Shown here: piece after piece, positions 1 through 64,000 of the stretch
How the letters are laid out: every line of letters starts with the position of its first letter
How positions within the stretch are numbered: the stretch's first letter is position 1
NCBI GenBank assembly: GCA_963839545.1
Contig: CAWIVE010000004.1
Coordinates: 159,429-223,428 of the forward strand
From: an uncultured Actinomycetes bacterium
GTDB lineage: Bacteria > Actinomycetota > Acidimicrobiia > Acidimicrobiales > CADCSY01
Direction of reading: 5' to 3'
DNA length: 64,000 nucleotides
Translations under genes and position numbers: made by a program
Notes under the pieces: model-generated
Database searches by the model: none
Told to the model about the DNA's origin: nothing
What the model saw: the letters and a program-made list of their open reading frames with translations, nothing else

Positions 1-101
1 AGGCGCGCGACTACGTGCTGTTCCTGGCCGAGCAGGGCGGCGTCCCCGTCAGCTACGTCGGCGTCGGCCCCGGCCGCCTCCAGACCGTCCACATCACGTG
101 A
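1..101 (+). CDS. purA: Adenylosuccinate synthetase, 3' end (partial)
   Basis: Frame from 3 reads ARDYVLFLAEQGGVPVSYVGVGPGRLQT..., matching the PurA C-terminus; TGA at 99-101 overlaps the purD start. Confidence 0.85.
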   Translation, partial: ARDYVLFLAEQGGVPVSYVGVGPGRLQTVHIT

Positions 102-1325
102 CGCGGGTCGCTCGTGGTCGGCGGCGGGGGCCGGGAGGCCGCCCTGGCCGAGGTGCTGGGGCGCACCGCCGACGAGGTGGTGGTGACCCCGGGCAACCCC
201 GGGATCCCCGGGTCGACGGGCCCCGGGCCGGAGCCGGAGGACATCGAGGCCGACCTCGTCGTGATCGGCCCCGAGGTGCCCCTCGTCGCCGGCCTGGCCG
301 ACCGCCTCCGGGCCGCGGGGCCGGCTCGTCCTCGGCCCCGGGGCCGACGGCGCCCGCCTGGAGGGCTCGAAGGCGTGGATGAAGGACGTGCTGGCGAGCG
401 CCGGCGTGCCCACCGCCCGCTCCGCCGCCTTCACCGACCCGGACGGCGCCGCCGCCTTCCTGCGCACGCTCGGCCCGCCCTACGTGGTGAAGACCGACGG
501 GCTGGCCGCCGGCAAGGGCGTGCTGGTGACCCCCGACCGGGCCGAGGCCGAGGCCGACGTGCGGGCCAAGCTCGCCGGCACCAGCTTCGGCGAGGCGGGC
601 CGCACGGTGGTGATCGAGGAGGGCCTCGTCGGGCCGGAGCTTCCATCCTCGCCGCTGTGCGACGGCGAGCGGGCCGTCGCCCTGGCCCCGTCCCGGGACC
701 ACAAGCGGGTGGGCGACGGCGACACCGGCCCGAACACCGGCGGCATGGGCGCCTTCTCGCCGGTCCCAGGCGTGGGCGACGCCATCGTGGGGGAGGTCAT
801 GGAGCGGGCGGTCCTGCCCACCCTGGCGGCGCTCCGTCGCCGGGACATCGACTACCGCGGCGTGCTCTACGCCGGCCTGATGCTCACCGAGGAGGGGCCG
901 AAGGTGATCGAGTTCAACGTGCGCTTCGGGGATCCCGAATCGCAGGTGGTGCTGCCCCGGTTGCGCAGCGACCTGGTGGCGCTGTGCGCCGAGGCCGCCG
1001 CCGGTCGGTTGCGCACCGAGGCCACGTTCACGGACGAGGCGGCGCGTGACGGTGGGGCTGGCCAGCAAGGGCTACCCGACGTCGTCGACCGCCGGCGACG
1101 TGATCGACGGCGTCGAGGCGGCCGCGGCCGTCGGCCCGGCGTGTCCGTCCACTGCGCCGGCGTCGACCAGGACGGGCGACGGGCGCCTCGTCACGGCCGG
1201 CGGCCGGGTGCTCTTCGTCACCGCCCTCGGGCCCGACCTCGCCCACCGCCCGCTCCCGGGCCTACGACGGCGTCGACCGCATCTCCTTCCCGGGGATGCA
1301 CTTCCGGAAGGACATCGCAGCATGA
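98..1325 (+). CDS. purD: Phosphoribosylamine-glycine ligase (several frameshifts, probably sequencing indels)
   Basis: Motifs spread over frames: [62 protein letters not shown]. Confidence 0.93.
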
Positions 1326-1771
1326 AGGTCGCCATCCTCATGGGCTCCGCCTCCGACAAGGAGAAGATGCGCCCCGCGGGGGAGACGCTCGAGTCGTTCG
1401 GCATCGAGGTCGACGAGCGGGTGCTGTCGGCCCACCGCAACGCCGAGCAGGTGACGACGCTGGCCACGTCAGCCCGGGAGAACGGCTACAGCGCCTTCAT
1501 CTGCGCCGCCGGGATGGCCGCCCACCTGGCCGGCGTGGTCGCCGCCCACACCACCCTGCCGGTGGTGGGGGTGCCCATGTCGGGCGGCGCCCTCAACGGG
1601 GTCGACGCCCTCTACAGCACCGTGCAGATGCCGAAGGGCGTGCCGGTGGCGACGGTGGCCATCGACGGGGCGATGAACGCCGCCCTCCTCGTGGTGCAGA
1701 TCCTCGCCGTGGCCGACGAGGGGCTGGCGAAGGCCTTCGCCGACGACCGCAAGGAGCGCTTCGGTCAGTGA
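1322..1771 (+). CDS. purE: N5-CAIR mutase
   Basis: [38 protein letters not shown]. Confidence 0.95.
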
Positions 1772-1965
1772 CGCAGGTCCACGATGTCAGCGGGTCGCCG
1801 CTTGCGGCGCAGGTCCGAACGGGACCGCAGGGCGCACGGCAGGCACACCGGCATGACGGCGTCGGGGTCGGCGTAGACGAGGCAGCCGGCGCAGGCGGCG
1901 CGCTGGCACGCCGAGCAGCGGCCTCCGCTCGGCGCGAAGGGGTGGGCGTCGCACACGCCGTCCAT
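1765..1965 (-). CDS. Small B-box-type zinc-finger protein
   Basis: C-x2-H-x8-C-x2-C-x4-C-x2-C ... C-x2-C pattern (CDAHP...[12 protein letters not shown]...CLPC). Confidence 0.6.
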
Positions 1966-1997
1966 CCACGCGGTTCTCGGCACGAAGGGCGGCGACC

Positions 1998-3423
1998 TTG
2001 AAGGACATCGTCCCCGACCTCCTGGCCACCCGCTACGCCAGCGAGCCGATGGCCGACCTGTGGTCGCCGCGCCACAAGGTCGTCCTGGAGCGCCGGCTGT
2101 GGGTGGCCGTGCTCGAGGCCCAGCGGGACCTGGGGGTTGCCGTCCCCGACGCGGTGATCGAGGACTACCGCGCCGTGGTCGACGCCGTGGACCTGGCCTC
2201 CATCGAGGCCCGGGAGCGGATCACCCGCCACGACGTCAAGGCGAGGCTGGAGGAGTTCTCCGAGCTGGCCGGCCACCAGCTGGCCCACCGGGGGATGACC
2301 TCGCGGGACGTCACGGAGAACGTCGAGCAGCTCCAGGTCCGGCTCGCCCTCGAGCTCGTGCGGGACCGGGTGGTGGCCACGCTGGCCCGCCTGGCCGAGC
2401 GGGCGGCCGAGCACGCCGGGACGGTCCTGGCCGGGCGCACCCACAACGTGCCTGCCGCTGCCATCACCCTGGGCAAGCGCTTCGCCGTGGCGGGGGAGGA
2501 GCTGCTGCTCGCCCTCGAGCGGCTCGAGGAGCTGCTGGCCCGCTACCCGCTGCGGGGCCTGAAGGGGCCGGTGGGCACCTCGGCCGAGCAGCTCGAGCTC
2601 CTGGGCGGCGACCCCGGGCGGGTGGACGAGCTCGACCGGGCCCTGGCCCGCCGGCTCGGCTTCGAGCGGGTGCTGACGAACGTCGGCCAGGTCTACCCCC
2701 GCTCCCTCGACCTCGACGTGGTGGCCGCGCTCGTGCAGGCCGTCTCCGGGCCGGCCAGCCTGGCCGTGACCCTCCGGCTCATGGCCGGCCACGACCTGGC
2801 CACCGAGGGGTTCGCCGAGGGCCAGGTGGGCTCGTCGGCCATGCCCCACAAGGTCAACGCCCGCTCGTGCGAGCGCGTCGGGGCGCTGGCCACCGTGCTC
2901 AAGGGCCACCTGACGATGGTCGCCGGGCTGAGCCGGCGTCACCTGGAACGAGGGCGACGTGGCCGACTCGGCCACCCGGCGGATCGCCCTGCCCGGTGCC
3001 TTCCTGGCGACGGACGGCCTGTTCGAGACCTTCCTCACGGTGCTGGCCGAGGTGGCGGCGTTCCCGGGCCCCATCGAGCGGGAGCTGCGGGGGACCCTGC
3101 CCTTCCTCGCCACCCCCCGGATCCTGCTGGCCGCCGTCGACGCCGGCCTCGGGCGCGAGGAGGCCCACGCCCTCGTGCGGGAGCACTCGCTGGCGGCCGC
3201 CGCCGCCAGCCGGGACGAGGGCCGCCCCAACGACCTGCTCGACCGGCTGGGCGCCGACCCCCGCCTCCCCCTCGACGCCGGCCAGCTGGCCGCCCTGGTC
3301 GCCGACCCGGTCCGCTTCACCGGCGCCGCCGACCGCCACGTGGCCGCCTTCGTCGACGCCGTGGCCGACGTCGTGGCCCGCCACCCGCAGGCCGCGGGCT
3401 ACACCCCCGAGCCCATCCTGTGA
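1998..3423 (+). CDS. purB: Adenylosuccinate lyase (frameshift near 2935)
   Basis: TRHDV, HRGMTSRD, GRTHNVPA, GSSAMPHKVN signature; continues in ORF 2959..3423. Confidence 0.93.
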
Positions 3424-3428
3424 GCCCC

Positions 3429-3491
3429 GATGCACTCTGTGCGCAGGAGGGCTCGACAGGTGGACCCAACTGCGCACAGAGTCCTCTGGGT
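3429..3491. repeat. Palindromic REP-like element, family A, copy 1
   Basis: ACTCTGTGCGCAG (3434-3446) / CTGCGCACAGAGT (3470-3482); related copy at 46865-46927. Confidence 0.7.
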
Positions 3492-3520
3492 GCCGGCGGA
3501 CCGCATCTAGCGTGGCGGCC

Positions 3521-4426
3521 GTGAGCCACCCCTGGCCCGACCTCGGCCTGCCCCACCTCAGCTCGGGCAAGGTGCGGGAGATCTACGACGCCGGGGGCGG
3601 TCGCCTCCTGATGGTCACCACCGACCGGATCAGCGCGTTCGACGTGGTGATGGAGGAGCCCATCCACGAGAAGGGCCGGGTCCTCACCGCCATGACCGCC
3701 TTCTGGTCGGAGGAGCTGGGGGACGTGGCCCCCACCCACCTCATCGCCACCGACCCCGACGACCTCCCCGAGCCGGCCAACCACCCGTCCCTCGCCGGTC
3801 GGGCCATGCTCTGCCGCCGGGCCGACATGCTCCCGATCGAGTGCATCGTCCGCGGCTACGTCACCGGCTCGGCCTGGAAGGAGTACCGGTCCTCGGGCAC
3901 CGTCCACGGCGAGCCCGTGCCGAGCGGCCTCCAGGAGTCCCAGCAGCTGCCCGAGCCGATCTTCACCCCGTCGACCAAGGCCGAGGCGGGCGACCACGAC
4001 GAGAACATCAGCTTCGCCGCCGCCGTCGACCTCGTCGGCCGGGAGGTGGCCGAGCGGGCCCGGGACATCTCCCTCGAGCTCTATCGACAGGGTGCGGCCC
4101 GGGCGGCCGAGCACGGCATCGTCATCGCCGACACCAAGTTCGAGTTCGGCTTCGCCGACGACGAGCTCATCGTCTGCGACGAGATCCTCACCCCCGACTC
4201 CTCCCGCTTCTGGCCGGCCGAGGGGTGGTCGCCCGGCAGCACGCCGCCGTCGTTCGACAAGCAGCCGCTGCGGGACTTCCTCGAGACGACGGGCTGGGAC
4301 AAGACGCCCCCGCCGCCACCGCTCCCGCCGGAGGTGGTGGAGGCCACCAGCGCCCGCTACGTGGAGGCCTACGAGCGGGTCACCGGCCGCTCCCTGGCGC
4401 ACTGGCACGGCACCCCCACCCCCTAG
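3521..4426 (+). CDS. purC: SAICAR synthetase
   Basis: SGKVREIY, TDRISAFD, ECIVRGY, FTPSTKA, ADTKFEFG, DEILTPDSSRFW, FDKQ. Confidence 0.96.
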   Translation: MSHPWPDLGLPHLSSGKVREIYDAGGGRLLMVTTDRISAFDVVMEEPIHEKGRVLTAMTAFWSEELGDVAPTHLIATDPDDLPEPANHPSLAGRAMLCRRADMLPIECIVRGYVTGSAWKEYRSSGTVHGEPVPSGLQESQQLPEPIFTPSTKAEAGDHDENISFAAAVDLVGREVAERARDISLELYRQGAARAAEHGIVIADTKFEFGFADDELIVCDEILTPDSSRFWPAEGWSPGSTPPSFDKQPLRDFLETTGWDKTPPPPPLPPEVVEATSARYVEAYERVTGRSLAHWHGTPTP

Positions 4427-4435
4427 GATCAGAGG

Positions 4436-4697
4436 GTGACGTTCGAGGCGTTCGTCGAGGTGCGCAAGCACCCCGGGATCGCCGATCCGGAGGGCGCCAC
4501 CATCGAGCGGTCGCTCCCCACGCTGGGCTTCACCGGCGTCTCGGGGGTCTCGGTGGGCAAGGCCTTCCGGCTGCAGCGTCGAGGCGCCCGACGAGGCCGC
4601 CGCCCGGGCCACCGTCGAGGCCCTGGCCGAGCGCCTGCTGGCCAACCCGGTGCTGGAGGAGGTCCGGGTCAGCCTCTCCGAGGGAGCTCCCGCATGA
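4436..4697 (+). CDS. purS: FGAM synthase subunit PurS (frameshift near 4577)
   Basis: ADPEGATIERSL...VGK, then LLANPVLE in the shifted frame; ATGA overlap with purQ. Confidence 0.88.
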
Positions 4698-5392
4698 CGA
4701 AGGTCGGCGTCGTCCTCTTCCCCGGCTCGAACTGCGAGCAGGACGTGCTCGAGGCGGTGCGCCGCCTCGGGGCCGAGGGCGAGCTGCTCTGGCACGGCGA
4801 CGCGAGCACCACCGGGGTCGACGCCGTCGTCGTGCCCGGCGGCTTCGCCCACGGCGACTACCTCCGCCCCGGCGCCCTGGCCCGCTTCAGCCCGGTGATG
4901 GGGGCGGTGACCCGATTCGCCGCCGAGGGCGGTCCCGTGGTGGGGATCTGCAACGGCTTCCAGGTGCTCACCGAGGCGGGGTTGCTCCCTGGTGCGCTGT
5001 CGAAGAACGCCGGTCTCACCTTCCGCTGCGAGATGACGACCCTGCGCGTGGATTCACGGAAATCGGCGCTGACCGAAGGTGTGGAGGAAGGGACCATCCT
5101 GCGGGTCCCGATCAACCACTTCGAGGGCAACTACCAGTGCGATCCGACGACGTTGGCCACCCTGCGTGACGAGGATCGGATCGTGCTGCGCTACGTGGAC
5201 AACCCCAACGGATCGGTCGACGACATCGCCGGCATCTGCTCGACCGATGGGAACGTGGTCGGCCTCATGCCCCACCCCGAGCGGGCCAGCCACCCGCTCC
5301 TCGGGTCCGAGGACGGCAACGCCCTGCTGACGTCGCTGCTGGCCGCCGCCGCCCGCCGCGCCGGCCTGGCCGTCAGCTCGCCGACCGGGTGA
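4694..5392 (+). CDS. purQ: FGAM synthase glutaminase subunit
   Basis: FPGSNC, PGGFAHGDYLRPG, GICNGFQ, NPNGS, GLMPHPER. Confidence 0.96.
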   Translation: MTKVGVVLFPGSNCEQDVLEAVRRLGAEGELLWHGDASTTGVDAVVVPGGFAHGDYLRPGALARFSPVMGAVTRFAAEGGPVVGICNGFQVLTEAGLLPGALSKNAGLTFRCEMTTLRVDSRKSALTEGVEEGTILRVPINHFEGNYQCDPTTLATLRDEDRIVLRYVDNPNGSVDDIAGICSTDGNVVGLMPHPERASHPLLGSEDGNALLTSLLAAAARRAGLAVSSPTG

Positions 5393-5783
5393 TCCCCGCC
5401 CGCTTGAGGATGGGCGCCGACACGCCCAGCTCCCGCCAGGCGGCGTAGCTGATGCCCTTGCGCTGGCCGTAGGACCGGGCCGTGGAGACGAAGTCGTCCT
5501 CGAGCCCGGACAGGTCCACCGTGGTCTGGAGCGACTCGCGCTCGTGGAGCAGGTCGAGCCGCTCCTGGATGAGGGAGAGGCGCTTGACCGGGCTCGCCGA
5601 CTCGAGCGTGGCGTCGATCGTGGTCAGCCGCTTGTCGATGGATTCCGGGGTCCGCTTGCGCCCCCGCTTGGGCCGGTGCGACTCCAGCGCATCGAGGTAG
5701 GCGGAGATGGCCCGGCTCTCCGTGCGGCCCTGCGCCATTGCCGCCTTGTGGGAATCCGTCACCGTCCGCTTCTTGCGTGCCAT
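5373..5783 (-). CDS. Hypothetical basic coiled-coil protein, possibly DNA-binding
   Basis: Clean ORF with host codon bias; PKRGRKR basic motif; helical C-terminus GISYAAWRELGVS. Confidence 0.7.
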   Translation of the reverse strand: MARKKRTVTDSHKAAMAQGRTESRAISAYLDALESHRPKRGRKRTPESIDKRLTTIDATLESASPVKRLSLIQERLDLLHERESLQTTVDLSGLEDDFVSTARSYGQRKGISYAAWRELGVSAPILKRAGITRSAS

Positions 5784-5856
5784 GCCCCAACTGTGACGGT
5801 CCATTTCCCTAAATGCAATTCATCCGGCCCCGGAAATCGGGCCCAAATCGGGCCGC

Positions 5857-5862
5857 TACGGT
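5857..5862 (+). promoter_or_regulatory. -10 element (TACGGT) of a putative leaderless purL promoter
   Basis: TANNNT hexamer 7 nt before ATG 5870; no Shine-Dalgarno. Confidence 0.5.
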
Positions 5863-5869
5863 GCGGGCG

Positions 5870-8072
5870 ATGACCCCGCCGCTGCACCGCGCCCTCGGCC
5901 TGACCGACGACGAGGCGGCCGACATCGCCCGCGTCCTCGACCGGGACCCGAACCCCCTCGAGCTGGCCATGTACGCGGTGATGTGGTCCGAGCACTGCTC
6001 GTACAAGTCGTCCCGCGTCCACCTCCGGCGCCTGCCCAGCGAGGGCGAGGCCGTGCTCGTCGGTCCGGGCGAGAACGCCGGGCGTGGTCGACGTGGGTGA
6101 CGGCATCGCCGCGGCCATCCGCATCGAGAGCCACAACCACCCGTCGGCCATCGAGCCCTACCAGGGGGCGGCCACCGGCGTGGGGGGCATCCTGCGCGAC
6201 GTCTTCACCATGGGGGCCCGTCCCATCGCCCTCATGGACTCCCTGCGGGTCGGGCCCCTCGACGAGCCCCGCAGCCGGTGGATCCTCGAGGGGGTCGTGG
6301 CCGGCGTGTCGGGCTACGGCAACGCCGTCGGGGTGCCCACCGTCGGCGGCGAGGTGGTGGCCGACGCCACCTACGCCGAGAACCCGCTCGTCAACGTGCT
6401 GTGCCTCGGGCCTGCTCCCCGTCGAGCGCCTCGTCCTGGGACGGGCCTCCGGCGTCGGGCAACGTGGCCGTCCTCCTCGGCTCGACCACCGGGCGGGACG
6501 GCATCGGCGGCGTGCTCGGTCCTGGCCTCTGCCGGCTTCGGCGGCAGCGACGAGGCGGAGGAGGCGGCCAAGCGCCCGAGCGTCCAGGTCGGCGACCCCT
6601 TCGAGGAGAAGCGGCTGATCGAGGCCTGCCTCACCCTGCTCGACGCCGGGCTGGTCGTCGGCATCCAGGACCTCGGCGGCGCCGGCCTGGCCTGCGCCAC
6701 CAGCGAGACGGCCAGCCGGGGCGGCGTCGGCATGGACTTCGACGTGTCGGCCGTGCCGCGGCGGGAGCCGGGGATGACGCCGGCCGAGGTGATGACGAGC
6801 GAGAGCCAGGAGCGGATGCTGGCCATCGTCCGGCCGGACGACCTCGACGAGGTGCTGGCCGTGTGCCGGCCGCTGGGAGGTCCGGGCCACGCCGGTGGGC
6901 CGGGTCACCGACGGCGACCGCCTGCGCATCCTCGAGGGGCCGGACGGCGAGGTCCTGGCCGACGTCCCCGCCGCCTCGCTGGCCGAGGACGCCCCCCGCT
7001 ACGAGCGGCCGCTGGCGCCCCCGCCGCCGGTCCCCGCCGTGCCCGCCGGCGCCGCCTCCGACGACCCCGGGGCCGACCTCCTGCGGCTGCTGCTGGGCAC
7101 CGCCTGGGTGTGGACGCAGTACGACTGGCAGCTGTTCCTGAGCACCGTCGAGGGCCCGGCGGCGACGCCGCCGTGCTGCGGCTGAAGCACCCCACCACCG
7201 GGGTCGACACGGGACGGGCCCTGGCCGTGACCGTGGACGGCAACCAGCGGTGGTGCGCGGTCGACGCCGAGGCGGGCACGGCGCTGACGGTGGCCGAGGG
7301 CGTCCTGAACCTCGCCTGCGTGGGCGCCCGACCGATGGCCGTCGTCGACTGCCTGAACCTCGGCAACCCGGAGCACCCCGAGGTCATGCACCAGCTCGCC
7401 GGCGTCGTCGACGGGATGGCCGAGGCGTGCCGGGCCCTCGGCGTCCCCGTGGTGGGCGGCAACGTCAGCCTCTACAACGAGAGCCGGGGGCGGGACATCG
7501 ATCCCACGCCCGTGCTCGGCACCCTCGGGGTGGTCGACCGGCTCGAGCGGCGCCCGCCGGGGGTGGCCCTGGCCGACGGCGACCACGTGCTGCTGGTGGG
7601 TCCCCGCTCGTCCGAGCTGGGCGGCTCGCGCTGGGCGGCCACCGCCCTCGGGGAGGGACGGCCCCTCGGCCCGCTGCCCGAGCTCGACCTGCGGCGTCCA
7701 CTCGGCCGTGGCCGGGCTGGTCCGCGCGCTGGTGGCCGACGGGCTGGCCACGGGCATCCACGACGTGGCCGACGGGGGCCTGGCCGTCGCGCTCGGGGAG
7801 CTGGTGGCCCGCAGCGGCGTCGGCCTGCGCCTCGGGAGGATCGACGGCACCGGCGAGCTGTTCTCGGAGGCGCCCTCCCGGGTGGTGGTGGCCGCGCCCG
7901 CGGCGGTCGTGGCCGAGGTCGAGCGCCGCGTGCCGCGGACGCCGGCGTGCCGGTCGTCGACCTCGGCACCGCCGGCGGCGACCGCCTGGTCGTCGACGGG
8001 CTGGTGGACCTGGCCGTGGCCGACGTGGTGGCCGCCGAGCGGGACGCGCTGCCCGCCGCCATGGCCCCGTGA
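5870..8072 (+). CDS. purL: FGAM synthase large subunit (multiple frameshifts)
   Basis: [58 protein letters not shown]. Confidence 0.95.
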
Positions 8073-8081
8073 GCCCGAGCG

Positions 8082-8143
8082 CCCTGCGTTCTGGCCTGCA
8101 GAACGTGGCGCATTCCGCACCGATCTGCAGGCGAGAACGGGGG
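8082..8143. repeat. Palindromic REP-like element, family B, copy 1
   Basis: CGTTCTGGCCTGCAGA ... TCTGCAGGCGAGAACG; related copy at 60921-60980. Confidence 0.7.
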
Positions 8144-8151
8144 TGTGGGGG

Positions 8152-9253
8152 GTGAGCACGGCCCTGGCGGTGCTGGCCTTCGTGGCCGGCGCCGTCGTGG
8201 TGGGGGCGGTGGTGATGTCGGCCATCAGCACCGTGGTGGTGCCGCGGGGCGTGCCGGTCCGCCTGAGCCGGGCGGTGTTCCTCGGGGTGCAGCGGGCCAT
8301 CGCCGTGCGGGTGCGCTTCCAGCGCCGCTACGAGGACCGCGAGCGGATCCTCGCGTACCACGCCCCCCTCTCCCTGCTGGTCCTGCCCGTCGTCTGGCTC
8401 TCGCTCGTCCTGCTCGGGTACATGGCCATGTTCTGGGCCCTCGGCGTGCGCCCGCTGCGGGAGGCGTTCATCACCAGCGGCTCCTCGGCCCTGACACTCG
8501 GCTTCACCGCCGCCCACGACATCCCGTCGAGCCTGGTGGCCTTCACCGAGGCGGCGACGGGACTCGCCCTGCTGGCCCTCCTCATCACCTACCTGCCCTC
8601 CATGTACGCCGCCTTCGGCCGCCGGGAGGCGTTGGTCAGCCTGACGTCGACCTTCGCCGGCACGCCGCCGAGCGGGACCACGCTCCTCGAGCGCTTCGCC
8701 CTCATCTCCGGCCTCGGCGAGCTCGACGACCGGGTGTGGGAGCCGTGGCTGGCCGGGTTCATCGACATCGAGGAGAGCCACACCTCGCTCGGGGCCCTGA
8801 CGTTCTTCCGCTCGCAGTCGCCCGCCCGCTCGTGGGTCACGGCCTCGGGCGCGGTCCTCGACGCCGCCTCGCCTGTACTCGAGCAGCGTCGACGTGGAGC
8901 GCTCGGCGTCGGCCGAGCTGTGCATCCGGGCGGGGACCCTGTCGTTGCGGGCGGTGGCCGGCTTCTTCGGCATCGACTTCGACCCCGACCCCGACCCCAC
9001 GGACCCCATCTCGATCACCCGGGACGAGTACGACGAGGCGGTCGCGCGGCTGGCCAGGGCCGGTGTCTCCCTGAAGGCCGATCGGGAGGCGGCCTGGCGC
9101 TCGTTCGCCGGCTGGCGGGTCAACTACGACACGGTCCTCCTCGGCCTGGCCGGCTTCACCCAGGCGCCCTACGCCCCCTGGTCGTCCGACCGCTCGCCGG
9201 CCACCGTCCACCGCCCGCCCGTGCTCCGGCCCCGTCGCCGACCGAACGGGTGA
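8152..9253 (+). CDS. Membrane protein with potassium-channel-like pore segment (frameshift near 8875)
   Basis: N-terminal TM helices, EAFITSGSSALTLGF pore-like motif, LLITYLP; soluble tail in ORF 8894..9253. Confidence 0.65.
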
Positions 9254-9287
9254 GGGAGCGGTGGAACCCCCTGCCACCCGTGGCACC

Positions 9288-10818
9288 ATGGCAGTCGTGG
9301 GTCCCCCCGAGCCCGAGCCCGACGGCGCTCCTCGGGAGGCGTGCGGGGTCTTCGGGGTCTACGCCCCCGGCCAGCCCGTCGCCTCCCTCGCCTACCTCGG
9401 CCTCCACGCCCTCCAGCACCGCGGCCAGGAGTCGGCCGGCATGGCGGTCAGCGACGGCACGACCATCGTGGTCGACAAGGACATGGGCCTCGTCACCAAC
9501 GTCTTCAACGAGCGCCGGCTGGCCTCGCTGACCGGCCACCTCGCCCTCGGTCACACCCGCTACTCCACGACGGGGTCGAGCACCTGGCGCAACGCCCAGC
9601 CCGTCTTCCGGGACGTCGGCTTCGCCCAGTTCGCCCTCGGCCACAACGGCAACCTCGTCAACACCGAGGCCCTGGCCGAGGAGGCGGGGATGCTGCCGGG
9701 CACGGTGGCGAGCGACAGCGACCTGGTGGCCGAGCTGCTGGCCGCCGAGCTGCGCCGGACCGGCCCTCGCGACGACGGGCGCGACCTCGAGCACGCGCTG
9801 ATCGAGGTGCTGCCCCGGCTCGAGGGCGCCTTCTCCTTCGTGCTGGTGGACGAGGACCACGTCATCGGGGTGCGCGACCCGACGGGGCATCCGGCCCCTG
9901 TGCCTCGGGTACCTGGAGGCGGGCTGGGTCCTCGCCTCGGAGACCCCCGCCCTCGACGTGGTCGGCGCCCACATGGTCCGCGAGCTCGAGCCGGGCGAGC
10001 TGGTGGTGGTCGACGGCAGCGGCCACCGATCGGTCCACCCGTTCCCGGCCGACCGCATCGACCCCAAGCTCTGCCTGTTCGAGTTCGTGTACTTCGCCCG
10101 GCCCGACAGCCAGCTCTACGGCCGCAACGTCCACGCCGCCCGCCAGCGGATGGGCGAGCTGCTGGCCGAGCAGGCCCCGCTGCCGCCCGACCCCGAGAAC
10201 CGCCCGGCCATGGTCATGCCCGTCCCCGAGTCGGGGGTCCCCGCCGCCCAGGGCTTCGCCCGGGCCTCCGGCATCCCCTACGGCGACGGCCTGGTCAAGA
10301 ACCGCTACATCGGGCGCACCTTCATCTCGCCCAGCCAGGAGCTGCGCAGCCTCGGGGTGCGCATGAAGCTCAACCCGCTGAAGGAGAACATCGCCGGCAA
10401 GCGGCTGGTGGTGGTCGAGGACTCGGTGGTGCGGGGCACGACCCAGCGCAACGTCACCCGGATGCTGCGGGAGTCGGGGGCGGCCGAGGTCCACCTCCGG
10501 GTCACCTCCCCGCCCTACCGCTGGCCCTGCTTCTACGGCGTCGACACCGGCGACCGCTCCGAGCTCCTGGCCGCCTCGCTCACGGTCGAGGAGATCCGCG
10601 ACTACCTCGGGGTCGACACGCTCGCCTACCTCACCCTCGACCGCCTGGTGGCCTCGACCGGGGCGCCCGGCGCCGGCTTCTGCGACGCCTGCCTCACCGG
10701 CGAGTACCCCATCCCGGTGCCGGTGAGCCTGCGCAAGGGCGTGCTCGAGGGCAACGACATGCCGCCCACCGAGCCGGACTCGGGCCTCCAGGCGGCGCAC
10801 CTCGCCCCCGGTGGGTGA
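9288..10818 (+). CDS. purF: Amidophosphoribosyltransferase (frameshift near 9885)
   Basis: EACGVFG propeptide cleavage site, [47 protein letters not shown]. Confidence 0.95.
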
Positions 10819-11847
10819 GACCTACGCCGCCGCCGGCGTGGACATCGACGCCGGCGAGGAGCTCGTCCGGCGCATCCGCTCGTCCGTAGGCGACGCCAGC
10901 CGACCCGAGGTGCTGGGGGGCATCGGCGGCTTCGCCGGGCTGTTCGCCCTCGGGCGACGGGCGCCGGGACCCGGTGCTCGTCGCCTCCACGGACGGGGTG
11001 GGCACCAAGGCCCTCGTGGCCGCCGAGGCCGGGCCGCCTCGACACCATCGGGATCGACCTGGTGGCCATGTGCGTGGACGACCTGGTCTGCACCGGGGCC
11101 GAGCCCCTCTTCCTCCTCGACTACGTGGCCGTGGGCAAGCTCGACCCGGAGGCGGTGGCCGCCGTCGTCGGCGGGGTGGCCGAGGGCTGCCGGCGGGCCG
11201 GGTGCGCCCTGCTGGGCGGCGAGACGGCCGAGCACCCGGGCGCCCTCGACCCGGACCACTTCGACCTGGCCGGCTTCGCCGTCGGCGTGGTCGAGCGGGA
11301 CCGGGTCCTGCCGGTCGGCGTGTCCCCCGGGGACGTGCTCATCGGCCTGCCGTCGCCGGGCCTGCGCTGCAACGGCTACTCGTTGGCCCGCCGGGTCCTC
11401 CTGGACGTCACCGGGCTGGGCCTCGACGACCCGGCCTGGCCCGATGCGCCCCGCACGCTCGGCGAGGAGCTGCTCGAGCCGTCGGTCATCTACGCCCCGG
11501 CGGTGCGCCGGCTGTTGGCCGCCGTCGACGTGCGGGCGCTGGCCCACGTCACCGGAGGCGGGCTCGTGGGCAACCTGCCCCGGGTCCTGCCCGACGGGAC
11601 CGACGCGGTGGTCGACCCCCGCACCTGGGAGCGGCCCCGCATCTTCGGGGAGATCGCCCGCCTCGGCGAGGTCGAGGAGGACGAGATGGCCCGGGTGTTC
11701 AACCTCGGCATCGGGATGGTGGCCGTCGTCCCCCCCGCCGAGGAGGGGAGGGCCCTCTCCGAGCTGGCCGCCGCCGGGGTGCGGGCGGTGACCATCGGCG
11801 AGGTGGCGGCCGGCGAGGGCCAGGTCCGCCTGGCCGCCGGCTGGTGA
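10811..11847 (+). CDS. purM: AIR synthase (frameshifts near 10950-11040)
   Basis: [58 protein letters not shown]. Confidence 0.94.
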
Positions 11848-12397
11848 GCGAGCCCCGGTTCCCGGAGCTGGTCGCCCACCTGCGGGAGCACGCGGTGCGG
11901 ACCAACGGCTTCACCCTCAAGTCGGGGAAGACCAGCCAGTGGTTCATCGACGCCAAGCAGACGACGTGCCGGCCCGACGGGATGCTCCTGGTGGCCGACG
12001 CCCTCCTGTCGGTGCTCCCCGAGGACGTCACCGCCATCGGCGGCCTGACCATGGGCGCCGACGGCGTGGCCTTCGGGACCGCCGGGGTGGCCGCCGCCCG
12101 GGGCGGGCGCTGCGCAGCTTCAGCGTGCGCAAGGAGGTCAAGGACCACGGCGGCGGGGGCCGCATCGCCGGCGCCCTCGAGCCCGGCGACCGGGTGGCGA
12201 TCACCGAGGACGCGGTCACCCGGGGGGTCTCGATGCTGGAGGCGGCCGACGTGGTCCGGGAGGCCGGAGCGGAGCCGGTGTGCCTGGTCCCGGTGGTCGA
12301 TCGGGGCGGGACCTGCGGCGCCATGGCGGCCGATCGCGGGCTCGTCTACGTGCCCCTCGTCACGGCTCCCGACCTCGGTTTCCCGTACGAGGGATGA
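11844..12397 (+). CDS. pyrE: Orotate phosphoribosyltransferase (frameshift near 12105)
   Basis: FTLKSGK, GGLTMGAD, VRKEVKDHG, TEDAVTRGVS. Confidence 0.88.
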
Positions 12398-12531
12398 CCA
12401 TCCACTCCTTTGCGCTGGGGGACGGCGTAGGTTTGCGGACGATTCGTACACGACGGGTGTCCGTGTACTTCGCAGCCACCCTGCCCCCTCACCAGGACGA
12501 GCCCCCCATGCCGGCACAGAAAGAGCGAGCC

Positions 12532-12762
12532 ATGGCCCAGACCGACGACCCCGATGCCCCGGACGCCCTGCTCACGCCTTCGGAGGTCGCCCAGCTGTTC
12601 CGGGTCAACCCGAAGACGGTGACGCGGTGGGCCCGGGCAGGCAAGCTCACCGCCATCCGCACCCTCGGCGGCCATCGGCGCTTCCGGGCGTCCGAGATCC
12701 GGCGTTGCCTCGAGGACCTGTCCTCCGAGGAAGCGCCGGGCACCGACGGCACCCGCACCTAG
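12532..12762 (+). CDS. bldC: BldC-family (MerR-like/HTH_17) transcriptional regulator
   Basis: LLTPSEVAQLFRVNPKTVTRWARAGKLTAIRTLGGHRRFRASE closely matches BldC. Confidence 0.9.
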   Translation: MAQTDDPDAPDALLTPSEVAQLFRVNPKTVTRWARAGKLTAIRTLGGHRRFRASEIRRCLEDLSSEEAPGTDGTRT

Positions 12763-12784
12763 CGGGGCCGGCTCCGGCCGGCAC

Positions 12785-14203
12785 GTGGCCAGTCCCAACC
12801 CGGCCTACTCGGTCCGCTTGCGGGTCGAGGTGGGCAACACCCCGGGGTCGCTGGGGCGACTGGCCACGGCCATCGGCGAGGCCGGCGGGAACATCGCCGC
12901 CCTCGACATCGTCGAGGCCACCACCACGGCGGTGGTCGAGGACGTCACGGTCGACGCCCGGGACGAGGACCACGCCGCCGCCATCCGGGCGGCGGTGGAG
13001 GCCCTCGACGGGGTGCACGTCCACAGCGTCCTCGACCGCACCTTCCTGCTCCACGTGGGCGGGAAGATCGAGGTCCGGTCCAAGATCCCGCTGCGGGACC
13101 GGGCCGACCTCTCGATGGCCTACACCCCCGGCGTGGCCCGGGTCTGCAACGCCATCGCCGCGGACCCCGACCAGGTCCACACCCTCACCATCAAGCGCAA
13201 CACGGTGGCCATCGTCACCGACGGCACGGCGGTGCTCGGCCTCGGGGACATCGGGCCCGAGGCCGCGCTGCCGGTGATGGAGGGCAAGGCCCTCCTGTTC
13301 AAGGAGTTCGCCGGGGTCGACGCCTTCCCCATCTGCCTGCGGGTGGACCGGGAGGACCCGGCCGGCGCCGATCAGCTGGTCGAGGCCGTCGAGCGGCTCG
13401 AGCCCGTGTTCGGCGGCGTCAACCTGGAGGACATCGCCGCCCCCCGCTGCTTCGACGTGGAGGAGCGGCTGAAGGCGAGCCTCGGCATCCCCGTCTTCCA
13501 CGACGACCAGCACGGCACCGCCGTCGTCGTCCTGGCCGCCCTGCGCAACAGCCTCCAGGTGGTGGGCAAGCGCATGGAGGACCTGAAGGTGGTCATCGCC
13601 GGGGTGGGGGCGGCCGGCGTGGCCATCGCCCGCATCCTGCTGGAGGCCGGGGTGCCCAACGTGATCGGCGTCGACCGCAAGGGCGCCGTCTACGACGGGC
13701 GCAGCGACCTCAACGCCGCCAAGCAGTGGTTCGCCGAGCACACCAACCCGGAGTCCCGCAAGGGCGCCCTCCACGAGGTGCTGCCCGGCAGCGACGTGTT
13801 CGTGGGGGTCAGCGGGCCCGGGCTGCTGCTGCGGGACGACCTGCGGGTGATGAACCGTGACCCGGTCGTCTTCGCCCTGGCCAACCCCGACCCGGAGATC
13901 GTCCCGGAGACGGCCGCCGGGATGTGCTCGGTGCTGGCCACCGGCCGCAGCGACTACCCGAACCAGATCAACAACGTGCTCTGCTTCCCCGGCATCTTCC
14001 GGGGAGCCCTCGACGCCGGGGCCTCCAGCATCACCGAGGGCATGAAGCTGGCGGCGGCCGACGCCATCGCCGCTGCCGTCAGCCCCGCCGAGCTGTCGCC
14101 CAACTACGTGGTGCCGAGCGTGTTCAACAAGCGGGTGGTCGAGCTCGTGGCCGCCCAGGTGGCGGCCGCCGCCCGCGCGGAGGGCGTGGTCCGCTCCGCC
14201 TGA
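12785..14203 (+). CDS. NAD(P)-dependent malic enzyme with N-terminal ACT domain
   Basis: [52 protein letters not shown]. Confidence 0.93.
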
Positions 14204-14222
14204 CGCCGGATGCGCCGGCTGG

Positions 14223-15707
14223 TCACTTCGTCGCGCACCCCCGGGCCCGCATGTCGTCCGACTGGAGGGCACCACCCTCCAGGTGGAAGGCGGAGTCGTA
14301 GTAGAAGGACAGCAGGTTGCTCGTGCACGCCCCGCCGATCCGGTAGGGCACGTTGCCGGCGAAGGGATCGGTCGGGTGCGCGGCGGCCCGCTGGGGGTCG
14401 TAGGTCCCCGCGCCGATCGAGTGGCGATCGGAGGAGTCGTCGAAGGTGAGGGCCGTGAGGCGGGCCCGAGCCCGCCGATCGCCCTTCAGGTACCGGTCGA
14501 ACCACGCCAGTGAGTAGTAGAAGGCCACCCGCTCGCCGTTGCGGCTCGCCGGGAAGTCGGCCGGCGTGGGCTGGTACCCGAACTCGTAGTGGTCGCTGGC
14601 GCGCGTGGTGACCGCCATCACGTCGACGCCGGCGGCCGCCAGCTGGTCGAAGGCGCCGAGGCGCCGCCTCGGCGGCGGGGCGCTCGTCATCGGTGCCCCG
14701 GTGGCGGGGAAGTCGTAGTCGGTGCCGAAGAACAGCGCCGGCGTGCGCCGCGGGGTCGCCGGGTCCAGGAGCAGGTCGAGGTTGTCGTAGGCGACGACGG
14801 CGTCGACCCGTGGGTCCTGCTGCCCGATCGGGGTGACGGCGATGGCGCCGAGCGAGTGCCCGGCGATCCCGAGGTGGTCCCGGTCGACGTTCTGCCAGAA
14901 GGGGTTGTACGTCGGTGTCCCCGCCGCGTTGGTCCCGAGGGCCCAGGGGTACGGGCTCGACGGCGTCGACAGGACGAAGTCGATGGCGGAGCTGGTGTCG
15001 ACGGGCTGGTTCGTCGTCGGGCACGTCGTCTGGGTGCCGTCGGGGGTGTGACCGCAGTTCTCGCTGTCACCCTGCCCCTGCGGGTCGATGATCAGGACGA
15101 CGTACCCGGCCTCCGCCATCCCCTCGGCGAACCAGGCGTTGACCTCGTTGTACGACTGGAGGCCGGGGGTGAAGGTCAGCGCCGGGTACCGCCGGGTCGT
15201 CGAGAGGGGGGCGAACAGGCGGGCCCGGAGCTTGGCGCCGTTGCGGTTGATGATGGAGAACTTGCGCTGGCGGCCCCGTCCGCTCGCCGCCCACTCCTCG
15301 GGGCTGCGGAACGGGTCGGCCACCTTCGCCTGCGGGCTGGTGCAGCAGTTGACGTGGATGCGGTTCGGCTCGGCCGCCCACTCGGCCTGCGTGGCGGTGA
15401 ACTCCGCGATCTCGATCGCGGTCTGCTGCGCGTTCTTCTCCTGGAAGGCCGGGCTCGTCTGGGCGTCGTTCCGCCGCTGGTACGAGCAGCCGACGTTGTT
15501 GAGGTCACGAGCGGTCCACGCCGGCGTGCCCGGGTCGGGATCCCCGGCGTACTGGTCGCACACGCCGGCCGCGGTGTTCGGCGGCACCGGTTGCGTGGCC
15601 GGGGCGGCCGCGCCCGGCAGGGCGGTGGCGAGCGCCAGCGCCGAGCCGCCGAGGAGCGTCGTCAGGGCGGAGGACAGGCGTCGGGTCCGGGCATGCAACG
15701 CCGGCAC
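14223..15707 (-). CDS. Secreted alpha/beta hydrolase
   Basis: Signal-peptide-like N-terminus; IDPQGQGDS; GHSLG nucleophile elbow. Confidence 0.8.
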   Translation of the reverse strand: MPALHARTRRLSSALTTLLGGSALALATALPGAAAPATQPVPPNTAAGVCDQYAGDPDPGTPAWTARDLNNVGCSYQRRNDAQTSPAFQEKNAQQTAIEIAEFTATQAEWAAEPNRIHVNCCTSPQAKVADPFRSPEEWAASGRGRQRKFSIINRNGAKLRARLFAPLSTTRRYPALTFTPGLQSYNEVNAWFAEGMAEAGYVVLIIDPQGQGDSENCGHTPDGTQTTCPTTNQPVDTSSAIDFVLSTPSSPYPWALGTNAAGTPTYNPFWQNVDRDHLGIAGHSLGAIAVTPIGQQDPRVDAVVAYDNLDLLLDPATPRRTPALFFGTDYDFPATGAPMTSAPPPRRRLGAFDQLAAAGVDVMAVTTRASDHYEFGYQPTPADFPASRNGERVAFYYSLAWFDRYLKGDRRARARLTALTFDDSSDRHSIGAGTYDPQRAAAHPTDPFAGNVPYRIGGACTSNLLSFYYDSAFHLEGGALQSDDMRARGCATK

Positions 15708-15723
15708 CGTACCGATTCCGGGC

Positions 15724-16173
15724 TCAGGCCGCTTCGGCCCCCGCCTTGAGCCGCTCCAGGGTCTCGGCCATGCCCCGCCGGACGATGGCGTCCGGATCGC
15801 GACCGAGCAGGCGCAGGGCGTAGGCCAGGCGCACGGACGGCGGCTTGGGACCGACCTCCTCCCGGTACTCGGTGACGCGGGTGCCCCCGTCGACGGGATC
15901 GAACCGGTAGCCCCAGCGCATCCCCGACCTGTCGACCTCCCAGGCGAAGTGGCGGGGCTCGTCGGCCACCTCGACGGTGGACACCGTCGACCACCGCAGG
16001 AGGCCCCGCTTGTTGCGGCCCTTGAAGCGGGCCCCCACCACCGGTCCCGACGATCCGTCGACCCACGTGCACTCGTAGCACTCCGGGCTCCACCGCCCCA
16101 TCGACGTCACGTCGGTGAGCAGCCCCCACACCCGCTCGGGCGGGGCGGCGATGTCGATCGAGGTCTCGTCCAC
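15724..16173 (-). CDS. SRPBCC/polyketide cyclase family protein
   Basis: IAAPPERVW, RWSPEC, VGARFKGRN, WGYRF. Confidence 0.88.
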   Translation of the reverse strand: MDETSIDIAAPPERVWGLLTDVTSMGRWSPECYECTWVDGSSGPVVGARFKGRNKRGLLRWSTVSTVEVADEPRHFAWEVDRSGMRWGYRFDPVDGGTRVTEYREEVGPKPPSVRLAYALRLLGRDPDAIVRRGMAETLERLKAGAEAA

Positions 16174-16271
16174 GGGCGGGATGATGGCACCGGGCCCCTC
16201 GGCCCGCCCTACCCCGCCCCGGCCCGGCCGCCTACCGTGGGCCCGCGGGGCGAGGTGGAGGAGGGGCGGTC

Positions 16272-18359
16272 ATGGGGGCTCGACGTGCGCTGGTGTTCGC
16301 AGGACTGCTGCTGACCCTGTTCCTGGTCCGGATCGGTCCCGTCGACGCCGCCAACATCACGGTCACCACGACGGCCGACGAGACCATCGCCAACGGGCAG
16401 ACGTCGCTGCGGGAGGCCTTCACCACCGCCAACGGCAACGGGCAGAACGACACCATCACCCTCCAGGCCGGCGCCGACTACGAGCTCGACTTCTGCGTAG
16501 CCGGCCCGCTGACCCACACCGCCCCCCACAGCCTCACGATCCAGGGTGGGGCCGGCACCAGCCTCCACAACACCTGCATCGAGTCGCAGACCATCGTCGA
16601 CAACGACACCACCGCCGGGCTGACGATCAACTCCCTCGAGATGATCGGCTTCCTGGTCGACGACAGCGCCTTCGTCGACGGCGCCGCCATCGACGTCGCC
16701 GAGGGCGGACCCCTCACGCTCAGCGGCGTCGAGATCCACGGCTTCTCGTCGGGCGGCGGCTCGATCGTCAACGGCCCGGACTTCGCCAGCGGCTCCGTCA
16801 CGAACTCGGAGATCTGGGGCAACGAGGGCACCGGCTACACGGGCTCCTTCGGCGGCCTCACCCTCACGAACTCGGAGGTCCGCGACAACGACGGCCGCGG
16901 CGTCGCCCTGGTCGACGGCACCCCGCTCACCATCTCGGGCTCGTCCGTGAACGACAACACCGGGTCGGGGGCCACCACCACCGGGCAGGGCCACACCGAC
17001 GCCACCATCACCAACTCCCACTTCGACGGCAACGGCGACCTCGGCTTCTCGTGCAGCGCCTGCGACCAGGTCAGCATCAGCGGCTCGACGGTGGCCGGCA
17101 ACGGGCAGGACGCCACCACCGGCGCCGGGTTCGGCGGGGGTGGGATCAAGGTGGCGTGGGACGTCGACGGGCTCGAGGACGCGCCGGTGCTGAGCATCAC
17201 CAACTCGACCGTCGCCTTCAACCGGGCCGTCCACTCGGGCGGCGGTGTGGCGGTGACGATCCTCGAGGCCTCGGAGCCGGCCGCAGCGGCCCCGGCACTC
17301 AACGTCTCGGGCTCGAACATCAGCGCCAACCTCACCGAGCTCGACCTCGACATCGACGGCGCCGGCATCTACGCCGAGCTGGGGAACATCTCGGTCACCA
17401 ACGGCTCGACCATCAACAACAACCACGCCGGCCCGGCAGGCGGCGCGACGTCGGCCGAGGGCGGCGGCATCTGGCAACGCGACCTCGCCGCCATGGACGG
17501 CGCCCGCAGCCTGTCGATCACCAACTCGACCGTGAGCGGCAACGAGGCCAACGGCATCGGCGGGGGCGTCTACGCCGCCCACAGCGGCACCGTCTCGGTG
17601 ACGGGCTCGACCCTCGACGACAACCTGGCCGGCGGCGGCAGCGGCGGCGCCATGGCCACCTTCGGCACCGCGACGACGGTGACCACGTCGAAGGTCCAGG
17701 GCAACGACGCCGACACCGGCGGCGGCCTGGCCCACACCTCCTTCTCCGGCTTGCCGGTGGGGTCCCTGACCGTCGAGCGCTCGACCCTCAGCGGGAACAC
17801 GTCGTCGTTCGCGGCCAGCGGCGGCGGCGGCATCTTCGTCAACGTCGGCGGCGCCGGCGCGCTGGCCACCGTGCGGAACTCGACGGTGACGGGCAACACC
17901 TCGGCCAACTTCGGCGGCGGGATCATGGTCATGCAGACGTCCCGCCTCACGGTCAACCACGCCACCGTGGTCGACAACACGGGTGCCACCGGCGCCAACG
18001 TCTACGTGGCGGCCGGGGACTTCCGCACCAGGCGGGCGGCCATCGCCCTCCCCCACGGGAGCGGCAACTGCGCCTTCTTCTCGGCCGCGACCGTGAGCGA
18101 GGGCTTCTCGTGGGCCGACGACGTCACATGCAACCTCGGGGGCACCGACGTGGAGGCGCCCGGCGTCAACCCCCAGCTCGCCGCGCTGGCCAACAACGGC
18201 GGGCCGACGCCCACCCGCAAGCCCTCGCCGAGCACCCCGCTCGACATCGTCCCCGCCGGGTCGTGCACCATCGGCATCGACCAGCGGGGCACGGGCCGCC
18301 CGCTCGGCCCCAACTGCGAGGCCGGGGCCGTGGAGATCGACGAGACCGCCTCGAAGTAG
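16272..18359 (+). CDS. Secreted beta-helix surface protein (CSLREA-like N-terminus, GGGI repeats, choice-of-anchor Q C-terminus)
   Basis: Signal peptide; VTTTAD...SLREA; repeated NST(V/L)SGN...GGGI; LANNGGPTPT...DQRG...CEAGAVE. Confidence 0.85.
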   Translation: MGARRALVFAGLLLTLFLVRIGPVDAANITVTTTADETIANGQTSLREAFTTANGNGQNDTITLQAGADYELDFCVAGPLTHTAPHSLTIQGGAGTSLHNTCIESQTIVDNDTTAGLTINSLEMIGFLVDDSAFVDGAAIDVAEGGPLTLSGVEIHGFSSGGGSIVNGPDFASGSVTNSEIWGNEGTGYTGSFGGLTLTNSEVRDNDGRGVALVDGTPLTISGSSVNDNTGSGATTTGQGHTDATITNSHFDGNGDLGFSCSACDQVSISGSTVAGNGQDATTGAGFGGGGIKVAWDVDGLEDAPVLSITNSTVAFNRAVHSGGGVAVTILEASEPAAAAPALNVSGSNISANLTELDLDIDGAGIYAELGNISVTNGSTINNNHAGPAGGATSAEGGGIWQRDLAAMDGARSLSITNSTVSGNEANGIGGGVYAAHSGTVSVTGSTLDDNLAGGGSGGAMATFGTATTVTTSKVQGNDADTGGGLAHTSFSGLPVGSLTVERSTLSGNTSSFAASGGGGIFVNVGGAGALATVRNSTVTGNTSANFGGGIMVMQTSRLTVNHATVVDNTGATGANVYVAAGDFRTRRAAIALPHGSGNCAFFSAATVSEGFSWADDVTCNLGGTDVEAPGVNPQLAALANNGGPTPTRKPSPSTPLDIVPAGSCTIGIDQRGTGRPLGPNCEAGAVEIDETASK

Positions 18360-18365
18360 CGGGGG

Positions 18366-18810
18366 TCAGAAGTCCCAGATGGTGGGGGTGTCGGCGAAGT
18401 CGTCGTCGTCCAGCCCGAACACGCGGCGGGGGTCGATCCGGACGGTGGCGTTCACCTCCGGGTCGAGGAAGGCCACGTCGTAGGTCACGTCGTACTTGGC
18501 GTTCATCAGGTCGACGACCCGCTGGAGGACGGCGAGATCGGTGACGACGATGGCTCGACCCTCGACGACCACCGGCTGCATCGCCCCTTCGGTGGTGACG
18601 ACGCAGCGGGGATCGGCCCGGAGGTTCCGGATCTTGCGGGAGCCCACGGCGCTGCTGAACCAGAGGGCGCCGTCGTCCCACATGGCCCACACGGGCATGG
18701 CGTGGGGACGGCCGTCCGGCCACGTGGTCACCAACCAGTCGTTGCGGGGGGCGGCAAGGCGCTCCTCGGCCCAGACCCTCGTCGGGGCCGGCGATGCCGT
18801 AACCGGGCAT
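18366..18810 (-). CDS. PPOX-class (pyridoxamine 5'-phosphate oxidase-like) flavin/F420 protein (frameshift near 18775)
   Basis: TTWPDGRPHAMPVW, SRKIRNLRADPRCVV; N-terminus MPGYG in another frame. Confidence 0.8.
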
Positions 18811-18934
18811 GTACGGGCGACGGGCGGCCGGGGTCCCCACGCAGCGCTCTTCGCCCACGCTCGCCCCCGCTCGCCCAGCGCCGCCGCGCCGGTGCCCCGG
18901 TGCGCCGCGGAGCCGACCCGTAGCCTCCCGGGGC

Positions 18935-20279
18935 ATGGCCGCGGCCCCCGACACCCGCTACACCAGCGCCGGGGGCCAGCGGGTGGCCTACAACGTCACC
19001 GGGACCGGACCCCCCGACCTGGTCTTCGTCCCCGACTGGCTGAACAACGTGGAGCTCGCCTGGGACGTGCCGTCCGAGGCCCGCTACCTCGAGCGCCTGG
19101 CCTCGTTCAGCCGGCTCATCTCGCTCGATCAGCGGGGCACGGGGCTCTCCGACCCGGTGCCGCTCGACGCCCTCCCCACCCTCGAGGAGTGGATGGACGA
19201 CGTGCGGGCGGTGAGCGACGCCGCCGGGGCCGAGCGGCCCGCCCTCATGGGGTTCGGCGGCGCCGGGCCGATGTGCCTGCTCTACGCCGCCACCTACCCG
19301 GACCGGGTCAGCGCCCTCGTGCTGCACCAGACCTGCGCCGCGGGTCCGCCGTGCACCGGAGTACCGAGCCGGCATCCCCGACGGTGCCGCCGACTTCTTC
19401 CTCGCCTTCGTGCGCGACCACTGGGGCTCGCCCGAGTGGTTCGACCTGGTGGCCCCCGGCACGGCGTCGGACCCCCACCTGCGGGCGGCTCTGGCCCGGG
19501 TCCAGCGGCAGTCGGCCAGCCCCGGGTCGGCGCTCGCCATGATGCGCATGGTCGTCGACGTCGACGTCCGGTCCGTCCTGCCCACCATCGCCGTGCCCAC
19601 GCTGGTGGTCCATCGCCGGGACGACGCCGTGATGCCCGTGGGGCACGGCCGGTACCTCGCCGAGCACATCCCCGGCGCCCGCCTGGTCGAGGTGCCCGGT
19701 CGTGACTACCTGTACTTCGTGGGTGACCCGACGCCGGCACTCGACGAGATCCAGGAGTTCCTGACCGGGGTGCGGGAGCAGGCGGTGCCCGACCGGCAGC
19801 TGCTGACGGTCCTGTTCACCGACATCGGCGACTCGACCCGGCTCGCCACCGAGCTCGGTGACCGTGCCTGGCGCGACCTGCTGGAGAGCCACCACGCCGC
19901 CGTCCGCCGCCAGCTCGAGCGCTTCCGGGGCCGGGAGGTCGACACCGCCGGCGACGGCTTCTTCGCCACCTTCGACGGCCCGGCTCGCGGCATCCGCTGC
20001 GCGCAGGCCATCGTCGACGCCGTGCGCCCCCTCGGCCTCTCCGTGCGAGCCGGCCTCCACACCGGCGAGTGCGAGGTCATCGGCGACAAGGTCGGCGGCA
20101 TCGCCGTGCACGTCGGGGCCCGGGTGGCGGCGGCGGCCTCGCCCGGCGAGGTGCTGGTCTCGGGGACCGTCCGTGACCTCGTCGCCGGCTCGGGCATCCC
20201 CTTCACCGATCGGGGCCGCCACCCGCTCAAGGGCCTGCCCGGGGAGTGGCCGCTCTGCGCCGTGGGCGCCCCGGCCTGA
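18935..20279 (+). CDS. LipJ/Rv1900c-like alpha/beta-hydrolase plus class III adenylate cyclase (frameshift near 19350)
   Basis: DQRGTGLSDP hydrolase fold; VLFTDIGDST, TAGDGFFATF, RAGLHTGE, GIAVHVGARV. Confidence 0.88.
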
Positions 20280-20378
20280 TCGGGGTCGCGGCCTCGGTCA
20301 GATGGGGATCAGGATCGGGACCTGCGGACGTAATGGTGCGATGACCCACGGGCAACCCGGCGTCCGTAGGTTCCCGTC

Positions 20379-20891
20379 GTGGCCGAGGTGGCGTCACGAC
20401 CGATCGTCCTGCGCTGGCCGGAGGAGCACGAGCTCCGGGCCGCGCTGCGCGCGGCCGGGGTGCCTCGTCTCCTGATCACCGACGACAGCAGGTCCGTGCC
20501 GACCGACGGGGGCCCGCTCGAGGACTGGGTGAGCTCGTCCGCCGGCTCGGAGGAGATCGAGACCCGCACCACCGCCCTCGCCCACCGGGCTCGCAACGGC
20601 ACGCGCGCCTCGCCCACCGTCGACGACGACGACCTCCTGCGGTTCGGGGACCGGTGGGTCGCCCTCGGGGCCCTGGAAGCCCGCATGGCCCGCCTGCTGG
20701 TCGAGCGGTTCGGCGCCGTGGTCCGCCGGGCGGAGCTCACCCGGGCGGCGTGGGGCGAGGCGGTGCTCCCGGCCAACAGGACCGATGCGGCGATCCACCG
20801 CTTCCGCACCCACGCCGCGACCATCGGGCTGCGCGTCGTCACCGTGCGCAGCAGGGGCTACATGTTGTCCGACCCTGCCGCACCGTCCTGA
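20379..20891 (+). CDS. OmpR-type winged-helix regulator with short atypical N-terminal domain
   Basis: LGALEARMARLL...VVRRAEL...W...TVRSRGYML. Confidence 0.75.
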   Translation: MAEVASRPIVLRWPEEHELRAALRAAGVPRLLITDDSRSVPTDGGPLEDWVSSSAGSEEIETRTTALAHRARNGTRASPTVDDDDLLRFGDRWVALGALEARMARLLVERFGAVVRRAELTRAAWGEAVLPANRTDAAIHRFRTHAATIGLRVVTVRSRGYMLSDPAAPS

Positions 20892-20925
20892 CGTCAGGGA
20901 TGCGTCAGGCGCTCGTCCACCAGTG

Positions 20926-20952
20926 GTCACGTTCAGAGAACAGTCACGCAAC
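20926..20952 (+). promoter_or_regulatory. Putative GlnR box upstream of amtB
   Basis: GTCAC-gttcagaga-AC-agtcacgca-AC: three AC at 11-bp spacing, fitting the AC-n9-AC motif. Confidence 0.45.
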
Positions 20953-21014
20953 GCGCCACTCCTATCGTCCGCGCCGAGTCCCGGAACCGCCGGGTGGGAG
21001 ACGGAAGGACCAAT

Positions 21015-22577
21015 GTGACAAGACTGCGAAGGCGCGCGGTCGCCGCTGCAGGCATCGCCGCCGTGGGACTCGTCGCGACGGCGGGGCCTGCACTGGCGCA
21101 GACCTCACCGACCGTCGAGAGCGTCGATGAAGGGCTGTCCCTCCTCGGCACGCAGATCAACCTGCTCTGGGTCGTCATCGGGGCGGTGCTCGTCGTGTTC
21201 ATGCAGGCGGGCTTCGCGCTCGTCGAGACCGGGTTCTGCCGGGCGAAGCACGCCGCGCACGTGGTGTCGACCAACTTCGCCATCTTCGGTCTCGGGTTCA
21301 TCGGGTTCTTCTTCGTGGGCTACGCCTTCGCCTTCGGCGGCTTCAGCACCGCGCTGATCGGACTCGACGAGCCCACCGGCGGAGCCTTCATCGGTTCCGG
21401 GGAGTGGGTGTTCCTCTGGAAGGGCGGGTTCGCCTTCGCTGGTGTGAAGCCCGAGCTCCTGGCCGCCACGAGCGGCTTCTTCCTCTACATGGTCGCCTTC
21501 ATGGACACCGTGGCCACCATCCCCACGGGCGCCATGGCGGAGCGGTGGAAGTGGAAGAGCTTCGTGGTGTGGGGGCTCTTCTGCGGCGCCCTCTACTACC
21601 CGCTGTTCGCCGCCTGGACCTGGGGCGGCGGATGGATCAGCCAGCTGGGCAACAGCCTCGAGCTGGGCTTCGGCTACGTGGACTTCGCCGGCTCCGGCGT
21701 CGTGCACGCCGTGGGCGGGGTGGCGGCGCTGGCCGGCGCACTCGTGCTCGGACCCCGCATCGGGAAGTTCGGCAGGGACGGGAAGCCCCGGGCGATGCCC
21801 GGGCACCACATCCCCATGGCCCTCCTCGGGACCTTCATCCTGCTGTTCGGCTGGTTCGGCTTCAACGCCGCCTCGACCTTCGCGGCCACCGACATCCAGT
21901 TCGCCACCGTGGCCCTCAACACGGCCATCGCCGGCGCCTTCGGCGGGATCGTCGCCATGGTCTGGATCACCCGGCGGACCGGCAAGCCCGACCCGGGGAT
22001 GATGGCCAACGGCATGCTGGCCGGTCTCGTCGCCATCACCGCCCCCTGTGCCTTCGTGCAGCCCTGGGCGGCGGCGGTCATCGGGGTCATCTCCGGTGTC
22101 GTGGTCATCGAGGCGGTGTTCTTCGTCGAGCGCAAGCTCAAGGTCGACGACCCGGTCGGCGCCATCGCCGTCCACGGCGTGAACGGCTCGCTCGGCGTGC
22201 TGTACGTCGGGATCTTCTCCTCGGGGATGTACGGCGCCGGCTGGAACCTGACGACGAAGGGCTCGGCCGCGACGGCCGAGGGCGTCACCGGGATCCTCTA
22301 CGACGTCAGCCTCGGCGCCAAGCAGCTCGCCGCCCAGGCCATCGGCGTGGCGGTGATCTGGACGGTGATCTTCGGGATCGCCTTCGCCTTCTTCAAGATC
22401 CAGAACGCGCTCACCAAGGGCGGCATCCGGCCCGACGCCGAGGATGAGCTGGCGGGCATGGACCTCCCGGAGATGGGCGTGCTGGCCTACCCCGAGTTCA
22501 ACGGGAGCGCCGGCTCGCTCGACGTGAGCGGCACGGCCGAGAGGGTCGGGTCGGAGGAGAAGGTCCTGAGTCCATGA
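21015..22577 (+). CDS. amtB: Ammonium transporter
   Basis: FMQAGFALVE, GAMAER, DFAGSGVVH, GWFGFN, DDPVGAIAVHG (twin His). Confidence 0.95.
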   Translation: MTRLRRRAVAAAGIAAVGLVATAGPALAQTSPTVESVDEGLSLLGTQINLLWVVIGAVLVVFMQAGFALVETGFCRAKHAAHVVSTNFAIFGLGFIGFFFVGYAFAFGGFSTALIGLDEPTGGAFIGSGEWVFLWKGGFAFAGVKPELLAATSGFFLYMVAFMDTVATIPTGAMAERWKWKSFVVWGLFCGALYYPLFAAWTWGGGWISQLGNSLELGFGYVDFAGSGVVHAVGGVAALAGALVLGPRIGKFGRDGKPRAMPGHHIPMALLGTFILLFGWFGFNAASTFAATDIQFATVALNTAIAGAFGGIVAMVWITRRTGKPDPGMMANGMLAGLVAITAPCAFVQPWAAAVIGVISGVVVIEAVFFVERKLKVDDPVGAIAVHGVNGSLGVLYVGIFSSGMYGAGWNLTTKGSAATAEGVTGILYDVSLGAKQLAAQAIGVAVIWTVIFGIAFAFFKIQNALTKGGIRPDAEDELAGMDLPEMGVLAYPEFNGSAGSLDVSGTAERVGSEEKVLSP

Positions 22578-23866
22578 GCCGGGGGGCGGCCGCGACCGCG
22601 AGGTTCGGCCGCCCCCTCCGCGAGTTCCTCGCCACGGAGGCGGCGGGCGGCACCGTGCTGCTGCTCGCCGCCTTCGTCGCGCTGGCGTGGGCGAACTCGC
22701 CGTGGGACGCGGCCTACCACTCGCTCCTCGACACCGAGGTGGTGGTCGGGGTCGGCCGGTGGTCGGTGGAGATGTCGTTGCACGACTGGATCAACGACGC
22801 GGCGATGACGCTCTTCTTCCTGGTCGTCGGGCTCGAGATCAAGCGGGAGCTCGTCCACGGCGAGCTCCGCGACGTCCGGGCCGCCGCCGTCCCGTTGATC
22901 GGTGCCGCCGGGGGCATGCTCGTCCCCGCCCTGATCTACGTGGCCTTCAACGCCGGTCACGCCGGGGCCCGGGGATGGGGCGTCCCGGTGGCCACCGACA
23001 TCGCCTTCGCCGTCGGCGTCCTGGCCGTCCTGGGCCGGCGGGTGCCGGCCGGCCTCAAGCTCCTGCTCCTCACGCTCGCGGTGGCCGACGACGTCGGCGG
23101 GATCGTCATCATCGCGGTGGCCTACGCCGACGACATCGGGCTGGAGTACCTCGCCCTCGCCGTCGCGGCCCTGCTCTCCACGGTGCTGGCCCGGCGCTTC
23201 GGCGCGCCGTGGCTGGTGCTCCCGCTGGCGATCGTGGCCTGGCTGGCCACCCGGGCGTCCGGCATCCACGCCACGATCGCCGGCGTGGGGCTGGCCATGG
23301 TGACGCCGGCCCACGCCGAGCGACCAGGCCGTGTCACCGCCGAGTGGGCCGACCAGCTCGACCGGGACCCCACCACGGACGAGCTGAAGCAGCTCTGGTA
23401 CCTCGCCGGGTCGGCGTTGTCGCCGGTCGAGCGCATCGAGCACCGGCTCCACCCCTACACCAGCTTCCTGATCGCGCCAGCCTTCGCCCTGGCCAACGTC
23501 GGGGTGCGCTTCGGCGACGTGTCGTTCTCGGGAGGAGGAGCCGTCCGCGTGGCCCTCGGCGCCGGCCTCGGGCTCGTGGTCGGCAAGCTCGTCGGCGTCA
23601 CCGGCGCCATGTGGCTGTCGGTGCGCACGGGCGTCGGACGGTTGCCGTCCGACGTCGAGTGGCGCCACGTCGTCGGTGGCGGGTTCGTCGCCGGCATCGG
23701 CTTCACCGTGTCGCTGTTCATCGGCGCCATCGCCTTCACCGACGAGTCGCTCCGCGAGGTGGCCACCGTGTCGGTGCTGGCCGGCTCGGTGCTGGCCGCG
23801 CTCCTCGGCTGTGCCTGGCTCTCCGCGGTGGCCCGCCGTGAGGTCGTCCCCGCCACGACGACCTGA
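22574..23866 (+). CDS. nhaA: Na+/H+ antiporter
   Basis: WINDAAM, GLEIKRE, ATDIAF, LAVADD, GIHATIAGV, GIGFTVSLFI. Confidence 0.93.
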   Translation: MSRGAAATARFGRPLREFLATEAAGGTVLLLAAFVALAWANSPWDAAYHSLLDTEVVVGVGRWSVEMSLHDWINDAAMTLFFLVVGLEIKRELVHGELRDVRAAAVPLIGAAGGMLVPALIYVAFNAGHAGARGWGVPVATDIAFAVGVLAVLGRRVPAGLKLLLLTLAVADDVGGIVIIAVAYADDIGLEYLALAVAALLSTVLARRFGAPWLVLPLAIVAWLATRASGIHATIAGVGLAMVTPAHAERPGRVTAEWADQLDRDPTTDELKQLWYLAGSALSPVERIEHRLHPYTSFLIAPAFALANVGVRFGDVSFSGGGAVRVALGAGLGLVVGKLVGVTGAMWLSVRTGVGRLPSDVEWRHVVGGGFVAGIGFTVSLFIGAIAFTDESLREVATVSVLAGSVLAALLGCAWLSAVARREVVPATTT

Positions 23867-23897
23867 GTCGCCGCCTTCGGGGTGACTGGCGGCGACC

Positions 23898-24533
23898 TCA
23901 GCGCCGGTCGAGTCGGCCGGCGACGGGGTCCCAGCGAGGCACGGTCCCGGACCACTCGTCGAGCGGGGCGCAGTGCCAGACCCACGCCGCGCCGAGGGAC
24001 GGGCGGCCGGGCAGGTCGCGGCGGCCGTTGGCCCACAGGAGGGCCGTCAAGGGCTCGGCGTCGCGCGGCCACCAGGGGAAGAGCCGGTCGAGCACGAGGG
24101 TGACGAGCCGCTCGTCGGGCGTGGACCGTGCCCCGAGCCCGTCGGCGATGTCGGCGGTGTGCACGAGCAGCTCGTCCATGCCCATGGCCACGAACCCGCT
24201 CGGGTCCGCCCTGCCCGCCGCGTGGTAGGCGCGCGCCGACGCGGGAGCAGCCCGGGCCACCTCGGCGAGGATCCGGGCCATGACCTCGGCGGTCCAGAGC
24301 AGGTCGCCCAGCGGCGCGCCCGACGCCACGGCGAGGGCGAGGGGCCGGAAGGAGGCGGCCCGAGTGGCCAGCACCGGGGCGTAGGCCAGGCCGCAGACGT
24401 GCTCCAGCGTCTCCCGGCAGGTCCAGTCGAGGGCGCCGGCGGGGACGTCCCAGTCCTCGTCCAGCAGCGGGCCGAGCACCGCGACGCAGGCGTCGGCGGT
24501 GGCGATGAGGTCGTCGGGCCCGGGACCGGTCAT
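23898..24533 (-). CDS. MDMPI/DinB-like metal-binding protein
   Basis: WDVPAGALDWTCRETLEH, ELLVHTADIADGL, LLWANGR. Confidence 0.75.
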   Translation of the reverse strand: MTGPGPDDLIATADACVAVLGPLLDEDWDVPAGALDWTCRETLEHVCGLAYAPVLATRAASFRPLALAVASGAPLGDLLWTAEVMARILAEVARAAPASARAYHAAGRADPSGFVAMGMDELLVHTADIADGLGARSTPDERLVTLVLDRLFPWWPRDAEPLTALLWANGRRDLPGRPSLGAAWVWHCAPLDEWSGTVPRWDPVAGRLDRR

Positions 24534-24641
24534 GGCGCCGGCAGGCTGCCACGCCGACCCCGGCCGTTCTTTGGTTCTCTCCCTACCGCAGCGGTGGCCG
24601 AGCGGCCAAAGAACGGAGGCGCCCTGTTTGCGGACGGCGAT

Positions 24642-24681
24642 CAGGGCCTCAGGAGTAATCGGGACCGGCGTCGATCCGGTG
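24642..24681. repeat. Degenerate att copy 4 (tRNA-Phe 3' end)
   Basis: CAGGGCCTCAGGAGTAATCGGGACCGGCGTCGATCCGGTG vs CAGGGCCTTCGGAGTGGTCGGGACCGGCGTCGATCCGGTG at 42006-42045. Confidence 0.8.
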
Positions 24682-25095
24682 CGCCGCGGGAGGTTCGAGG
24701 TCGACTCTGACAGTGAGCAGGTCGGTGCCCATGGCTCGCACCATGAACCCATTGATCGGTCGGCCGATGGACCGGAGCCGCGCATGCGGGTCGTCGTCGG
24801 GACAGACCCGGGCGCGCCCAGTCCGCCACTGCCGGCCGATGCGGAGCCGCACCTCGGGGTTCGCTTCGATGTTGCGCACGTAGCCGGCCCGGGCGCCGTG
24901 CTCGGCCACGATCCAGAACGTCCGGCCGTCGTGAGCGAGGCCGTTGCCGACGGGATTGCGGCGCAGCCGACCCGTAGTTCGGCCCACGGTCTCGAGGAGC
25001 GCGTGGGTGGGTGGCAGCACCCCGAGCGCGAGCGCGAGGCGCATCGGCGGGTTGACGACGAACTTCTGCACGAGGCGGACGAGCCGGCGCTTCAT
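24649..25095 (-). CDS. Deazaflavin (F420)-dependent nitroreductase family protein
   Basis: LLETVGRTTG..RRNPV, YVRNIEANPEVRLR. Confidence 0.85.
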   Translation of the reverse strand: MKRRLVRLVQKFVVNPPMRLALALGVLPPTHALLETVGRTTGRLRRNPVGNGLAHDGRTFWIVAEHGARAGYVRNIEANPEVRLRIGRQWRTGRARVCPDDDPHARLRSIGRPINGFMVRAMGTDLLTVRVDLEPPAAHRIDAGPDYS

Positions 25096-25177
25096 CGTGA
25101 CGGCGACCGCCGGTGCGGCGTCGGATACGGGGTGGAGGGCCTCATGCTTCCAGGGACACCTCGCGCCTCAACACCTG

Positions 25178-26125
25178 TCAAGGCCGAGCCGGAAGTGCGC
25201 GGCGCACGACGCGGACCAGCCGTGTCGGCGGTGGCGCCCAGGGCTCTCGATCATGGGGGTCCCACGCGTACGCCGGCGTGGCGTCGCAGACGAGATCGGT
25301 GACCTCCGGGACGCGCAACTCGTCGGCCGACCACCGGTACAGCTCCGTGAGGCGGGGCACGATGACGCCCACGTCGAGAAGCCGCCCGATGGTGTGCTCG
25401 TTGGCGGTGTAGTCATCGAGCGAGTCCTCCAAGGGGTAGCGGTCGGGTAGTACCCGCGACACCGAGAGAAAGATCCCGGTCATGGCCCGCCTCGGATCGC
25501 CGAGCCAATGGGCGATCGGCGAGAGCCAGGCCAGCGCGAGCCGCGGAGCGGCGACGAGGGCATGGGCGTACAGCAGGCGGATCAGGACGAGGTTGATGAA
25601 GAACCTCTCGACTCGGTTCTCGCGCTCGGCCAAGTCGCGATGGTCGAGGTACGCGGTCACGATGGTGACGTTGTGGGCCCGGTACCACGAGCGCGAGGAG
25701 GGCTGTCGCGCGAAGGCAACCGATGGCTCGACGCTGCTCGACGAGGCCGGACCCGGGTGGCCGAGCACGCGGGCGCGCGCCTCGCAGGTGTCGCGCAACA
25801 GTCGTTCGTTCACCGCCCTCCACCAGGGGCTACCTGGACGCTCATGATCAAGTGGGTTCAGGAGGCCACGACGTACCTGCCAGCCCATGAATGCAAGCGC
25901 TGCACGCCGATACCGGAGGTGCAGCGGTGCGGCACCCGGACGGGGGGCGTAGGACGACCGGAGCAGGTCCAGACGGCCCTGAGGATCGTCCCGAACCTCG
26001 GCGACGTGCCGGGCGGCCACTTCCGCGGCGGGGACGCGGTCAGGCGACTCTCCGAACACTTGGGTGCCGCCGCCCCGATCGTTCACCGCGGCAAGTATCG
26101 CTGCCACGGACGCGCCGAGATCCAC
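25178..26125 (-). CDS. Hypothetical protein
   Basis: 315-aa ORF with globular composition; no family recognised. Confidence 0.65.
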   Translation of the reverse strand: MDLGASVAAILAAVNDRGGGTQVFGESPDRVPAAEVAARHVAEVRDDPQGRLDLLRSSYAPRPGAAPLHLRYRRAALAFMGWQVRRGLLNPLDHERPGSPWWRAVNERLLRDTCEARARVLGHPGPASSSSVEPSVAFARQPSSRSWYRAHNVTIVTAYLDHRDLAERENRVERFFINLVLIRLLYAHALVAAPRLALAWLSPIAHWLGDPRRAMTGIFLSVSRVLPDRYPLEDSLDDYTANEHTIGRLLDVGVIVPRLTELYRWSADELRVPEVTDLVCDATPAYAWDPHDREPWAPPPTRLVRVVRRALPARP

Positions 26126-26204
26126 CGGGACGACGAGGTCGTCCTGCCGTGCACCCTAGGCAACGAAGGTCGGCGGCACGGGCGAGCGTTGACCCGTACG
26201 CTCC

Positions 26205-29200
26205 ATGGCGGTGCAGGGGACGGGCACGGTGACGGTGCTCGTCACCGACCTGGTGGGGTCGACCGAGGTGCGCGTCGCAGTGGGCGAGCACGCCGCCGAC
26301 CGGCTGCAACGAGCGCACGACCGCCTCCTCGCCGACGTCGTGGCGCACTACGGCGGCTCGGTCGTGAAGGGCACCGGTGACGGGGTCCTCGCAACGTTCG
26401 CCGGGGCGGCCGACGCAGTGTCGGCCGCAGTCGAGGTGCAGCAGGCGGTCCACGCGTGGGACGCGGGCCCCGGCGGGCGCCAGGCGGTGCGGATCGGCAT
26501 CAGCGCCGGCGACGTCACCTGGGAGGGTGGCGACTGCTTCGGGACCCCGGTCATCGAGGCCGCCAGGTTGTGCGCTGCCGCCGACGGCGGGCAGGTCCTG
26601 GTGGCGGACGTCGTGCGGGTGCTGGCCCGTGGGCGGCACGGCAGCCCGTTGACCGCGCTCGGCCCGCTCGAGCTCAAGGGGCTGCCCGAGCCGGTGGCCA
26701 CCTACGAGGTGACCTGGGAACCCAGGGCCGTAGCGGGGACCCGGGTGCAGGTCCCGCTGCCGTCGGCGTTGCGCCCCGACCGGGAGTTCACGTTCGCCGG
26801 TCGGGAGGCGGAGCTCGGACGCCTCGTCGAGCACTGGTCCGCGGCACGGTCGGGCGAGCGGCAATGCGTCCTCGTCGGCGGAGAACCCGGCATCGGCAAG
26901 ACCAGACTGGCGGGCGAGATCGCCTCCGTGGCTCACAGCGACGGCGCCACCGTGCTCTACGGGCGGTGCGAGGAGGACATGGGCTTCTCGTACCAGCCCT
27001 TCGTCGAAGCCCTCCAGCACTTCGCCGGCCACACGGACCCCGGCTCGCTCGCGAACCAGCTCGGGCCCTACGGCGGTGACCTGGCACGCGTCTGCCCTGA
27101 GCTCACCGACCTCGCTCCCGGCCTGCCGCCGGCGTTGCAGTCGGAACCCGAGGCCGAGCGCCACCGGCTCTTCGAGGCCATGGCGGGCTGGCTGCGGGCG
27201 GCGGCCGACGACCAGCCCGTGGTGCTCGTCATCGACGACCTGCACGGTGCCGCCACCCCGGCGCTGCTCCTGCTGCGGCACGTGCTGCGCGCCACCGAGG
27301 GAGCCCGGCTCCTGGTCCTCGCCACCTACCGCGACACCGAGCTCGGGCGCACGCACCCGCTGGCCGACACGCTGGCGGAGCTGCGCCGCGCCCGTGGCGT
27401 GGAGCGCCTGTCGCTGGTCGGTCTGGACGAGCCGGAGCTCGCCATGCTGCTGGGCCAGCCGGCGGATGCGGCGCTGACCAAGCTGGTCTATGCCGAGACC
27501 GAAGGCAACCCGTTCTTCGCCCGGGAGGTGCTGCGGCACTTCCAGGAGTCGGGGGCGCTGGTGAGGCGAGCCGGCGGGTGGACGGTCGAGGGGGTCGTGG
27601 CCGAGCTCGGCATCCCCGAAGGCGTGCGCGAGGTCGTCGGCCGCCGGCTCGTGGCGCTCTCCACCGCCACCAACGACGCGCTCGCGGTCGCCTCCGTCGT
27701 CGGGATGGACTTCGCCTTGCGGGTGCTGGCACCGGTCACCGGTTTCGACGAGGACCAGCTGGTGGTGGCGCTCGACGAAGCGGTCGCGGCCCGGCTGGTG
27801 ACCGAGCTCGGTGTGGGTCAGTATCGGTTCGGACACGCGCTCGTCCGCTCGACGCTCTACGAGGAGCTCGGTCTGACCGCCCGGGTGCGCATGCACCGCC
27901 GCGTCGGCGAAGCGATCGAGGCGGCGACACCCGATGACGTGTTCGCGCTGGCCCACCACTTCGGTCTGGCCGCCGCCGGTGGTCAGGGGACGGTCCGGGC
28001 GGCCCGGTACCACGTGCTGGCGGCGCAGCGGGCCCTCGCCACGCTGGCCGCCGACGACGCCCGGTCCTCGGCGCTCGCCGCCCTCGACCTGCTCGACGAC
28101 GGCGAGGACGACCTGCTCCGTTGCGATGCGCTCACCTGCCTGGGCCGGGCCGAGCGGATGCTCGGTCTCGGCGACCACCGCGAGCACCTCATCGAGGCCG
28201 GCCGCCTCGCCAGGGCACACGGAGACGTCGAGCGCCTGGTCGCCTCCACGCTGTCCAACGGCGGCGGCGTGGGCGACGTCGCCGGGGCCGACAACGAACG
28301 GATCGAGCTCATCGAGGCCGCCCTGGCGGCGGTCGGCCCCGACGACACATCCGATCGGGCTCGCCTCATCGCGCTGCTCGGACTCGAGCTGGGCGCGTTC
28401 GTCGGCGCGGCGTCGGAGCGGGCCTTTGCGATCGCCGACGAGGCGCTGGCGGTCGCCCGTCGGGTCGGCGACGATGCCACGCTCAGCGAGGTCATCCACA
28501 TGCACTTCGACGCCACGTTGGCTCCCCACACGAGGGCACAGCGGCGCGCCCTCAGCACCGAGAACCTCGCGCTCGCGGAACGGGTCGGTGATCCGGTCGC
28601 GCTCGGCTGGGCCCTCCAAGACCACGGCTGGGTCCGGGCCGAGTACGGCGAGTTCGATGCCATCGTCGATGGCATCGAGCGGATGGCCGCGATCGGTGAC
28701 GACTTCGGGATCGGCGGCATGAGCCGCGGCCGCACCCTGATCCGGACCGCCAAGGCCCTCGCCGACGGCCGGCTGGCGGAGGCGGAGGTCCTCGCCGACG
28801 AGACACTCCGCGTGTTCACGGAGACCGGTCACCGGTCCGCCTTCACCTTCTACGCGGCCGTGCTGATCGGGATCCGACGCGACCAGGGCCGGTTGGAAGA
28901 GCTCGTCCCGCTCGTGGTCGACGCGGCGCGGGACAACCCCAACCTCCCGGCAATTCGAGCGGCGTTGTGCATGATCTACGCCGACCTCGACCGGTTGCCG
29001 GAAGCGGGTGAGCTCCTGCGCGAGCTGGCCGCCGACGGCTTCTCCGCCCTCCCCTACAGCTGGACGTGGCTGGCAGCGATGTGCAACTGCGCCGAGGCGA
29101 GCATCCGGCTCCGCGACGAGGTGACCGCCTCGGCCCTGCTCGACCGGCTGTTGCCGTACCGCGACCACTTCGCGATGACGGTGGTCCCGGTCGGCGCCGT

Positions 29201-29495
29201 TGCGCGCTTCTGTGCAGCGCTGGCTTCCACGCTCGGCCGCTTCGAGGAGGCGGACACCTGGTTCGCGGAGGCGGTGGCGATGGACGAGCGGGCCGGTGCC
29301 GTGAGCTGCCTCGCCAGAAGCCGCCTCGACTGGGCCCGCATGCTGCTCACCCGAAGGAGCCCGACCGACGCCGATCGCGCCGCAGCGATGCTCGACATGG
29401 TGCTGCGTGCGGCGTCCGCGGTGGGGCTGCCCACGGTCGAGCGTCGAGCCCAAGCGCTCCTCGCCGGACCGGACGCGCCGGCTGGCGCTCGATAG
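26205..29495 (+). CDS. Class III adenylate/guanylate cyclase plus STAND ATPase and helical repeats
   Basis: TDLVGST, VKGTGDG, IEAARL; Walker A GEPGIGKT; VIDDLH; TEGNPFF. Confidence 0.9.
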   Translation: MAVQGTGTVTVLVTDLVGSTEVRVAVGEHAADRLQRAHDRLLADVVAHYGGSVVKGTGDGVLATFAGAADAVSAAVEVQQAVHAWDAGPGGRQAVRIGISAGDVTWEGGDCFGTPVIEAARLCAAADGGQVLVADVVRVLARGRHGSPLTALGPLELKGLPEPVATYEVTWEPRAVAGTRVQVPLPSALRPDREFTFAGREAELGRLVEHWSAARSGERQCVLVGGEPGIGKTRLAGEIASVAHSDGATVLYGRCEEDMGFSYQPFVEALQHFAGHTDPGSLANQLGPYGGDLARVCPELTDLAPGLPPALQSEPEAERHRLFEAMAGWLRAAADDQPVVLVIDDLHGAATPALLLLRHVLRATEGARLLVLATYRDTELGRTHPLADTLAELRRARGVERLSLVGLDEPELAMLLGQPADAALTKLVYAETEGNPFFAREVLRHFQESGALVRRAGGWTVEGVVAELGIPEGVREVVGRRLVALSTATNDALAVASVVGMDFALRVLAPVTGFDEDQLVVALDEAVAARLVTELGVGQYRFGHALVRSTLYEELGLTARVRMHRRVGEAIEAATPDDVFALAHHFGLAAAGGQGTVRAARYHVLAAQRALATLAADDARSSALAALDLLDDGEDDLLRCDALTCLGRAERMLGLGDHREHLIEAGRLARAHGDVERLVASTLSNGGGVGDVAGADNERIELIEAALAAVGPDDTSDRARLIALLGLELGAFVGAASERAFAIADEALAVARRVGDDATLSEVIHMHFDATLAPHTRAQRRALSTENLALAERVGDPVALGWALQDHGWVRAEYGEFDAIVDGIERMAAIGDDFGIGGMSRGRTLIRTAKALADGRLAEAEVLADETLRVFTETGHRSAFTFYAAVLIGIRRDQGRLEELVPLVVDAARDNPNLPAIRAALCMIYADLDRLPEAGELLRELAADGFSALPYSWTWLAAMCNCAEASIRLRDEVTASALLDRLLPYRDHFAMTVVPVGAVARFCAALASTLGRFEEADTWFAEAVAMDERAGAVSCLARSRLDWARMLLTRRSPTDADRAAAMLDMVLRAASAVGLPTVERRAQALLAGPDAPAGAR

Positions 29496-29601
29496 GGCCT
29501 GGCTCACGGAGAGCCCGAGCCCTGGACGCAGCCTTCATGCGCGACGAGCGCCGCTCGCCTGCCCGCGGTTCGCTCCCGCCGACGCCGTCTACGCTCGCCG
29601 C

Positions 29602-29823
29602 ATGGGCTCGTCGGGTATGAAGCGCAAGGGCCGGCGTCATCTTCCGAAGGTCGGCTCGCCCGCCAACATCGACCACACGGCCCATGAGCGACGCCAGGAG
29701 GCGCTGCACCCGTTCTCGTCCGACCCGGACGCGCGGCGCGGTCCCAGTTCGACGGTCGTCGCGGTCGGCGTGTTCCTGATCGTGGTGATCGCGATCATCG
29801 GCCTCATCGCCCTCGCTGCCTGA
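29602..29823 (+). CDS. Small basic protein with a C-terminal TM anchor
   Basis: TACGCT hexamer 6 nt before ATG; hydrophobic tail VVAVGVFLIVVIAIIGLIALAA. Confidence 0.55.
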   Translation: MGSSGMKRKGRRHLPKVGSPANIDHTAHERRQEALHPFSSDPDARRGPSSTVVAVGVFLIVVIAIIGLIALAA

Positions 29824-29986
29824 GGAGCAGACGGCACGGCGCCGGCAGGCTGCCCACGCCCACCCCGGCCGTTCGCTGGTTCGACTCCTCGTCTCGAGCG
29901 TTCCCGTCGAAGTCGTCCGACGCCCGCACGGACGCAGAGTCGGGTTGCCGCCATCACCTGCGGCGGGCCGTGGCTACGGTGCCGCC

Positions 29987-30883
29987 ATGGCCGAGAAGTG
30001 GACGGCGCTCGACCTGCCGAGGATGGACGGGCGCACCGTGGTGGTCACCGGAGCCAACAGCGGCATCGGCCTCGCCGCCGCCCAGGAGCTCGCGCGGGTC
30101 GGCGCCCACGTGGTCCTCGCCGTGCGAGACCCGGAGCGGGGCGAGCGCGCCGCCGGCGCAGTGCCGGGCGACCGCGAGGTGCGGCAGCTCGACCTGGCCG
30201 ACCTCGCTTCCGTGCGGGCCTTCGCCGAGGCGTGGTCGGGACCGATCGACGTGCTCGTCAACAACGCCGGCGTCATGGCCGTGCCGCAGGATCGAACGGC
30301 CGACGGCTTCGAGCTCCAGCTGGGCACCAACCACCTCGGGCACTTCGCGCTCACCGGCCTCCTGCTGCCTGTGATCACCGACCGCGTCGTGACGGTGAGC
30401 TCCGGGGCCCACCGCATGGGTCGGATCGATCTCGACGATCTGAACTGGGAGCGTCGTCGGTACCGCCGCTGGCCGGCGTACGGGCAATCGAAGCTGGCCA
30501 ACCTCCTCTTCACCATGGAGCTCGAACGACGCCTCACCGAGGCGGGTTCACCGGTGCGGGCCCTGGCCGCGCATCCGGGATGGGCCGCCACCAACCTGCA
30601 GGGCCGCTCCGGCGTCCGGGTGCTCGACGCCGCCATGCGGGCGGCCAACCGGTTCTTCGCCCAGAGCGATGCCATGGGGGCGCTCCCCACGCTCTACGCG
30701 GCGGCGGAGGACCTCCCCGGAGGGAGCTACGTCGGTCCCGACGGCCGGGCCGAGCAACGGGGGCACCCCACCCTCGTGGGTCGGAGCGCCGCCGCCCGGG
30801 ACGCCGAGGTCGCCCGCCGGCTGTGGGAACGCTCGGAGGAGCTGACCGGCGTCCACTTCCCGCTCGCGCCCTCGACGCCGTAG
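29987..30883 (+). CDS. Short-chain dehydrogenase/reductase
   Basis: TGANSGIG, NNAG, TNHLGHF, YGQSK. Confidence 0.92.
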   Translation: MAEKWTALDLPRMDGRTVVVTGANSGIGLAAAQELARVGAHVVLAVRDPERGERAAGAVPGDREVRQLDLADLASVRAFAEAWSGPIDVLVNNAGVMAVPQDRTADGFELQLGTNHLGHFALTGLLLPVITDRVVTVSSGAHRMGRIDLDDLNWERRRYRRWPAYGQSKLANLLFTMELERRLTEAGSPVRALAAHPGWAATNLQGRSGVRVLDAAMRAANRFFAQSDAMGALPTLYAAAEDLPGGSYVGPDGRAEQRGHPTLVGRSAAARDAEVARRLWERSEELTGVHFPLAPSTP

Positions 30884-30887
30884 CGCC

Positions 30888-31175
30888 TCGCCGTCCCGAT
30901 CTGGCACGGATCTGGCACGCCGGCGGCCGGTTCGCAGGGCCTCGAAGTGGAAAGGCCCCGCGACCAGGGCCTTCGGAGTGGTCGGGACCGGCGTCGATCC
31001 GGTGACCTCGCGCTTTTCAGGCGGAACCGGGGTCCGGTCAGCTGCGGCTGCCAGTGGACGATGACGGGCCGTAAGGGCTGGTCAGCTGGACCATTTCGAC
31101 GTCCGCAATCTTCCCGAGGGTGGCCTTGCGTTACCGCCATTCGCCGCTGGATCTGGCACGGATCTGGCACGCCGG
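30888..31175. repeat. attP-like junction: arm repeats, tRNA-Phe core, arm repeats
   Basis: 30888-31023 equals 41929-42064 with 2 mismatches; (GATCTGGCACG)x2 at 30898-30919 and 31150-31171. Confidence 0.9.
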
Positions 31176-31267
31176 GCGACGGCTCCTGGCCGTGGGGGGA
31201 GTGAGTCTCCGGTGACGAACAACAAGCCTGAGGAGCCATCCGCCGCTTGCCACTAGGTTGCGGTCCG

Positions 31268-34021
31268 GTGCTCATGGACCGCACCGAAGAGCGCGCCGCG
31301 CTTGAGCGCCTCCTGGACGGGGCGCGCCGTGGCTCGAGTGGGGTACTCGTGCTCCGGGGTGCCCCTGGGATCGGCAAGTCGGCGTTGCTCGACCACGCAG
31401 CATCGCTGGCCAGCGACTTCCTCGTGTCCCGTGTCACCGGTGTGGAATCCGAGATCGCGCTGGGCTATGCCGGCGTGCATCAGCTGGTCGCGCCGTTCCT
31501 CGACCATGTGGCCGAGCTGCCGGATCCGCAACGGCACGTGTTGGAGTCGGTGCTCGGCCTCGCCGCGCACGACCCGCCGGACTCCCTCCTCGTCTTCCTC
31601 GCGGTGCTCTCCCTCATCGATGTCGCGTCACGCGAGACCCCGATGTTGCTGGTGGTCGACGACGCGCAATGGCTCGATGAGCGAGTCGGCGCGGATCTTG
31701 GCGTTCGTGGCCCGGCGCCTGCACGCCGAGCCGATCGCGAGCTGTGGCGGTGCGGGAGTCCGCTACCGGCGCCTCTGATCCCTTTCGCGGCTTCTCGGCG
31801 TTGCCGCGTGGACGGGCTCTGCCGGACGAGGACGCCCGGGTGATCCTGGAACGGGTCGCCGGCGATCCGATCGACGGCGAGGTGGCCGATCGCCTCGTCA
31901 AGCAGACGGAGGGGAACCCCCTCGCGCTCCGTGAGATCGCTGCTGAGTTGACCCCAGAGCAGCTGTGCGGCGAGCTCCCGCTCCCCGAACCCCTTCCCGT
32001 TGGCCCACTGCTCCAGGCCCAGTTCGCCGGCCGAGCACGAATGCTGCCGCCTGCCGCTCGGACCGTCCTCCTGCTCGCCTCCGCGGAACGGCTGGGCGAT
32101 CTCGCGCTCCTCAACCGGGCGGCACTGGACATCGGCGTGCCGTGGGAGTCGGCGATCGCAAGCGTCGAGGACGCCCGTCTCGCCACCTTCGCCGCCGCGG
32201 TGACGTTCCGTCATCCGCTCATCCGGTCCGCCGTCTACCACGACGCCGCCCCGGCGGATCGTCGGCGGGCGCATCGGGCTCTCGCCGAGCACTTGACGGG
32301 GTTCGACGACGTCGACGGCGCGCGTGGCACTGGGCTGCCGCTGCCAGCTCCGATGAGGAGGTCGCCCGAGCGCTGGAGGTGTCCGGGGAGCGTGCGTTCA
32401 ACCGTGGCGGGACACAGGCCGCGGCGGACCTCCTCCTGCAGGGCGTCGGAGTTGACGCCGACCTCGGTCCGCAGCGTCGACAGCCTCCTCGAAGTCGTCC
32501 GGCTGCGGGCCGCGGAGGGCGACGCGGCCCAAGCGCAGCCGCTGCTCGACTCGGTGATGACCCGAGTGCGGTTCGCGCGACAGCGTGCCGTCGCAGAGTG
32601 GCATACGCAAGGCCTCGTATCGCTCGGCCAGGGCCGGGGCCGGAGCACGAGGCCCTGTCCCGGGCCGTGGCGGCGATCGACCGCTACGACAGTGGCTTCC
32701 CGCTCGACCGTTGATCACGGCCGAGAAGCCGCCCTCTACGTCGGCTCGCTCGATGCCGGTGCCCTCGGGCACGGCGTCGCAGGACGCGGAGCGCAGCGCC
32801 TGCTCCCGGGAGAGGAGTCGCTCTCTTCGAGCGAGCTGCTGGTGAGGGCGACGGCTGTCGCGCTCACCGACGGGTACCTCGCGGGCGCCGGGATGCTGCG
32901 TGGCGCGCTCGCCGGCCTGCGGGCGGAAGCCGAGCCCACTGGTGTCATCCCCGTCCCCAACCCACGCGCGCCAGCCCGCTCCACCTCCTCGCGGTCAACG
33001 CCGCTGCTGCGCTCCTCGACGACGCTGCCTTCGAAGCCGTGACCGATGGTGGACCCCTTGCCGCGGACCGGGACGCTGACCTCGTTACCGATCGCACTCG
33101 ACCTGCTGAGTGTCTTCGAAGTGCTGGCCGGGCGCTTCCAGGCGCGAGGCCGCCATCGCAGAAGCGGAAGACATCCTCGCCGTGGTGGGCTCCCGTGGCC
33201 ACATCGGCGAGCCCGGCGTCGGCGAGTTGTTCCTCGACGCCTTCCAGGGCGACGCGGAGAAGACGCTGGACGCGGCCGAGCGACCTAGCAGAACGCAATC
33301 CAGCGCGGGAGCGGAGTGGACCTGGATCACTCCCACTACACCCTCGTGGTGCTCGACCTCGGCGCAGGTCGTTATGCGTCTGCGCTCGAGCACTGCCTGG
33401 AGATCGACACCTACGATGTCCTTCCGATGTCGACCCTGGCCCTTCCTGTGCTGATCGAGGCCGCGGTTCGCTGTGACGACCGTGCGACTGCGAACGCCCG
33501 TCGATCGCTTACCCAACGAGCGACCGCCTCGGCGTCCGACTGGGCACGGACTGCTCGATTGCATGTGGGCTCTCGTCGTGAGCGGGGCCGACGCCGAGAT
33601 GCGCTACACGTGCCGCCATCGATCGGCTCTCGCGATGTGCGGCGGCCTTCGACTGCGCGAAGGCACAGCTGCTCTACGGCGAGTGGTGCGACGTGCTCGT
33701 CGACGTCGCGACGACGCCGGCCGCTCCGGGCGGCCCTCGTGGCCTTCGAAGGCAGCGGGGCCAAGTGTTCGCGGACGCGCCCGGTGGGAGCCGTCCGCTA
33801 CGGGGGAGCACACCCGGACGCGCCTCGACACGACTCGGGAGGTGCTGAGTGCGCAGGAGAAACAGCTCGCCCGTCTCGTGGCGAGCGGCGACACCGATGC
33901 GGACATCGCGTCGAAGTTGTACATCGGCACGAGCACGGTCGAGTACCACCTGCGCAAGATCTACCGGAAGCTCGGCGTGAGCTCCCGCACCCAGCTCGCC
34001 CGTCTCGAGCTCCAGCGGTGA
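31268..34021 (+). pseudogene. Large ATP-binding LuxR (MalT/LAL) regulator, heavily frameshifted
   Basis: GAPGIGKS, VVDDAQWLD, TEGNPLAL, FRHPLIRSAVY; C-terminal LSAQEKQ...TVEYHLRKIYRKLGV. Confidence 0.8.
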
Positions 34022-34061
34022 GCCGGATCGGGCCGCACGTCCCGGAACCGGTTGCTCGTGC

Positions 34062-34864
34062 TCAGGTCGTCTCGTCAGCCATCGCCGTGGCGAGGGCGAC
34101 GCGGGAAGTGGACGCCACCTTCCGGAACACCTTTCGGAGGTGCGCGTCGACGGTGTGATGGGACAGGAACAGGCGGGCGGCGATCTCCCGGTCTGCGTCC
34201 TCGGCTGTCAGCTCTGCGATGGCTCGCTCGCTCTCCGTCAGCTCTTCCAACCCCAGCGCTGCGGCGAGCGGCGCTGGGGCGTGCGGTCACGGGACCGACG
34301 TGCACGAGCGCAGCTCTCATGCGCCGTCGTCCCGTCAGCGGCGTCACGCTTGCCGACACCGACGACCGGTCCGAGTGGGAAGGCGGACGGTGCCGGTGCC
34401 GGCGCTCTTCACCGCGGCCCAAACGGACGGTCGGTCCTGATGGTTGAACACCCGGGCGGCTCGCGTGTTGCAGATCAGGAGGTCCTCGCTGACGAGCAGG
34501 AGGGGACCGCGTGTCCGACGGCGGGCACGGAGGAACGCCTCCTCCAACGAGTGGTCGCGGACGGTCCGGGGTGTCGAGGAGCCGCTGCTCGATCTGTCGC
34601 CACACTGGCGGACGAGGACGTCCAGCAACGGGGCCGCAGCGTCGACCGCCACAGGAGCGTCAGGATCCCCATGTGTTGCCGGTGTTGTGGTCGACGATGC
34701 CGCCGGACGCCTGCGCCACGTGTTCTGCGGTGGCACCGGGATCACCGCTGGAGACCGCGGAGTCGTCGTTGGCCGCCCGACGATGGATCACCGCCCTCGT
34801 TCGTCGGCGAGCACGTGTACACCGTGCCGGAGCTCGCGTTCGAGTCGGTATCCACGAGCGGCAT
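34062..34864 (-). CDS. LuxR-type HTH regulator (frameshifted; start uncertain)
   Basis: LTESERAIAEL...IAARLFLSHHTVDAHLRKVFRK at 34062-34250. Confidence 0.6.
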
Positions 34865-35329
34865 GGCCGCCTGCTCCCGACCGCACCCGCCGTCGACCAC
34901 GCCGGTCGACGGCTCTGCCAGGTCTTGGACGTCCCGTACAGCGATCACCTCTGGACCGTACGAACGCCGGCGCCGTGCTGGAATCCCCGAAGATCCCAGT
35001 TCTGGCGGTCCCGGCGCACCGCCGTGCGCCCTCCAGTGGCTTCAGGTCGACCTCGATCTCGCCACGGAGCGCGGTGAAACCACACCCCGTTGCGCGGTTG
35101 GTGGCCCGCGCTTCGCCAAGGTCGGGCCGGGATGACCCCGACGACTGGGGTTTTCACGGGTACGGAGGCGCCAGGCGCGCGCTGGTGAAGACGCACGTGC
35201 TCGTTGGATGCGCCAGGCGGCCTCCGGTCACAAGATCGTCCGCGACGGCGCACCACCACCCCCGACGGGCCGGCGAAGGAGTCAGCATGGGCCACCCCAC
35301 GGAGCCACTGATGCCCACGCACGGGCGCC

Positions 35330-36020
35330 CGAACGAGCGAACGCGGGACCACCTCGACGGGGCCCGCCATCGGCCAGCAGCCGTGGAACCGGCCGGAGCG
35401 CACCAGGCGACGGGCGACACCGGAACGCCGTTGGCCGCGCCGGAGCGACCGGCCCGCCGGACGGGGCGGCTGGTGGCACGAGGCCAACCGGCTCGACGTC
35501 GCCGTCTACGCCGCCATCGTGGTGACCCCGACCCCGGAGCTGGACCGCATCTTCCGTCGCCTCTCGTGGGCCGTGGACCACTGGAAGCTCTGGCTGACCA
35601 GCGCCGCCGCCATGGCGCTCACCGGCGGGACCCGCGGTCGCCGGGGCGTCGGGAACGGCATCGCCGTGATGGCGGTCACCTCGACGGTCGTCCACTGGCG
35701 CTGAACGCTCGGCGACCGGCGCCGTCCCGACCGGGCCCGGCACGACGTGCCGGTCGGCCGCCACGTGTCGATGCCGGTCTCGACATCGTTCCCGTCCGGT
35801 CACGCCGCATCGGCGGCCGCCTTCGCCACCGGGTCGGAGCGCCTTCCCCGAGGGCGGCATCGCCCTGGGGGCGGCCGCCGCGCTCGTGTCGTACTCCAGG
35901 GTCCACACGGGCGTGCACTACCCCCTCGACGTGATCGCCGGGGCGCTTCACAGGACGGCGCTGGCGCAGCTCGTCGTTGCTGGCCTCGACCGTGGCCGAG
36001 CCCGGCGGTCGATCCGGTGA
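35330..36020 (+). CDS. PAP2-family phosphatase (frameshifted; ends approximate)
   Basis: SFPSGHAASA and YSRVHTGVHYPLDV in different frames. Confidence 0.75.
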
Positions 36021-36089
36021 GCGTGCGCGATCGCCGGCGAAGCGGAGCGCGCCGTTGCGCCACGGCTGGTCACCGGTCGAACGGCTTCG

Positions 36090-36978
36090 ACGACCGGTGC
36101 TGTTCGTCAACCCGAGCTCGGGTGGCGGCACGGCGGCCGCGCCGCCGTAGTCGAGGAGGCGCGTGTGCGCGGCGTCGAGGTGGTCGTGCTGCGGCTCCGG
36201 TGCCAGCGTGGAGGCGCTGGTCGTGGACGCGGTGGCCAACGGTGCTGATGGCCTCGGCGTGGCCGGCGGTGACGGCTCGCTGGCGGTGGTGGCCGCCAGC
36301 CGCGATGACGCACGAGATCCCCTTCGTGTGCGTCCCCGCCGGCACGCGCAACCACTTCGCCCTCGACGTGGGCGTCGACCGCCGGGACATCGTCGGCGCC
36401 CTGGACGCGTTCACCGACGGTGTCGAACGCCGGATCGACGTGGCCCGGGTGAACGGGCGCCTGTTCCTCAACAACGTCTCGATGGGCCTCTACGGCGACG
36501 CGCTGCAACGGCCGGAGTACCGCGACGCGAAGGTCAGCACGTTGCTGGCCACCGCGCAGGCGGTGCTGGGGCCGGGCGGCGCCGCGCCCGAGCTGCGCCT
36601 CGTGGATGATCGGGGCCAGGAGCACCATCATCCGCCGGTCCTGCTGGTCTCCAACAACCCCTACGCGTGATCGGCCGGTCGTGACCGGCTCGCGTCCGTC
36701 GCTCACGAGTGGGCGACTGGGGATCCTTCTCGTCGACCGACCGCACGGCGCGGCGGGCCGGCGGCCGTGAGCTCGCCCGGGCCTGGACGGCGACGTCGCT
36801 CGTGGTCGAGGCCCCGCGCCGGTGCACGCCGGGGTCGACGGCGAGGCCTCGAGCTGGCCGCCCCCCTCGAGTTCGTGATCCTGCCCCAGTGCTGCGGGTG
36901 AGGATCTCGTCCCACCACCCCGGCGTCTCGCCCGCGGGACGGGTCATCGCGAACCGTCCGTCGCCGGAAGCGCCTTGA
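36090..36978 (+). CDS. Diacylglycerol-kinase-family lipid kinase (frameshifted; start approximate)
   Basis: LFVNPSSGGG, VAGGDGS, PAGTRNHFA, FLNNVSMG. Confidence 0.8.
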
Positions 36979-37045
36979 CCATCGCCGGCGGACGACCCCC
37001 GTCGGCACCACCCCCACGCCGACACCTGTCGCCAAGGAGCCCACG

Positions 37046-37603
37046 GTGAAGGTCCTCCCCCTCGCTGCTGCACCGTTCGCCCCACCTCTGGATCGCGACC
37101 TGCTCCCGTCGGAACGACGCGAGTACGTGCGCACCCGCCGCACCTGCGTCTTCGGCACGGCTCGTCGGGTCGACGGCCCTGCGATGTCGGTCGCCTACTA
37201 CGTGCCCACGGACAGCGACGAGCTGCTCGTCTCGACCATGCGCGAGCGGGGCAAGGCCAAGGCCGTCGCCCGCAACCCCAAGGTCAGCCTGTGCGTGCTC
37301 GACGAGCGCTGGCCGTTCAGCTACATCCAGGTGTACGGCGACGCGGTCATCGACGACGATCCCGAGCTCGTGGTGGACATCATGATGGCGGTCGGCGGCC
37401 GGATGTCCGGTGAGCCCCTCGGAGACGACGCCCGACCGCTCGTCGCCGCCATGGCCCTGGAGGAGGATCGCGTCGTCCTGCGGTGCCGGCCGTACGAGAC
37501 GTTCGTCACGCCGTCACGTCGCCCCGGCGGCACGGACGAGCCCGACCGCACCACCCAGTGGAGCTCCGGAGCGATGCGCTGGGACGCCGCGGACCCCGCC
37601 TGA
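37046..37603 (+). CDS. PPOX-class F420-dependent oxidoreductase
   Basis: DGPAMS, KAKAVARNPKVSLCVLDERWPFSY. Confidence 0.8.
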   Translation: MKVLPLAAAPFAPPLDRDLLPSERREYVRTRRTCVFGTARRVDGPAMSVAYYVPTDSDELLVSTMRERGKAKAVARNPKVSLCVLDERWPFSYIQVYGDAVIDDDPELVVDIMMAVGGRMSGEPLGDDARPLVAAMALEEDRVVLRCRPYETFVTPSRRPGGTDEPDRTTQWSSGAMRWDAADPA

Positions 37604-37689
37604 CGGAAGAGCACGCGCTCGGCAGGATGTGCCGGGGCGGCTCGAGGCGGAGGATCGTCACGAACGACCCCACCCGAACGGAGCACCCC

Positions 37690-38343
37690 ATGCACAAGCC
37701 CAACGGCCTGCTCGAGATCGACGTCCGCGAGACCCTCGACTGGGATCCCTCACTGGACGTCAGCCGCGTCTCCGTGGATGCCGAGGACGGCCACGTCACG
37801 CTCACCGGCTCGGTCCCGACCTACTACGACAAGGTGCGCGCGCTGAGGACGTGCTGGAGGGTCGGCGGCGTGAAGGTCCTCGACAACGAGCTCCTCGTCG
37901 GCCCCCTCGGCGGGGCGATCAACGACGCGCAGCTCATCGCCGCCTGCCGCAGTGCGCTCGACCACGACCGCGTGGTCCCCGAGGGCTCGGTCACGGCCGA
38001 GGTGTTCGACGGGGGTGTCCGGCTCCGCGGTCGTGTTCGCAACCCGTTCCAGCGCGAGGCGGCGGAGATCGTCGTCAGTCGCGTCGCCGGTGTGCTCGCC
38101 ATCGAGAACCTCATCGCCATCTCGCCGGAACCCATCCCGGGCGACGTCGCCCACCGCATCAACAAGGCGTTCAAGCGCAGCGCCATCATCGACGACTCCA
38201 AGATCAGGGTCACCAACGACGGGCGAACCGTCTACCTCTCCGGCACCGTCGGCTCGTACGCCGCCATGCGTGAGGCGCTCGACACGGCGTCCACCGCGCC
38301 CGGTGTGGACCGCGTCGTCAACGACCTCATGGTCGAGCCCTAG
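37690..38343 (+). CDS. Triple BON-domain (OsmY-like) protein
   Basis: Three repeats of G.V.L.G.V...(V.GV..V.N.L). Confidence 0.9.
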   Translation: MHKPNGLLEIDVRETLDWDPSLDVSRVSVDAEDGHVTLTGSVPTYYDKVRALRTCWRVGGVKVLDNELLVGPLGGAINDAQLIAACRSALDHDRVVPEGSVTAEVFDGGVRLRGRVRNPFQREAAEIVVSRVAGVLAIENLIAISPEPIPGDVAHRINKAFKRSAIIDDSKIRVTNDGRTVYLSGTVGSYAAMREALDTASTAPGVDRVVNDLMVEP

Positions 38344-38451
38344 CCGTGAAGCTCCTCACCTGCGGATGGGCGTCGCACCGCGAGCGCTGAACACCGCTCG
38401 ACGCCCATCCACCCGTCACCCGTTCCGCACCTCCAACGCAACGGAGCCACC

Positions 38452-39396
38452 ATGCTCGTCACCAACCCGTTCAGCCTCTCGTACGACTTCGATCGCAGCA
38501 CCCGCAGCTGGTGGGTCCTTGCCCTGAGCGGCGTCATCGGCGTCGTCGCCGGGGGGATCATCCTGCTCACCGACTGGAGCCTTGGCGACCTCGCCGTCTT
38601 CCTCGGCGCCGTCCTCGTGTTCCACGGACTGTCCACTGCCTTCACCGTGCCGCTCGACGGGTCCAGTCGAGGCTGGTCGATTGCGGCTGGCCTCCTCGAA
38701 TTCGCGGTGGGCCTCATGGTCTGGGCGTGGCCGTCACCGACCCTGCTGGTCCTTTCCTTCTGGCTCGGCTGGTACGTCATGCTCGCCGGCATCACGGCCA
38801 TCGCCGGTGCGATCACCGGTCGCGGCATCCTGCCATCATGGGGCCTCATGCTCGCGATCGGCATCGCCGAGGTGCTCCTGTCCCTCTGGTTGCTCGCTGG
38901 TCCGGGGATCAGCCTCGTCGTCGCCGTGCTCGCGCTCGGGCTGTGGGCCTTCGTCGACGGCGTCGCACAGATCGTGATCGCCTTCGACCTGAAGCGCATG
39001 CGGGACCAAGCCCCACGCCCGGACACCGGGCTCCGTGCCCCGTCGGCAGAGCGGCTACCTGCACCACGCCACCACCTGATCGCCCTCGACACCCACCGAC
39101 ACAGAAGGGAACCGAACCATGACGCTTTCAGAGCAGCTGAGCAGGCTCGCCGTCCGGACCAAGGAGGTCGAGGATCGAGCATCCATCGCCAAGGACAAGG
39201 CGAGAGCCGACCTCCAGGAGGAGGTGGAGGGAAGCGCGCCAGGCGGCCCAGTCGACCGCCGAGGAGCTCGCCAAGGACGTCGACCGGGCCACCGGCGAGG
39301 TGTCTGCGTGGTGGGACAAGGTGGGCCGGTCGTGGAACGACCACCTGGCGACCGTCCGCACCAACATCGACGAGAAGCGGGCCGCCCACGACGTGA
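38452..39396 (+). CDS. HdeD/DUF308 membrane protein (true stop probably near 39080; ORF runs into the next gene)
   Basis: WWVLALSGVIGVVAG, two repeated TM hairpin units, GVAQIVIAF. Confidence 0.75.
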   Translation: MLVTNPFSLSYDFDRSTRSWWVLALSGVIGVVAGGIILLTDWSLGDLAVFLGAVLVFHGLSTAFTVPLDGSSRGWSIAAGLLEFAVGLMVWAWPSPTLLVLSFWLGWYVMLAGITAIAGAITGRGILPSWGLMLAIGIAEVLLSLWLLAGPGISLVVAVLALGLWAFVDGVAQIVIAFDLKRMRDQAPRPDTGLRAPSAERLPAPRHHLIALDTHRHRREPNHDAFRAAEQARRPDQGGRGSSIHRQGQGESRPPGGGGGKRARRPSRPPRSSPRTSTGPPARCLRGGTRWAGRGTTTWRPSAPTSTRSGPPTT

Positions 39397-39552
39397 AGGC
39401 TGCGCAGAAGGCCGCCCGTGCCACGACCGACGACGCCTCCTACGCCATCGCCTACGCCTACGCGGCAGTCGCCGAGGCCGAGTACGCCGTGCTCAACGCC
39501 GCGCTCGCCAACCAGGAAAGCCGACGAGATGTCGGCCGCACCGACCGCCTAG
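39119..39552 (+). CDS. Coiled-coil hypothetical protein (frameshifted)
   Basis: GAAGGG RBS; MTLSEQLSRLAVRTKEVED ... YAIAYAYAAVAEAEYAVL. Confidence 0.6.
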
Positions 39553-39750
39553 GGGCGGGAACCACGGACAACCCCGGGCTCGGCGGGGTGCGCTGGACCC
39601 CCTTCAGCGCACCCCGGCCGTGCTGGGGGACGAACCCATCTGGCCGAGGGAGAAGCTCGTGCTCGTCACCAACCCGTTTCGCGGCTGGAGGGTGCCGCCG
39701 TCGACCGGCGGCGACCGCCGGGGCGCGCCGTGACCCCCGGTGCGAGCTCG

Positions 39751-40618
39751 ATGAGGATCGTCGTGCCGTTGGACGGCTCGGAGTTCTCGACCCGGGCCAT
39801 CCCGGCCGCGGCGGTCCTCGGGCGTGTGGCCGGCGCAGGAATCTCCCTCGTCGGGGTGGCAACCGACCAGGAACACATCACCCCGCTGTCGCACCACGTG
39901 CACGAGGCCACCCAGCTGCTGCCAGCGGGAACCGACGTCGCCGAGGGCGTGATCGTCCACCGGGAGCCGTCGGCCGTCCTGCTGCGGATGGCAGACGACC
40001 CGGCCAAGGTCCTCTGCCTCGCCACCCATGACCACATCCCGCCGGCGGCCGCCGTCCTGGGGTCGGTCGGGTCGCAGGTGCTCGAGGGAGCCGCGCACCC
40101 GCTGTTCGTCGTCGGCGGCGCCGCCGAGGCGCAGTGCGGGCACCGACGTTGCGGTCGCCCTGGATGGCCGGCACGATCCCGAGCCACTTCTCGCCACTGC
40201 CGTGCGGTGGGCGCAGCTGTTCGACGCGCCCCTGCGCCTGCTGACCGTCTACGAGCCGGTGCCCTCCGACATCCGCCGACCCGAGCACTTCACCCGCAGC
40301 CGCGGCCCTTCGATCGACCCGGACCTGTACCTCCGGCGGGTCAGCACCCGGTGGGAGGGCAGTGCCGTGCGGGGTGTCGAATCCGTGTCGATCCCGGACC
40401 CCGTGAGCGCCGCCGGCGGCCTCGTCGATCATCTGACCCAGCGACCGGCCCTCGTCCTCGTCGCCGGCGGGGAGCACCACCGGCACCTCCTCACCCCGGA
40501 TGTCCTCCGGAGCCTCCTGCGTGCCCTCGCCCTGCCGGTGCTGGTGGTCCCCGGGCCCGCCGTGCCGAGCGCCGAGAGAGCGCCGGCCGAAGGGGTCGTG
40601 GGGAGACCAGGGCCGTGA
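39751..40618 (+). CDS. Tandem universal stress protein (frameshift near 40135)
   Basis: MRIVVPLDGSEFS, LGSVGSQVL..., VAVALDG, PVLVVP. Confidence 0.8.
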
Positions 40619-41166
40619 GCGACCCCGAGCCGGACGCCTCCACGCCCAGATCCCGACGGCATCTGACCCGTCCTCCGGCGCTCGACCCGCGGGTCGTGCA
40701 CCACCCGGCGGTCGTCCGGCACGCGGAGGAGCGCGCCAAGAACAGCCAGCTCCGGCTGGCCGACAAGATCACGGCCGTCGCGGGCTCGATGACGTTCGTC
40801 TACCTCCACGCCCTGTTCTTCGCCCTGTGGATGCTCGTGTTCGAGGACAACCCCTGGCCCACCCTGACGCTTACGGTGTCCCTTGAGGCGATCTTCCTGT
40901 CGACGTTCGTCCTGATCAGCCAGAACCGCCAAGCCGCGTTCCAGCAAGCCAAGGCGGACCACGATTACCAGGACATCAACACCTTGCTCGTGGAGAACAC
41001 GGCACTCACCCGCAGCATCCAGGACTTGACGGGGGACGTCCGTGACCGGCTGACCGAGGCTGCGACGACGACAGGGCAACGTGACGATCGAGAGCGCGGC
41101 CCCACGACCGCCGGCACACCGCCGGGACGCTCGTCGCCCACGCCGCCGCTACCACCGCGGAGCTGA
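40615..41166 (+). CDS. DUF1003 membrane protein
   Basis: LADKITAVAGSMTF, PWPTLTLTVSLEAIFLSTFVLISQNR. Confidence 0.85.
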   Translation: MSDPEPDASTPRSRRHLTRPPALDPRVVHHPAVVRHAEERAKNSQLRLADKITAVAGSMTFVYLHALFFALWMLVFEDNPWPTLTLTVSLEAIFLSTFVLISQNRQAAFQQAKADHDYQDINTLLVENTALTRSIQDLTGDVRDRLTEAATTTGQRDDRERGPTTAGTPPGRSSPTPPLPPRS

Positions 41167-41254
41167 TGGGAGGCCACGCCAAGCCTGGGGCGGCAGCGCG
41201 ACCAGGACCTTGCCGCCTTGACCAACGGATGCCTTGCCACAGGAGCCCTGCGAA

Positions 41255-41365
41255 CAGGGCCTTCGGAGTGGTCGGGACCTGCGTCGATCCGGTGACATGG
41301 CGCTTCTTAGCCACGCCGGAGACGGGTCAACTCTGGCCTGTGAACGACTACGGACCTTGGTGCAG
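41255..41365. repeat. Degenerate att copy 2 (tRNA-Phe 3' half) with diverged right flank
   Basis: CAGGGCCTTCGGAGTGGTCGGGACCTGCGTCGATCCGGTGAC; flank GGTCAACTCTGGC..GTGAACGA resembles 31036-31070. Confidence 0.85.
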
Positions 41366-41373
41366 TCCTCGGG

Positions 41374-42081
41374 ACCGCGGCCGGCCTTGGTGGACTCCGG
41401 CAGGGCGAGCTGTTCGGGCTCCGGCGCCAGGACGTCGACCTCGCCTTCGGATGGATCGTCGTCCGGCGCAAGCGGCTGCGCCTCGCGTCCGGTGAGGTGA
41501 TCGAGGACGGACCGAAGAGCGCTGCCGGGCGGCGGACCGTCGCCCTCCCCAAGCCGCTGACGGACGAGCTGGCAGCGCACCTCGAAGCGTTCACCACCCC
41601 AGGCGACGACGCCTACGTGTTCACGTCCGTCGATGGACTGCCCGTCCAGGCGAGCAACTTCCGCAACCGGGTGTGGCTGCCGGCCGTGCGTGCGGCCGGC
41701 CTCGACGGCCTGCGGTTCCACGACCTCCGGCACACCGCCGGCACGCTCGCCGCCTACACGGGTGCCACGACCAAGGAGCTCATGGCGAGGCTCGGCCACG
41801 CCAGCCCGCGGGCAGCGATGATCTACCAGCACGCCACCGCGGATCGCGACCGGCGCATCGCCGAGGGCCTCACGGCCATGACCGTTGAAGCCGGGCTGGT
41901 GCCAGCCGGACCCACGAGTGACCGCCAGTCGCCGTCCCGATCTGGCACGGATCTGGCACGCCGGCGGCCGGTTCGCAGGGCCTCGAAGAGGAAAGGCCCC
42001 GCAACCAGGGCCTTCGGAGTGGTCGGGACCGGCGTCGATCCGGTGACCTCGCGCTTTTCAGGCGCGCGCTCTGCCAACTGA
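41374..42081 (+). pseudogene. Tyrosine integrase, catalytic domain only (N-terminus missing)
   Basis: GLRQGEL, PKS, FHDLRH, LGH, MIY in one frame; in-frame stop at 41341; frame reads antisense through tRNA-Phe. Confidence 0.88.
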
Positions 42082-42092
42082 GCTACCCGACC
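42020..42092 (-). tRNA. tRNA-Phe(GAA)
   Basis: GGTCGGGTAGCTCAGTTGGCAGAGCG...CTGAAAA...GGATCGACGCCGGTCCCGACCA; CCA not encoded. Confidence 0.95.
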
Positions 42093-42112
42093 GTGGAACG
42101 TAGGTTGTAGCG

Positions 42113-42187
42113 CGGTCCCGACGGGATTTGAACCCGCGACCTCCGGCTTGACAGGCCGGCGTGCACTCCAAGCTGCACCACGGGACC
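42113..42187 (-). tRNA. tRNA-Asp(GTC)
   Basis: GGTCCCGTGGTGCAGCTTGG...CTGTCAA...GGTTCAAATCCCGTCGGGACCG. Confidence 0.95.
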
Positions 42188-42262
42188 GTGCACCCCTTCC
42201 AGGGCGGCTTCCCACCCTACCGTGCGGGATGCGGGCGACGATCGGGCACCGAGGTCGGGGAG

Positions 42263-42335
42263 CACCCCCAACGGGATTCGAACCCGTGTTGCCGCCTTGA
42301 AAGGGCGGTGTCCTGGGCCGCTGGACGATGGGGGC
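42263..42335 (-). tRNA. tRNA-Glu(TTC)
   Basis: GCCCCCATCGTCCAGCGGCCCAGGAC...CTTTCAA...GGTTCGAATCCCGTTGGGGGTG. Confidence 0.95.
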
Positions 42336-42392
42336 TCGCGGGCCCGGTAGGGCCGCCCGAGGCTACCAGCGGCTCCTTGCGGCCCCGCCGGG

Positions 42393-44867
42393 CTACTCGG
42401 CGCTGCGGAGCGCCGTCGGCCGGGTCCGGGCCGCCAGCAGCGCCGGCCCGATGCCCACCAGCACCGCGGCCAGGAGGGCGATGGGCACGGCGATGAGCAG
42501 CTGGGCGATCGGCACCACGGGATCGGACGGGACGCCCAGGTCCTCGGCGAAGGTGCGCCACGCCCACCGCCCCACCCCGATGCCGAGGGGCACGGCGACG
42601 GCCAGTGTGATGAGCACCTCGGCCACGGACTGCCAGAGCACGCTGGCCATGAGCTGGCGGCGCACGAAGCCGAGCGACACCAGGGTGGCCAGGTGGTGCC
42701 GCCGCCGCCGGAGCGACGACAGCAGGGTGTGGGCCAGCGTGGCCAGCGCCAGCGTCAGCAGCACCGCGGCCAGCATCCCGGGCACGCGGTCGACCCGGGC
42801 CAGGTTCTCGAGGTCGCTCGGGCGCTCCGGCCCGCGGCTCGGGATGGGTTCGAAGGCGGCGGCCACCAGCGCCGACCGCTCGGCGACATCGACGCCATCA
42901 CGGAACCTGAGGAGGAAGGTGTTCACCGGCGCCGTGGGCAGCAGCCGCCGCGCCCCCTCCACCGTGGTCAGCACACCCCGCCCGAAGCCCCCGGCGTCGC
43001 CGAGGTCGGGGAACACGGCCCGGCCGACGACGCGGTAGCCGGCCGTCCGCTCGCCGAGGGTCAGCTCCAGCTCGCCTCCGACGTCCGTGCCCGCCCCGCG
43101 GAGGGTGCGGGTGCCGACCACCGCCTCTCCGGGGTTCTCGGCCATCCGGCCCTCGACCATGGTCGGCAGGATCCGCCCGCGGGTCTGGTCGAGCCCGAGG
43201 ATGTCGACTCGCAGGTCCCCGGCGGCGGCCTGCGTGCTGGTGCCGGAGGCGATGTCGCTGATGCCCTCGTCGGCCAGCAGGGCCTGGTCCATGGGTTCCC
43301 GGATCTCGGGCAGCCCGGGGGCGCCCTGGGTGACGTCCCACGTCCAGCCGTAGAGCTCGGGGGTATCGATCAGGTGGCCGAGGCTGGTGCTGAACACGGC
43401 GCTGGCCACGAGCAGGCCCACGGCCAGGACGATGCTGAGCAGGTTGCCCGAACCGGCCCGGGCCGAGCCCGCGGCGCCCGGGCCGATGGCGGCGCCGACG
43501 CCGAGGGCCATGGCCGGGGGCGCGGCCGTCCCCGTCAGGAACCGCACCAACCGGCCCGGGCGCTCCAGCCCGACGTTCTCCCGCACGGTGTCCCGGCTGG
43601 CGCGCACCGCCCGCCCCACCCCCGGCAGCCCCAGGAGCACGGTGGCCACCACCACCACGACGAACCCGACGGTCAGGACCAGCTCGTCGATGCGCACGCC
43701 GGGGTTCGTCTCGGCGAAGCGGGCCAGCCCGATCGGGGTCAGCGGCGACAGGGCCACGGCCACGCCGACGGCCACCGCAGCCCCGACCACGCCGACGGCG
43801 GCGATGCGCGCGATGGCGAGCATCGTCAGCTCGCGCGTCGTGAGCCCGAGGGCCCGCAGCGTGCCGCCGTCGCGGCTGGAGGCGAGGAGCTGCCGGCGGG
43901 CCGCCTGCCCGAAGACGAAGGCGGTGGCCAGGCCGACCACCGCGCCGAGGAGTCGCAGGGCGGTGGCCTCCACCCCGGCCGAGCGCCGCACCTGGCTCTC
44001 CTTGTTGGCGAGGGTGCCGAGGAACGAGACCGGGTTCCCACCGGAGAGCCGCTCGACCCCGGCAGTGAAGGCAGGGAGGTCGTCGCTGCCGTTGCGCAGC
44101 CGCACGTACAGGATGGGGCTGGAGATGGTCTGAGCGGCGTGCTCGCGATGGAAGGCCTCGGTCAGGTGCAGTGGCGGGGCGACGATGGCCGACACGGGGG
44201 GGAACTCGGCCGGCGAGGCCTCGATGCCCACGATGCGGACGCGCACGCCCGGCCCTTGGGCCACGTCCTCGAGGCCGAAGGCGTCCCCTCCGGCCACATC
44301 CTCCAGACGGTTGGCGGGGTCGCCGAGGAGCACGGCCACCAGAGGGTTGAAGTCCTCGGGACGGGCGAACTTCATCTCGATCTCGTCACCCACCTCGACG
44401 CCGAGGTCCTCGGCGAGGGCGAGGGTGGCGGTGGCCTCGTCCGCCCGGTCGGGGTCGGCCGGGCGGCCCTCGATCATGTGCCAGCGCTCGATGTCCCGGC
44501 CCGGGCGCGGGTCGTCCGTGGCGAAGGGGAACAGCTGTCCTGGACCGACCCGCCCACCTGCATCCGTGCGGCCGGCGAACACCACGATGGCGTTGGTCCG
44601 GGCGGTGGACTCGACCTCGGGGAGCTCGGCCACCGCCCCGAGGTCGACGCTGCCGGCGAGACCGAAGCCGCTCTGGCCCACCACGGCGAGGTCCGCGGCC
44701 ACCGACTCGTCGACCAGGCGGGGAAACGCGGACTCGGTGCGCCGTGCGCCGGCCACCGACGCCAGCACCACGCCGCCGCCGATGCCGACGAGCAGGACGA
44801 GCGCGACCCAGCCGCGCCACTGCGAGCGCAGCTCGCGGCGGGCGACGATCCGGAGGAGGCCGCGCAT
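42393..44867 (-). CDS. FtsX/MacB-like ABC permease
   Basis: Two repeats of TM, extracellular domain and 3 TM; LRALGLT and LVSLGFVRRQ motifs. Confidence 0.85.
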   Translation of the reverse strand: MRGLLRIVARRELRSQWRGWVALVLLVGIGGGVVLASVAGARRTESAFPRLVDESVAADLAVVGQSGFGLAGSVDLGAVAELPEVESTARTNAIVVFAGRTDAGGRVGPGQLFPFATDDPRPGRDIERWHMIEGRPADPDRADEATATLALAEDLGVEVGDEIEMKFARPEDFNPLVAVLLGDPANRLEDVAGGDAFGLEDVAQGPGVRVRIVGIEASPAEFPPVSAIVAPPLHLTEAFHREHAAQTISSPILYVRLRNGSDDLPAFTAGVERLSGGNPVSFLGTLANKESQVRRSAGVEATALRLLGAVVGLATAFVFGQAARRQLLASSRDGGTLRALGLTTRELTMLAIARIAAVGVVGAAVAVGVAVALSPLTPIGLARFAETNPGVRIDELVLTVGFVVVVVATVLLGLPGVGRAVRASRDTVRENVGLERPGRLVRFLTGTAAPPAMALGVGAAIGPGAAGSARAGSGNLLSIVLAVGLLVASAVFSTSLGHLIDTPELYGWTWDVTQGAPGLPEIREPMDQALLADEGISDIASGTSTQAAAGDLRVDILGLDQTRGRILPTMVEGRMAENPGEAVVGTRTLRGAGTDVGGELELTLGERTAGYRVVGRAVFPDLGDAGGFGRGVLTTVEGARRLLPTAPVNTFLLRFRDGVDVAERSALVAAAFEPIPSRGPERPSDLENLARVDRVPGMLAAVLLTLALATLAHTLLSSLRRRRHHLATLVSLGFVRRQLMASVLWQSVAEVLITLAVAVPLGIGVGRWAWRTFAEDLGVPSDPVVPIAQLLIAVPIALLAAVLVGIGPALLAARTRPTALRSAE

Positions 44868-44907
44868 GCGGGGCCCTTCGTAGCCCACGCGCCCGCGCGT
44901 CACGTGG

Positions 44908-46173
44908 TCACACGTCGCCGCGGAGCACCCACCCCGTGCCGTCATCGCCGTCCCGCAGCTCGACTCCGGCCGCCGTCAGGCGGTCCCGGAGGGCGTCGGC
45001 CGTGGCCCAGTCCTTCGTGTCGCGGGCCCGGGTCCTGGCCTCCACCACGGCCTCGACGAAGGGACCCACGACCTCGGCCGGGTCGCGGGCGCCGGTGCGG
45101 GCCACCTCGCCGAGCCGGACGACCATGGCCCGGAGGACGGCCCGGCCCCGGTCGAGCTCGTCCGACTGGAGCGAGTCGCGGGACCAGTCGAGCAGCGTGG
45201 CGTCGAGCTCGAGCACGACGGCCACGGCCCGGTCGACGTCGCGGGAGGCGAGAGCGGCGTCGAACGCCTCGTCGAGCGCCCGCACCTGCTCGAGGAGGGG
45301 GGAGGCCGACGGCGCAGCGGCCGTGGCGGGTGGTGGGTCGGCGTCGGCGGCCGCCGGCGCGGTTCCGCCGGGCGAGGGCGCGCGGGTGGCGGCGGCGGCC
45401 AGGTCGCCGATGGCGACCGCCGTCCCCGCCGGGAACACCTCGCTGTGCCCGTCGCACCGGACCGTGACGCCGCCCCGGCCGGTGACGGTGGCCGACCCTG
45501 CGTCGAGGTCGAGCAGCAGGGCGGTGTGCTCGTCCACCCCGAGGACGAAGGTCCCGGTCGGCAGCTCCCGCTCCAGGCGGGCCAGGCGGGGCTCGCCGAG
45601 GTAGCAGAAGCGGGTGTCGTGGGTCCCGCCCTCGGCGTTGTCGTAGTGGGGGATCACGGCGGCCCGCAGGCCGACGGCGCCGAGCAGGTCGAGCCCCTCG
45701 AGCCACACGGGCTCGGCCCCCACCTTGTAGATCTCGTACACCGGGACGGTGGCCACCCCGAGGGTGAGGGCGGCGGCGCTGGCGAAGGTGACGCAGCCGC
45801 CGGTGGCCAGCAGGTCGGCCAGCGCGCCGGGGATGGGTGAGCCCTCCCACTGGCGGAGCGCGTACGAGGGACTGCCCGGGCCGGAGAAGACGTAGTGCGC
45901 CTCGCGCAGCCGGGCCAGGGCCCGCCCGGTGGCCAGCGCGTCGGCGTCGGCCGAGCGGAACGAGGCCAGGCCGAGGTCGGCGCCGACGCTGACCCGGAAG
46001 TACTCGGTGGCCTTGCCCACGAGGTCGTCGACGTTGGCCTGGAAGCCGAAGGGCGTGTCGAGCAGCACCGCCGGCGGGCCCACCCGGGCCAGGAGCTCAC
46101 GGTGGGTCTTGGCCATCGTGGGGCTGGTCTCGCCGGACCCCATGATGGCCAGCAGGCGAGGGAGGCCGGCCAC
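44908..46173 (-). CDS. Peptidase S51/cyanophycinase-like hydrolase fused to a CysRS C-terminal (anticodon-binding)-like domain
   Basis: IMGSGE, FSGPGSP, FASAAA, IPHYDN, GVDEHTAL; C-terminus RTRARDTKDWATADALRDRLTAAGVELRDGDDGTGW. Confidence 0.8.
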   Translation of the reverse strand: MAGLPRLLAIMGSGETSPTMAKTHRELLARVGPPAVLLDTPFGFQANVDDLVGKATEYFRVSVGADLGLASFRSADADALATGRALARLREAHYVFSGPGSPSYALRQWEGSPIPGALADLLATGGCVTFASAAALTLGVATVPVYEIYKVGAEPVWLEGLDLLGAVGLRAAVIPHYDNAEGGTHDTRFCYLGEPRLARLERELPTGTFVLGVDEHTALLLDLDAGSATVTGRGGVTVRCDGHSEVFPAGTAVAIGDLAAAATRAPSPGGTAPAAADADPPPATAAAPSASPLLEQVRALDEAFDAALASRDVDRAVAVVLELDATLLDWSRDSLQSDELDRGRAVLRAMVVRLGEVARTGARDPAEVVGPFVEAVVEARTRARDTKDWATADALRDRLTAAGVELRDGDDGTGWVLRGDV

Positions 46174-46234
46174 GGTCGGGCCACCGTACCGAGGCCGAGC
46201 CGGCTCCAGGCGCGGTGGTCTACGGTCGCCGGCC

Positions 46235-46984
46235 GTGGCGGCGGGGCGGGCGCTGGGGGCGGCCGTGCTCGGCTACGTGGCCGGCACCCTGCCGTCGGCC
46301 GACATCGCCGCCCGGCTGGCCGCCCGCCGGAAGGGGGCGGTCGACCTGCGGGCGTCGGGCAGCGGGAACCCCGGAGCGGCCAACGCCATCGCCCTGCTCG
46401 GCCCCCGGTGGGGCTACGGGGTCATGGCGGCCGACATCGCCAAGGGCGCGGTGGCCGCCGTGGTGGGCCGGGGCATCGGCGGCGCCACCGGGGCCCACGC
46501 CGCCGGCGCGGCCGCCGTGGTCGGCCACTGCTACCCGGCGTGGAACGGCTTCCGGGGCGGGAAGGGCGTCGCCGCCAGCGTGGGCCAGTGCGTGGCCACC
46601 TTCCCGGTGTGGACCGTGCCCGACCTGGCCCTGGCCGGCGCGGTCGCCGCCTCCCCGTGGTGGCGCCGCCGCGCCCTCGCCGCCACCGCGGCGTCGAGCG
46701 CCGCCTGGGTGGCGGCCGCGCTGGTCTGGTGGCGCCGGGGCTGGCCCAACCTCTGGGGGCCGCCGCCCACCGCCGCCCTGCCCCTGGCGGCCGCCGCCAG
46801 CAGCGCCGTGATCCTGGCCCGCTTCGCCGCCGCCCGCCCCCCGACCCCGGCCCCGGTGCGACCAGATGTACTCAGTGCGCAGGGAGTCCCGGGGGGTGGG
46901 ACTGAGCGTGCACAGAGTCCTCTGGGTCCAAGAATCGAGGCGCCGCTGGGGCGCACGGCCGAGGAGGGGGCGGCGGCACCGTGA
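46235..46984 (+). CDS. plsY: Glycerol-3-phosphate acyltransferase
   Basis: GSGNPGAAN, DIAKG, GHCYP..FRGGKGVA. Confidence 0.88.
   Translation: MAAGRALGAAVLGYVAGTLPSADIAARLAARRKGAVDLRASGSGNPGAANAIALLGPRWGYGVMAADIAKGAVAAVVGRGIGGATGAHAAGAAAVVGHCYPAWNGFRGGKGVAASVGQCVATFPVWTVPDLALAGAVAASPWWRRRALAATAASSAAWVAAALVWWRRGWPNLWGPPPTAALPLAAAASSAVILARFAAARPPTPAPVRPDVLSAQGVPGGGTERAQSPLGPRIEAPLGRTAEEGAAAP
46865..46927. repeat. Palindromic REP-like element, family A, copy 2 (inside the plsY 3' end)
   Basis: GATGTACTCAGTGCGCAGG ... GCACAGAGTCCTCTGGGT shared with 3429-3491. Confidence 0.7.
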
Positions 46985-47814
46985 TCGGGCTCGTCACCGA
47001 CTCCAACGCCCAGCTGCCGGCCGAGCTGCTCGAGCGCTACGGGGTCGAGGTGGTGCCCCTCACCGTGACCGTCGACGGCGTGGACCACCTGGAGGGCGAG
47101 GACCTCGACGCCGACGCCTTCTACGCCGCCTTCACCGGCGACACGGCGCCCACGGTGTCCACCTCGCAGCCCTCGCCGGGGCGCTTCGCCGCCACCTACC
47201 GCCGCCTCGCCGAGGCCGGGGCCGACGAGATCCTGTCGATCCACATCGGCTCGACCGTGTCCGGCACGGTCAACAGCGCCCGCCTGGGGGCGGCGGACAG
47301 CCCCGTGCCCGTCAGGGTGGTCGACACCGGCACGGCCAGCTTCGGTGTGGGCTGCTGCGTGTGGGAGGCCGCCGAGGCGCTGCGGAGCGGGGCCCCGGCC
47401 GAGGAGGCGGCGGGGGTGGCCGAGGCCCTCGCCCCCCGCGTCGGCAACGTCTTCGTCGTCGGTGCGCTCGACCTGGTGCGGGCCGGCGGGCGCCTGGCCG
47501 CCGGCGCCGAGGCGGGCGAGGGCATCCCGGTGCTGTCCCTCGTCGACGGGGCCGTGCAGGTGGTGGGCACCGCCGCCGACGTGGACGCGGCCACCGCGGT
47601 CATGGCCGACCGGGTCCGGGGCGCCGGCGACGGCCTGCGGGTGGCGGTGGGCATCGCCGACGCCGCCGCCGCCCCCCTGTGGCAGTCGCTCGAGGCCGCC
47701 CTGGCCGGGGCCCCGCAGGTGGCCGAGGTGGTCCGCTACCGCGTCGGTCCCAGCGTCGGCGCCCACACGGGTCCGGGCACGGCGGGGGCCTTCTTCTACC
47801 CGGCCTCCTGCTAG
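46981..47814 (+). CDS. DegV family fatty-acid-binding protein
   Basis: VTDSNA, STSQPSPG, SGTVNSA, GAHTGPG. Confidence 0.92.
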   Translation: MIGLVTDSNAQLPAELLERYGVEVVPLTVTVDGVDHLEGEDLDADAFYAAFTGDTAPTVSTSQPSPGRFAATYRRLAEAGADEILSIHIGSTVSGTVNSARLGAADSPVPVRVVDTGTASFGVGCCVWEAAEALRSGAPAEEAAGVAEALAPRVGNVFVVGALDLVRAGGRLAAGAEAGEGIPVLSLVDGAVQVVGTAADVDAATAVMADRVRGAGDGLRVAVGIADAAAAPLWQSLEAALAGAPQVAEVVRYRVGPSVGAHTGPGTAGAFFYPASC

Positions 47815-48287
47815 CCCTCGGCCAGGGCGGCGATGAGCGACTCGAGGAGGACGCCGAGGTAGGCGTAGATGTCGGCCAGGGGCGCAGCGGGGTCGTCCTC
47901 GTCGGGCACGGGGTCGGCGTCCTCCCGCACGTCCAGGCGGGTGCCGAGGACGAGGCGGAGCTGGTTGACGGCCGCCATCCACGCCAGCAGCTCCGCTTCG
48001 TCCAGCCGGTCCTTCTCGGCGGTCGCCTCCAGGACGTCGAGCGCCGCCCGCCGGGAGGCGAGCAGCTCCTCGTGGACCATGGCCTGGTACTGGGACTCGG
48101 CCTCTCCGTCCTGCGGGTCGGCGTAGGCCGGGGGGAACAGGCGCCGCAGCGCCGGCTCGGCCCGCACGTCGCTCTCGAGGGAGGCCCGGAGGGCGGCCAC
48201 CAGCGTCCCCAGGAGCTGGCGCTCGACCTCCGGCAGCCGCACGGCGAAGTCCCCGTCCCGGGTGCGGCGCACCCGCCGGCCGATCAC
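47811..48287 (-). CDS. DUF2017 family protein (clpS neighbour)
   Basis: [25 protein letters not shown]; overlaps the clpS stop. Confidence 0.85.
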
Positions 48288-48586
48288 CGATCGTGCTGCA
48301 TGGTCGCCCACAGGCCGTACTCGTGGAGGCGGAAGACGTCGAGCTCGCACTTCTCCCTCGACCCGCTGGCCACGACAGCCCGGCCCTTGTGGTGCACGTC
48401 GAGCATCAGGGCCGTGGCCTGCTCCAGGCTGTAGCCGAACAGCTTCTGGAAGACGAAGGTGACGTAGGACATGAGGTTGATGGGGTCGTTCCAGACCAGG
48501 ACGATCCAGGGCACGTCGGTGGCGGTGACCTCCCCGACGTCGGGTTCCTCGACCTCGACCGGAGCGGTGGACGCCCGGGTCGTCAT
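48284..48586 (-). CDS. clpS: ATP-dependent Clp protease adaptor
   Basis: [30 protein letters not shown]. Confidence 0.95.
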
Positions 48587-48603
48587 GCCCGCCAGCGTAC
48601 GAG

Positions 48604-49542
48604 CTACCGGCCCGTGACCAGGGCGGGCGACGGCACCGCGCGAGCCGCCGTCACGACGGCGGCCGTCGTCGCCCGGTGCGAGAGGACGGTGCGCACCACG
48701 GCCACCCACACCGCCACCGCACCGAGGACGTGCACGCCGACCAGCAGCGCCGGCACCCCGGTGAACCACTGCGTGTAACCGACGGCGGCCTGGGCCACGA
48801 GCACGAGGAGCAGGATCCGGGCGGCGTCGGTCGCTTGTGCCGGCGCGCCGTCCCGCCACAGCACCCGCAGCAGCCCCAGGGTCAGCGCCAGCAGGACGAT
48901 CACGGCGACACCGTGGACCCGGGCGACGTCCGGCAGCGCCAGGTCGAAGCGCTCGGCCGAGTCGTCGCCGGCGTGCGGACCGGTGGCGGTCACCACCGTC
49001 CCCGTGGTCACCACCGCCGCTGCGCTGGCACCCACCAGCCAGCCGAGCACCCGCGCCGTGCCGCCCACGACCGGCCGGGCCGGCCCCGGCGGCGCCCCGG
49101 CCCGGTGGTGGAGGACCACGGCGTCGGTCACGAGCACCAGCGAGAGGAGGAAGTGGGCCATCACGAACCAGGGCGAGAGCCCGTACCAGACGACCAGCCC
49201 GCCGAGCACGGCCTGCGCGGCCACGCCCACCACCAGGCCGACGGCGAGGACGGTGAGGTCCCGCCGCCGGGGGCGCCGCCGCAGGGCCCCCAGCACGGCG
49301 AGGACCACGGCCACCGACACCACGCCGGTGAAGGTCCGGTTGGCGAACTCGATCATGGCGTTGGCGTCGGACACCGACTCGGGGGCGAGCCGGCCCTCCT
49401 CGCAGGTCGGCCAGTCGGTGCACCCGAGCCCCGACCCGCTCAGCCGCACGGCGGCGCCACTGACGACGATGACCACGAGCGCCACCAGGGCGAACAGGGT
49501 CACGCGGCGGTAGGCGGCGGGGGAGAACACGGGCAGGGCCAC
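48604..49542 (-). CDS. ctaA: Heme A synthase (COX15/CtaA family)
   Basis: [37 protein letters not shown]. Confidence 0.9.
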
Positions 49543-49618
49543 CGGGGCCGATGGTACGGGGACCTCCCCGGGCGGCCTGCTTTGGGCTGCGGGGGGGCCG
49601 GGACCTACGCTCGGGGCG

Positions 49619-50518
49619 ATGCAGCAGGTCGCCACCCGGGGTGGAACGCGGACCCGGGCTGCCGCCTACCTGGCCCTCACCAAGCCCCGCATCATCGAGC
49701 TGCTGCTCGTCACCACGCTGCCCACCATGGTGGTGGCCGACGCCGGCCTCCCGCCCCTGGGGCTGATGGCGTGGACCCTCATCGGCGGCGCCCTGGCCGC
49801 CGGCGGCGCCAACGCCCTGAACATGGTGGTCGACCGGGACATCGACGCCGTCATGGCCCGCACCCGGAACCGCCCGCTCGTGACGGGCGAGCTCTCTCCC
49901 GGCGCCGCCCTGCGCTTCGCCCTCACCCTCGAGGTGGCCGCCTTCCTCCTCCTCTGGGGCGCCGTCAACCTGCTGTCCGCCGCGCTGGCCGTGGGGGCGA
50001 CGCTCTTCTACGTCCTCGTCTACACGCTCTGGCTGAAGCGGACCTCGACCCGGAACATCGTCATCGGCGGGGCCGCCGGGGCCGTGCCCGTGCTCATCGG
50101 CTGGACGGCCGTGCGGGGCGAGCTCGACTGGGCGCCGGTCATCCTCTTCGCCGTCATCTTCTACTGGACGCCCCCGCACTTCTGGGCCCTGGCCGTGCGC
50201 TACCGCGAGGACTACGCCGCCGCCGAGGTGCCCATGCTCCCCGCCGTGGTGGGCGTGCAGGCCACCGCCGTGCGCATCCTCGGCTACTCGCTGGTCCTGT
50301 GGGCGCTGACCCTCCTGTTCGGCCCGGTGGCCCACATGGGCGCCCTCTACCTCGGCGCCGCCGTGGTCCTCGGCGCGGTCTTCACCTGGTACGCGGTCCA
50401 GCTCCTCCGGTCGGCCACGCCGGAGCGGGCCATGCGCCTCTTCACGTGGTCGATCTCGTACATCACCCTGCTCTTCGGAGCCATGGCCGTCGACCAGCTC
50501 GTGCGGTCCGGGTTCTAA
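49619..50518 (+). CDS. ctaB: Protoheme IX farnesyltransferase
   Basis: [43 protein letters not shown]. Confidence 0.95.
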
Positions 50519-50555
50519 AGAGCCGACCTACCCCCCAGTAAGGTCCCCCGCCGCC

Positions 50556-52139
50556 ATGTCCGTGACCGAGACCCGACCGTCGTCGAGCCCCGAGGCCGAG
50601 GTCGACGACGCGACGCTGGCCCCGCAGGCCGAGCCGCGAGGGCTGACCGGGTGGCTGACCACGGTCGACCACAAGCGGGTCGGCGGCCTCTGGATCGCCA
50701 CGGCCGTGCTGTTCCTCGTGGTCGGCTCGGTGGTGGGCGGCATCCTCGGGGTCGAGCGCATCGACACCGGCTTCTCGCTGCTCGACGACGAGACCTTCGG
50801 GCAGGTGTACACGTTCCACGGCGAGGTGGCCGTCTTCGGCTTCCTCGTGCCCTTGTTCGTCGGCCTGGCCACCGCCGTCGTGCCCCTCCAGGTGGGCGCC
50901 CGGTCCATCGCCTTCCCCCGCACCGCCACGCTGGCCTACTGGTCGTACGTGGGCAGCGCCGGGCTGCTGTGCGCCGCCTACGTGGCCAACGGCGGACCCG
51001 GCGGCGGGAGCCAGGTCGGCGTGGACCTCTACCTCCTCGCCCTCGGCGCCCTGAACGTCGCCCTCTGCGCCGCCCTCGTCTCGGTCCTCACCACTGCCCT
51101 CGCCCTGCGGGCGCCGGGGATGACGCTGCTGCGCACCCCGCTGTTCACGTGGTCGATCGTGGTGGGCGGGGGCCTCACCCTGCTCACCGCCCCGGTGCTG
51201 GTGTCCCAGCTGATCGGCCTCTACGTCCAGAACCACTTCGGGGACGGCTTCCCCGCCGGGGGCTACGAGTCGATCGGCTGGTTCAGCGCCGTGCCCCAGG
51301 TGTACCTCCTGACCGTGCCGGCCGCCGGCGTGGCCGCCGAGGTGCTCCCGCCGCTCTCCGGCAGCCGGCTGCGCTCCCACGCCGCGGCCATGGTCCTCCT
51401 CGGGGCGCTGGGCGTGCTCGGGATCGGCGCCTACGCCCAGGACCCCGACACCTTCGACGACCTCCTCTACGTGGGCATGGGCCTCGCCGCAGTGCTGCCC
51501 GCCCTCGGCCTGGTCGCCCTGCTGGGCGACGCCCTCCGCAACGGGAAGCCCTCGCTCCGGGCGCCGCTGCTCCTCGGCGCCGGTGCCCTCGTCCTCCTCT
51601 TCCTCGGAGCCCTCGTCGGGGCCGTCCAGGTCATCGAGCCGCTCGAGCTCCAGGGCACCGTCTGGGCGGCGGCCCAGGTGCACCTCGTCCTCTACGGCGC
51701 CGCGGTGCTCGGCGCCTTCGCCGGGCTCTGGTGGTGGGCGCCGAAGCTCTGGGGCGTCCACCTCGGCGAGTGGGCCGGCCGCGGGGTCTTCGCCCTCACC
51801 TTCCTCGGCGCCCTCCTGCTGGCGGCGCCCGACCTGCTGGCCGGCCTCCTCGACAACCAGCCCCTGCTCTCCTCCGGCCCGGACGGCCAGGACCTCACCG
51901 GCGCCATGAACGTGCTGAGCGCCGCCGGCGGGGTCCTCGGCACCCTCGGCATCCTGGTGGCGCTGGGCGACCTCCTCGGCAACGTCGTGCGCCGCCGGGG
52001 CCGCCCCGCCGCCGACGACCCGTGGGGGGCCGGGACCCTGGAGTGGGCCACCACCTCACCGCCCCCGGCGGACAACTTCGCCGGACCGCTGCCCACGGTC
52101 ACCTCGCCCACACCGCTGTTCGACGCAGAGGAGGCGTAG
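50556..52139 (+). CDS. Cytochrome c oxidase subunit I paralogue lacking binuclear-centre ligands
   Basis: WLTTVDHKR, PLQVGARSIAFPR, RAPGMTL, PKLWG, DPWGAGTLEW align to ctaD; GHPEVY->AVPQVY, WAHH->YAQD, AHFH->AQVH. Confidence 0.88.
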   Translation: MSVTETRPSSSPEAEVDDATLAPQAEPRGLTGWLTTVDHKRVGGLWIATAVLFLVVGSVVGGILGVERIDTGFSLLDDETFGQVYTFHGEVAVFGFLVPLFVGLATAVVPLQVGARSIAFPRTATLAYWSYVGSAGLLCAAYVANGGPGGGSQVGVDLYLLALGALNVALCAALVSVLTTALALRAPGMTLLRTPLFTWSIVVGGGLTLLTAPVLVSQLIGLYVQNHFGDGFPAGGYESIGWFSAVPQVYLLTVPAAGVAAEVLPPLSGSRLRSHAAAMVLLGALGVLGIGAYAQDPDTFDDLLYVGMGLAAVLPALGLVALLGDALRNGKPSLRAPLLLGAGALVLLFLGALVGAVQVIEPLELQGTVWAAAQVHLVLYGAAVLGAFAGLWWWAPKLWGVHLGEWAGRGVFALTFLGALLLAAPDLLAGLLDNQPLLSSGPDGQDLTGAMNVLSAAGGVLGTLGILVALGDLLGNVVRRRGRPAADDPWGAGTLEWATTSPPPADNFAGPLPTVTSPTPLFDAEEA

Positions 52140-52244
52140 CCCGATGCTCGTGCTCGCTCCTGCGCCGCCAACGTCGCTCCGCCCGAGCATCGGGCACGTT
52201 GCGTCATCTGATCGTGGCGGCTCCGCCGCCGCAGAGGTCCTCTG

Positions 52245-52861
52245 ATGGCCGTCACCGTGCGCGCCCCCGCACGACCGCCGTGCCCGGCGCCTCCGATCGG
52301 CCGCGCCCGCTCGTGGTGGCCACCTTCCTGGTGATCGCCGCCGGGGTGATGCTCTTCGCCGGCCTGCTCGGCAGCTACGGGGCGGCCCGCAGCGCGGCCA
52401 TGGCCCGGGGCGAGACGTGGCTGCCGGAGACCGTCCTCCTGCCCAACGTCGCGTTGGCCGTGACCTACCTCACCCTGGCCATGTCCTCGGTCACCGCCCA
52501 GTGGTCGGTGGCCGCCATCGTCGTCGGCGCCCGCACCCAGATGTACCTGGCCGTCGGGCTGACCCTGGTCCTCGGGGCCGCCTTCATCAACGGCCTCACC
52601 TTCGCCTGGCAGCGGTTGGGCCTGGGGGCCGGTGACGGCGACTTCGCCACCTGGGTCTACGCCCTGACCGTCACGCACCTCGTGGTCCTGGTGGGCGCCA
52701 TGGTGCTGTTCGTGGTGCTCGGCTTCCGGGCGCTCGGCGGGCAGTTCTCACGCGACGACCGGCAGTTCGTCGACTGCGCCGCCGCCTTCTGGCACTTCAC
52801 GGTGCTCGCCGGCGCGGCCATCTGGATCGCCGTCTGGTTCATGGAGGGCAAGCCGACGTGA
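52245..52861 (+). CDS. Divergent cytochrome oxidase subunit III paralogue (start uncertain: ATG 52245 with frameshift, or GTG 52280)
   Basis: Five TM helices; LAMSSVT, LGAAF, FWHFTV; lacks the conserved Glu. Confidence 0.75.
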
Positions 52862-53673
52862 TCACCGTCGGGGGCAAGCTGTGGCTCGGCGTCGCCGCCT
52901 TCGCCGTCGCCGCCCTGGTGGCGTGGCAGGCCTTCTCGGGCGGCGAGGAGCGGGGCGCCCTGGTCCTGCTCGGGCTGGCCTCCGCGGCGCTCGTCATCGG
53001 GACGCTGCTCGTCTGGGTGCGCGACGGCGACGTGGCCATCGGGTCCGGCGACGAGGAGGGGACGGCGGCGCCCGCGGCGGGCACCTCGGGCCCCCTGCCC
53101 GCCCCGTGGCCCGCCATCGGCGCCCTCGGGGTCGCCGTCACCGTGGTCGGCCTGGCGGCCGGCGGTGCCCTCCTCTACGTCGGCTTCGGGATCGTGGCCA
53201 TCGCCGTCGTCGAGTGGATGGTCCAGGGCTGGGCCGAGCGGGCCACCCCCGATCCGGACGAGAACACCGCCCTGCGGAACCGGATCATGTACCCCATCGA
53301 GATCCCGGTCCTCGGGCTCATCATCGTCGGGCTGGTCCTGCTCGCCTTCTCCCGGGTGCTCCTGGCCCTGCCCAAGGAGGGCTCGACGGTGGCCGCCATC
53401 GCGGTGGCGACCACCATCCTCCTGGTGGCCGTCGTCGTGGCCGCCCGTCCCCGCATCAGCTCGACCGTGCTCACCGTCGTCCTGGTCCTCGGGGCCGTGG
53501 CGCTGCTCGGTGGCGGCGTCGTGGGCGCCGTGGCCGGCGAGCGGGACATCGAGGAGCACGAGACCGAGGAGCAGGAGACCCCGAGGCCCGAGACGCGGCC
53601 CAACACCCAGGACCCCAACCCGGACGCGCCCCCGGAGACGACGGGGGGCACCACCGAGGTGCCGGGCCCGTGA
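52858..53673 (+). CDS. Membrane protein, N-terminal half resembling actinobacterial oxidase subunit 4 (CtaF)
   Basis: TM pair, acidic loop, PAPWP..G.A, then further TM helices; GTGA coupling to the upstream gene. Confidence 0.55.
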   Translation: MITVGGKLWLGVAAFAVAALVAWQAFSGGEERGALVLLGLASAALVIGTLLVWVRDGDVAIGSGDEEGTAAPAAGTSGPLPAPWPAIGALGVAVTVVGLAAGGALLYVGFGIVAIAVVEWMVQGWAERATPDPDENTALRNRIMYPIEIPVLGLIIVGLVLLAFSRVLLALPKEGSTVAAIAVATTILLVAVVVAARPRISSTVLTVVLVLGAVALLGGGVVGAVAGERDIEEHETEEQETPRPETRPNTQDPNPDAPPETTGGTTEVPGP

Positions 53674-53755
53674 CGGCGCGGCCGACTTGGCCCCGCACCC
53701 GGGGCTCGGCCACCCTGGCTCCTGTGTTCGACCGCCACGGACCGGCGGGGGTTCG

Positions 53756-54808
53756 GTGACGCGGCTGGGCCGCGCCCGCACCCGCCGCCTGGGCGGCCTC
53801 GTCGCCGGGCTCGCCCTGCTGGCCACCGCCTGCGCCTCCGACGCGCCCCAGGACACGCTCGACCCCGCCGGGCCCGACGCCCGAACCATCGACAACCTGT
53901 TCGGCCCGGTGATGCTGGCCGCCCTGGTGGTCTTCGTGGTCGTCCAGGCCCTGGTCATCTACGCCGTGCTGAAGTACCGCCGCCGGCCGGGGGACGCCGA
54001 GGGGCTCGACGAGGTGCCGGCCCAGGTGCACGGCAACACCCGCCTCGAGATCGGCTGGACCATCCTCCCGGCCCTGATCCTGGCCGTGGTGGCCATCTTC
54101 ACCGTCCCGGTCATCTTCGACCTCAACGAGGAGCCGAAGGACGCCCTGACCGTCGACGTGGTGGGCCAGAAGTACTGGTGGGCCTACCGCTACCCGGAGC
54201 AGGAGCACATGGACGGCCCGGCCTTCACCACGGCCAACGAGCTCCACATCCCCGCCCGCGAGGAGGTGCTCCTGCGCCTCCGGTCCGAGGACGTGATCCA
54301 CTCGTTCTGGGCCCCGCGCCTCAACGGCAAGCGTGACGTTGTCCCCGGCCGCGAGCAGACGTGGAAGCTGGAGGCGGACGAGGCCGGGGTCTACTCGGGC
54401 CAGTGCGCCGAGTTCTGCGGGACGTCGCACGCCAACATGCGCCTGAAGGTCGTGGCCCACGACCCGCAGGAGTGGCAGGACTGGCTCGACGACCAGCAGC
54501 GGGACGCCGAGGAGCCGACCGAGGAGCTGGCCGCCACCGGCTTCGAGCTGTTCGGGGCGCGCTGCGCCAGCTGCCACCAGGTCGACGGCTCGTACGAGCA
54601 GGTGGCCGAGGAGTCGCCGCCCGCCCCCAACCTGACCCACCTCTTCAGCCGCGACTGCTTCGCCGGCTGCATGTTCGACCTCAACCGCAACGAGCTGGAG
54701 GCCTGGCTGCGGAACCCGCAGCGCAAGGCCGGCTCCCTGATGGTGATCGGTCAGCTGAGCGAGACCGAGATCGACCAGTTGTACGCCTACCTGCGCACGC
54801 TCGAATGA
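53756..54808 (+). CDS. ctaC: Cytochrome c oxidase subunit II with fused cytochrome c (caa3 type), lipoprotein
   Basis: LATAC lipobox, HGNTRLEIGWT, DVIHSFW, CAEFCGTSHANM CuA site, CASCH. Confidence 0.95.
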   Translation: MTRLGRARTRRLGGLVAGLALLATACASDAPQDTLDPAGPDARTIDNLFGPVMLAALVVFVVVQALVIYAVLKYRRRPGDAEGLDEVPAQVHGNTRLEIGWTILPALILAVVAIFTVPVIFDLNEEPKDALTVDVVGQKYWWAYRYPEQEHMDGPAFTTANELHIPAREEVLLRLRSEDVIHSFWAPRLNGKRDVVPGREQTWKLEADEAGVYSGQCAEFCGTSHANMRLKVVAHDPQEWQDWLDDQQRDAEEPTEELAATGFELFGARCASCHQVDGSYEQVAEESPPAPNLTHLFSRDCFAGCMFDLNRNELEAWLRNPQRKAGSLMVIGQLSETEIDQLYAYLRTLE

Positions 54809-54959
54809 GCGTGGGAACGGAGCGCGCCTAGTGGGACGACGAGCTACTCGACGTCGGCAACTCGGCCTTGTCCTCGTCGGAAGAAGCCAGCTGGTTCGGC
54901 CAGAGAAGCCGTTTGGCGACCCCGAGTTGCCGGCGTCGAGTTCGAGGAAGGCCCACTAG

Positions 54960-57092
54960 ATGGCCCTCACCGAGGAGCGACCGCCCCTCGAGCTGACGAC
55001 CGGCGCCGAGCCGGAGGCCCCCGAGCCCCTCGGCGTCTTCGCCCGACCGGTCTCGACCACGGGCTGGAAGTCGTGGCTCACCACGGTCGACCACAAGCGC
55101 ATCGGCATCATGTACGGCGTCAGCGCCATGGCGTTCTTCGCCATCGGCGGCCTGGAGGCGCTGATCATCCGGGCCCAGCTGGCCCAGCCGAACGGCCAGG
55201 TGGTCGACGAGCAGACCTACAACGAGATCTTCACCATGCACGGCACGACCATGGTGTTCCTGGTCATCATGCCGATGCTGGCCGCCTTCGCGAACTACCT
55301 GATCCCCCTCCAGATCGGGGCCCGCGACGTCGCCTTCCCCCGGCTGAACGCCTTCAGCTTCTGGTGCTTCATCTTCGGCGGGCTGTTCCTCTACTCGAGC
55401 TTCCTGCTGGGCGGCGCCCCCGACGGCGGCTGGTTCGCGTACGCCCCCAACACGCTCACGAGCTTCAGCACCAGCCACGGGATGGACTTCTGGTCGCTGG
55501 GCCTGCAGATCACCGGCGTCGCCTCGTTGGTGGGCGCCATCAACCTCATCGTCACCGCCCTCAACATGCGGGCCCCGGGCATGACGCTCCTGCGCATGCC
55601 CGTGTTCACGTGGATGGCGCTGGTGTCGCAGTTCCTGCTGCTCTTCGCCATCCCGGTCATCACGGTGGCGCTGTTCCTGCTGATGTTCGACCGGCAGTTC
55701 GACGCCAACTTCTTCAACCCGGAGGCGGGGGCCGACCCGCTCCTGTGGCAGCACCTCTTCTGGATCTTCGGCCACCCCGAGGTGTACATCCTCGTGCTGC
55801 CCGCCTTCGGCATCGTGTCGGAGGTCATCCCCGTCTTCGCCCGCAAGCCGCTCTTCGGCTACCCCTTCATGGTCTTCTCCGGGGTGGCGATCGGGTTCAT
55901 GGGTTGGGGCGTGTGGGCCCACCACATGTTCGCCAGCGGCATCGGCCCGGTCTCGGTGGCCGCCTTCTCCCTCTCGACGATGTTCATCGCCGTGCCCACG
56001 GGGGTGAAGATCTTCAACTGGATCGGGACCCTGTGGGGCGGGAAGCTGCGCTTCACCACGGCCATGTGCTTCGCCGTGGCGCTGGTCTCGCAGTTCACCA
56101 TCGGCGGGCTGTCAGGCGTGACCCACGCCGTGTCGCCGGCCGACACCCAGCAGACCGACACCTACTACATCGTCGCCCACTTCCACTACGTGCTCTTCGG
56201 TGGGTCGATGTTCGGGATCTTCGCCGGGATCTACTTCTGGTTCCCGAAGATCTTCGGCCGGCTGCTCGACGAGCGGATCGGCAAGATCCACTTCACCATC
56301 ATGCTCATCGGGTTCAACCTGGCCTTCTTCCCGATGCACATCCTCGGGCTCCAGGGCATGCCCCGGCGCCAGTCCACCTACGCCGAGGGCATGGGCTGGG
56401 ACCTCAACAACCTGCTGGCGTCCGTCGGCGCGTTCCTCGTCGGCGCCTCGTTCCTGGTCTTCGTGTTCAACGTGGTCCGGAGCCGCAACAACGTGACCAG
56501 CGACCCGGACCCGTGGGACGCCCGCACCCTCGAGTGGGCCACCGCCTCGCCGCCACCGGTGCACAACTTCGACATCGAGCCCAGCGTCACCCACCTCGAC
56601 GAGTGGTGGCACCGCAAGTACGCGGAGGACGAGGACGGGAAGCTCCACCGGCGGTCCGACGTGCAGCTGCTCGGCTCCACCACGGCCGCCACCGCCCTGG
56701 ATGCGGAGGGCGACGCCGCCGGCCAGGCCTCGGAGATCCACCTGCCCTCGCCGTCGTACTGGCCGCTGATCGTGGCCCTCTCCCTGCCGGTGATCGGCTA
56801 CGGCGTCATCTACTCGTACTGGCTGGCCGGCGTCGGCGCCCTCATGCTGTTCGGCGGGATCTACGGCTGGGGGCTGGAGCCGTCGGTCGACCCCGGGTCG
56901 GCCCACGGCCACGACCCCGAGCCCCGTCCCGACCCCGAGCCCACCGACGAGGTGGCCACCGACCCCGGGACCGAGGTCGAGGGCTCGACCGAGGCCGGCG
57001 ACGGCGCCGAGGCGGAGGAACCAGCCGGGGAGGCGGAGCCCGAGGCGGAACCCGTCCCCGCAGGGGCCAGCGCCGAGGAGGCGCACTCGTGA
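54960..57092 (+). CDS. ctaD: Cytochrome c oxidase subunit I (A1 type) with C-terminal TM extension
   Basis: MHG, GARDVAFPRLN, GHPEVY, WAHH, PTGVK, AHFHY, GMPRR. Confidence 0.97.
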   Translation: MALTEERPPLELTTGAEPEAPEPLGVFARPVSTTGWKSWLTTVDHKRIGIMYGVSAMAFFAIGGLEALIIRAQLAQPNGQVVDEQTYNEIFTMHGTTMVFLVIMPMLAAFANYLIPLQIGARDVAFPRLNAFSFWCFIFGGLFLYSSFLLGGAPDGGWFAYAPNTLTSFSTSHGMDFWSLGLQITGVASLVGAINLIVTALNMRAPGMTLLRMPVFTWMALVSQFLLLFAIPVITVALFLLMFDRQFDANFFNPEAGADPLLWQHLFWIFGHPEVYILVLPAFGIVSEVIPVFARKPLFGYPFMVFSGVAIGFMGWGVWAHHMFASGIGPVSVAAFSLSTMFIAVPTGVKIFNWIGTLWGGKLRFTTAMCFAVALVSQFTIGGLSGVTHAVSPADTQQTDTYYIVAHFHYVLFGGSMFGIFAGIYFWFPKIFGRLLDERIGKIHFTIMLIGFNLAFFPMHILGLQGMPRRQSTYAEGMGWDLNNLLASVGAFLVGASFLVFVFNVVRSRNNVTSDPDPWDARTLEWATASPPPVHNFDIEPSVTHLDEWWHRKYAEDEDGKLHRRSDVQLLGSTTAATALDAEGDAAGQASEIHLPSPSYWPLIVALSLPVIGYGVIYSYWLAGVGALMLFGGIYGWGLEPSVDPGSAHGHDPEPRPDPEPTDEVATDPGTEVEGSTEAGDGAEAEEPAGEAEPEAEPVPAGASAEEAHS

Positions 57093-57210
57093 GCGAGCTT
57101 GCGAGCGAACAGACAAGTACAGCGCCCTTGCCGGAGCGCCAGCGACGGCTGCTCATCGGTGCCCACGTCGAAGGGACGGTCCGAGGAGTGCACGACCTGA
57201 GGGTCCACCG

Positions 57211-57849
57211 ATGAGCACGACGGTCCACCCCGGTCCGACCGGGCACGGCGAGGTCGTCGAGCCGGCCCCCGCCGACGCCGTCCACCACACCAGCACCGGC
57301 CTCTCGAACGAGAAGCTGGCCATGTGGGTGTTCCTGGGGTCGGAGTGCCTGCTCTTCGGCGGGCTCATCTCGACCTTCCTGCTCTACCGCAACCGCGGCG
57401 TCCGCAACGGCCCCACGGTGGCCGAGCTCTACGACATCCCCTTCACCTCGGTCAGCTCGTTCGTGCTGCTGATGAGCTCGCTGACCATGGTGCTGGCCCT
57501 GTCCGCCACCCAGCGGGGCGACTCGACCCGCTCCCGGATCTGGCTGCTCACCACGGCGCTGCTCGGCACCACGTTCGTGGCCGGCCAGGTCTACGAGTTC
57601 ACGACGTTCGTGAAGGAGGGCCTGGGCTTCACCACCAACCTCCAGAGCTCGGCCTTCTACGTCCTCACCGGCTTCCACGGCGTCCACGTGACCCTCGGGA
57701 TCCTCATCCTGCTGAGCCTCGTGGTCATGTCGCTCCGGGGCGCCCTGCCGGCGGCCCGGGCCGAGACGGTGGAGATCGCCGGCCTCTACTGGCACTTCGT
57801 GGACGTGGTGTGGATCGTGATCTTCACCGTCGTCTACCTGATCCGCTAG
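57211..57849 (+). CDS. ctaE: Cytochrome c oxidase subunit III
   Basis: WVFLGSECLLF, TGFHGVHV, GLYWHFVDVVW. Confidence 0.95.
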   Translation: MSTTVHPGPTGHGEVVEPAPADAVHHTSTGLSNEKLAMWVFLGSECLLFGGLISTFLLYRNRGVRNGPTVAELYDIPFTSVSSFVLLMSSLTMVLALSATQRGDSTRSRIWLLTTALLGTTFVAGQVYEFTTFVKEGLGFTTNLQSSAFYVLTGFHGVHVTLGILILLSLVVMSLRGALPAARAETVEIAGLYWHFVDVVWIVIFTVVYLIR

Positions 57850-57865
57850 GCAGGAGCCCGAGCCC

Positions 57866-58264
57866 ATGAGCCTCCAGGAAGCCGCCGCCGCCGGGGCCGC
57901 CGCCGCCGCCCACGAGGAGACGGTGACGGGGACCGGCCACGCCCATCCGAGCGACCGGTCCTACGTCGGCATCGCCCTGATCCTCGCCCTCATCACCGCC
58001 GCCGAGGTCGTCACCTTCTACCTGGAGGAGGACCTCGGCAGCATCCTCGTCCCCGTGCTGCTGGTGATGATGGTGGTCAAGTTCGCCATGGTGGCGGGCT
58101 GGTTCATGCACCTGCGGTTCGACAGCAACCTCTTCACCCGGCTCTTCGTGTCGGGGCTCGTCCTGGCCGTGTTCGTCTACCTGGGGATGCTGGCCATGTT
58201 CGAGTTCTTCTCGGAGTCGGGCGAGCCCGGACCCGCGGTGCGGGCGGAGGAACCACTCCCGTGA
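57866..58264 (+). CDS. Prokaryotic cytochrome oxidase subunit IV (CyoD/QoxD/Bacillus CtaF type)
   Basis: LALITAAEV, KFAMVAGWFMHLRFD. Confidence 0.88.
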   Translation: MSLQEAAAAGAAAAAHEETVTGTGHAHPSDRSYVGIALILALITAAEVVTFYLEEDLGSILVPVLLVMMVVKFAMVAGWFMHLRFDSNLFTRLFVSGLVLAVFVYLGMLAMFEFFSESGEPGPAVRAEEPLP

Positions 58265-59202
58265 CCGCGGGGCTGCTGGGGGTCGTGACCCGGCCCGATC
58301 CCTGGCGCTGGCAGCCCCACGTCGAGGTCTGGGTCCTCGTCCTCGCCCTCGTGGGCCTGGCTTGGTACGCCACCACGCGGGTCGGTCGCAAGGCCGTCCG
58401 CCCGGGCGAGCCGGTCCTCACCCGCTCGCAGGTGGCGTGGGGCGTCGGTGCCCTCCTCCTGCTGCTGGTGGCCAGCGACTGGCCCGTGCACGACCTGGCC
58501 GAGGAGTACCTCTACAGCGCCCACATGGTCCAGCACCTCCTGCTGTCCTACGTGGTCCCGGCCATGGCGCTGCTGGCCACGCCGACGTGGCTGGCCCGGC
58601 TCGTCGTCGGGAACGGTCGCGGCTACCGGGTGCTCAAGCGGCTGGCCCGCCCCGTCCCGGCGACCATCGTGTTCAACGCGGTGGTGCTGTTCACCCACTG
58701 GCCGGCGGTGGTGACGGCCGCGGTCGACAACGGCCCGCTGCACTACGGGCTGCACGTCCTCCTCGTGGCCGCCGCCCTGCTCATGTGGCTGCCGGTGTGC
58801 GGGCCGCTGCCCGAGCTGCGCTTCCCGCTGCCGACGCAGATGGTGTACCTGTTCGCCCAGTCGATCCTGCCCACCGTGCCGGCGGGCTGGCTGACCTTCG
58901 CCGAGGGGGCCGTCTACCCGTCGTACGACGTGCTGCCGCGGGTGTTCGGCCTGTCCGTCACGGACGACCAGCAGGTGGCCGGGATGCTGATGAAGATCGT
59001 CGGCGGCTTCTACCTCTGGACGGTCATCGCCATCATCTTCATCCGCTTCGCCACCAAGCACATGGACGACGACCGGGCTCGGGGCATGGACCTCGACCGC
59101 CGGGCCCCGGTCACCACCGCTTCGGGCGACGTCCTCACCTGGGAGCAGGTCGAGCGCGAGCTGTCGGCGGCGGGCCCGGCGCCGAAGAGCCCCGCGGACT
59201 AG
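58261..59202 (+). CDS. ctaG: caa3-type oxidase assembly factor CtaG
   Basis: YSAHMVQHLLL, DDQQVAGMLMK. Confidence 0.88.
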   Translation: MTAGLLGVVTRPDPWRWQPHVEVWVLVLALVGLAWYATTRVGRKAVRPGEPVLTRSQVAWGVGALLLLLVASDWPVHDLAEEYLYSAHMVQHLLLSYVVPAMALLATPTWLARLVVGNGRGYRVLKRLARPVPATIVFNAVVLFTHWPAVVTAAVDNGPLHYGLHVLLVAAALLMWLPVCGPLPELRFPLPTQMVYLFAQSILPTVPAGWLTFAEGAVYPSYDVLPRVFGLSVTDDQQVAGMLMKIVGGFYLWTVIAIIFIRFATKHMDDDRARGMDLDRRAPVTTASGDVLTWEQVERELSAAGPAPKSPAD

Positions 59203-59206
59203 GCCC

Positions 59207-59728
59207 GTGCCCGCGTCGCCCCGCTGGCGCTTCCGGCGGGTCGCGCTCCACGAGCTGGCCGCCCTGCTGCCCTGGCTCGTCCTGGTGCTCGTCGCCAACG
59301 TCGTCGTCGGGCGGTGGGCGGGCTTCGCCGTGCTCGGCGTGATCATCGCCGTCTCGATCACCTGGCTGGCGGTGACCGGCTCGAGCCGGGCGCTCCGACG
59401 GGCGGGCCTGGCCTACGTGCGGCTCGGAACCGGCGGCCGACCCGAGCGCTGGCGCCTGGTCCTCTTCCGCCTGACGCCGGCGGTCCTGGTCGTCCCGCTC
59501 CTGATTGCCTCCGCCACCGGGTGGAGCGTCCTGTACGCCTCGGTGGCCGTGTACCTGGCGATGTGGGTCATCGGCCTCCGCCGGGCCGCCCGCCACGGAC
59601 GAGGGCTCGACCCGATGCTGGCGCTGGCCGGGCTCGACGTGGTCTGGTCGGAGGGTCGGCGTGGCGGTAGCGGAACCAGCGGGCCGCCGGCACCGGCGCC
59701 ACCACCGGGGACGACGGCGGGCCCGTGA
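59207..59728 (+). CDS. Membrane protein (RDD-like), paralogue 1
   Basis: TM helices; C-terminal LALAGLDVVW shared with the next gene. Confidence 0.6.
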   Translation: MPASPRWRFRRVALHELAALLPWLVLVLVANVVVGRWAGFAVLGVIIAVSITWLAVTGSSRALRRAGLAYVRLGTGGRPERWRLVLFRLTPAVLVVPLLIASATGWSVLYASVAVYLAMWVIGLRRAARHGRGLDPMLALAGLDVVWSEGRRGGSGTSGPPAPAPPPGTTAGP

Positions 59729-60312
59729 CCGACCCGCGGCCGTGGCCGCCGCAGGCCGTGCTCGACACGCCGCGACGGCGGCTGGTCAAGGCCGGCGGCC
59801 GGGACCTCGTCGTGCTGGTCCTTCCGTTCGTGGCCCTGGCCGCCGTGGCCGGTGTGCTCGTCGGCCGCGTCGTCGCCCTGCCGCTCCTCGCCGTGGCCCT
59901 GCTCGTGCGTCCCGCCGTCCTCGCGGCCACCGGGACGACGCCGGGGCTCCGCCGCCAGCGCATCCGGATCGTGCAGGGAGGGAACCGGCCGGCGCCGTGG
60001 TGGCGGACGTTCCTGTGGCAGGCGGCCTCGTTCCTGGTGCTCCTCCCCGTCGCCTTCCTCCCGGACATGGGTCTGTGGCTGGTCGCGTGGGTCCCGTACG
60101 TCGCCGCCCTCGCGGTCGGCTGGTGGCGTGGACGGGGCACCGACCGGGAGCCGTTCCTGGCCCTCATGGGCCTCGACGTGGCCTGGGCCGAGGGGCCGCC
60201 TACTCCCAGCGGAACCAGCGGGCCGCCAGCACCGGCGCCACCACCGCCCACGCCAGCAGCACCAGCCACGCCCGCCCCGGCACCTCCACCGGAGACGACA
60301 GGGCGGCCGTGA
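59725..60312 (+). CDS. Membrane protein (RDD-like), paralogue 2
   Basis: GTTPG..RIRIV RDD-like motif; LALMGLDVAW. Confidence 0.6.
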   Translation: MTDPRPWPPQAVLDTPRRRLVKAGGRDLVVLVLPFVALAAVAGVLVGRVVALPLLAVALLVRPAVLAATGTTPGLRRQRIRIVQGGNRPAPWWRTFLWQAASFLVLLPVAFLPDMGLWLVAWVPYVAALAVGWWRGRGTDREPFLALMGLDVAWAEGPPTPSGTSGPPAPAPPPPTPAAPATPAPAPPPETTGRP

Positions 60313-60997
60313 TCGCCTCGGTCAGGGCCGCGGTGGGGAGCAGCCGGGCGGCCGCCTCGAGGGCGCCGGGGAGGCGGTCGAGGGGCACCACCATGCCGCC
60401 GAGGAGCAGCAGCACCACGTAGACGCCGTTGGCCGCCGCCAGGGTCACCTCGGCCTTCAGCGTGCCGGCCATGAGCAGCCCGAGCCCGGCGAAGGCCACG
60501 GTGGCGACCAGGGCGGCCAGGACGGCGAGGGCGGGGTTGCCCCCCGGCCGCCAACCGAGGGCGACGGCGACCGCCACCAGCACCATCGCCTGCACCACCT
60601 CGACGGCCAGGACCGACAGGGTCTTGGCCGCCAGCAGCGCCGGGCGGCCGAGCGGCGTCGTGCCCAGCCGGTGCAGCACGCCGTAGGAGCGCTCGAACCC
60701 GGTGGCGATGGCGAGGCCCACGAACGCGGTCGAGAGGACGGCCAGGGCGAGGATCCCCGGGGCCAGGAAGTCCACCGGGTCGTCGACCCCCTCGGGCGCC
60801 GGCAGGACGTCGACGAGCGAGAAGAAGGCGAGGAGGGCCACGGGGATGGCCAGGGTCAGCAGCAGCGACTCGCCCCGCCGGAGGGTCAGGGCCAGCTCGA
60901 CCCGGGTCTGGGCCCGCACCCCCCTCGTTCTGGCCTGCAGAACGCGTCGCTTTGCGGCGCGTTCTGCAGGCCAGAAGGGGGACGGCTCGGTGCTCAC
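60200..60997 (-). CDS. ABC-2 type transporter permease
   Basis: LRRGESLLLT, TGFERSYGVL.RLGTTPL, WFRWE; GTGA coupling to the ATPase. Confidence 0.9.
   Translation of the reverse strand: MSTEPSPFWPAERAAKRRVLQARTRGVRAQTRVELALTLRRGESLLLTLAIPVALLAFFSLVDVLPAPEGVDDPVDFLAPGILALAVLSTAFVGLAIATGFERSYGVLHRLGTTPLGRPALLAAKTLSVLAVEVVQAMVLVAVAVALGWRPGGNPALAVLAALVATVAFAGLGLLMAGTLKAEVTLAAANGVYVVLLLLGGMVVPLDRLPGALEAAARLLPTAALTEAITAALSSPVEVPGRAWLVLLAWAVVAPVLAARWFRWE
60921..60980. repeat. Palindromic REP-like element, family B, copy 2
   Basis: Perfect 19-bp arms TTCTGGCCTGCAGAACGCG (60928-60946) / CGCGTTCTGCAGGCCAGAA (60958-60976). Confidence 0.8.
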
Positions 60998-61900
60998 CGT
61001 CGCTCCTCGCCGGTGAGGCGGAGGAACACGTCCTCGAGGCGGGCCCGCCCGGCCCGCAGGTCGCCGAGGGCGAGGTCGCGCTCGGCCAACCAGGCGGTGA
61101 GGCGGGCCACCGTCGCCGGCGAGGGGGTGGCGTCGACGGCGTACTCGCCCGTGCCGACCTCCCGCACGGCGGCGCCGAGGTGGGCGCCGAGCGCGGCCAC
61201 GTCGAGGCCCGGCGGCGCGGCGAAGCGGATGCCGTCCGCCCCCCCGGTGCGCAGCTCGGTGGGGGAGCCGTCGGCCACCACCGTGCCCCGGTCGAGGATC
61301 ACGATGCGGTCGGCCATGCGCTCGGCGTCGTCGAGCTCGTGGGTGGTGACCAGGACGGCCACGCCCCGGGCCCTGCAGCTCGGCCACGACCTCGCGCACC
61401 ACCGCCCGGCCGCCGACGTCGACGCCGGCGGTGGGCTCGTCCAGGAGGGCCACCGCCGGCCGGCCCACGAGGGCCAGCGCCAGCGACAGGCGCTGCTGCT
61501 CGCCGCCCGACAGGGTGCGCCACGTCGCCCCGGCCCGGTCGGCCAGGCCCACGCGCGCCAGGAGGGCCTCGGGGTCATCGGCCTCGTCGTAGTAGGCGGC
61601 GAACAGGCGCAGGGCCTCGAGGGCCCGGATCCCGGGGTAGACGCCGCCGTCCTGGGGCATCACGCCGACGCGCCGCGCGAGCGCGCCGTGGTCGGCGACC
61701 GGGTCGAGCCCGAGGACCCGGACCCGTCCCCGCTCCGGCCGTCGCTCGCCCACGAGGGCACGCACCGTCGTGGTCTTGCCCGCCCCGTTCGGCCCGAGCA
61801 GGGCCACCACCTCGCCGCCGCCGACCGCCAGCGAGGCGCCGTCCACCGCCGTCGTGGACCCGAGGCGGACGACCAGGTCCTCGACCTCCACCGCGGGCAC
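60994..61900 (-). CDS. ABC transporter ATP-binding protein (frameshift near 61375)
   Basis: GPNGAGKT, LSGGEQQR, LLDEPTAG, TTHELDDAE. Confidence 0.92.
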
Positions 61901-61906
61901 CGGTCG

Positions 61907-61936
61907 ACCGTACCGGCGCGACCCCGCCGGTACGGT
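61907..61936. promoter_or_regulatory. Back-to-back -10 hexamers (TACGGT) for leaderless ABC ATPase and serS
   Basis: ACCGTA at 61907-61912 and TACGGT at 61931-61936, each 6 nt from a start codon. Confidence 0.55.
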
Positions 61937-61942
61937 GCCGGG

Positions 61943-63224
61943 ATGCTCGACGCCCGCCGCCTGCGCACCGAGCTCGACGAGCTCACGGCCGGGCTGGCCC
62001 GCAAGGGGGTCGATCCGGCGGAGGTGGCCGGGGCGGCCGAGCTCGACGCCCGGTGGCGCCAGGCCACCAGCGAGGCCGAACGGCTCCGGGCCGAGGTCAA
62101 GGCCCTCTCCAAGCAGGTGGGGCAGGCGCGCCGGAGCGATCCCGACGCCGCCGACGCGCTCGATGGCCGAGAGCCGGCAGGTCGACGAGTCGGCGCGCGA
62201 GCACAAGGCCGAGGCCGACGAGCTGGAGGCCCGGCTGCGGGACGCCCTCCTCCGCCTCCCCAACGTGCCCGCCGCCGAGGCCCCCGACGGCGCCGGCCCC
62301 GAGGACAACGTCGTGGTGCGGGTCCACGGCTTCGACCCCGACGGCTACACGGAGGCCCAGCGGGTCCCCCACTGGGAGACCGCGCCCGCCCTCGGCCTGC
62401 TCGACCTCGAGCGGGGGGCGAAGATCGCCGGGGCGATGTTCCCGATGTACCGGGGCGCGGGTGCCCGCCTGCTGCGGGCCCTCACCGCCTTCGCCCTCGA
62501 CCGCCACGGGGACGCCTTCGAGGAGATCCGGCCGCCCACCCTGGTGCGCACCGACACCATGGTCGCCACCGGCCAGCTGCCGAAGTTCGCCGACGACGCC
62601 TACCACGTCGAGCGCGACGACCTCTGGCCCATCCCCACCGCCGAGGTGCCCCTCACCTCGTTGGCCCGGGACGAGGTGCTCGACGAGGCCGACCTGCCGA
62701 TGCGCCTGACGGCGGCGACCGCCTGCTACCGCCGGGAGTCGGGGGCGGCCGGGCGCGACACCCGGGGGACGCTGCGGTCCCACGAGTTCGACAAGGTCGA
62801 GATCCTCGCCTACTGCACCCCGGACCAGGCCCCCGAGGTGCACGCCGAGCTGCTGGCCCGGGCCGAGGGGCTCCTCGGGGAGCTGGAGCTGCCCTACCGG
62901 GTGCTGGACATCTGCACGGGCGACCTGGGCCAGTCCCACGCCCGCCAGTTCGACCTCGAGGTCTACGCGCCCGGGGTGGGCGCCTGGCTCGAGGTGTCGT
63001 CGGTGTCGTGGTTCACCGACTACCAGGCCCGGCGGGCCAACATCCGCTACCGGCGCCGCGAGGACCGCAGGATCGAGCACGTGCACACCCTCAACGGCTC
63101 GGCCCTGGCGTGGTCCCGCATCTGGCCCGCCCTGGTGGAGACCGGCCGCCGGGCCGACGGCAGCATCGTCCTGCCCCCGGCCCTGCACCCCTTCTTCGGG
63201 GGCGAGGTGCTGGCCCGACCCTGA
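61943..63224 (+). CDS. serS: Seryl-tRNA synthetase (frameshift near 62160)
   Basis: LPNVP, TGQLPKF, PTAEVPL, CYRRESGAAGRDTRG, HEFDKVE, EVSS, HTLNGS. Confidence 0.96.
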
Positions 63225-63264
63225 GTTGGTCCCAGGGCGGGGGGCGGCGGTACCTTCTCGGACG

Positions 63265-63390
63265 ATGACGACCGCGCAGGTGCTGTTCAGCATCGCCCTG
63301 GGCGCCATCGCGCTGCTCATCACCGTCTACGCCGTCTACGTGGCGGGCTCCACCATGTGGGGCGACCGGTGGTTCCGGCGTCGCCCGTGA
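63265..63390 (+). CDS. 41-aa single-TM protein leading the sdh operon (not in the ORF track)
   Basis: MTTAQVLFSIALGAIALLITVYAVYVAGSTMWGDRWFRRRP; host codon bias; TACCTT 8 nt upstream; stop overlaps the sdhC GTG. Confidence 0.65.
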   Translation: MTTAQVLFSIALGAIALLITVYAVYVAGSTMWGDRWFRRRP

Positions 63391-63801
63391 GCACGACGCA
63401 GCGGCCCGTCGAGACCAAGGTCGGGGCGACCAAGGTCGTCTACAAGGGGAAGTCGGGCCAGTGGGCCTTCGTCGGCCACCGCATCTCCGGCGTCCTGGTC
63501 TTCCTCTTCCTGCTGCTGCACATCGTCGACGTGTCGCTCATCAACAGCCGATCCCGTCCTCTACGACGAGGTCCACGAGCTCTACGGCAACATCCTGCTG
63601 CGGGTCTTCGAGGTGGGCCTGCTCTTCGCCCTGCTGTTCCACTCGCTCAACGGCCTGCGCATCGTGCTCGTCGACTTCTTCCCGGGCATGGTCGCCAACG
63701 AGCGCAGGCTGTTCACCGGCGTGATGGCCATCACGCTGCTCGTGGGCATCCCCTGCTCCTACGTGATCCTCGAGCCCTTCATCGACGGGCGGATCCTCTG
63801 A
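63387..63801 (+). CDS. sdhC: Succinate dehydrogenase cytochrome b556 subunit (frameshift near 63550)
   Basis: YKGKSGQWAFVGHRISG, LLHIVD, FHSLNGLRIVLVDF. Confidence 0.9.
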
Positions 63802-64000
63802 TGGCGGTGACCACGCCGTCCCGACGGACGGCCTCGAGCGGTGGGTCGCCCCGCAGCCGCCGTCCCAAGCAGAGCTTCGAGACCTGGTCGTGGTTCTTCA
63901 TGCGGGTGTCGGGCCTCGTCCTGATCTTCCTGGCCCTCTCCCACTTCGCCATCACCCACATCGTCAACGACGTGGCGGAGACCGACGCCGCCTTCGTCTA
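63801..64000 (+). CDS. sdhD: Succinate dehydrogenase membrane anchor (partial)
   Basis: FETWSWFFMRVSGLVLIFLALSH. Confidence 0.88.
   Translation, partial: MAVTTPSRRTASSGGSPRSRRPKQSFETWSWFFMRVSGLVLIFLALSHFAITHIVNDVAETDAAFV

What the first reader, a model, noticed from the sequence alone, without database searches (positions are those of the whole stretch)
50556..53673. Catalytically dead 'pseudo-oxidase' module (subunit I + III + IV-like) in front of a complete caa3 oxidase operon
Seen: a 527-aa uninterrupted ORF with host codon bias aligns collinearly with ctaD 4.4 kb downstream. It has lost all three CuB histidines (FGHPEVY->SAVPQVY; WAHH->YAQD), the heme a3 His (AHFH->AQVH), the D-channel Asp (GARD->GARS) and Glu, the K-channel Lys (PTGVK), the GWxxY loop and the GMPRR arginine pair. 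It keeps exactly the two low-spin heme histidines (TFHG, QVHL). It is followed by a subunit III paralogue lacking the conserved Glu and a coupled CtaF-like membrane protein. Established: those ligands are required for O2 reduction in heme-copper oxidases. Inference: selective loss without stop codons suggests a maintained non-catalytic protein. It could be a single-heme electron relay, a scaffold docking the actinobacterial bcc complex to the caa3 enzyme, a heme chaperone next to ctaA/ctaB, or half of an asymmetric oxidase heterodimer. I do not know of a characterised example.
Basis: partly seen in the sequence, partly recalled or inferred. Interest (0 to 1): 0.88.

Follow-up and report, generated by a model that had tools for sequence, protein, structure and literature searches.

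The report
Dead oxidase module beside caa3 operon
Three conserved genes encode a copy of the membrane core of a respiratory oxidase that has lost the metal site needed to reduce oxygen, a kept-but-inactive enzyme relative that I could not find described and whose job is still open.

Summary
Window 50556-53673 encodes three proteins. The first is a 527-aa subunit I paralogue (pI), the second a subunit III paralogue (pIII). The third is a 7-helix membrane protein (pX) whose first four helices are homologous to actinobacterial subunit IV (CtaF). They lie between ctaB and a complete ctaC-ctaD-ctaE-IV-ctaG caa3 operon. pI lacks all three CuB histidines, the high-spin heme histidine and the D- and K-channel residues, and keeps the two low-spin heme histidines.

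It is not a lone decaying gene. The same gene order is seen or indicated in 33 of 40 related genomes, in 17 families of one order. At least 126 clusters at 50% identity lack all CuB histidines. dN/dS is 0.19-0.38, with no stops.

The conserved role therefore cannot need heme.

New here: in about a fifth of relatives pX ends in an amicyanin-like blue-copper domain, which the window's copy lacks.

Best reading: a non-catalytic, oxidase-shaped membrane complex that accompanies the caa3 oxidase, ancestrally as the platform of a tethered blue-copper carrier. Its exact role is inferred. My literature searches found no description of it.

The parts
48604..49635 (-). ctaA (heme A synthase), divergent from the operon
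   Evidence: Pfam COX15-CtaA PF02628, E 3.1e-23. It takes the same place in 11 of 16 related loci.
49619..50518 (+). ctaB (heme O synthase), first gene of the unit
   Evidence: Pfam UbiA PF01040, E 1.2e-64. It lies directly upstream of pI in 16 of 16 related loci.
50556..52139 (+). pI: catalytically dead subunit I paralogue, 527 aa. It has no CuB His and no high-spin heme His, and it keeps the two low-spin His.
   Evidence: AF2 model: pLDDT 85.7, pTM 0.89. Foldseek TM-score 0.84 to actinobacterial CtaD chains. NCBIfam CtaD_CoxA scores 246.9 bits against a cut-off of 670.75.
52280..52861 (+). pIII: subunit III paralogue. The start is uncertain; another in-frame GTG lies at 52214.
   Evidence: PF00510, E 3.7e-9. 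NCBIfam aa3_CtaE_Actin scores 57.9 bits against a cut-off of 190. It is 24% identical to ctaE, with the Glu of the SE motif replaced. Orthologues lie after pI in 15 of 16 loci.
52858..53673 (+). pX: 7-helix membrane protein. Helices 1-4 are CtaF-like. Helices 5-7 are the anchor of a membrane-bound cupredoxin. The tail is acidic and Pro-rich, without the copper domain.
   Evidence: The start overlaps the pIII stop. The family profile matches solved CtaF chains at E 2e-6. hhalign gives 97.3% probability to a stand-alone 3-helix cupredoxin of another order. AF2 predicts 7 helices.
53757..54808 (+). ctaC with a fused cytochrome c domain (the start is inferred)
   Evidence: COX2_TM, COX2 and Cytochrom_C domains. 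TIGR02866 CoxB scores 205.6 bits, above its cut-off.
54960..57092 (+). ctaD, intact, with a C-terminal CtaF-like extension
   Evidence: PF00115, E 6.6e-159. PF12270 at residues 583-640 scores 26.7 bits against a cut-off of 26.9. TIGR02891 scores 721.6 bits, above its cut-off. All ligands are present.
57211..57849 (+). ctaE (subunit III)
   Evidence: PF00510, E 2.1e-16.
57866..58264 (+). caa3 subunit IV
   Evidence: PF03626. TIGR02229 scores 39 bits, above its cut-off.
58261..59202 (+). ctaG (caa3 assembly factor)
   Evidence: PF09678, E 2.8e-38.

Best explanation
Shown: pI, pIII and pX are a conserved paralogous copy of the three membrane subunits (I, III, IV/CtaF) of an A-family heme-copper oxidase. 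The copy has lost the oxygen-reducing centre. It has no CuB ligands, no high-spin heme ligand, and none of the D- and K-channel key residues. It cannot reduce O2 or NO the way known family members do. It is under purifying selection. It always lies between ctaB and ctaC of a caa3 operon in one order of Acidimicrobiia.

Predicted: the three proteins pack together as CtaD, CtaE and CtaF do.

Inferred:
- The module is a non-catalytic, oxidase-shaped membrane complex made together with the caa3 oxidase, and it serves that oxidase structurally.
- It began as the membrane platform of a tethered amicyanin-like blue-copper electron carrier. That carrier is still fused to pX in about a fifth of relatives. 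It is a separate gene after ctaG in a sister order.
- The platform was kept after the copper domain was lost, as in this window.
- In the window's lineage pI may still hold one bis-His low-spin heme. The conserved role of the family cannot depend on it.
For: (1) Ligand loss is real and family-wide.
- I aligned 117 sequences: the window's protein plus 116 of the 120 hits listed. Four hits under 480 aa were dropped.
- CuB His1 is V, L or I in 114. His2 is Q in 97. His3 is deleted in 116. The heme a3 His is Q in 107.
- Of the 150 best representatives at 50% identity, 146 were readable. Of these, 126 have 0 of 3 CuB His.

(2) The genes are maintained.
- dN/dS (NG86) in four close pairs: pI 0.19-0.21, pIII 0.09-0.15, pX 0.16-0.26, against ctaD 0.05-0.14 and ctaC 0.15-0.27.
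- Window against six metagenome contigs: pI 0.21-0.38, with ctaB 0.17-0.27 in five of them. There are no stops.

(3) Synteny is conserved.
- ctaB-pI-...-ctaC-ctaD is present in 16 of 16 fetched operons, from at least 13 families. pIII and pX were found in 15 of 16.
- In 25 of 40 relatives, two COX1 matches lie 4-5 kb apart on one strand. A further 8 have a match at least 51% identical to pI.

(4) Fold and assembly.
- AF2 model of pI: pLDDT 85.7, pTM 0.89. TM-score 0.84 to solved CtaD chains.
- Complex of pI + pIII + pX(1-240), with pX as partner: score 0.67, best of 3 controls 0.01. That mark was reached by 58 of 80 solved complexes and 2 of 110 mismatched pairs.
- The three runs share at least 80% of contacts, and partner pLDDT is at least 63.
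- Like complexes (CtaD/E/F) have been solved, so this pass may only reflect likeness.

(5) Copper domain.
- PF13473 scores above its cut-off in 5 of 9 tested long pX orthologues.
- One matches amicyanin 3c75 at E 1.4e-7, with His, Cys, His and Met aligned.
- 26 of the best 120 pX homologues carry PF13473. 16 of 120 fit a strict ligand pattern.
- The second half of pX matches a stand-alone 3-helix cupredoxin after ctaG in another order (hhalign 97.3%, E 2.3e-11).

(6) No terminator-like site lies in 48000-60500. The pIII stop and the pX start overlap.
Against: - No experiment or prediction links the module physically to CtaC, CtaD or CtaE.
- Three of three checked sister-order Acidimicrobiia genomes have the same caa3 operon without the module. 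One same-order genome checked there has only ctaC and ctaD, with no module. The oxidase therefore does not need the module.
- The window's pX has no copper domain, so the 'carrier platform' role cannot be its present role.
- The near-perfect retention of both low-spin His in the window's subclade (100 and 109 of 117) suggests a heme-dependent function there. A purely structural reading does not explain that.
- In more distant pairs dN/dS is higher for pI (0.36-0.59) than for ctaD (0.16-0.39). dS is probably saturated or biased at GC3 near 0.95, so the constraint on pI is clearly weaker than on ctaD.
- Transcription is not shown. An RNA-seq run holds contigs at 51647-51955 (10 differences in 309) and 52498-52723 (8 in 226). 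A cDNA run that the tool marks 'probably DNA' holds 53282-53432 with no differences. DNA carry-over cannot be excluded.
Confidence: 0.5

Rival explanations
1. Single-heme electron relay. pI binds one bis-His low-spin heme and passes electrons across or along the membrane. In relatives the electrons come from the blue-copper domain of pX. In the window they come from another donor.
For: - Both low-spin His are kept in 100 and 109 of 117 near relatives, while neighbouring columns vary.
- The type-1 copper motif on pX was seen only where pI keeps both His: 8 of 18 loci with the pair against 0 of 11 without.
- With caa3 as outgroup, lineages that keep three heme His and the copper domain branch first.
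Against: - 81 of 126 dead representatives lack both His.
- The Arg pair of the GMPRR motif is gone. That this pair holds the heme propionates in working oxidases is my recollection.
- R71, which is at least 95% conserved in real CtaD, is also gone.
- No electron acceptor is evident.
- The copper/His association is not significant once relatedness is considered. Only 4-6 independent pairs exist, and the median p is 1.
- The window's pX has no copper domain.
Confidence: 0.2
2. Assembly factor or chaperone. The module is an oxidase-shaped decoy that holds heme A, copper, CtaC or CtaE during biogenesis of the caa3 oxidase.
For: - It lies between the heme A genes ctaA/ctaB and the structural genes, in an operon that ends with ctaG.
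- pX tails are rich in Glu and Asp in many relatives (E 19%, D 10.5%, H 4.3% of tail residues).
Against: - The heme ligands are lost in most of the family.
- Three sister-order genomes have the same caa3 operon, with ctaG, but without the module.
- The stop-start overlap of pIII and pX suggests production in step with structural subunits. This is an inference.
Confidence: 0.13
3. Relic of the actinobacterial aa3 oxidase, kept as a scaffold that docks the bcc (QcrCAB) complex.
For: - The best structural matches of pI are CtaD chains of bcc:aa3 supercomplexes.
- The best NCBIfam match of pIII is aa3_CtaE_Actin.
- The first half of pX is homologous to actinobacterial CtaF.
Against: - Genomes G006, G030 and G037 carry the module. 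They have no QcrC match above the cut-off and only a short cytochrome b.
- The window's own genome has a separate canonical aa3 ctaD beside qcrC and qcrB.
- The tree and BLAST scores do not place pI with any CtaD group.
Confidence: 0.05
4. A new activity that needs no redox cofactor, such as an ion or proton path, a transporter or a sensor, built on the 12-helix scaffold.
For: - The fold is kept under selection without cofactor ligands.
- Gln replaces the heme a3 His in 107 of 117, CuB His2 in 97 of 117 and the channel Glu in 84 of 117. This points to a retained polar interior.
- 13 positions are conserved only in the dead family, for example E67 and L158.
Against: - There is no positive evidence for any such activity.
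- The D- and K-channel key residues are not conserved.
- The strict linkage to caa3 genes argues for a respiratory role.
Confidence: 0.07
5. Non-functional remnants on their way to loss.
For: - pI evolves about three to four times faster than ctaD. End branches are 0.4-1.9 against 0.1-0.4.
- Cofactor ligands decay stepwise.
Against: - No stop was seen in any pI copy that I extracted as a full open frame, nor in the six metagenome contigs.
- dN/dS is 0.19-0.38.
- The gene order is conserved across 17 families.
Confidence: 0.03

Closest known systems
A-family heme-copper oxidase core (caa3/aa3: CtaD, CtaE, actinobacterial CtaF)
   Same: - The folds and gene families are the same: PF00115, PF00510, and a CtaF match by profile.
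- The three-subunit packing is predicted to be the same.
   Different: - It has no CuB ligands, no heme a3 ligand, no channel residues and no subunit II of its own.
- Its scores are far below the NCBIfam equivalog cut-offs.
- pX carries three extra helices.
NOR-type HCO families with altered active sites (sNOR, gNOR, eNOR, bNOR, nNOR; Murali et al. 2024, PMC11214002; I read passages found by term search)
   Same: They are HCO superfamily branches that departed from O2 reduction by changing active-site residues.
   Different: - Those families keep a high-spin heme and a metal site.
[quoted passage not shown]
- Here all three histidines and the heme ligand are gone.
Membrane-bound cupredoxins encoded with cox operons ('Cup' in Degli Esposti et al. 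2021, PMC8239418, figure legend seen; AcoP of Acidithiobacillus is recalled, not read here)
   Same: A blue-copper domain on a membrane anchor is encoded with cytochrome oxidase genes. This applies to pX orthologues and to the stand-alone gene after ctaG in G116.
   Different: - Here the anchor is fused to a CtaF-like subunit of a dead oxidase.
- The window's copy has lost the copper domain.
Inactive paralogue subunits in hetero-oligomeric enzymes (the general pseudoenzyme pattern; recalled, no call)
   Same: The pattern is duplication of a subunit set, loss of catalytic residues in one copy, and retention under selection.
   Different: No association with the active copy has been shown here.

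Membership tests
Catalytic HCO subunit I (CtaD/CoxA) | 12-helix COX1 fold | tested here: met
   PF00115, E 1.1e-57, profile positions 1-436 of 436. AF2 pTM 0.89. TM-score 0.84.
Catalytic HCO subunit I (CtaD/CoxA) | Three histidine ligands of CuB | tested here: not met
   In the window they are V, Q and D (or a gap). 126 of 146 readable representatives have none of the three.
Catalytic HCO subunit I (CtaD/CoxA) | Histidine ligand of the high-spin heme | tested here: not met
   Q in the window and in 107 of 117 near relatives.
Catalytic HCO subunit I (CtaD/CoxA) | Two histidine ligands of the low-spin heme | tested here: met
   Both are present in the window (TFHG, QVHL). Heme binding itself cannot be tested with these tools. 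Only 23 of 126 dead representatives have both.
Catalytic HCO subunit I (CtaD/CoxA) | Proton-channel residues (D-channel Asp and Glu, K-channel Lys) | tested here: not met
   They are S, Q and G/L in the window.
Catalytic HCO subunit I (CtaD/CoxA) | Score above the NCBIfam equivalog cut-off | tested here: not met
   TIGR02891 scores 246.9 against 670.75. NF050116 scores 233.3 against 880.
Subunit III (COX3/CtaE) | Pfam gathering score and the conserved acidic residue of the first shared helix | tested here: inconclusive
   PF00510 scores 37.3 against 23.8, so that is met. The Glu of the SE motif is replaced by Gly. NF050119 scores 57.9 against 190, so that is not met.
Actinobacterial subunit IV (CtaF, PF12270) | Sequence homology over the four helices | tested here: met
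   The single sequence is below the cut-off (15.9 against 26.9). The family profile matches solved 'cytochrome c oxidase polypeptide 4' chains at E 2.3e-6 to 1.8e-5 over profile positions 4-117. Foldseek's top three hits are the same chains (E 0.02-0.08, TM-score 0.32-0.35).
Type-1 copper cupredoxin (PF13473 / amicyanin-like) | Cupredoxin domain with His, Cys, His and Met ligands | tested here: not met
   It is absent from the window's pX. It is present in orthologues.
NO reductases of the HCO superfamily | High-spin heme plus a ligated non-heme metal site | tested here: not met
   No ligands are present at the aligned positions.

The most novel reading that the evidence does not exclude
The family began as a working CuB-less oxidase relative with its own blue-copper electron entry. 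The early-branching members (for example L035, L036 and L107) keep all three heme histidines. They have Arg where the first CuB His and the D-channel Asp stood, and they carry an amicyanin-like domain on pX. They may be a new enzyme type whose active site is a heme alone. The window's protein would then be a one-heme descendant that still moves electrons. The module would be a living series from enzyme to pseudoenzyme.
Probability: 0.18. Interest if true: 0.85.

Novelty: new variant of a known kind. Interest (0 to 1): 0.72.

Why it matters
The active-site histidines of heme-copper oxidases are treated as near-universal. The passages I read in PMC11214002 describe a single replaced histidine (gNOR) as an exception. 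Here is a large family, at least 126 clusters at 50% identity, that has lost all of them and often both hemes. It is still kept under selection, together with matching subunit III and IV copies, inside the oxidase operon of a widespread soil and water lineage.

It offers three things:
- A natural series of cofactor loss: two hemes plus blue copper, then one heme, then none.
- A test case for what an oxidase scaffold does without chemistry.
- A warning for annotation. These genes are named 'cytochrome c oxidase subunit I' or 'cbb3-type' in public records, so counts of terminal oxidases in Acidimicrobiia genomes are inflated.

Tried and rejected
- Origin of the module. A tree of 82 subunit I sequences puts the dead family on one side of a branch (SH-aLRT 100). 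It is neither inside nor beside any real CtaD group. I gave it 31 of the 45 dead copies, 16 operon partners and every second one of the 66 other real copies. BLAST scores to eight real groups are nearly equal, at 25-38% identity. Long branches make the place unsure, so the origin stays open.
- The genome-contig scan used a C-terminal motif shared with real CtaD, so it returned mostly real oxidases. Of the 80 loci, 11 hold a dead copy. Ten of these are titled Acidimicrobiales, Iamia, Microthrixaceae or Actinomycetota, and one is titled 'uncultured Bifidobacterium sp.'. Four rows (L047, L064, L075, L120) gave truncated translations in my extraction and were not classified.
- The phylum-wide search with pI could not separate dead from real copies by score, and I draw no count from it.
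- The link between the copper domain and the His pair has too few independent contrasts.
- The Atlas search only returned COX1 clusters.
- The promoter and terminator scan found nothing.
- ORF 59207-59728, after ctaG, is not related to pX.
- Parts of the operon without RNA-contig cover say nothing.
- Literature searches and term look-ups in PMC11214002, PMC8239418 and PMC9145763 found no description of a ligand-less HCO subunit I family. The datasets of PMC11214002 and Supplementary Table 1 of PMC8239418 could list such sequences, and I could not see them.
- Counts include the unpublished genome G005 (locus L015).


Full report
OBSERVATION. The window is about 73% G+C. ORF 50556-52139 (+) gives a 527-aa protein, pI, without stops and with GC3 of 0.94. 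pI matches Pfam COX1 over the whole profile (E 1.1e-57). It aligns collinearly with the product of ctaD at 54960-57092 (31% identity, E 3e-74).

- The three CuB histidines are gone.
- The high-spin heme histidine is gone.
- The D-channel Asp and Glu are gone.
- The K-channel Lys is gone.
- The GMPRR arginine pair is gone.
- A 13-residue loop holding the GGW motif is deleted.
- The two low-spin heme histidines remain.

The next gene, pIII (about 52280-52861), is a COX3 relative (E 3.7e-9). It is 24% identical to ctaE, with the Glu of the SE motif replaced. The third gene, pX (52858-53673), starts at a GTG that overlaps the pIII stop.

GENE CONTEXT. Pfam and NCBIfam give this order: ctaA (-), ctaB, pI, pIII, pX, ctaC with a fused cytochrome c, ctaD with a C-terminal CtaF-like extension, ctaE, caa3 subunit IV, ctaG. 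No terminator-like site was found in 48000-60500.

A FAMILY, NOT A ONE-OFF. A search of the 90%-clustered protein collection gave 825 hits at E <= 1e-10 among 8000 scored candidates. The best 120 are 50-90% identical to pI. Where a source names an organism, it is Acidimicrobiia, Acidimicrobiales, Actinomycetota or Actinobacteria.

I aligned 117 sequences: pI plus 116 of those hits. Four hits under 480 aa were dropped. The results were:
- CuB His1 is V, L or I in 114.
- CuB His2 is Q in 97.
- CuB His3 is deleted in 116.
- The heme a3 His is Q in 107.
- The channel Glu is Q in 84.
- The two low-spin His are kept in 100 and 109.

A profile of 26 diverse members (A1) was run against 1.84 billion representatives at 50% identity. 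Of the best 150, 146 were readable at the key columns:
- 126 have no CuB His, 11 have one, 1 has two and 8 have all three.
- The first intact one appears at rank 119.
- Among the 126, 81 have neither low-spin His, 22 have one and 23 have both.
- Nine of the 126 keep the heme a3 His.

The window's 'two His kept' state is therefore a minority state of the family.

SYNTENY AND RANGE. Forty related genomes from 17 families of the same order were searched:
- 25 show two COX1 matches 4-5 kb apart on one strand of one contig.
- 8 more have a match at least 51% identical to pI on a contig where the partner is not visible.
- 7 show no clear copy and were not examined further.
- G005, an unpublished genome, is among the 25.

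Sixteen operon regions were fetched. All 16 have ctaB, then the dead copy, then ctaC-ctaD. pIII and pX were found in 15 of them.

Four Acidimicrobiia genomes of other orders, and one genome of the same order (G212), have only intact subunit I genes. Three of the other-order genomes have the caa3 operon ctaC-ctaD-ctaE-IV-ctaG without the module and without an adjacent ctaB. G212 has only ctaC and ctaD, with no module.

In 80 named loci from species-representative genomes, dead copies occur in 11. Ten of these are titled within Actinomycetota and one is titled 'uncultured Bifidobacterium sp.'. The Chloroflexota, Pseudomonadota, Verrucomicrobiota and other records that could be read have intact ligands. 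Four rows could not be read.

SELECTION. In four close pairs, with dS of 0.1-0.6, dN/dS (NG86) was:
- pI 0.19-0.21
- pIII 0.09-0.15
- pX 0.16-0.26
- ctaD 0.05-0.14
- ctaC 0.15-0.27
- ctaG 0.09-0.18

In seven more distant pairs the ratios are higher: pI 0.36-0.59 against ctaD 0.16-0.39. At GC3 near 0.95, dS is probably underestimated, so I give those pairs little weight.

For the window itself against six metagenome contigs (78-86% identical), pI gives 0.21-0.38. ctaB gives 0.17-0.27 in the five contigs that carry it. pIII gives 0.11-0.27. No stops were seen. pX gives 0.69, but over only 67 codons. On the tree, end branches of dead copies are 0.4-1.9, against 0.1-0.4 for the operon partners.

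STRUCTURE AND ASSEMBLY. AlphaFold2 with alignment A1 folds pI as a helical bundle (pLDDT 85.7, pTM 0.89). The best PDB matches are CtaD chains of mycobacterial and corynebacterial bcc:aa3 supercomplexes (TM-score 0.84). They are closely followed by bo3, caa3 and mitochondrial subunit I.

The pX model has seven helices (pLDDT 75.9, pTM 0.52). The pX family profile matches the solved 'cytochrome c oxidase polypeptide 4' chains of C. glutamicum, M. tuberculosis and M. smegmatis at E 2.3e-6 to 1.8e-5, over profile positions 4-117. Foldseek ranks the same chains first, but weakly.

A complex job was run with pI(25-527), pIII and pX(1-240), with pX as the partner:
- The verdict was that the model supports binding but does not show it.
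- The score was 0.67, and the best of 3 controls was 0.01.
- That mark was reached by 58 of 80 solved complexes and 2 of 110 mismatched pairs.
- The three runs share at least 80% of contacts, and partner pLDDT is at least 63.
- The interface uses pX residues 3-129, pI residues 114-214, and the N-terminal helices of pIII.
- CtaD/E/F complexes have been solved, so the pass may reflect likeness rather than binding of these copies.

THE COPPER DOMAIN. Aligning pX orthologues showed that some are about 100 residues longer.
- Pfam finds Cupredoxin_1 above its cut-off in 5 of 9 long forms tested, below it in 2, and not at all in 2.
- One long form matches amicyanin 3c75 at E 1.4e-7, with the His, Cys, His and Met ligands aligned.
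- Of the best 120 pX homologues (449 at E <= 1e-5), 26 carry PF13473 in the precomputed column, and 16 fit a strict ligand pattern.
- The window's pX ends in an acidic, Pro- and Thr-rich tail instead.
- In genome G116, of another order, a 262-aa gene directly after ctaG has three helices and a plastocyanin/azurin-type domain. It matches the second half of the pX profile (hhalign 97.3%, E 2.3e-11). A second cupredoxin gene follows it.

pX is therefore a fusion of a CtaF-like half and the anchor of an oxidase-linked blue-copper protein.

COPPER DOMAIN AGAINST HEME LIGANDS. I tabulated 29 loci:
- 8 have both low-spin His and the copper motif.
- 10 have the pair without copper; the window is one of these.
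- 11 have neither.
- None has copper without the pair.
- Two further loci, L028 and L063, fell out of the table because one CuB column holds a His. They have neither the pair nor the motif.

On a tree of these copies, the pair changes at least 6 times and the motif at least 3 times. The independent-pairs test has too few contrasts (median p of 1), so the association is only suggestive. With caa3 as outgroup, the copies that keep three heme His and the copper domain branch first. The root lies on a long branch and is unsure.

WHAT IT IS NOT.
- It is not a pseudogene, given selection, synteny and the lack of stops.
- It is not a known NOR type, because there are no metal ligands.
- It is probably not a bcc scaffold. 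G006, G030 and G037 carry the module but have no actinobacterial QcrC above the cut-off and only a short cytochrome b. The window's own genome has a separate canonical aa3 ctaD next to qcrC and qcrB.
- It is probably not an obligatory assembly factor, because three sister-order genomes have the caa3 operon without it.

EXPRESSION. The stretch is held by soil and rhizosphere DNA runs. Contigs of one RNA-seq run lie on pI (51647-51955, 10 differences in 309) and on pIII (52498-52723, 8 in 226). A cDNA run that the tool marks 'probably DNA' holds 53282-53432 with no differences. These are contigs of relatives or of this organism in RNA libraries. They are a weak hint and do not prove transcription.

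MECHANISM.
- Shown: a conserved, selected set of subunit I, III and IV paralogues without a catalytic centre, in a fixed place in the caa3 operon.
- Predicted: the three proteins assemble like the oxidase core.
- Inferred: the complex accompanies the caa3 oxidase as a structural element. It arose as the carrier of a tethered blue-copper protein. The window's lineage kept the platform, and possibly one heme, after losing the copper domain.

I hold the core at about 0.85 and the functional reading at about 0.4, which gives the overall 0.5.

LITERATURE. Six full-text searches and term look-ups in three papers found no description of such a family. Supplementary files could not be opened.

Noticed in passing
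Own genome G000:C4:43780-45353 (-), outside the window (loci L002, L004): A second subunit I gene lies next to qcrC (C4:40183-40830) and qcrB (C4:42106-42627). Its best match is the actinobacterial aa3 model NF050116. It is split over two reading frames at about profile position 354 (574.8 and 239.9 bits). This is either a frameshift or an assembly error.
   Followed up: partly
Window 54960-57092: The intact ctaD product is 710 aa. After the subunit I domain it carries a CtaF-like stretch (PF12270 at residues 583-640, 26.7 bits against a cut-off of 26.9) and an acidic, Pro-rich tail. The working oxidase therefore seems to have its own fused CtaF-like helices.
   Followed up: partly
L035:5420-7027, L036:10273-11889 (-), L107:2641-4263, L104:2029-3627: This is a subgroup of dead copies. 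L035, L036 and L107 keep all three heme histidines and an acidic residue at the channel Glu position. L104 keeps only the two low-spin histidines. All four have Arg at the first CuB His position and at the D-channel Asp position. Their pX carries the copper domain. They may be a heme-only enzyme rather than a dead one.
   Followed up: partly
L026:7188-8297, L057:2297-3436, L063:9247-10389: pX orthologues carry a different C-terminal domain of about 110-150 aa. It has no Pfam match and no type-1 copper ligands. It may be a degenerate cupredoxin.
   Followed up: no
L144:3776-4944 (-) (genome G116): Two cupredoxin genes follow ctaG in another Acidimicrobiia order. One has a three-helix anchor homologous to the second half of pX. 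The other looks like a lipoprotein, with an N-terminal hydrophobic stretch followed by a Cys.
   Followed up: partly
L034:3609-6027 (genome G032): In this operon the dead subunit I copy is followed by about 2.4 kb with no detectable pIII or pX before ctaC. I did not examine the content.
   Followed up: no
Window 59207-60312: Two small membrane-protein ORFs follow ctaG. One is 173 aa with no family match. The other is 195 aa with a weak RDD match (E 3.3e-4, below the cut-off). Neither resembles pX.
   Followed up: partly
Window 63357-63998: The start of a succinate dehydrogenase cytochrome b subunit (PF01127, E 4.6e-11) runs off the end of the window.
   Followed up: no
Public records of pI homologues: Sources name these dead copies 'cytochrome c oxidase subunit I' or 'cbb3-type cytochrome c oxidase subunit I'. 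Automatic counts of terminal oxidases in this lineage are therefore too high.
   Followed up: no
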